Assembly: GCF_022045235.1 (NCBI RefSeq)
Contig: NW_027266266.1
Location: forward strand, 23,994,001-24,058,000
Direction of reading: 5' to 3'
Length of the DNA stretch: 64,000 bases
Source: Haliotis cracherodii
Taxonomy: Eukaryota
Part shown: one piece after another, positions 1 to 64,000 of the stretch
Layout: each line of letters begins with the position of its first letter
Position numbering within the stretch: the stretch's first letter is position 1
The notes under the pieces: model-generated
What the model was told of the DNA's origin: nothing
Databases searched by the model: none
Seen by the model: the letters and a program-made list of their open reading frames with translations, nothing else
Program-made: the position numbers and the translations under genes

Positions 1-110
1 GAATTGTCTGCTCCAGACTCGATTATTTACAGACCGTCGTCATATAGCTGGAACATTGCTGAGTGCGGCTTTAAAGTACAAACAAACAATCAATCAATCA
101 ATCAATCAAA
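1..110 (+). mobile_element. SINE family A, 3' part
   Basis: GGATTGTCTGGTCCAGACTCGATTATTTACAGACCG...CATATAGCTGGAATATTGCTGAGTGCGGCGTTAAA-type module plus AAAC/AATC tail, shared with more than 10 copies in the window. Confidence 0.85.
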
Positions 111-390
111 CACTTATAGAACATATCATTATCACACTTTCATAAATAAGTGATATCATTATTATATTGTTAATCTGTGATTCATTAGACTATTGTAAGC
201 TGTGATACCTTTCTTATATATTAAATCAGTGATGTCATTAAACTGTCATAAGTGTCATTGCATATGCCAGCACTGCCCCACGTTCTACGTGCATACCCGC
301 CGCTTTAACATAATACACGAAAACCTGTTTGTGCCACAGTATTAATTACCATAGACAGTATGTCCGTTACGTTCCAGTCTACATAGAGCT

Positions 391-492
391 GGACACCGTT
401 TCACAAAAGCGATCTTAGGTTTACGCTTGTCTTATTCTTAACCATAGACTTACGATAGTGGTAAAGTTAAGATCGGTTTGTGAAACAGGTCC
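391..492. mobile_element. Short hairpin MITE (TTCACAAAGCGATCTTAG-type TIR)
   Basis: Imperfect terminal inverted repeats GGACACCGTTTCACAAAAGCGATCTTA / TAAGATCGGTTTGTGAAACAGGTCC; related copies at 55830-56465. Confidence 0.6.
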
Positions 493-786
493 TGCTTATG
501 TTAAGATGGCCTGTGTGGAATGTGATGTCAGTGGTTTGAGGACGCAGAATGGATGTCTGTTATCGCCGTGTACATTGTTTTGTCAAAACTCGGACAGCCC
601 TACTAGAGCATCTAGAAACTCGCAATAAAATTATCCATCGCAAAGTTGGTGTCTTGTTATTATTTGCCTGAATATTATAACACTTCTGTTACTGCTGTGA
701 GTATATTGCAGTACGAACGATACTATGAATACTTCTTTTGCTAAAGTGTTTGCAATACGAACCTAACCATGAACATGTCTGGTGTG

Positions 787-1031
787 GACCCGAGAAGATC
801 CGGGTTAGAATAGGCCTTCAGCAACTCCGTCTTGCTGTAAGAGGCGACTATGCTTGTAGTAAGAGGCGAGTAATGGGATCGGGTGGTCAGGCTCGCTGAC
901 TTGCTTGCATGCCATCGTATCCAAATTGGGTAGATCGATGCTCACGATATCAGTCCGGACACGATTATGACCGCCGTCATATAGCTGGAATATTGCTGAG
1001 TGCGGCGTTAAACAACAAGCACACAAACAAA
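787..1031 (+). mobile_element. SINE family A, near full length
   Basis: Starts GACCCGAGAAGATCCGGGTTAGAATAGG, contains GTAAGAGGCGACTA (duplicated), ends in the shared 3' module and AAAC tail. Confidence 0.85.
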
Positions 1032-1184
1032 ACTGCTGCTGTGTGTTGTAATAAAGCAGTACGAACAATACTATAGTACGAACGACATCATTACAACATT
1101 GATTACAGATACTGAAATCAATGACAGCTTCCCCCACTGTGGTATGGCATAAAACCCAACTCATTCACCCCTTATAAGTCATTA

Positions 1185-2165
1185 TCCACCCTCTCACTTA
1201 CCCACTTATTCATCCACCCACTCACTTACCCACTTATTCATCCACCCACTCACTTACCCACTTACACATCCACCCACTCACTTACCCACTTACACATCCA
1301 CCCACTCACTTACCCACTTATTCATCCACCCACTCACTTACCCACTTACACATCCACCCACTCACTTACCCACTCATTCATCCACCCACTCACTTACCCA
1401 CTCATTCATCCACCCACTCACTTACCCACTCATTCATTCATTCTCACACTCATGATCACTTACTCACCCACTCATTCATCCACCCACTCACTTACCCACT
1501 CATTCATTCATTCTCACACTCATGATCACTTACTCACCCACTCACTCACCCACTCACTTACTCACTTACCCACTCATTCATCCACCCACTCACTTACCCA
1601 CTGTTACATCCACCCACTCATGCACCCACCCACTCACTTACCCACTCATTCATCCACCCACTCACTTACCCACTCATTCATTCGCCCTCTCACTTACTAA
1701 ATCATTCATCCACCCTCTCACTTACCCACTAATCCATCCACCCACTCATTCATCCACCCACTCAGTTACCCACTTATTCATCCACCCACTCACTTACCCA
1801 CTTACAAATCCACCCACTCACTTACCCACTCATGCATCCACTCACTCACTTACCCACTCATTCATCAACATACTCACTTACCCACTCATGCATCCACCCA
1901 CTCACTTACCCACTCATTCATCCACCCACTCACTTACCCACTCATTCATCCACCCACTCACTTACCCACTCATTCATTCACCCACTCACTTACCCATTCA
2001 TTTACCCACTCATTCATTCCAACACTCACTTACTCACCCACTCACTTACCCACTCATTCATCTACCCACTCACTTACTCACTCATTCATCCACCCACTCA
2101 GCCACTTATTCACTAATTCATCCGGCAAACCTATTCGTTCACTTACTCGCCCACTCATTCATTCA
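1185..2165. repeat. ~28-bp ACTC-rich minisatellite (CACTCATTCATCCACCCACTCACTTACC)
   Basis: Directly visible tandem units; source of the His/Thr/Pro-rich spurious ORFs. Confidence 0.95.
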
Positions 2166-2169
2166 CCCA

Positions 2170-4340
2170 CACAGTCAACTCTCAACGCCGTAGTCAGCAC
2201 TTAACACCACAGTCAGTACTCAATGCTGTAGTCAGCACTTATCGACCTAGTCAACTCTCAACGCCGTAGTCAGCACTTAACGCTGCAAGGAAACACTGAA
2301 CGCCGCAGTCAGTACTCATGGTAGTAAGCGCTGTAGTCAGCACTGAACGTTCCTGTCAGTACTCAATGCCGTAGTCAGCACTTAACGCTGTAGTCAGAAT
2401 TTAACGTTCCTGTCAGTAGTCAATGCCGTAGTCAGCACTTAACGCTGTAGTCAGAATTTAACGTTCCTGTCAGTAGTCAATGCCGTAGTCAGCACTTAAC
2501 GCTGTAGTCAGCACTTAACGTTCCTGTCAGTACTCAATGTCGTAGTCAGCACTAAACGCTGTAGTCAGAACTTAACGTTCCTGTCAGTACTCAATGCCGT
2601 AGTCAGCACTTAACGCTGTAGTCAGCACTTAACGTTCCTGTCAGTACTCAATACCGTAGTCAGCACTTAACGCTGTTGTCAGAACTTAACTTTCCTGTCA
2701 GTACTCAATACCGTAGTCAGCACTTAACGCCCCAGTCAGCACTTAACGTTCCTGTCAGTACTCAAGGCCGCAGTCAGCACTAAACGGCGAATTCAGCATT
2801 CAATGATGTAGTCAGCACTTAACGGCATAGTCAGCACTTATGCTTCAGTCAGCATTCAAGGCCGTAGTGAGCACTCAACACCACAGTCAGCACTCAACAA
2901 CACAGTCAGCAGCTATTAACGCCGCAGTCAGCACTCAACACCGCAGTCAGCACTTAATGCCACAGTCAGCAATCAACACCGCAGTCAGCACTTAATGCCG
3001 CAGTCAGCACTCAACACAGCAGTCAGTACTTAACGCCACAGTCAGCATTTAACGCCACAGTCAGCATTTAACGCCTCATTCAGCACTCAACGCCACAGTC
3101 AGCACTCAACACCACAGTCAGCACTTAACGTCATAGTCAGCACTTAACGCCATAGTCAGCACTCAACACCACAGTCAGCATTAACGCCACAGTCAGCGCT
3201 CAACACCACAGACGAAACTCAACACCACAGTCAGCACTCAAAACCGCAGTCAGCACTCAACATCACAGTCAGCATTTAACGCCTCAGTCAGTACTCAACA
3301 CCACAGTCAGCATTTAACGCCTCAGTCAGCACTCAACGCCACAGTCAGCATTTAAACGCCTCAGTCAGTGCCTAACGCCGCAGTCAGCACTTAACGCCAC
3401 AGTCAGCACTTAACGCCACAGTCAGTATTTAAAGCTACAGTGAGCATTTAACGCCTCATTCAGCACTCAACGCCACAGTCAGCATTTTACGCCTGAGTCA
3501 GCACTCAACGCCATAATCAGAACTCAATACTACAGTCAGCACTCAACACCACAGTCAGCACTCAACACCACAGTCAGCACTTAACGCCATAGTCAGCACT
3601 TAACGTCATAGTCAGCACTCAACACAACAGTCAGCACTCAACACCGCAGTCAACACTCAACACAACAGTCAGCACTCAACACCACAGTCAGCACTCAACA
3701 CCACAGTCAGCACTTAACGCCGCATTCAGCACTCAAGGCCGCACTCAGCACTCAACTGCATTTAATGCCACAGTCAGCACTCAACACCGCAGTCAGCACT
3801 TCCGCAATCAAAACTGCAGACAGTACTTAACGCCGCAGTCAGCACTCAACCCCGCAGTGAGTACTTACCGCCGTAGTCAGCACTCAACCCCGCAGTGAGT
3901 ACTTACCGCCGTAGTCAGCACTCAACACTGCAGTCAGCACTCAACACCACAGTCAGCACTCAACACCGCAGTCAGCACTTAATGACGAAGTCAGCATTTA
4001 ACGCCACAGTCAGCACTTATCACCGCAGTCAGTACTTAATGCCACATTCATCACTTAACACTTCAGTCAGCATTCAGCACCGCATTCAACACTCAACACC
4101 ACAGTCAGCACTCAACGCCGCAGTCAGCAATAAAATCTGCAGTCAGCATTTAACGCCGCAGTCAGCACTCAACGCCACAGTCAGTACTTAACGCCATAGT
4201 CAGCACTCAACACCGCAGTCAGTTCTTAACGCCGCATCAGCACTTAACGCTGCAGTTAATACTTAATGTCGCAGGAACACTCGACACTGCAGTCAGTACT
4301 CAACGCCGCAGTTAGCACTCAATGCCGCAGTCAGTACTTA
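2170..4340. repeat. 19-bp minisatellite (GCCGCAGTCAGCACTTAAC) with a 57-bp trimeric sub-block at ~2320-2770
   Basis: Period 19 read directly; the trimer recurs at 2371 and 2428. Confidence 0.95.
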
Positions 4341-4495
4341 ATTCCAACAAAAAATCCAGGGTTTTTATGCAATAACTGTTTCTAGTGCGGCCTGAACATG
4401 CTTACAATTTGGTGAAAGAATTAAAATAAAACAATTATTGAAAAAGAGGTTGTGCCAGAAAATTATGGCAAAAAATATTTATGATTAAGACGGTT

Positions 4496-4943
4496 GATCT
4501 TCCCGAGGCAAGGGAGGTCACTTACTATGAAAGTCCAGTTCCATCCTTGCCGAACTAGGCTGGAATTTCTGGGGTCGATCGTAGATCTAGAGCCACGGGT
4601 GGCTATTACGAGTTATGTCCCTTCTATGCCCCTCCTATTGACCAATCAGATTCCACCTCTGATATCACTTACATTTGCTTAAGACAAAATGGCGGCGTCC
4701 AGTCAAGACGATCTGATCGATTGTAATAAAACGGGTTTTACTTCGCTAAATGAACATGAAAATATCTGTTGAGTCTAAGTTGACTGTGCACATACTTTGC
4801 AAACCCTGCAATCGACCAGAATATGCACGGCAGTTTACGAACGTTGATTTCGTTACGCGATTTTGACAGGAGTGTGCATAAACTCGTTACACCAGCCAAA
4901 ATATATATCCATAATTCCAGCCTAGTCCAGCCTCCGGAAGATG
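4496..4943. mobile_element. Non-autonomous TIR DNA transposon, older copy of the 13128-13671 element in opposite orientation
   Basis: Ends (G)ATCTTCCCGAGGCAAGG... and ...CCTCCGGAAGATG; interior is the reverse complement of 13200-13600; flanks AAGACGGTT/CAGACTGTC match 6/9. Confidence 0.75.
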
Positions 4944-5369
4944 CAGACTGTCTAAAATTACATTGTTGCAAGTTTTTTTCCTAAATAAATATTCAAGATC
5001 CTAGTTTTCATGAAAAAATAATATTTGGTTTTACAGCCGTTGCTGAAAAGGATAGACGGCCACCCAAACTATAGTAGTCGTACCTTGTGTGATGTTTTTT
5101 TTAGAAGTATTGTTTCTATTGAATTGGATGTAGGATGAAGTTTTTTTATTTCTTAAAAGTAGCATAATCTCTGCACTTGTACAATCAGGCAGAATTCAAA
5201 ATGAACATATTGTTTTCAGTTTTAACAAAATCAGTAAATGCGCTAACGGTTCACTGGATTGTCTGGTCCATCACTTGATTGTATGGTTTCTTTACAGGCC
5301 GCCATCGTCGAATTCAACAAATTGATCATCAATTGATTGTCTTTGTGTGTAATATCTTAATTAGGTAGA

Positions 5370-7760
5370 AACTTTAATCTCAACGTTTTCTATTTTTCAC
5401 ACATAAGAAGAATATGAAACTCGTCTTCAATCTCCTGGTTGGTACACTTAGAACATATATTATTCCACAAAATCACTATCCTTGGTTCTACGATATTTAT
5501 TGACAAGGAAGTTATGGAGAGATATTCTAAATTTACAAAGAGCTCTCAATAGAGTTTTATCTTGTAATATGCTTAAATATTTTTCTGGTTGTAACAATGA
5601 TTTAATACCAGCATAATGCTTGAGAAAGTGTGAAGAGGAAACTTGTTGGTTCCAGTTTGGCTGAAATATGTGTAATAATCTTTGTTTAAATTTGAGCAAA
5701 AATAGTGTTTTTCATACCAGTGTCTTGTGAGATCCATACAAAGGAAAATCCAGTATTAAATAATATGCTTCTTACACCAGACACCCAATTTGTTTTCCCT
5801 TCACCATCTAATTGCTTTAGCATTTTGTAACATTGAAATAGGTACCTGTGACCATTTTTAATAATTTTATCCAATATGTAGCAACACGCAGCTGGCTTTT
5901 TTACGTATATATTACAGCGACCAGTTTCAACAAGTACTGCCTTATTTGAAGCATATTTACCAATGTATTAAAACTGCTTAAAATACAAAGTGTGAACTTT
6001 CTCAATGGATTCTAAATATTTAATACCCCATATTTCCGAGCCGTACAACAAAATGGGTAGAATTTTACCATCAAATATCGAATTTGCTGTTGAAAATTAG
6101 ATATATTTGTTTTTCTTGAATAAGTTATAAACAGGAAACTTTGCCTTAGATGCCTGAGCGCTAATGTCTTACAGGCCATGGACCAATTTAATCTTGGGGA
6201 CATTAATAGTCCTAAATACTTATAATAACTTGCAACTTTTAAATGTTTATCACCATACATCCAATTTTCACGCTTCGATACAATTCCACCATTTCTAAAA
6301 ACAATAACATTTGTTTTGTCAAGGTTTACTTCTAAACCCCACTTAATACAAAAGGTTTGCAATACATTAAGCTGTTTCTGCAAGCCTACCAGTAGGGCAC
6401 CAGAGCAACATCATCCGCGAACAGCAAGAACATAATATCTATAATATCTTGTGTCACAAACAAACCATGATGACATTCTTTGTAAATTTCAGAGACAAGA
6501 TCGTTTACAAAACAGATGAATAAGACTGGGCTCAAGATGCAACCTTGACGAACACCACTGGAAGTAGTAAAACAAGGAGTTATACCCGAGTCAGTTTTAA
6601 TACATGCTTTAATTGAGGAATACATATTCTTAAGAACTATTGACAGTTTCCCACGACATCCTTTAGTGATCAATAGGTACAGCAGTTTTTTTTCTATCAG
6701 CGTAATCAAAAGCTTTACGGAAATCAACAAAGGCGCAATAAAAACAACCTCTAGGTTTACATAAATATTTTGAGCAAGATGACTGTCAACTGTAGAATAT
6801 CCAGAGTCCAGAGCGAAACCCTGCTTGAGCTTCAGATATCATAAATTTATTTTCAAGCCAAATTATAAGTCGTGTTTCAACAATAGATGCAAATAGTTTT
6901 CCCATGACATATAAAACAAATGTACTTCTGTAATTGTTTGGTTGACAGACATTTCCTGATTTGTATAAAGAAATTGTCATTCCAATATTCCATGCATCGG
7001 GGAAAATACCTGTATCAAGGATTTTATTGAATAAAAGCAACACATATGGTACTAAAAATCTCCTGATATTTTGTAAAATTTTGGTGGGACTCCATCAACG
7101 CCTGGTGCTTTACCATTTTTAAGACTTTGTAATGCCTCCCACACTTCTTGTTCTGTGAACTCACCAGATAACAATTCGTCCGTGAATGGAAGATCATTAC
7201 ATTCATCACACATATGAGTATCTAAAAAATCAGATAATAATAGATCAAATTCTGTTTTTGCCGTCATGCACATCGGATTCAATAAATTCTGAAAATAGGA
7301 AAGCCATACATTAGGAGTTATAGAACTGTCTGGTGATTTTGTACGTGACGGCTTCTGAAGTATTTTCCAAAAAGTTTTACAATCTCCATAATGCGCTGCT
7401 AACTTAATTTCTTCACTCAATTTTATGTCATACAGTTTCTTCTTACGTTCACAAATCTTTTTAAATTCTGCTTTTGCATTTATATATCTGTGCAGGTTCA
7501 AATCACACTTATGATTTCTGAAGTTGTTGAGGTATAAGTACTTTCTAGATTTCATATTATGACACTCGCTGTCAAAACAGGCTTGCTGAAATACACGACA
7601 TTTACTGGACCAAGAACAAACAGCGCCAGCACTTGTAGCACAACATATCACAATGTCAGTGAGCTTAGTAACTGCTGCGTTCCGGTTATCATTCAAAATA
7701 ACTGCGAACTCATTAAACATTTCTCCACTTAATGCATTACCGAGATGGAGGTGGTAGGAA
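5370..7760 (-). pseudogene. Decayed non-LTR retrotransposon ORF2 (RT plus C-terminal CCHC), RTE-X/L2-like
   Basis: Frameshifted fragments carry KAPGVDG, YKSG...PNNYR, EAQAGFR, GVRQGCILSPVLF, LLFADD, NLDKT...FRNGG, YKYLG and CSKC...EDEFHILLMC; clade call is tentative. Confidence 0.9.
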
Positions 7761-7832
7761 ACAACTGGCTCGGGAGGAAGTCTATATTTTGGTACAGGGG
7801 TTAATGAGGCAGATGCAGTGTTGACATTATTA

Positions 7833-8007
7833 CAGTAAAGTACGTTTATAACGAACACGCTTATAACGAACTGACGGATATAACGAACTGATTTTTTAGT
7901 CCCGACTATTTGCTATAGTTATGCTGTTTATATGCTTATAACGAACCACGGTAATAACAAACTAAAGTTGGTGGTCCCTTCGAGTTCGTTATAACCGTAG
8001 TTTAATG
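7833..8007. mobile_element. Tc1/mariner(pogo)-type MITE with TA flanks
   Basis: TIR CAGTAAA(C)TACG(G)TTATAACGAAC, TA on both sides, internal TTATAACGAAC repeats; second copy at 51721-51896. Confidence 0.85.
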
Positions 8008-8119
8008 TATTTTGTTGAAAAGAACAAGGAGTGAAATCTTTAAAGTGACAGACAAAAGTCAAGTGATCTGAGTCGGTTCGTTCAACCAGTGACATATCTG
8101 TAATAGATTCAAATGGACT

Positions 8120-8200
8120 CCATGTTAGCGGCGGGTGCTAGCGAGAACAGGCCATGCTTTCCCTTCTCCGAAACAACAGGTGTCATCACTGATTTTCAGT
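8120..8200 (+). mobile_element. Possible Penelope-like 3' fragment
   Basis: GGCGGGTGC...CAGG..ATGCTT....CCGAAACA.C.GGTGTCATCACT resembles the segment downstream of the RT fragment at 52215-52270 (minus strand). Confidence 0.35.
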
Positions 8201-8904
8201 GATCCATTCATAACATTTCAACCGCTATTTTGTCTTTGTCAGTGGAATCTGTTTCGGCGGACAATCGAGCCTTGTCATTTTCTGGTTTTGACGTTTTATA
8301 TTTGTATATTTAAAACAAACATTGATCTAAACGTAGTATCAGTCTCCCTTATATTGGCACCATGTACTTAAAACGGATAAAGTTTGTTTTAAAGTTAAAA
8401 TGTATTAATATGAGATAATGCGTCATAAAGCTGCACTGAAAATAGATTTGTCTGCAATATGAAGACAACACGTATATTTCTTTTCTATGGGCTGGAACGA
8501 ATTGGAATCCTAATGCAAGGAAACAGATAATTGACGGTTATAGATACCATAGCCGAATAACGGACAATTTGTCCGACAGTAAAGATAAATTAAAGTCTGA
8601 AGAAGCTTATGAAATGACAGACTTTACCGTTTTTGTCGTTCAACATAATACGTACTCCGTGAGAGCATTACGTATGTGGTTCCCTGTAACATTAAACGAT
8701 AATGACAATAACGTTTGGTTGTCTCCCTTAATATAGACTTGGAGTAAGGTAACTGATGGGATATTGCCTCTTAATTCAATCATTGTTATTTCGTCCCCAT
8801 TGAACTATTCTGATGACATAACAGTGAGTTTGGTTTTGTGCCGCTTTAAAAAGTATTTCAGTTATATCCCGTTATGTTGGAAGATCCCAAAGTTTCTGAT
8901 TAAT

Positions 8905-9181
8905 GTTGGAGTAAGTAAGCTCGATAGAACGCCGCTTGTAACAGTATTCCTGTTATATCACGGCGTGTCAGCTTCATGTGGGAGGAAAGCCCGAAGTGAT
9001 GCAGGTCTTAGACGTTTACCACTTTGGTGAAAACCACGAGAACGCGTATAATGCTGACAAATCTAGAAATACAATCGGGTCGAAAGGGATTTGAACCCGC
9101 AATCATGTCCGTTGCGTACCCAAGGGACGCAACTCTGCAAACCTTTTGCGGCGCCTTAGACGACTGGGCCACCCGTGCCAC
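8905..9181 (-). mobile_element. SINE family B (tRNA-Leu-like head)
   Basis: GTGGGAGGAAAGCCCGAAGTGATGCAGGTCT...GACGACTGGGCCACCCGTGCC shared with 37516-37799 and 50788-51099. Confidence 0.85.
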
Positions 9182-9736
9182 TTCATGCTGTATGAAAGGC
9201 CAAGTAGACTAAGATGGGTTTAACACTAAGTGGACAGGTATAACACTGAAAATTAATTAATCAGAGATCATTGGGATTCGAAACCAAACTCAGAGGATCC
9301 CGACAATTTATTTTTGTAATAATTAAAACCCTGTGCAGCCAAGATTTTAAGAATACCTGTGTTCAAAGTGTTTGATGTGTTCAGCAGTTACGGTCTGTTT
9401 CGGATCCTGTAAGTTGTAATACAGATGCCAGATTACGACACCCCAAGGCCAGCTAGGCCAGAGTTGGGCACGTGTCATTCCGTGAGGCCGCCACATTACT
9501 CAGTGTTTTACAAAATACCCATCTGACATCAGAACCAACACATTTTGTAACCCGTAGGCTCTGACTAGACTCTGCAGGCCATTGTTTCATGTGTCTGTCC
9601 ATTATAGTTGTCGTGAACAGCAAACATACTCTCAATTAAAATATAATAGAAATTCAAATATGACAATCAAATAGTGATGGTCAGGCGCAAGGAAGGTACA
9701 TTATTTTTTCCTACACTGCGACAACAACGACACAAA

Positions 9737-9772
9737 CTACTACTACTACTCCTCCTCCTCCTCCTCCTCCTA

Positions 9773-9810
<38 letters not shown>

Positions 9811-9828
9811 ACTACTACTACTACTACT
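9737..9828. repeat. Compound trinucleotide microsatellite (CTA)n(CTC)n(CTA)n(CTG)n(CTA)n
   Basis: Directly visible. Confidence 0.95.
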
Positions 9829-10079
9829 TCGTCGGTGCACTCTTAGCTTAATTTGCTGTCAAGCAACAAACATTTGAAACAACAGCCTTACTTCCGGATT
9901 GTTTCAAGTTAAAAATCGTAGGAAATGCAAGATACTTAATTCGCACCTTTAGAAATACCCGAGTACGAACAGACCTAATCACTCAATAATGACCTTCCGT
10001 GACAAAAGTGATTTAGAACTTTAGCATATATTTGTTTTGCAACACGTTTCGCGTAGGATTTAAAAATGTGCTGTGAGGG

Positions 10080-10085
10080 TATAAA
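10080..10085 (+). promoter_or_regulatory. Candidate TATA box of the secreted-protein gene
   Basis: TATAAA about 50 nt upstream of the ATG at 10135. Confidence 0.55.
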
Positions 10086-10134
10086 GATGCTGCTGATGAT
10101 GCCATGACCACAGACTTCATCAAGTGGATGCAGA

Positions 10135-10213
10135 ATGGCGCAACGAGACATCCCTACCCTGCTGGTGGTCCTGGCCATGTTCCTGTTGACGTCAAATCAC
10201 CACGTGCTTGGAA
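10135..10213 (+). CDS. Exon 1 (signal peptide) of an unrecognised 142-aa secreted protein
   Basis: ATG in strong context (AGAATGG); MAQRDIPTLLVVLAMFLLTSNHHVLG has a hydrophobic core and a small-residue cleavage site; consensus donor A|GTAAGT at 10214, phase 1. Confidence 0.8.
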
Positions 10214-10244
10214 GTAAGTCCAATTCATTCAGCTCATTTATTAT

Positions 10245-10730
10245 GGGGTGCAGTCGTCAACGACGCCCCAAATTCGCTGTTCAGAGTTGCGTCCCTTGGG
10301 CACGCCTGAAACCTACGGTCATGGGTTCGAATCGAATTGTTTCTAGGTTTGTCATACCATACCCATGCTCGTGGGTTTCACCAAAGCGGTAAACGTCTTA
10401 TACCTACATCAGGAATGTTCTGGGATTCAAACCCACGGCCACTGGTACTGGCAACGCTAAGGGTACAAACTCTGCACAGCGATCACATTAAGGCTTAACA
10501 TCACGGAGACACAGATAGCTCAGTCGTCTAAGGCACCACAATTTCAATGTATAAAGTTACCCCCTTTAGGCGTGCCAGAAACCTAAAGTCGTTGGTTCGA
10601 ATCTGACTTCAAAATTATGCTCCTAGGCTTTTACCAAAGTGGTAAACGTATCATATCTGAATCACTTCGGGATTTCCTCCGACGTTAAGCAGACACGCCG
10701 TGATATAGTTGGAATAGTGTTCAAGTGTTC
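10245..10730 (+). mobile_element. Cluster of degraded SINE B copies at the start of the intron
   Basis: CAGTCGTC...CAGAGTTGCGTCCCTTGGGCACGCC.GAAACCTA...GGGTTCGAATC...GGTAAACGTC, twice plus an inverted head fragment. Confidence 0.7.
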
Positions 10731-10984
10731 AGATGACAGGAGCCGCTGCAGCATTCGACTTATCCCATTAATCCATTATGATGACGTCACATTTTTATTG
10801 GTGCAATTGATTCTGAGCCAGGAATTCACTGGTCTTTCTGAACCAAATTTAAACAATCAAACTGCCGATGTAGGTCATTATGCAAAATTATAGAAATCTT
10901 ATGGTTTCAGTCGGAGAAACCACTCCAATCTGATGATTCCCGAAGTAGAATCAACGATTCTCATGATTTCCCCATCACAGAAAG

Positions 10985-11244
10985 TGTGTTTGTTTGTTTG
11001 TTGTTTAACGCCACCCTCAGCAATATTCCGGCTATATGAAGGCGGTCTGTAAATAATAGAGTGTGGACCAGACAATCCAGTGATTGACATGAGCATCGAT
11101 CCACGCCATTGGGATATGATGACTTGCATCAACCAAGTCAGCGAGTCTGACCACCCAATCCCGTTAGTCGCCTCTTATGACAAGCATAGTCGCCTTATAA
11201 AATTACGGCAATGGGTTCTATTGTACCCCGGATCTTCACGGGTA
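10985..11244 (-). mobile_element. SINE family A
   Basis: Reverse complement of the family A consensus, from the GTTT tail to CCCCGGATCTTCACGGGT. Confidence 0.85.
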
Positions 11245-11273
11245 CCATTATGACATGACACGAGTGGTCACGA

Positions 11274-11437
11274 GTGAGTGAGTATGGTTTAATGCCGCTT
11301 TTAGCAATATTCCTGCAATATCACGGCTGGGGACACCAGAAATGGGCTTCACACATTGTACCCATGACGGGAATCAAGCCCGGGTCTTCAGCGTGACGAG
11401 CGAACGCTTTAACCACAAGGCTACCCGACCGCCCCGA
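11274..11437 (-). mobile_element. SINE family C (tRNA-Asp-like head, ACTC tail)
   Basis: Head reads GGTAGCCT.GTGGTTAAAGCGTTCGCTCGTCACGC.GAAGACCCGG on minus; flanked by TGGTCACGA duplication. Confidence 0.85.
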
Positions 11438-12217
11438 CTGGTCACGAATAGATGGAAGTATCTCGGTATAGATTTAATACTCTTACGTGTGATAGAGCTT
11501 AAGGGATTATTTAGGCGATTATAGCTGTTATTTATTGACGTAAAAAAAAGTAAATCTCCATCTTGTCGGACGTCGGATAAGAAAAATAAGATTGGCCATG
11601 GGTTGAACGGATGTGGAAGGTATCTCCATCGTACGTATATAACGAGTTCTTAAAAAAGTGCATTTGACATACAAGAAAGCTTTGCCGCACCACGTACTGT
11701 CCTATGGAAATAATTGTGAAGTAGGATTCGCTTGACATACGCTGTTAGGAGTGGTTAGTAGCTACCCGTGCGGCTTGAGGATGTCAACATTGTCACCATT
11801 ACGTGTTTTTTTGTTGTTGTCGTGAAGAATTGACTTAAATAAAAAAAGAATTAGTTCATGGGGGAGGTATCAACGTAAAACCCTGCTCCACAGGTTGGAC
11901 CGTCACTTATAATGTCAAAAGGAGAGTTATCTCCCCTCGGGACAAAAATATCGCCAACAGTGTTGTCGGCATCGACGCAAATATAATGACAATTATTACC
12001 CACGCGCCATTACGTAAGGAGGTAATAACAAAAAGCAAAGAGAGACATGTCTTCCTTGGAATTTGACTAGTAGATACGCGAATCATCCATAAGTTTGTAT
12101 CAAGAATGGCTACCCAATTATTCAGGTTTTTTTCTTAGAAACAAAATTTATTAATACATGTACATGATTTACATTTGGATAGATACCTGCTCGCGTCTTC
12201 AATTGCATACGCACTTC

Positions 12218-12448
12218 GACCCGAAAAGATCCGGGTTAGAATAGATCTTCAGCAACCCAGGCTTGTCGTAAGAGACGACTAACGGGATCGGGTGCTCGGT
12301 CTCGCTGACTTGGTTGATGCATGTCATCGTATCCCAATGGCGAGGGCAGATGCTCTTGATATCACTGTATTGTCTGGTTCAGACCGCCGTCATATAGCTG
12401 GAATTTTCTAAGTGCGGCGTTAAACAACAAACAAATACAACAACCAAA
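12218..12448 (+). mobile_element. SINE family A, full length with TSD
   Basis: TSD CATACGCA(C/T)TTC at 12206-12217 and 12449-12460. Confidence 0.9.
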
Positions 12449-24598: not shown

Positions 24599-25730
24599 AC
24601 ACACGTTCCAAACATTTCATCTTTCAGTCTCTTCTTTGATCCGTCACTACTTAGTTTCCTTAGACACAACATTAAACAATATTTTACTTTACCTCAACAC
24701 ACAACCCTTGAAATACGAAACACGCTATCGATGCCTCGCTCCGCATAAACTACACTATATATTAGTTCCGTAAACAGCTGGCGTCACGTTTAATTAATGA
24801 TGAAATGTTCACTGTAAGTATATGCTTGTTTTAAAACGCGTGGCAGGGATCACACGTGACTGCAATTGCTTATAAGTAGTATAAATAACGTATGTCAGTA
24901 ATATTTGCTACGAAAAGCTCGTGATATCCCAATCTACAACGAAAATGAGAGTCCCTTTGCTTGTTTGCAAACGGACGGCGTGAAACAGCTGGTCGGTGGA
25001 GCGCCCGTCCTCAGATTGCCTTAACATGCTGACATAACAGGATTCAAGAGGAAGAACAACAAAGAATGTATTTTTTATCAGCTAATGAAGTTACCTCATT
25101 GAATAAAAAACGGAAGAGGGGTTTATTATAAGAAATTATTTATGTGTTAAGTACGTTTGTCTATTTTATCCCGCTGAGCCTTTGACAACAGTATGACATA
25201 TGCTTTTTGAACTTTTTCCTTGTAAATAACTGAAACAGCTCTAAGACACGACCACGAGGCCATGGCTGATTTTACAGGAACCGATAGCGTTATGATTTTT
25301 CCATCTTTCTCCTGAATTGGGGTTTAATGGGATGCTGGAGGCAAAACGTAAACATGGATCATTATTCCTAGTAAATAAAGTAGCGTTTAAGTTCGAAATG
25401 ATCAGACGAAATGGAGTAACTGTGTTTTCAAAGACGATAAACGAGCTGGAAAATACAAGTGCACTCTGAATCACATCTTGCACCGAGAGCAGACCCGGAA
25501 TAGCCAGAGCACAGTAGCAGATGTAAACAATCGGGCAAAAGAAAGTACACCTTTGAACATCTGCTCCTTGTGTACTTTGGAATTGTCCGTCATGTTCCTT
25601 GTGACGTCATGTGCACGTGACCTGTTGTTAGATATTCATTGATATGATGCATGTAATATCGCCTATGACACCCGTATCCCATCCATCCTCGAATAACCAT
25701 TTCTTGTTTGTTTTATTTTTACCCACCAAC

Positions 25731-26483
25731 GTGACGATGAATTCCAACTATGGTTGTTAAATCTAGCCAACTGTGACGGTGAATTCCGTCTACTAAGGTT
25801 GTTAAATCTAGCCAACTGTGACGGTGAATTCCGTCTTCTAAGGTTGTTAAATCTAGCCAACTGTGACGGTGAATTCCGTCTACCAAGGTTGTTAAATCTA
25901 GCTTATGTGACGGTGAATTCCGTCTACTAGAGGTGTTAAATCTAGCCTATTGTGACGGTGAATTCCGTCTACTAAGGTTGTTAAATCTAGCCTATTGTGA
26001 CGGTGAATTCCGTCTACTAAGGTTGTTAAATCTAGCTTATGTGACGGTGAATTCCGTCTACTAGAGGTGTTAAATCTAGCCAACTGTGACGGTGAATTCC
26101 GTCTACCAAGGTTGTTAAATCTAGCTTATGTGACGGTGAATTCCGTCTACTAGATGTGTTAAATCTAGCCTATTGTGACGGTGAATTCCGTCTACTAAGG
26201 TTGTTAAATCTAGCCTATTGTGACGGTGAATTCCGTCTTCTAAGGTTGTTAAATTTAGCTTATGTGACGGCGAATTCCGTCTACTAAGGTTGTTAAATCT
26301 AGCTTATGTGACGGTGAATTCCGTCTACTATAGGTGTTAAATCTAGCCTATTGTGACGGTGAATTCCGTCTACCAAGGTTGTTAAATCTAGCCTATTGTG
26401 ACGGTGAATTCCGTCTACTAAGGTTGTTAAATCTAGCTTATGTGACGGTGAATTCCGTCTACCACGGTTGTTAAATCTAGCCA
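25731..26483. repeat. 44/45-bp minisatellite, ~17 copies, with palindromic core GACGGTGAATTCCGTC
   Basis: Unit TGTGACGGTGAATTCCGTCTACTAAGGTTGTTAAATCTAGCCAAC; no unique spacers. Confidence 0.95.
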
Positions 26484-27130
26484 ATGTCTCGAAGTCAACT
26501 ATACCGAATGCGTCAATATTGTCGAACCTAGTATTTCGTCCCTAGGGTCATGGCTAACACATGATATAACTGGAACAGTGTTCAAAGCGGCGTTATACCC
26601 AACTCACTCACTCTTGCATCGTGCCAACGATTTCGTTAAAAGCAAACAAATGTTAGTAGCATCAGTAAGACACAGCATGTTGACACCCTCGCTCGCCATT
26701 GTTCTTCTCGACCCTGGAACACATGGCATCATTATTCCAGTGACGTTGCAGGCACAAGGATTCCACTCAATGCTGTGACAGAAATTGAAAGTGAGTATTT
26801 ATTATATGCCTGGAGTGACTAGAAAACAACCCCAGATAGAACAGGAGGGGTCCCCGGGTCAGTGAGCTGTCTCCCCGATAGGAAGCAGAGTCACGCAATC
26901 AATACAGACCGATCTCCCCAGCCACACGGGGACCCGATGTTGGCAGCTCGAACTATAGTACTGTGATTGTTGACCTAAAAAACACCAATCTGAGAAGAGT
27001 ATACGACTGATTTGTTTACTGTTGCCCAGAGAGGGGAATGCTGCTCACAATGCAATCAAACACTGTCGAGTGAACGAGTTGATCTTTTCCCGCTTTATTG
27101 GGGTTCAACCGTTGCACCAATGTAGGTGTG

Positions 27131-27358
27131 GTGAGTGAGTGAGTGAGTGAGTGAGTGAGTGAGTGAGTTATTTTTAACGCCGCTTTTAACAGTTTTCCAG
27201 CTATATCACAGCCTGTCAGCTTAATGTGGGAGGAAAGCCCGAGGTAATGCAGGTCTCAGACGTTTACCACTTCGGTGAAACCCATGAGCACGGGTATGGT
27301 GCTGGCAAACCTAGAAACATAATTGGGGTGAACCAGGATTCGAACCCACAATCATAGG
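27131..27358 (-). mobile_element. SINE family B, head truncated
   Basis: (GAGT)n tail, body, GGATTCGAACCCACAATCATAGG. Confidence 0.85.
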
Positions 27359-27385
27359 TGGCACTAGTAGTAGCAGTGGGTGTAC

Positions 27386-27656
27386 GTGAGGTGAGGTGAA
27401 ATGAGGTTTAACGTCGCGTCTTATAGTGCTAGCCCACCGAGATAAAATGCCGCAGTTTAACATGAATATCCCACTCAGACACAGCAAACTGTCTCCGAGC
27501 AGACCAGTCCTAGTTTTAGCCCCTTAATGCCGAGCGCCCGTCAGGGTAACAACGAGTACCATCTTTTAACGTCTTTTGGTATGACGCGGCCGGGGATCGA
27601 ACCACCGACCTTCCACTCTCCGGGCAGACGCTCTACCACTAGACCACAGCGGGTCG
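27386..27656 (-). mobile_element. SINE family D (tRNA head plus V-domain-like core, CACCT tail)
   Basis: Minus strand reads GTGGTCTAGTGGTAGAGCG...GGTTCGATCCCCGGCCGCGTCATACCAAAAGACGTTAAAAGATGGTAC...CTCGGCATTAAGG; this resembles the V-SINE central domain as I recall it. Confidence 0.8.
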
Positions 27657-27659
27657 CCC

Positions 27660-27840
27660 GTAGTAGTTGTAGTAGTAGAAGTAATAGTAGTAGTAGTAGT
27701 AGTAGTGGTAGTAGCAGTAGTAGTGGTAGTAGTACGTAGTAGTAGCAGAAATAATAGCAGTAGTAGTAGAAGCAGAAGTAGTACTAGCAATAGTGGTAGT
27801 AGTACGTAGTAATAGCAGTAGCAGCAATAGTAGCAGTAGT

Positions 27841-27874
<34 letters not shown>

Positions 27875-27912
27875 GTAGTATCAGTAGTTATATTAGTGGT
27901 AGTAGTAGTAGC
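27660..27912. repeat. (TAG)n/(CAG)n microsatellite
   Basis: Direct reading. Confidence 0.95.
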
Positions 27913-28645
27913 CATGGGATCGAGACATTGACCTCATAGAAGCCGGTTTACGAACGAATGCTTTAACTACAAGGCCCCCACTGTCCTCCAAAGGTAACAG
28001 AAGTCGTTCCGTGGTCACAAAAGATCCACGTTGATTGGATGGCCACTATGAATGGAGTATATGGCCTATGGATAACCTCATTTGTCACGCGTAGGCCTCA
28101 GTCTACGAAACGAACATGGTCTACCGCTATAGCTACAACGGGGAATTTCATCTGGATCGACATACCTCAAAGCCAAGACTTACGATTGTCGTAACTTACA
28201 TACAGTATTCTAAACTTAAGATTATCTGTTGTAGAATTTGTAGAACTTGCATATAAATCCACAGGCCAGGACTTGATGAAAGTAACCTTAGTGCTACGAC
28301 CATCGCTAATCTATTTTATGCTTCGGTGGCCATCCTATTCACGAGAGCGGTTTTGTAAGACATATTTGTTCAAACATTGTTTTCTTTGAAAATTCTTTTG
28401 ACCAACAACACATCAGTTTTCCAAATAACCAGCATGTCCAGTGGAAGACTTATTTTATGCGGGTATACAACCTGAGAACAAATAATTTAAAAATCCCTGC
28501 TGAGAATTTGGGGTCTCGGGATGTACGGGGTCCGAACTATTATAGTTCAATGTAATAGTCAAATGAGTCTTGTTCTTAACTTCTTTTGAGGAGTATTGAC
28601 AATAAAACTGACTACTTTTAGATTTTCATTCCATTTCTACAGCAA

Positions 28646-28762
28646 TGTTTGTTTGTTTGTTGCTTAACGCCGCACTCCATATTCCAGCTCTATCACGACG
28701 GTCTGTAAATAATCGAGTCTGGACCAGACAATCCAGTGATTGACATCATGAGCATCGATCCA
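28646..28762 (-). mobile_element. SINE family A, 3' fragment
   Basis: GTTT tail plus GACGGTCTGTAAATAATCGAGTCTGGACCAGACAATCCAGTG. Confidence 0.8.
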
Positions 28763-29029
28763 GGTAAGCAGTAGCAGTCTACAGCAATGAGGATGTTACT
28801 AAAGGGATCAGCACTATTTTGTCCGAGTATGTCTTGTATTAAGCGAGCAGATGGCGTGGCTGTTGATCTTCCCTGAACACAGCATTTCGTGTTAAATCTG
28901 AACAGCGGATGTTTCACGAATGTCAGCTCACGAACGGGGGGTGTTAGATAAACCGAGAATTTGACAGTTGAGACATTGCAGTCATTCGTGGCAGTCTACA
29001 GTTACTGATATCAGAGCCATGTCTCTTGT

Positions 29030-29226
29030 GAGAACCAGAAACCTTTGATCGAGGGTTCGAACCCAGATTTGTCCTGATTATGTTTCTAGGATTGTCAGCA
29101 CCATACGCGCGCTCGTCGGTTTCACCAAAGTGGTAAAGGTCTGAGACCTGCACCCTGGCGTAGCTCCTACATCAAGCTGGTATAACTGGAACACTGTTTA
29201 AAGCGGCTTAAAACAAAACCCACTCA
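29030..29226 (+). mobile_element. SINE family B fragment
   Basis: GGGTTCGAACCC...ATTATGTTTCTAGG...GGTAAA..TCTGAGACCTGCA...AAAGCGGCTTAAAAC. Confidence 0.7.
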
Positions 29227-29473
29227 GTCGCTAATATTGTTTTTAAGCACATATTTTGATAACAAAAATACAAAATATGCCTTTCACATGTTTAAAGAAT
29301 GTTAAAAACTCTCATTCATCAACGCGTCGCGTATCTTCAAGTTGCATATAAATCAGCTGAGCTGTTAAATTAATGTTGTTACGTCTAGCTACGTGTTAAA
29401 CCCGAACAAAACGGCACCGATCCGATTCACAGTGAAATACACTATAGTACATGTATAGTTATACGCCATTGGA

Positions 29474-30140
29474 ATGAATGAGTGAGTAAGTGAATGAGTG
29501 AGTGATTGAGAGAAGGAATTAAGTGAGTGAGTGAAGTGAGCGAGTGAGAGAATTAATTGAGTAAGTGATGGAAGCGAGCGAACGTGTGAGGGAAGTGAGT
29601 GAGTGAGTGGATGAGTGGGGGAAGTGAGTGAGTGGGTGAGTGCGGGAAGTGAGTGAGTGAATGAGTGAGGGAAGTGAGTGAGTGGGTGAGTGAAGTGAGT
29701 GAGTGAATGAGTGAGGGAATTGAGTGAGTGAGTGGGTGAGTGAGTGAGTGAGTGAGGGAATTGAATGAGTGAGTGAGTGAGGGAAGTGAGTGAGTGAGTG
29801 AGTGATGGAAGTGAGTGTGTGTGTGAGGGAAGTGAGTGAGTGAGTGGGGAAAGTGGGTGAGTGATTGGGGAAAGTGGGTGAGTGAGTGAGGGAAGTGAGT
29901 GAGTTAGTGAGGGAAGTGAGTGAGTTAGTGAGTGAAGTGAGTGATTGGGGAGGGTGGTGAGTGAGTGAGTGGGTGAGTGAGGAAAGTGAGTGAGTGATTG
30001 ATTGAGTAATTGAGTGAGGGAAGTGATTGATTGAGTGAGTGAGTGAGTGAGTAATTGAGTGAGGGAGGGAGTGGGTGAGTGAGGGAAGTGATTGATTGAG
30101 TGAGTGAGTGAGTGAGGGAGGGAGTGAAGTTAGTGAGTGA
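29474..30140. repeat. (GAGT)n/GGGAA degenerate satellite
   Basis: Direct reading. Confidence 0.95.
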
Positions 30141-30514
30141 GATGACATTGTTACAAAGTGGGACATTTCCATATACATATTAACTTGGGTATTCTGTAAG
30201 AGAATCTTAAGTATGTAATTGGAATATCATTTATTTCTGTGAATGCATGGTCCCTGTTCATTTCAAGCCATTCATATACGATTTGGACGATTCGCATTTA
30301 GACATTTTCTGTAAATTGGAAACTTAAGTAGCTAAGTTATGTATGAATTAAATGTTAGTAAGTGAATTCGGCTTTAACCTTCAGTGGTGCCCCCTGCAAA
30401 TTCACCTTAACTAGTAGCTGTACTAAAGAATCTGAAACTCAACCTGAAATGGCAAAATTTGTCAAAATATCAAGCCTGCGTCCAAGAAATTGATTTGTAT
30501 CATCACATGTTAAG

Positions 30515-30585
30515 AGTGAGTGAGTGAGTATAGTTTTACGCCGCTTTTAGCAATATTCCAGCAATATCACGGCGGGGGACACCAG
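30515..30585 (-). mobile_element. 5'-truncated SINE C with 10-bp TSD
   Basis: ACATGTTAAG at 30505-30514 and 30586-30595. Confidence 0.9.
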
Positions 30586-30639
30586 ACATGTTAAGTAGTA
30601 CTTCAAGAGAAGTACTGGAACATGTGTAAGAAGATTATA

Positions 30640-31455
30640 GTGGAATCAGGCACACGTACCTAGAACATATACCGGATTAAAGGTTTCTGCGAGAAGAATT
30701 TGGTTTTGTCGGGATATATGACGTGCTCGTGGGTCATACCTAGCCCACGGCCTAAACGTGTTCTGTAGAGGACATGTCTGGGGAGTCATGTTGACGTTGT
30801 TGGCTGCAACGAAGTTATGTACTGTACGGGCTGTATGATGTCTGGCGTTGTCATGCTGAAAAAGGTCACCACGTGGCAGCCGTTGTAGAAATGGTAGGGC
30901 AATCGGGCGAAGAATGCAATATGTCCTAAGGCCTTCGTCACCGTTGACGTCACTGTCAGGAATCGATTCCGGAGATGCAAAGTACGCAAGTACCGGTCTT
31001 CATTGGGCGTAGTTACCCCGTTTTCATGGCCTCTCTGACGTCTTGCCGGTCTGTCTGTAACGTTGCATCAGGATAGTTACTGCAACATTGGAGCAACCAA
31101 AAGTTCTTGCAATGTGGGTGGCTACCATCCGTATCACACCCAGGGCCCGCTCGCGTTGTTCGGGTGTCATTCGTAGCATTTTTTGGGTGTTTTTTTTTAT
31201 CAGTGTGTGTGTCTGACATGCCGTCCGTATAATGTATAAATTACCCTTATGGCACGTGTAGTTTCGGCTGCCCCTGCGGGACGTATGTTTCACCTTTTCG
31301 CATTTTCTACAAACAAAACGTGCCGTTGACGTGTATCACTTTCTGCATAAAGCATTGTGGTGTTCGGACGATATGTTTTGCATTGATTTTTTTGTTTTTG
31401 AATTTTTGCAATTTCATTTTTAAAGTGGTAAAGTTTCTTTTGGCCGTCAGTTTTT
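30640..31455 (-). pseudogene. Internally deleted Tc1 transposon remnant
   Basis: Minus strand encodes MLRMTPEQRERALG...MQRYRQTGKTSERP, then LHLRNRFLTVTST, then jumps to LFQHDNARHHTAR and SPDMSSTEHV; TIR-like AACTGACGGCCAAAAGAAAC near 31455. Confidence 0.85.
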
Positions 31456-31679
31456 AATATGAGTTTTATTGATTTATTGTTTATCATAGTCTTCCATCTC
31501 TCCATATGGAGAGGCCATGTGTGTGTGTTATTGGCCTGTAAAGGAATGAGACTAAAATAAACTGTCTATTTATCTATCTACCCAAGTGAAGAATTTGGTT
31601 ATGCGCATGACCTGTACACGTGCTATAAGGCCTTGACCCCGTCTGTTTGTTTGCGTATGGTTAGAATGTACATACAATG

Positions 31680-31955
31680 AGCAATATTCCAGCTATATCA
31701 CTAGAAGAACTAGTGACTGATATCATGAGCAACAATTCAAGCAGTCTGAGTAGGTTGACATGCAGTCAATCAAGTCATCGAGCCTGACCACCGGATCCAT
31801 TTAGTCGCCCGTACGACCAGCAGAGATTGCTGGGGACCAATTCTTTGCCGGAATCCCCACTGGGAGACCAGAAACAGAGGGGTTTTATTATTCTGGTAGC
31901 ATTTGTGATGTATAGAGCGATAGGGACCAATTCTAACCCCGAATCCCCACATGAG
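31680..31955 (-). mobile_element. SINE family A, variant subfamily (TGGGGA/TCCCCA head), head present twice
   Basis: Minus strand reads GTGGGGATTCCGGCAAAGAATTGGTCCCCAGC...GTCGTACGGGCGACTAAATGGATC. Confidence 0.7.
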
Positions 31956-32351
31956 GACTGACATATGGCATACCGTATAATGGCGTCGTGAGAGCGGATC
32001 TAGTTCCGCCAGGGTTGATCAAACGGACTCTTCTGGTCTCTGTCATTTGTCCCTGGTGTGGATTATATTACCGTTAGGATTGGATAAACAAACCAATAGT
32101 GACACTGAATAGGCATCAAGAATTCACATCTGGAAAGATATTTGGACGAGAAGATAGCGAAGTTACGACCCGGATGAAAGGTCACCAAAGGAGGTTACTT
32201 GCTGAGGTGCTCGGGTAGCTTAGTGGTAAGGGTGGTAGCTCGCCACGCCTAATAGACGGATTCGAGCCGTCGCAACAGCAAGCTACGCTCTCACTTGGAT
32301 TGCATTATCCTAATTAAGCTTATGCGCCACCAATTCGATTTCTAGCTTAGT

Positions 32352-32682
32352 TGACAGGTAATAGACAGGGCGGACACAGCATGGGGCTGTTGTACATGCA
32401 ATCGGTAAAAAGGTAGACATCGAGCAGTACGCATAGGCTGGAAGACCTAACATAACACGTGGCATTAATACTCACAATGAATGGGGCTATAATGTGACTC
32501 ACCAGGACAACAGGGTGCTAGGATACAATTGTGCTGTGACGTGATACTTCCGTAAAAATCGTCACTACACAAATATCGTATTTTACTCTCGTTAGTTTCT
32601 AATGTAATAAAAACAATATTTCAAAACCTTTCAACATACATGTCTTCTTTCAATTAATCAGACATTATATTTGAAAACTGCA
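32352..32682. repeat. Dispersed repeat, inverted partner of 40676-41010
   Basis: CAGGTAATAGACAGGGCGGACAC...TCAGACATTAT; reverse complement found at 40676-41010. Confidence 0.85.
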
Positions 32683-33170
32683 ATTAATACATAAACAGTT
32701 TAGTTTTTAGTCGGACAATTATTCCAAATGTTTGATGCCATGTGTTTCTGTAATAAATATTAATTGAAGGTTATGGATTGATTTTGTTTTGTTTTTAATA
32801 TACTGTAGTTTAATAATTAAATGAGAGGTCAAAATGTCCCTCATCTCATGGTTTGTCACATGAATAATTCTAGTCCACTACATGAATAAACTGTTAACAT
32901 ATTTAGCGGTGATAATTGTAAGATAATTAATATATGATGATGTTGACTAATGCCGATACCACCAATTATCAATATTATCAATATTGCCTAACGCCATGTT
33001 GGCAATGTTACATCGCGTGGCGGTTTATGTCAAGATAATTAGCTTTGTCCCTTGTATTGCACGAGGTGTGGAAACAGCAAGCTTCGCTCTCGTACACTCT
33101 CGTACACTCTCGTACACTCTCGCATGGAGATTGTAGTAACCCAATTATGCCTTTAGGCCACCCATTCGAT

Positions 33171-33303
33171 NNNNNNNNNNNNNNNNNNNNNNNNNNNNNN
33201 NNNNNNNNNNNNNNNNNNNNNNNNNNNNNNNNNNNNNNNNNNNNNNNNNNNNNNNNNNNNNNNNNNNNNNNNNNNNNNNNNNNNNNNNNNNNNNNNNNNN
33301 NNN
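33171..33303. other. Assembly gap (N run)
   Basis: 133 N. Confidence 1.
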
Positions 33304-33331
33304 TACAACGCCTGCATTTGCCCGAGGCATG

Positions 33332-33346
33332 ACACACACACACACA

Positions 33347-33378
<32 letters not shown>

Positions 33379-33381
33379 CAC
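33332..33381. repeat. (CA)n(CGCA)n microsatellite
   Basis: Direct reading. Confidence 0.95.
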
Positions 33382-34127
33382 TGATTCCATACCATGTTCT
33401 TCACATATATGCACCTCTAAAACTGATTGTAAATCTTCTCTAATAATTGATTGTAAACATTCTTCTTTTGACTGATTATATATATGATTCTGTGTAATAA
33501 ACTCACTGTTTATTCACGCAGGTCTTGTGTTGTTGTGTGGGTTGGTCGAGTACAGTGGTACCTCTGCTAAAAGAGCTAATTCCCCTCGGTCGTTTTTATT
33601 AACTATATAAGTAAAATAATCTCAAACGCGACGTTACACCCATATTTCACCTCACCTCACCTCACCTCACCTCACCCACCCCATCCCACGTCTACCCCAT
33701 CTGTATCCGCCAGTGGACACCTCGAATCGGCGGAAAAACTCACTCGCTGAGCCAGCAGCAGGTCGATATTCCTGTGGGAAGAACTGGCTATCTTACCACC
33801 AACGTCCATGTCTACACATTAATGTAAACCACAGTCACACAATACCGCCAGCAGAGATGTAAAATCTATACCGCAGTTCGCGCGCACACCAACACGAAAT
33901 GAAGCGCTCATCACTAGCATTGGCAGGCTGTTCTGTTCTGTTAGGTAATCTAATGTTTCAACAGACAGAAATCAGCCTTTCGTTTTCGGGTCATGATGTT
34001 CAATTCTGGGTATCATGCAGATGCATGTCTGATTTCCAACCTGAATGCACGGACTGATCTGCAATTTCGAAGGGAGTTGTCAAAATAATAGGCAAATTTA
34101 TAGTCAGAGGGTTTGTTTTTCTCAATT

Positions 34128-34470
34128 GTGTATGAGGAAGTGGGTGGTGGATGCATGTGTGTGTGTGTATGTGTGTGTGCGTGCAAAAGAGAAATAAGTA
34201 TGTGGTGTGTGCATGTGTGTGTTGGAAGGTGAATGTGTGAGGTGCGTGTATATGTGCGTGTGGAGAGGGGTATGTTTTTGTGTGTGGGGGGAGGTGCATG
34301 TGTTCTGTGTGTGCGTTCTAAAGAGAAATGAGTGTGTGGTGTGTGGATGTGTATGTTGGAAGGTGAATGCGTGAGGTGCGTGTGTGTGTGGTGTGTGTGG
34401 GGTTATGTATGTGTGTAGGGGGAGGTGCATGTGTGTTAGTGAGTGTGTGTGTGTGTGATAGTGAGTGTGT
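34128..34470. repeat. TG-rich low-complexity block with an internal ~135-bp duplication
   Basis: AAAGAGAAAT..GT.TGTGGTGTGTG..TGTTGGAAGGTGAATG.GTGAGGTGCGTGT occurs twice. Confidence 0.85.
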
Positions 34471-34729
34471 TTTCCCCTACAGAATCCGCTTTAACAATTC
34501 GTTTGTCTTTCTTAAGTACCACATCACACATCATCACCTGATTTACCGTATACGTGTTTCAAAGATCCACAAAATCACTCTAACGTTTACCAAACACCGA
34601 TAAGCCCTGGTACACCCAGACTCAGGCTTTTTCATCTGCTGTTGTATAAACACCATCTCCAATTCTACAACAACTGAGGCGGCTACGTTTAGTGAATTTA
34701 TCCCTCTCAAAACCCTCACCACTAAACCA

Positions 34730-34960
34730 ATACCCCGATTGGTCACGGCCTGACTTGGCACCATATGGTAAATCCATACCCCCAGGTCAGGGGAAATATA
34801 AGACATTCGGTAATTGATTTCCACACAAGCGACCCTCCCGCCCTTCTCCTCCGCCAAGAGACGTCTGCCAAGTAGCGCGTGCTCCTCTCTCTCTGTGCAC
34901 GCGCTGGCTGGTTGGCGGTCGGCTGTCCGAGCGCGATGGAGGCTCAGCGGTACCTGCAAA
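34730..34960 (+). promoter_or_regulatory. Candidate promoter region of the LHFPL7-like gene
   Basis: Local GC/CpG-rich, non-repetitive patch with reverse CCAAT (ATTGG ~34738) and GC box (CCCGCCC ~34837), 500-700 nt upstream of the ATG. Confidence 0.4.
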
Positions 34961-35456
34961 TGACGCCGAATAGGCCATAGGTCCCGTATTGATTCTGGGA
35001 GATGCTCGCACAATAATGATTGTTCTTGATTTCCGTGTGATAACGCCAGGAAGTTGTCGTCTGCTCGAGAGGTGCAGACTTGCCTTGAACATGCTTGGAA
35101 GACGCCCGTCAGTTGGTTGTGCACTAACCCCGGGTTTCAGAGACCAGAAGGCTGTTTCCGCTAATGAACCGTTTGAACGCTATTTCTAATGACTTTAGTG
35201 AGAGACACTCACGTGCAGAACTTGGGCTATGAGCGTTGCCTCTCATTCACCACTTTCGGGATAGTTTAGACGCATGTACTTAACACCTAGTTTGATCGAC
35301 ACCTGACCCGTTGTGTACCCAGTGGTCTCTAAACAACCAAATCGAACTGACGTGACTGGAAAACTTCCAAAATGTGATCAACGACGATTAAGAGGCGACC
35401 ACTTCCATGATCGACTTTAAACGTCCACTACGGAGACACCAGACGGCGATGGAGCA

Positions 35457-35820
35457 ATGCCGTCGCCAATTTTGATGATATGGGCTCTACTGTCAGTTTT
35501 AGTTGCGGGTACCTGCACATTCAGCTTCCTTCAACCATTCTGGTTCATCCACTTGGACTACACGCACTCCTTTGGGCTGATCAGCTACTGCTTCGGCAAC
35601 ACCCGCTTCGCCTACTCTCGGGAGACCTGTCTCGCCTATGGGGGTAATTTCAACCTGGGGAGCATTCCCTCTGGGGCGTGGCAGGCCTCGTGTGTGTTGT
35701 ATGGAGGGGGTTGTGGACTTCTGTGTCTCGGCGCATTTATTGCAATATGTGTGGCGATCATTCCAGCCGATTACAGAAAGAAACCAACAAGACTTGCAGG
35801 TTACACGCAAACGGTAGCAG
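35457..35820 (+). CDS. LHFPL7: LHFPL tetraspan family (LHFPL7/TMEM211-like), coding exon 1
   Basis: MPSPILMIWALLSVLVAGTCTFSFLQPFWF...SFGLISYC...C..YGG...IPSGAWQAS family motifs; donor CAG|GTGAGA at 35821, phase 1. Confidence 0.9.
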
Positions 35821-36727
35821 GTGAGATACGCTGTCATATTTTGTATATATATGTACTTACGTGACGACACATATCGGAATTGTTCAAATATGAATCAGGG
35901 TTGTTAGGAACAAAACTGCTTCTTCCAAGCTGGTTGGTTAATTCTGCTGGTACCTGTTGCACGAAGTCGTTTCTCTGGCTGTAACGATGCAAGCATCGTT
36001 CTGAAATCAATATGTCTGATATTACAGATTAAACGTCAGAGATATAAATAATGAATAATTGTTTTTCATGGCTATATGTTATTCAGAATTGTACAACGGA
36101 ATTTAAATGAAAATTAATATCCACTGAAATATGAAAGTGGAATTTGTGGAATTTCAATGTCGACGGGAACCGCGATGTATCGACAGGGCACGTGACAGTA
36201 TATAGCTACATATACTGGAGTTGTTGAATGTAAGTAATTACATAAATGTATTAATCGCGGATGTTCTGGGTCCCCAGAACCCAGCTGCTGTCATGGCAAC
36301 TAAGGGGGACCCTGTGACTAGGCCGCGTGTCATCCTGTCCTGATGGTGTAAATCGCTTCTGGATTTTCTGACCCCGGCGCGATTATTTACAGGCAGTAAT
36401 AATGCTTAATACTACCACTTCAAGTCACTCATTCATACGTGCATTTCATTCGATAAATAATGATTATATTGCACTGAATCGACATGATATTTTGGATTAT
36501 ACAGAAATTTTGTAATTTCTTGAAAAGCGAATCATTGGGACGTAGTCATGTCCTTGTTATTATTATGTCATACTCATTATTTTTTTTAATTATTATTATT
36601 ATTATTATTGTTATAGTTGTTATTATTAATATTATGTCCTACATGTTATGTAGTTATGTGCTTTTATTATGTAGTTATTGTCCAGAGTAACGGGTTTCCA
36701 GACTAACGGGGTTTCTCTATAGAAGTA

Positions 36728-36991
36728 GTGAGTGAGTGAGTGAGTTGGGTTTAACGCCGCTTGTAACAGTATTACAGTTATATCACGGCGTGTCAGCTTA
36801 ATGTCATGTATGGGAGGAAAGCCCGAAGTGATGCAGGTCTCAGATTTTTTACAACTTTGGTGAAACCCACGAGCACGGGTATGGTGCTGGCAAACCTAGA
36901 AACGTCGGAGCGAATCTGGGATTGAAACCCTAAGGGATCCTACACTCCACAGTGAATTGCAGCATCTAAGACGACTGGACACCCCTGCCCC
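36728..36991 (-). mobile_element. SINE family B
   Basis: (GAGT)n tail through GACGACTGGACACCCCTGCCCC. Confidence 0.85.
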
Positions 36992-37515
36992 TCTGTCGTA
37001 AGTTCTTACAAGCCCCCATTGGCATGCCTCGTACTGTATCGTTTGCTCGATCTGGTATTCGCAGAGACGTATACACGCACACTAGTGTACAGAACACTTT
37101 ATGGACTAAAGATCATTGTCCAATACATTGTCGTCACTCAAAACGTTTTTTATACGGTGTTCTGTGAAATAAACAAGCTTGTCGTCTTTAAACATTTTCC
37201 TAGCCAGTTGAATGTATTACTAGCCACGGGACTGAGGACAAACGTTAATTGGACGGATCTGGTGCTTTACTTACCAATCATGTTTAGTCATGGTGGCACT
37301 CTATAGTGATTCTTTCGAAAGTCTAAATAGCAGCCTCGATCAGCCAGTCTATTATATCTCCATTCTATTATCGTAACATAATGAGGATATAATACACCGG
37401 ATAATCGGGGACGGCTTAATAACTGCTTATTATGAATCGTATACAAATCATCATTGTCAGGAAATACGATGCTAAATCCCTTGAGCCCAACCTAAAGACT
37501 GTTATGCATTCATGG

Positions 37516-50569: not shown

Positions 50570-50760
50570 TTGAGTGAGCGATTTTAACACTATTCCAGTT
50601 ACATCTCGGCGTGTCAGCTTGATGTCGGAGGAAAGCCCGAAGTGATGCAGGTCTTAGGCGTTTACCACTTTGGTGAAAGTCGCGTTTATGGTGCTGACAA
50701 AACTAGAAACATAATCAGGGCGAACCAGGATTCGAACCCGCAATCATAGGTTTCTGGCAC
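50570..50760 (-). mobile_element. SINE family B, head truncated
   Basis: Body match to 37516-37799. Confidence 0.8.
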
Positions 50761-50787
50761 ATCTAGATAAAGGATAAAGGATAAGGA

Positions 50788-51099
50788 GTGAGTGAGTGAG
50801 TGAGTTGGGTTTAACGCCTCTTTTAACAGTATTCCAGTTATATCACGGCGTGGGAGGAAAGCCCGAAGTGATGCAGTTCTCAGACGTTTACCACTTCGGT
50901 GAAACCCACGAGCACGGGTATGGTGCTGACAAACCTAGAAACATAATCGGGGCGAACCGGGATTCGAACCCTAACCTAGAAACATAATCGGGGCGAACCG
51001 GGATTTGAACCCACAATCATTGGTTTCTGGCGTGCCCAAGGGACGCGACTCTGCACAGCGAATCGCGGCGCTTTAGACGACTGGGCCACCCGTGCCCCC
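50788..51099 (-). mobile_element. SINE family B, full length, 13-bp TSD, internal ~41-bp duplication covering the B box
   Basis: TAAAGGATAAGGA at 50775-50787 and 51100-51112. Confidence 0.92.
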
Positions 51100-51720
51100 T
51101 AAAGGATAAGGAAGATATTACTGACTAACTTTGGCGCGTCACGTCTAATCCAGTAGGACACGAAACACCGTGATTGTTGTTCGGACATGCGTCTCTTGTT
51201 TGTAAAGATGAATTAATGCTTGGTTCGAATCTCTGGTTAACCTCGATTACTACCCTTGGTTTGTCAGCACATAGCCCGATCTCTCGGGATTTATCAAAGT
51301 GATGAACATCTTCATTGGGTTGTTCCTCATACTTGGACACGGTCACAAATACGCTACTTGAGAGAGACGAAACTTGGGAAGAGCTACTTGTTGTCTCGGA
51401 ACTTCTTGTTATGGTGAATATAGCATCAGTCAGATTGGGGCATAGTTTAGATTCGGTCCTCAACACGGCGAGCAAGATATCGCGTGGTCAGGCTCGGTGA
51501 CTTGATTAATTGAGTGTCATCGTACTCCGACTGTGGGATGTTGTTCATAATATCATCCACTTGTTTTGCATGTCGTTGTTATATTGTTGACTGCGGTGTA
51601 AAGCAGCAAATATAGAGATCACACTAATCTGACATGAGCTGATGGAATTACTGCCAATGCCTCCAACATTAAGCTGAAATGACGTGATATAATTTGAATG
51701 GTGTTGAACTTATTCATTTA

Positions 51721-51896
51721 CAGTAAACTACGGCTATAACGAACTAAAAGGGACAACTAATTTTAGTTCGTTATAACCGTAGTTTGTTATAAGCATATAT
51801 ACAGCATAACTACAGCAAATAGTTGGGACCAAAAAAGTAAGTTTTTTATAACCGTCAGTTCGTTATAAGCGTGTTCGTTATAACCGTAGTTTACTG
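51721..51896. mobile_element. Tc1/mariner(pogo)-type MITE with TA flanks
   Basis: TIR CAGTAAACTACGG(C/T)TATAACGAAC; reverse-oriented copy of 7833-8007. Confidence 0.88.
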
Positions 51897-52189
51897 TAAT
51901 TATAACATCTAAATACTCGTAATTAATCCTTTTTTCCCAATCAGGTACGATGCAGATTTTCTTAAAATCAGTGGACGCTTTTGAAGAAAAGTAATACAAA
52001 AAGAGCATGCATATGACTGTACATCTTAATAGTTGGTCTCATATTCGTTTCCCCTCTATGTCCCCATAGTAAACTTAGTACCGGTCTAGTGTTAACAAAA
52101 GCGACAATAACCCTTTCCATAATCATAAGAAATGTTTGCTAAAAGCAGTTCATTGTACGATGTCGACTATATCATGCGATTATGTTTAT

Positions 52190-52965
52190 GAATAACTGTC
52201 AAATAGTGATTTTACTAGGTGTTCACCAACAATTAAGCGTATCCTGCCACACCGGTGGCACCAGTCACAAACACATGCAAAGGCAAGTAATGTGTTCACA
52301 TTGAAGAACAAACAAGAGAGCGTATTGGAATAGGGAATTGCAACGGACATAATTTGTGATTTATAACATTTGGAAAATGTCCTCCCTATGTGAACCATAG
52401 AACGTCTTAACAGCGTTATGAAGTCCTTGAATGTTGTAACGCTGATCAAATAACTTTTGAGCAAGAGTCGTACAAGAAATCTTTTCAGAAAAAGCATGCT
52501 CGATTATATTTCATAAGTTGTCAAATGTAACCAGAGGCTTGAGCTTCTGGAATAACGCTCGACTTGAAGTGATACATGTAGTTGACTATTGGAAAGTTTA
52601 AGTCATCTCGTTTGTCATAAAACCTTGTGGATTCTTGTCTCTTTGAATCTGTATGCATATATATATATATATCTAAACATGAACCAGATGGGGTGGTTTC
52701 ACTGGTATCTTTAATTGCTAGGGAATCGACTATTTGACCATTATTGAACGATATCAGATCATCGATATACCTTAGGGAATCGACTATTTGACCATTATTG
52801 AACGATATCAGATCATCGATATACCTGAAGGTAAAGTTAAACTTCGGGACTTCAGTCCGTGATTTTATTTTCCAGTGTGAGGATGACCCGCCAGCAGAAA
52901 GAAACAGATCAGCAAGAAGGGGGCACAATTGGTGCCCATGGGGGTGCCTACTTCTTATCCCCAAC
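52190..52965 (-). pseudogene. Penelope-like element RT C-terminal remnant
   Basis: PMG..CAPLLADLFL (frameshifted), FNFTFRYIDD, IKDT, FYDKRDDLNFPIVN motifs typical of PLE reverse transcriptases; 54-bp internal tandem duplication. Confidence 0.8.
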
Positions 52966-53038
52966 TTTCACGTATATGTTATCTTTGAGGAAGTCTATCA
53001 TTTCACTGGTTTAATTGCGTTCTTTTTTTCTGTTGCAG

Positions 53039-53253
53039 TGTTGATTATGATAGCGGGGCTCCTCATCTACCCACTTGGATTGGGGTCCAAATCCTTCCGC
53101 GAGTACTGCGGCAACATGTCTTCCGCCTACTACTCAGGCCAGTGTCTGATTGGCTGGAGCTACATGCTTGGAATTATGGGAACTGCCCTCGCAATCTTCT
53201 GTCCATTCTTGTCACAATTCACAGACATGAAAGCAAGTGAAATATTCGCCTGA
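53039..53253 (+). CDS. LHFPL7: LHFPL tetraspan family (LHFPL7/TMEM211-like), coding exon 2
   Basis: Pyrimidine tract plus TTGCAG acceptor (AG 53037-53038); phase-1 join gives VLIMIAGLLIYPLGLGS...YCG...Y.SGQCLIGWSYML; total CDS 579 nt = 192 aa. Confidence 0.9.
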
Positions 53254-54368
53254 TCAGTGCTTCTAAATTGTTTTCATGAAACGGGACCACTCGCCTCGCG
53301 TGGTTTAATCAACAGATACAGTGTGGTCCTTCTGATGATTCTGAGAGCAGTCATGGGATGGGACGTTTGCCAAGCTAGGTCACAAGAACGTGAAGATCAG
53401 AAACGACACGATAAAACTCGTGCAGAAACTCAAAGATGGTTCGACCCGGATTCCCAGCCTTGTATATGATCTTTGTATTATTCAGCTTTGTTCGAGATGT
53501 GTAGAACGTTATATCCTAATGGGGTGGTGTTTCGGAATCGCATGGTCCTTCATTGTCTTCCATTCGATGAATACGCTGTTCATCAAAGACTCTCAAGCGC
53601 TCAACGTCTTTTCATCGGGAACCAAATGCAACCACGCTGTCTTGACAAGCATTCGTTACGACAAAGCGAATGTGAATTTTAAAGTCTCCTTAGAGGTGTA
53701 TGAAACCGCGGAATGCAATATTAAAGTGAAACCTTTGATAAAGACGACATCTGCATCTTGAATATTGATGCCATCAGTTTTCATAGCGGACAGACGAGCT
53801 TTATGTGAATAGCTTCAAAAGAACGTCCAAACTACATCAAATCCTTTTAACAACATGTATACATAATTCAGTGGCGACCCCTGATCAATTTCCAAGGCAG
53901 ACGGATTCCACGTAGCCGGTATTGAAACGCTTGAATAATCAATGACCTTGGTACAGAGTTTGAAGGTGACTCTGTGTTTGGATGGAGTCGAATTCGGACT
54001 TGAATACCTCGAAGGGTAGAAAGGTTGTGAGCTGTGTACATATTTTTCATGGCGCTTGTCAACAACCATTAACAGAATCATTTAGATGTTAGTATTTATT
54101 TGTCTTCAGTGGACTCATGGCTGTTTGAAGTTGCCTGACTTTTACTGCTTCGTTGACTTGGTGAAATGAGGATTCTTTAGAATTTTGGGTTCCTCTTGAA
54201 CAGAGCACCGTGATGTGTAGCAGGAAACGTCTCTAAAACGTTTCTTGTTTGTAGTAAATTTCTGCATGAAATTGTTACAGTTTCTTTATTTCCAGAGGTC
54301 ATGTTATGCAACGTATTTTCTGTGTCCTAATACAACCTATTTTTTAAATCTTTGATTTAATTCTATTG

Positions 54369-54374
54369 AATAAA
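54369..54374 (+). terminator. Candidate polyadenylation signal of the LHFPL7-like gene
   Basis: AATAAA at the end of ~1.1 kb of repeat-free, UTR-like sequence. Confidence 0.45.
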
Positions 54375-55291
54375 TACATAATGAAACATAATTTTTAAAC
54401 GATATTTTGTCATTTATGAATTGTTGGGATATTTATGTAAAATATTAATGACTTTTTGTGGCGTCACTGATTGTCAGCTATCCATTCATATAATTTTCAC
54501 TGCTAATTTGTCCTTTTGCGCCAAATGGAATCAGTTTCGGTGGATGGTCGAGACTGTTGGTTGTTTGGCGTTGTAGTTTATACTTGGATACGTTTAAAGA
54601 ATTTAAAATGTTCAAATCATTTTAAAAAGGAAATGATAAATATGGGTAAAACTATGGCTGACGAATTTCTAAAAGCGGCGTAAAACTATTCTCATTCTTA
54701 AACCTTTCAAACAAGTATGTAGGAATACAACCCTATCAATTTCTGATCTACATCACGTCTTATGATGAACATTGGCCCAGTATGGACACGGTAGAATAAT
54801 TCCCACTACAGTGTAGTTATACACGGCAGGTGGTCAGGCTCGGTGACTTGGCTGATGACGTGTAAACGTTCGAGTCTGGACCAGGCAAACCAGTAACTTT
54901 AAGCAAGGTACCACGTTATCGGGATGAGCGGACGCAATCGGCCGTGTCCTATCTGCAGCTTGACCGTTCACTGTTATATTCAGCCCTTAGAAGCATGAGG
55001 TACTGGGTACCTACGGGTAGAGATCGTTTTGAAAAAACAAACATTAATAAAAACTGCAAAAATAATCTATGAAATAAATCTGTCTGGTGTCAAAATTAAA
55101 ACTTGTTTATTCCGAATGCAGATGTATCGTTACATGAAATCAATGCAAATGCACGATGAGAAATGTTTAACGATTGTCTTGGTTTTGAAATTTACCTATA
55201 CCACTTTGTTATTGGGAACTTTCTCAGTTTGAATAAGCCCTAATTTACTTTAATTAAATATGTAAAGCGTCACGGCAGTTAAATGGTCAGC

Positions 55292-55490
55292 GTGAGTGAG
55301 TGAGTGTGGTTTAATACCACGTTGAACAGTAAATCAGTAATATCACGGTGTGTCAGCTTGATGTGAGAGAAAGCCTTGACCGATGCAGGTCTTAGATGTT
55401 TCTATGTTATGGTGAAACTCACAAGCATGGGTATATGGTGCTGACAAACCAAGAAACAAACTCAGATTGAATCTGGGATTCAAACCCCTG
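55292..55490 (-). mobile_element. SINE family B, diverged
   Basis: GAGT tail, ATATCACGGTGTGTCAGCTTGATGTG, GGTGCTGACAAACC. Confidence 0.75.
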
Positions 55491-55601
55491 AATTGGTCAG
55501 GGTATAATCAAAATACTTGCAATGACGGACTGGTTGTCCTTCGTGATAGAATGACGTCCCGAACTCTTATTTTCGGAGTAACGAGATTGCTGTTTTGGGA
55601 A

Positions 55602-55770
55602 CGGGCGGTCGGGTAGCCTAGTGGTTAAAGCGTTCACTCATCACGCCCAAGACCCGGGTTCCATTCCCCACATGGGCAAAATGTGTGAATCCTATTTCTG
55701 GTGTCCCCCGCCGAGATATGGCTAGAATATTGCTAAAAGCGGCGTAAAACCATACTCACTCACCCACTCA
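55602..55770 (+). mobile_element. SINE family C, full length
   Basis: GGGCGGTCGGGTAGCCTAGTGGTTAAAGCG...GACCCGGGTTCCATTCCCC...GCGGCGTAAAACCATACTCACTCAC. Confidence 0.88.
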
Positions 55771-55829
55771 TTTCAGGAAAGAAAGAAAACTGTAAAAGGT
55801 CAGATCTTCATCGACGTCAACCTACTGCC

Positions 55830-56465
55830 CTAGGCCAATTCCACAAAGAGATCTTAGCGCTAAGACAATCGTTAATTCTTTGTTTACACTGCTTACGACA
55901 TTTGTAGATGTAATAGCGTTTTGCAGACTGTCGTTCCACAAAGTTGACTTAGCGCTAAGACGAACGTAATTGTATTATGAAGAATATGTTATGACAGACG
56001 TAGCTCCAAGATCGCTTTTTGGAAGGGGTCCCTTCGGCAATATAATCTTCGTGCTTAGACGACCGTAAGTGTATGTTTGTTTGTTTGTTTGTTGTTTAAT
56101 GCCGCAATCATCAGCTATATGACGGTGGTCTGTAAAATAATCGAGTCTGGACCAGACAACCCAGTGATTGATATCATGAGCATCGATCCACGTCAGCGAA
56201 CCTGACCACCCGATTCCGTTAGTCACCTCTTACGACAAGCATGGGTTGCTGAAGAAGACCTATTCTACCCCGGATCTTCACGAGTCGTATGCAAAAGTAT
56301 TGGTTTTACTATCGTCGTAGCTACGATTCCGCCGCAGCGCTAAGACAATCTCTAGACAAATGGTTGCCGTTGCACTATACGATCTTAACGCTACCACGGT
56401 CGTAAGTACGTTTGCATTAAAGTAAAATTGCGTCTTAGCGCTAAGATCGTTTGTGGAACGTACAC
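55830..56465. mobile_element. Cluster of short hairpin MITEs (CTTAGCGCTAAG core), one interrupted by SINE A
   Basis: Repeated TTCCACAAA..GATCTTAGCGCTAAGAC and its reverse complement. Confidence 0.6.
56076..56286 (-). mobile_element. SINE family A
   Basis: 5' end GACTCGTGAAGATCCGGGG on minus; GTATG on both flanks. Confidence 0.85.
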
Positions 56466-57904
56466 TCTAGATGCATGACTGTTGTTTCACTAAACGGTAC
56501 GACCCTCGTAAATTTCTCTTAAAGTATGAAAGACCTCTTCGTGGAGCTGGTCCCTGATGAAGCACGTTATCAGTTTTGTGACGTGATGCTATGGTCAACA
56601 AACATGTCAAGGACACCGTGACTTTCAACAAGCAAATTTGAAACTCTGAAAAAGACAAATTCCTCATAAGCTCACGTCCACGATAAATAACACTTCCTTG
56701 TACCGAATTTATCATATGCGCATCATTTTTTGTGTTAAAATCACATCATAATTACCGGGATGACATTTTTTAAAGAATCTAATGTCATATTTACTCTGCA
56801 CATCCTGCCCAAACCGCTCAACTTGTTTGCCCTCCGATGAAAGCTGCTTGTTAATTGCCTGTGAATGATTGAATGTTTCGCTATCAAAGCGCACACTTCT
56901 TAATCGCATTATCCTGATCATTTCCAGACGAATTGAAACATTCGCATAAATGCAGCCGTTCTTAATAATCCTCGCGCAACGCATGCGCAGTCTTTGGGAG
57001 TTGTGGAAAAATTTAATGGCAGAGTTTTACGGGTCAGAAAATATGGCGGCATAATCACAGGACGGGCTGCTCTCATCTTATTGGGCCCTGCGTGAGTCAT
57101 AGCATACTGTTTGAAAAGATGAAATAGGCGTTATTTTCTACCAGATGAAGCACGCAATTAAATAGATTATTTGATTACTGCTTTAAATATTACTTGTACT
57201 CTAATGTAAAATTAATTTACCAGTGTATTAGACGGTTGCTACTCCTTAGCCTCGTTTTCAGATGCACGGCGTGTCGAAATCTCATCACAGTGTTTATTTC
57301 CAGCAGGGTTGTGAGTGAGCGAGTCCAGGTTAGCATGATTGATGGTGGAAAGACTCTCAGAGTAACCTTTATAGAACTAATTGTAGCCTGTCCGGTATCG
57401 CTTTATCTTGTCCAAATTTACAGCAATTTTGGCGTAATACATCCGTGCTTAAAAGCATAGTGGTTGTCAATAATCGTTTGGATGGTTTACCAAAAAAATG
57501 TTTCTCTGCCTTGATTGTTTATAACCATTACATTAGGAAACGTTAGTGGCTTAACGAATAGATTGCGTTTTAATGTTTAACTGCTATATGTGAAGAACAA
57601 GTTGTGGATGTTAGTTAGCCACGCATGTGTGCGTCTGTTTGTAGTTTTATTACGTGAAGCACGAATGGCTGATTTCACCAACCCTGGTGTTCAAGTTAAT
57701 CTGCTACCAGTGAGGTATCTAGGCCAGAATAGATCACCATCATATTTCCTTTAGGGTCTGTTAAAATGAGGATTAAAAGCCTGTAATGTATAACCTGGCT
57801 GATTGTGTGTCATTGTACAACAACAATGTGGGTAGATGTTCATACCATCAACCATTAGTTTGCCTTCTCAGGATTCGATAATTCACGGAATCCTCATTCA
57901 TCAA

Positions 57905-58143
57905 TCACGACGTTAAAGATGGTACTTGTTGATACCTTGCCTGGCTTCGCCATTAAGGGGATGAAAGAATGACTGGTTGGCTAGGAGACAGTAGACTGTG
58001 TCTGAGCGGGTATCCATGTTAAACTGCGACATGATATCTCAGTGAACTAGTACTAAAAATGGCATAAGTCTGAAATAGTTAAAGCAGCCACACACAGCCA
58101 CAGCCACACACGAGCACAGAGCCACACAGACATAGTCAGACAC

Positions 58144-58178
<35 letters not shown>

Positions 58179-58290
58179 GGCACACACACACAGAGTCGCA
58201 GACACACACACTCACAAATATGCGCCGCTTGTAATCTTGGATACGTTGAACACCTCAACTCACGTTGAACGTCAACTCACTCACTCCTTG
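57905..58290 (+). mobile_element. SINE family D, headless, with (GACA)/(CA) expansion before the tail
   Basis: GACGTTAAAGATGGTACTTGTTG...CATTAAGGGG...CATGTTAAACTGCG. Confidence 0.7.
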
Positions 58291-59799
58291 AACTTCAAAG
58301 CATTCCTCAATGGTAGACCAAACCATTATATCCACCATACCCCAGGCCAACTCAACAGCTTCATCGGCAAAAGACTCTTTTGATATCCAATCACAAACAT
58401 AAAAACGCCCAGCCACAAAGCTCCTCGCAGCACCTGAAACCATGTAATTGAAATGTTACAGAAAACATCAATGTCGGTCTTGGTTATCCCCTTATCCTCA
58501 TCAGCCATAAACGTCAGCCGATCGACATATTATCTTCCCCCTCAAACATATATAGGGATGTTCCAAGTAATATGGTCATAAAGTTGATGCCATGTCAAGA
58601 TTTAATATCTTCCCTCAATTCAATAATATTGGATATCACGCCACGTCAGCCGAACTCCGCGCACCGCCTATTGTTTGATTTGCCTCCTCCTACGGCGCTG
58701 TGATGAGATTAGCAACGTTTTATCCCTACATAGTAGAATGTGCGTTTGACAAAAACACACTTCACAGAGATTTCTGCCTAAACGTACTTTGAAACGTTCA
58801 CACCACCGACGTCAAATGCTTCAAGGTGCCTCATCCACCATCCTTAAAAGCCGCGTGCACCTTGACAGCTAAATAACGGCGTTTTAACAGTCAATATTCC
58901 CACAAGATCTTAACGTTCAAATTTCCTTTTTGTACAACACTTTAAGGCTTGCGTGAGAAGAATAATGATTTGTTTTAACGTGAAATAAACGCAACGGATA
59001 TTGCGTGCAAGTAATCGTTGACGAGCCTCATCGACAGAACATGATACGTAATTTTACGTTGACGTCGCTGGGGGAATATATCAAACCTGGGGGCGTTTTT
59101 ATTCGACTACAGTGAGTAAATGTGAAGCTAAAACCATGCGTGCGAATACCTTGTTAAGACGGACGAAATGCAGTTTTAGTGTTCCGAATAAAAGCGGATG
59201 GCTTCTGTTTGTTGGAAAACCAAATGTAAAGGTCAGATGACAATTTGTTGGATTTATGACCCCTCACAACACGCTGAAGCATTACCCGTAGTCCGTTCTT
59301 GTATATCCAACAATCACTGGGATATATTTATGCCCTATCACGATATTGGATCTCTTGGTTCTCACACTCTGCAAGTGCCTGAAAATTGCCTGAACATCTT
59401 AAATGTAATCAACCCTGCTGAACGTACTCCCCACACTCATAAAACTGTCGTGATATATAATACGTGTTATGTACAAGTGTATTTAGATACAGAAAACGGC
59501 CTGTCATTTGATACCCAATCGCCTCTTCGAGGTTTTAGAAAACATGATATTGTTTAGATAAATGCGGGTCGAATAAATGTTTGGTTTCTCAATTTGGAGA
59601 CGATATTGAGTGAGTGAGTGAGTGAGTGATGGAGGGAGTGCGATACGTTATTTCTTGAATATTTCTGACTGAATAAAACAACATTCACCAACTCACTCAC
59701 TCGAAAAGACGAAAAATTAAATTTGTACAGAAACAAGTGAGAATGTTTATACTTTGCTTCAAAGTTTTTCAGCAATATCGGGGACGCTTTACGTATATG

Positions 59800-59950
59800 T
59801 TGGGGCTGTCGCGTAACCTAGTGATAAAAGCGTTCGCCCGTCACGACGAAGACCCGGGATCGATTTCCCAAATGTGCATATTGTGTGAAGCCTATATATG
59901 GTGTCCCATGCCGTGATATTGCCGAAAAAGCGGCGTAAAACCAAACTATA
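59800..59950 (+). mobile_element. SINE family C, diverged
   Basis: CCTAGTG..AAAGCGTTCGCCCGTCACG.CGAAGACCCGGG...GCGGCGTAAAACC. Confidence 0.75.
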
Positions 59951-60104
59951 CATTATACGCGCGGCGGGGGAATGAAACCCGGCGACGAGCGAACACCTTA
60001 ACCACAAGACTTCCTAGGTTCAGTAAAGCACGATACTTCAAGTGGAAACACATATTTCCTTAAAAGTAGGAATTGCTTTGGACGTTGGCACCCCAAACGC
60101 CCCC

Positions 60105-60105
<1 letters not shown>

Positions 60106-60153
<48 letters not shown>
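60106..60153. repeat. (CA)n microsatellite
   Basis: Direct reading. Confidence 0.95.
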
Positions 60154-60154
<1 letters not shown>

Positions 60155-61167
60155 AATCCCACTGTGCTAATACGGCGAATACGTTTCTAGCAGTACAGGG
60201 GTGATACCTTAGCCAAATGGGCAACGTGGTCGCTCAATATGAACCTGGCACACGTTCGTTTCCCAATGTAGGAACAATTAAACTTGGCATCCCGTGTGGT
60301 TCGATTTTTTTAGAGACACAGCACAGGACTGTTGTCCAGTGAACAACAGCTGTTTAGGCAGAAACAGAAACAACAGCAAAAACATGAACAACGAAAACAG
60401 CGAAATAGTATTTGAAATAAATAAACTTTGGTCTTACTCCGACTTTTAGCTGTCAATTAATTTTAAAATCCTGAAACAGCTTAATTGTAAACATTCCAGA
60501 ATCAATTCAATTTTTACATGAAAAACACATATTCACAACCTCTCCGCAAACAGTCGCACATTTTATCAAGTTCACAGGGACCGACTTTCAAAACCCGACT
60601 TAATTAACGTAATTCTAACAGTGACCCCTTTAAATACACACCGTAACAGACGGAGAGCACCAGTCATTTCTTGAAACAGACAGCTTTAAATGACATTATT
60701 ATACAATGTGTAAAGGACATTTCGTTGATGTTTTTGTATCTGTTGGAAATCACAAGGTTTGTCTAACTATCGGGTTAGACACAGGACAGACAAAGAACGC
60801 AGAGAGGGTCCTGGCTTGACAACGGCATTCATAATGAAGATGCAGCCAAGTCAAATTAGAACTTGTAAATTATTTCGAAGTCTTTAATAAGATGATGGCC
60901 GGATGATGGAGCCGAGACATGTAGGCCTTCTAGGCTTACAGAGGCCGGAGGGGGTTGCTGATGTTGAGTCACAACGTCCGCATCGGCAACAATGTCATCG
61001 ATCATCGTGCTTTGTGGACGGTTTTACGGCTATGGTACTGTAAGCGTGGCATAATCGGATCTGGATTAGACAACCAAGGGTTGATGATATGAGCACCTTG
61101 CCCATGGTGTACGATGACATAATAAATTAGCTGGGTCAAGACTGTTGGGTTTTAAGTCTAAGTTAGA

Positions 61168-61446
61168 ACCGACTCCGTGGTCTAGTGGTAGAGCGTCCGC
61201 CCAGAGAGCGGAAGGTCCGGGCTTCGATCCCCGACCGCGTCATACAAAAAGACGTTAAAAGATGGTACTTGTTGTTACCCTGTCTGGCACTCGGCATTAA
61301 GGGGCTAAAACAAGGACTGGTCGGCTCGGAGTCAGTATACTGTGTCTGAGTGGGGTATTCATGTTAAACTGCGGCATGGTATCCCAGTTGGCTAGCACGA
61401 TAAATCGGCATTTGTACGGACTAGTACAAACCTCATTTCACCTCAC
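61168..61446 (+). mobile_element. SINE family D, near full length with TSD
   Basis: tRNA-like A and B boxes, V-like core, CACCT tail; flanks CTAAGT(T/A)AGA. Confidence 0.88.
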
Positions 61447-61640
61447 CTAAGTAAGATCTCTGGAGACAGACATGTCCTCGCCAGGGCGGCAGTACTGGCT
61501 GACTCAGGTAAGTGAATGGTGTTTTACGCCGTAATGCTACAGTCGAGCAGGGAGTACCAGCACAGGGCACCAGGCGGGATACGATCGTCCTGGTGTAGCC
61601 CGGTGTCTCCATGTAAATAGAGGGTATTCACAACGTGAAA

Positions 61641-61872
61641 ATCCATGGGGATTCTGGGTTAGAATAGGTCCCCAGACACCTACATACATGCGTGTTGTAA
61701 GAGCCGACTAAATGGATCGGGTGGTCAGGCTTGCTGACTTGGTTGATTGCATATCATCGTAGCCCAATTGCGTGGATCGATGCTCATGATGTCGACCACT
61801 GGATTGCGTGGTTCAGATTCGATTATTTACAGACCGTCGTCATATAGAGCGGCGTTTAACAACAAACAAACA
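61641..61872 (+). mobile_element. SINE family A, variant subfamily
   Basis: ATCCATGGGGATTCTGGGTTAGAATAGGTCCCCA...GACTAAATGGATCGGGTGGTCAGG...(AAAC)n. Confidence 0.82.
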
Positions 61873-62676
61873 CTGTGATGGAGTTTAAGAATGCCTCTAC
61901 AGCATCAAAGACGTCTGTTTTCGAGGCTCACAATTTGATAATGTGCCCAGTCTCCCCAAAATAACAAAAAATATAAATCAGTTAATCAAAACACAATGAT
62001 AATAAAATTCCTCTTTTTTGGTTTAAAAAGCACCAACAGAAAGGCCCAATGTCTTTTTTATCCAACCAACCGCTACGGTGACCTTGACGCGCGCCATCTC
62101 AGACGCATGTCAGACTGGGATTACTGAAGTAGAGCAAGTCCTGTCATGGCGCAGTGCTGGGGAAAAGGTGATAATTATTTAATCTCGGGATTCTCAAGGG
62201 CATTGCATAATTCACAATAAAATAAGTGCCACGCACGTGCAATATTGTGCATGAATCATTAGTCTATTGTAGCATGATGTCACGCGACGCACGCCCTCTA
62301 TCGGTGACAATGGCAAATGTCTCGAGAGGTGTGAATGATCGTCCCTTTGTGACCTCATATGTCTTCTTTAATATGTTATCAAAGCAACACATACTACGAG
62401 TTAGATTATGAGAGTTTTAATTATCTCCGATGTGAAGATGAATCATCGTTACCTTGAAACTCGAGACATGTCTGGCCATATTGCAATTAATTAAACATCT
62501 GCATTAGAAAAACTAGCGTGAGATCATTCACAATTAATTTGCATATGGACAACCTCGTCTGTGGGTCGATTTTTTGTTCGGTTTGCTTTTTCTTGTATAG
62601 ATATATGTAAACTGTATACATTTGAGAATTACAGAAACGTCTTTGCAACCTACACTGTGGAGAATTGTATTGACTA

Positions 62677-62895
62677 CACTGCCGGACAAAAGCAAGTAAC
62701 CACTGTAAAAATGGATTTGACCAAACAATAATTATTATAATCGGTTTTGAAACGTTACCAGGTGGTAAACAGTCGTCGACACACTGAATGCTTTAGGTCC
62801 CAAACAACTGTGATAACCGTCGAATAACCATTTCTTGTTTTTTCTTATATTTTCAGCCACCATCAAACATGTAGACATTCTTTTGCCAGGCAGTT
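62677..62895. mobile_element. Tc1-type MITE with TA flanks
   Basis: TA|CACTGCCGGACAAAAG ... CTTTTTGCCAGGCAGTT|TA. Confidence 0.7.
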
Positions 62896-62939
62896 TATTT
62901 ATTTGATAGAAATGAAATTTATTTTATTTTCATAAACTA

Positions 62940-64000
62940 AACTAGTGTCCAAAAGAAACGATACCAACTTATTTTCAAAATTGTTTTTTACTAAGTGAAT
63001 TGTCTAGTATGAAAACATGCCAATTCGTATTGCACATCCCAAACACAGCATAGTCGATAAAAAATACCGGGAACACGTGATCACTTCCGGGAAAAAACGT
63101 AAATTTCGTGAAAGTGACATTTTCCCTCTCTAGCATGTTCTGCACGTGCATAAAAAAACAGTATAAAACGGCTGATCAGACACGTTGATATCACAGCAAC
63201 AAAAAGAACACAAGATATGCCACGTTTGACAGCCATCGAGAGAGAGAGAGAGCCGTTGGAATGGTCCAACAAGGAGCGTCACACGTCGACGTCGCCAGAA
63301 GGTTGGGCTGCGCACGCATCACTATCACCAGGTTGATGCAGCGGTAACGTCAGACAGGTCAGACGTCAGACAGGCCCAGGAGTGAAAGACCACGAGTAAC
63401 CACGCCCCGTGAAGATCGTTAGATCCGGGTATTACACCTGAGGAACCGCACCGTAACAGCGACGTCCACGGCGGCTACAGCACTGGGACACATGATCAGT
63501 CGACAGACCGTCTACAGGAGACTACGGCAGTATGGTATCCGGCCACGTCATCCCTACCGCGGACCGCTCCAGACGCCTCGACACCGGAACAACAGACTGA
63601 TCTGGGCCAGGCGAGTTCGACGTTGGCAACGGCGGGACTGGGCACGTGTTATGTTCTCTGATGAGAGCAGATTCCTCATCTTCAGAAACGATGGACGGCA
63701 GCTTGTATACCGACGATTTGGTGAACGTTTGGCGCCTAACTGTATCCAACAGGTCCGGCCGTTTGGAGGTGGAGGGTTAATGGTTTGGGGTGGCATATGT
63801 GGTGACGTCAAAACGATGCTTGTCGTAATTCATGGAAACCTGAATGCACAGCGTTATCTTGATGACATCCTACGGCCTGTTGTGGTGCCCTTTATTCAGC
63901 AACAGCCTCGTGGACTCCTTTTCCAACATGACAATGCAAGGCCACACACAGCAAGATTGACACAGAACTTCCTTGCCAACGCCAACGTACAGGTTTTGCC
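62940..64000 (+). mobile_element. Tc1 transposon, runs off the window end
   Basis: TA plus TIR-like AACTAGTGTCCAAAAGAAACG, followed by transposase sequence. Confidence 0.88.
63217..64000 (+). pseudogene. Tc1 transposase pseudogene
   Basis: MPRLTAIERER..., WARVMFSDESRF, MVWGGI, FQHDNARPHTA; frameshift in a (GA)n run and in-frame stops at 63345 (TAA) and 63420 (TAG). Confidence 0.92.

Follow-up and report, generated by a model that had tools for sequence, protein, structure and literature searches.

A predicted pseudoknot module at the 5′ edge of Haliotis SINEs, also present in LINEs and viruses, as a candidate exonuclease-resistant RNA

The tRNA-less SINEs of the Haliotis cracherodii window (the whole 64-kb stretch of DNA that was analysed) begin with a compact module that is also present at LINE 5′ ends and in the 3′ UTRs of RNA viruses. 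Comparison between families indicates selection on an RNA fold in the SINE head, with structure kept rather than DNA sequence. The head is predicted to form an H-type pseudoknot at its 5′ end, comprising stem S1, a one-base loop, stem S2 and a loop containing AGAAT, followed by a capped stem. Where no ribozyme precedes it, the module marks the 5′ edge of the element. We propose, with a probability of about 0.45, that the module is a block to 5′-to-3′ exonucleases, similar to the xrRNAs of viruses, that would define and protect uncapped ends. The wider proposal is more tentative still: the module may represent a new class of exonuclease-resistant RNA, moved among animal retroposons, RNA viruses of unrelated groups and a large DNA virus, that would give SINEs and LINEs a third route to a 5′ end, by stalled host decay and with neither promoter nor ribozyme.

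The features of the focal SINE and the other heads in the window are itemized in Table 1. The focal copy spans 12218 to ~12448 (~240 nt) and, as the sequence-only reading had noted, is flanked by target-site duplications (TSDs) of 12 bp, identical at 11 of the 12 positions. A head model gave nine matches at E < 0.005 and one weak match in the window, so that family heads do lie at or near the places that this reading had listed. The 15-mer quoted there as the common start is exact in none of the window copies, and the five copies named differ from it by 1-2 letters. In the genome (1.18 Gb) a 33-letter pattern of subfamily 1 has 6,658 exact matches and a pattern of subfamily 2 has 206, versus 0 for each reversed pattern; part of these matches sits in tandem arrays. 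Such arrays of SINE heads (L004, L441-L445, L453-L456, L466-L468; G000:C15:4863105-4864548) have 48-52-bp units that end at the hairpin and resume at the 5′ stem. A common variant has 22 nt of the conserved hairpin duplicated; it is found in the window at 787+, 11244- and 49629+ and at many further loci.

Table 1. Positions of the focal SINE, its predicted head structure, other heads in the window and the predicted LINE ribozyme
Feature	Position	Strand	Basis or remark
5′ target-site duplication, 12 bp	12206..12217	+	TSD comparison
Focal head, model match	12215-12295	+	head model
SINE 5′ edge (GA), 6 nt ahead of one-base loop L1	12218..12219	+	edge in family copies
S1 5′ strand CCCG, predicted partner 12232-12235	12220..12223	+	
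One-base loop L1	12224	+	T in the family, A in the focal copy
S2 5′ strand, partner 12244-12250	12225..12231	+	6/7 pairs in focal copy
S1 3′ strand CGGG	12232..12235	+	
Pseudoknot loop L3 with conserved AGAAT	12236..12243	+	invariant in 20/20 rows
S2 3′ strand	12244..12250	+	
P3 5′ strand CCC and internal loop GCT; P3 partner 12284-12286	12256..12264	+	weak in subfamily 1
Conserved hairpin GTCG-loop-CGAC	12265..12279	+	family loop UAnRAGG, last G to A in focal copy
TAA and P3 3′ strand	12280..12286	+	
SINE body, origin unassigned	12287..12384	+	unmatched in 10 LINE loci examined except at other SINE copies
3′ tail common to Nimb/I LINEs and tRNA-headed SINE, then CAAA-type repeats	12385..12448	+	
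3′ target-site duplication	12449..12460	+	TSD comparison
Head of other copy, subfamily 1, doubled hairpin	784..864	+	head model
Head of other copy, subfamily 1, damaged	11151..11247	-	head model
Head of other copy, 5′ part lost	23755..23832	+	head model; absent from the sequence-only list
Two neighbouring subfamily-2 heads	31788..31958 (31788-31868, 31875-31958)	-	head model
Head of other copy, subfamily 1, doubled hairpin	49626..49728	+	head model
Head of other copy, subfamily 1	56206..56289	-	head model
Head of subfamily-2 copy	61637..61724	+	head model
Predicted HDV-like ribozyme of the LINE	L429:102-158, L430:65-121 (G000:C6, C80)		

The 5′ edge of the SINE is sharp, lying at GA-CCCG in 88 subfamily-1 heads with random flank beyond. 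No tRNA was detected in the window, and Pol III A and B boxes were absent from both of the SINE copies tested, as previously claimed; the tRNA-headed SINE L431, used as control, has both. By these three observations the element is not a tRNA-derived SINE of the usual kind, with a tRNA head and Pol III boxes. A tRNA-headed SINE is located at 11280-11440 (-) of the window, with a 3′ tail common to the LP-type SINE and the LINE. The window also includes a broken LINE reverse transcriptase fragment (6386-7912, -) and an exon-like frame (52792-53253, +) that presumably resembles an LHFPL-type membrane protein.

The family has very likely been described already, and is most likely the LP-SINE of Matetovici 2016 (PMC4758252); we infer its identity with Hdi_LP. 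The sections of that paper on which we draw describe 255-bp LP-SINEs in Haliotis and other molluscs, the first ~70 bp of which are common to Nimb and RTE LINEs. The published Hdi_LP and Hmi_LP have TSDs, no tRNA head, a length of ~255 bp and the ~70-bp head shared with LINEs. The present SINE likewise has no tRNA-derived head, is flanked by TSDs, is near the published length and shares its head with LINEs of the host genome (78-81% identity over 64 nt). In the same sections Nimb-17_LMi, I-3_DR, RTE-9_CPB and the scallop MESC SINEs share the ~70-bp head, and the scallop head given in the supplement (the 'Nimb-17 homology' block) agrees with the present one in its AGAA loop and hairpin motif and has a different, fully pairing S2. 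There the head is read as a promoter, with L1Tc cited as analogy and its role left to experiment; the partner LINE is left unidentified, and these sections contain neither a fold nor a virus. The bipartite non-autonomous LINEs, as presented in the portion of PMC5786205 used here, are similar in joining a LINE 5′ piece to a LINE 3′ tail. The SINE differs from them in that its 5′ piece lacks the terminal ribozyme of the LINE and its body does not come from that LINE.

The fold is based upon a sequence-only alignment of 20 family representatives, hand-chosen among the loci examined, whose rows are partly related; heads that contain large inserts or have lost their 5′ part were excluded, as was locus L381. 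Both sides change at all seven base pairs of S2, which is paired in 85% of cells over the 20 families. S1, formed by the 5′ CCG with the CGG after S2, is paired in 88% of cells and includes two swaps from G-C to C-G. The GTCG/CGAC hairpin is 100% paired and almost invariant, and the AGAAT loop, as the sequence-only reading had it, does not vary in any row. The inner stem of that reading also stands, with the change of both arms from AA/TT to GG/CC. Its other pairings fared less well. The proposed outer stem is paired in 48% of cells over the 20 families (permutation z 0.9), and the pseudoknot drawn between a loop and AACCC in 55-72% (permutation z 0.7). The change to 'CCAT' in the outer stem of subfamily 2 is CpG decay, the site being G in 47% and A in 41% and the preceding base C in 51% and T in 32%. 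What remains of the selected fold put forward there is an RNA structure common to LINE 5′ ends and tied to SINE 5′-end formation, and not the fold as drawn.

The strand 3′ of the hairpin pairs with the linker 5′ of it, forming P3 (permutation z 3.0, 5/2000), while the same strand set against the module 5′ end gave z 0.9. The permutation test fitted the registers of S1 and S2 row by row and 2 of its 21 rows were misplaced, so that its values for S1/S2 (z 5.4 and 11.0) are inflated and the sequence-only alignment is relied on. Nested minimum-energy folding of subfamily 1, a method to which pseudoknots are inaccessible, takes the outer stem, which competes with S1. Folding z-scores of single copies are weak (-1.6 for the focal copy). 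Rfam returned no match for the 64-kb window, for its 11150-12450 stretch or for the viral loci, and the Rfam 15 ribozyme families gave no match up to E 10 for the window stretch and five viral loci, in keeping with the earlier view that the head fits no known ribozyme family. Within open-access text (subscription journals and Repbase/Dfam lie outside this scope) we found no paper on the fold, on its presence in viruses or on its site behind an HDV-like ribozyme.

A LINE whose 5′ UTR carries the head, for which the sequence-only reading had proposed a search, is present in the host genome. The ORF1 protein from a module-headed locus gave 126 scored matches, and 28 of the 30 LINE loci examined have one common 5′ end. 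Ten longer stretches contain ORF1, most of them with an ORF2 of ~1,230 aa, and in the one copy scanned ORF2 has endonuclease, reverse transcriptase and RNase H domains. Three of these ten stretches end in a SINE-like tail, identified with our own tail pattern. The LINE is assigned to the Nimb/I clade from its ORF layout, its ORF1 motifs and the sections of PMC4758252 used, and not from a tree.

The first 56 nt of the LINE match an HDV-like ribozyme helix by helix, with a P1 that includes G1-U, P2, a 3-bp P3 and L3, together with the GG and the GCUAA strand; the element begins at G1. Rfam returned three HDV-type matches for this 5′ end, all below the gathering score, the best being HDV-F-prausnitzii (E 0.0024, 27.5 bits; gathering score 44). 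A pattern for the HDV-like core has 707 matches versus 2 in the genome. Young copies of this Nimb/I-type LINE are predicted to start with a minimal 56-nt HDV-like ribozyme having almost no P4, and the module adjoins it without a spacer. In the portion of PMC5786205 used, six LINE clades have HDV-like ribozymes, Nimb and I not being among them. The host LINE has a 56-nt start similar to those of R2, RTE, Ingi/L1Tc and LOA (PMC5786205 and PMC3383444, both in part). It differs in that ribozyme and module are separate units, with the ribozyme upstream, and in that the SINE lacks the ribozyme, an HDV core being found in 0 of 86 SINE copies versus 10 of 10 LINE controls.

Two HDV readings of the SINE head itself were rejected on the same count. 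One takes the head as the nested double pseudoknot (P1-P2-P3-L3-P1.1-P4), for which there is also no Rfam match. The other is based upon GACTAA, a motif thought at first to be fixed; in LINE copies the letters following CGA are CCAA in 21, CTAA in 19, CAAA in 7, CCGA in 7 and others in 7 (n = 61).

Some further features of these LINEs were observed. Their 5′ ends are densely clustered on both strands at G000:C2:20.8-21.7 Mb, with dozens per 1 Mb, and ORF1 matches are also clustered at C6:4.3-4.8 Mb and C23:35.5-35.9 Mb; these clusters may be silencing clusters or nested insertions. In Nimb-type 5′ UTRs from several animals (L222, L224, L399-L428) the module is immediately followed by a further conserved stretch, GCCGTGGGTTGCG. 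Four sequencing runs, for which the data are contigs in which RNA ends cannot be read, have loose ends at the first base of the LINE. At L429:161, 194 and 200 there are other loose ends, where the ribozyme, or the ribozyme with the pseudoknot, runs into different sequence in other runs. This suggests that further element families may share ribozyme or pseudoknot heads.

The position of the module relative to the ribozyme was counted. A total of 580 exact LINE-type modules were screened for T at two upstream places set by the end of the ribozyme. Five lacked T at both, and four of the five still have the ribozyme, leaving 1 of 580 without it, with a filter expected to overlook about half of the copies of this kind. 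Self-cleavage by the module, or a transcript beginning at the first base of the module, would shed the ribozyme, so this count argues against both self-cleavage and a promoter. No HDV core lies upstream of the module in 86 SINE copies or in 22 other loci. The element edge is located 6 nt before L1 in three repeat families, namely subfamily 1 (n = 88) and two metagenome families (n = 25 and 26), their first bases being G, A and G. In the LINE this position is occupied by the last base of the ribozyme.

Pattern scans placed the module in at least 120 metagenome-contig loci, in four animal-like contigs within bacterial assemblies, and in eight viral contigs, of which one is a duplicate, one a DNA virus of 212 kb and the other six belong to distinct RNA viruses. 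Animal retroposon DNA in bacterial assemblies (L221-L224), including LINE ORF1, is probably host contamination. Three of the RNA-virus contigs are tombus-like (RdRP_3), one is toti-like (RdRP_4) and one has a tetravirus-type capsid, while the sixth has RdRp-like motifs discerned by eye and no Pfam match. In L624 (= L096 252-3056 -) an RdRp-like ORF with no Pfam match has SDD preceding D..CD and SG..T..N, an order that by eye is permuted. In all six distinct RNA-virus contigs the module is on the coding strand in the 3′ UTR after the last ORF, starting 6 to ~120 nt past the last stop codon and lying 14-119 nt from the contig end. Two of the six have the module in tandem, with differing stem sequences; one of these is L628, which was not included in the model. 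An intact module is located between two genes in the 212-kb contig (L625:6977-7057), the size of which resembles that of an insect iridovirus. Loose scans of viral sequence gave mostly chance matches: in one, with at least 120 matches, the conserved hairpin loop was present in none of the top-ranked among the matches listed, in a second the pseudoknot was missing from 26 of 31 matches, and a third gave at least 120 loci and one new virus, 20 of these loci being searched again. Membership of L381 and L531 is doubtful, and neither is included in the counts. The s2m element is a short structured RNA that occurs across the 3′ UTRs of unrelated viruses and has look-alikes in animal repeats; the module differs from this mobile element in sequence and in fold, and heads retroposons.

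An exonuclease block is the best match for an activity that places a 5′ end at a constant distance from the fold, that an upstream ribozyme hides and that viral 3′ UTRs tolerate. In its favour are the covariation of S2 and S1, the 6-nt edge in three families, the 3′-UTR site, the viral tandems and the count of 1 in 580. According to the portions of the literature used here, plant-virus xrRNAs depend on their pseudoknot and halt Xrn1 at the foot of P1 (PMC6299227), while xrRNAs use a ring of 15-16 nt and the flaviviral ones often occur in tandem (PMC8374639). The xrRNAs of flavivirus classes 1/2 and of dianthovirus/luteovirus, as far as these portions describe them, resemble the module in having a pseudoknot with its first helix at the 5′ edge, a 3′-UTR position, tandem copies and a downstream stem-loop. 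The 5′ end of the module, as judged from insertion edges, likewise lies at the base of the first helix. In the predicted fold, which is not a 3D model, the loop round the 5′ strand comprises 12 nt plus the closing pair in most rows and up to 18, compared with 15-16 nt in solved xrRNAs (PMC8374639). Unlike the described xrRNAs, the module has no sequence or Rfam match and no three-way junction; it is a simple H-type knot with a one-base loop, and occurs in animal retroposons.

On the exonuclease reading a SINE copy would be transcribed within a host RNA, from an intron or by read-through. Decay by Xrn1 or Xrn2 would trim the host part and stall at stem S1, creating the SINE 5′ end, and the trimmed RNA would be copied by LINE proteins via the common 3′ tail. 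In the LINE the ribozyme would cut first, leaving a 5′-OH end. Such ends are not known to be entered by Xrn enzymes, for which reason the LINE would keep its ribozyme and hold the module as backup. That HDV-type cleavage generates a 5′-OH is taken from the part of PMC3383444 used. In viruses the module would yield a small non-coding RNA from the 3′ end, in the manner of known xrRNAs. For the invariant hairpin, docking on the pseudoknot or the binding of a host factor is the probable role. Several points count against the reading: resistance alone explains neither a near-invariant hairpin 40 nt downstream nor the retention of the module by a LINE that has a ribozyme, and in viruses the resulting RNAs would have a length of only about 100-280 nt. 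Against the fold are the few compensatory changes in S1, the competing outer stem and the related alignment rows.

Rather less probable is an element for cap-independent translation, or for binding a ribosome or factor, which would be a cap surrogate in the LINE, a 3′ enhancer in the viruses and, for the SINE, a hook to ribosomes engaged in making LINE protein. This would suit a module that immediately follows a ribozyme whose cut gives an uncapped end (PMC3383444, in part), and its presence in 3′ UTRs of tombus-like viruses, a family that uses 3′ enhancers (PMC6299227, in part). The conservation of the hairpin sequence from molluscs to viruses and the module between two genes of the large DNA virus point the same way. 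However, it does not explain sharp edges at a fixed distance in elements with neither a ribozyme nor Pol III boxes. Translation and exonuclease blocking could coexist as joint functions.

A new class of self-cleaving ribozyme, cutting 6 nt before L1 in the corrected fold, seems improbable. The fixed 5′ edge is what cleavage would give, the fold is compact with invariant unpaired bases, and LINE-like loci of other animals (L224, L111, L141, L123) have no HDV core upstream of the module; in the LINE the cut site would lie in the last P2 pair of the HDV fold and might be masked. Yet the upstream ribozyme is absent in so few LINE modules, and in RNA viruses a cut would remove the 3′ end of the genome. 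GACTAA, which is reminiscent of the catalytic strand of HDV, is variable among the LINE copies, and the first base differs among families. The ribozyme-like release suggested in the sequence-only reading is weakened accordingly, since in the LINE the module stays uncut behind a separate ribozyme and the viral modules lie in 3′ UTRs.

The same LINE and virus objections apply to a site for a host endonuclease (tRNA-like, of RNase P type) or another host processing factor, which we regard as less probable again. It draws on the hairpin loop, which is UAnRAGG in 61 of 61 loops (from 66 LINE insertions) and has T-loop-like spacing in every one, with U at position 1, a purine at 4, A at 5 and two extra bases. 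Against it the A at position 2 is off the T-loop consensus YGNRA/UUCRA (bioRxiv 2022.12.26.521914, in part), and a possible T-loop is retained as a lead only. Least probable of all is the internal RNA polymerase II promoter ('LP', Matetovici 2016), for which the 5′ position and the precedent of L1Tc Pr77, promoter and ribozyme at once (PMC3383444, in part), are outweighed by compensatory pairing that indicates RNA, by RNA viruses without a DNA stage, and by the loss of the upstream LINE ribozyme on starting at module +1, which is almost never seen.

How exact 5′ ends arise in SINEs that have no Pol III head is a standing problem, and it is this that the module, as a candidate exonuclease block, addresses. 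The LINE found here supplies the partner missing from the sections of PMC4758252 used, and brings Nimb/I into the clades with a predicted HDV-like ribozyme. With ribozyme and module side by side, this host LINE is a natural control. PMC8374639, in the part used here, names eukaryotic genomes as still to be searched for such folds, and with a module common to retroposons and RNA viruses the question of the 5′ end becomes testable on an 80-nt RNA.
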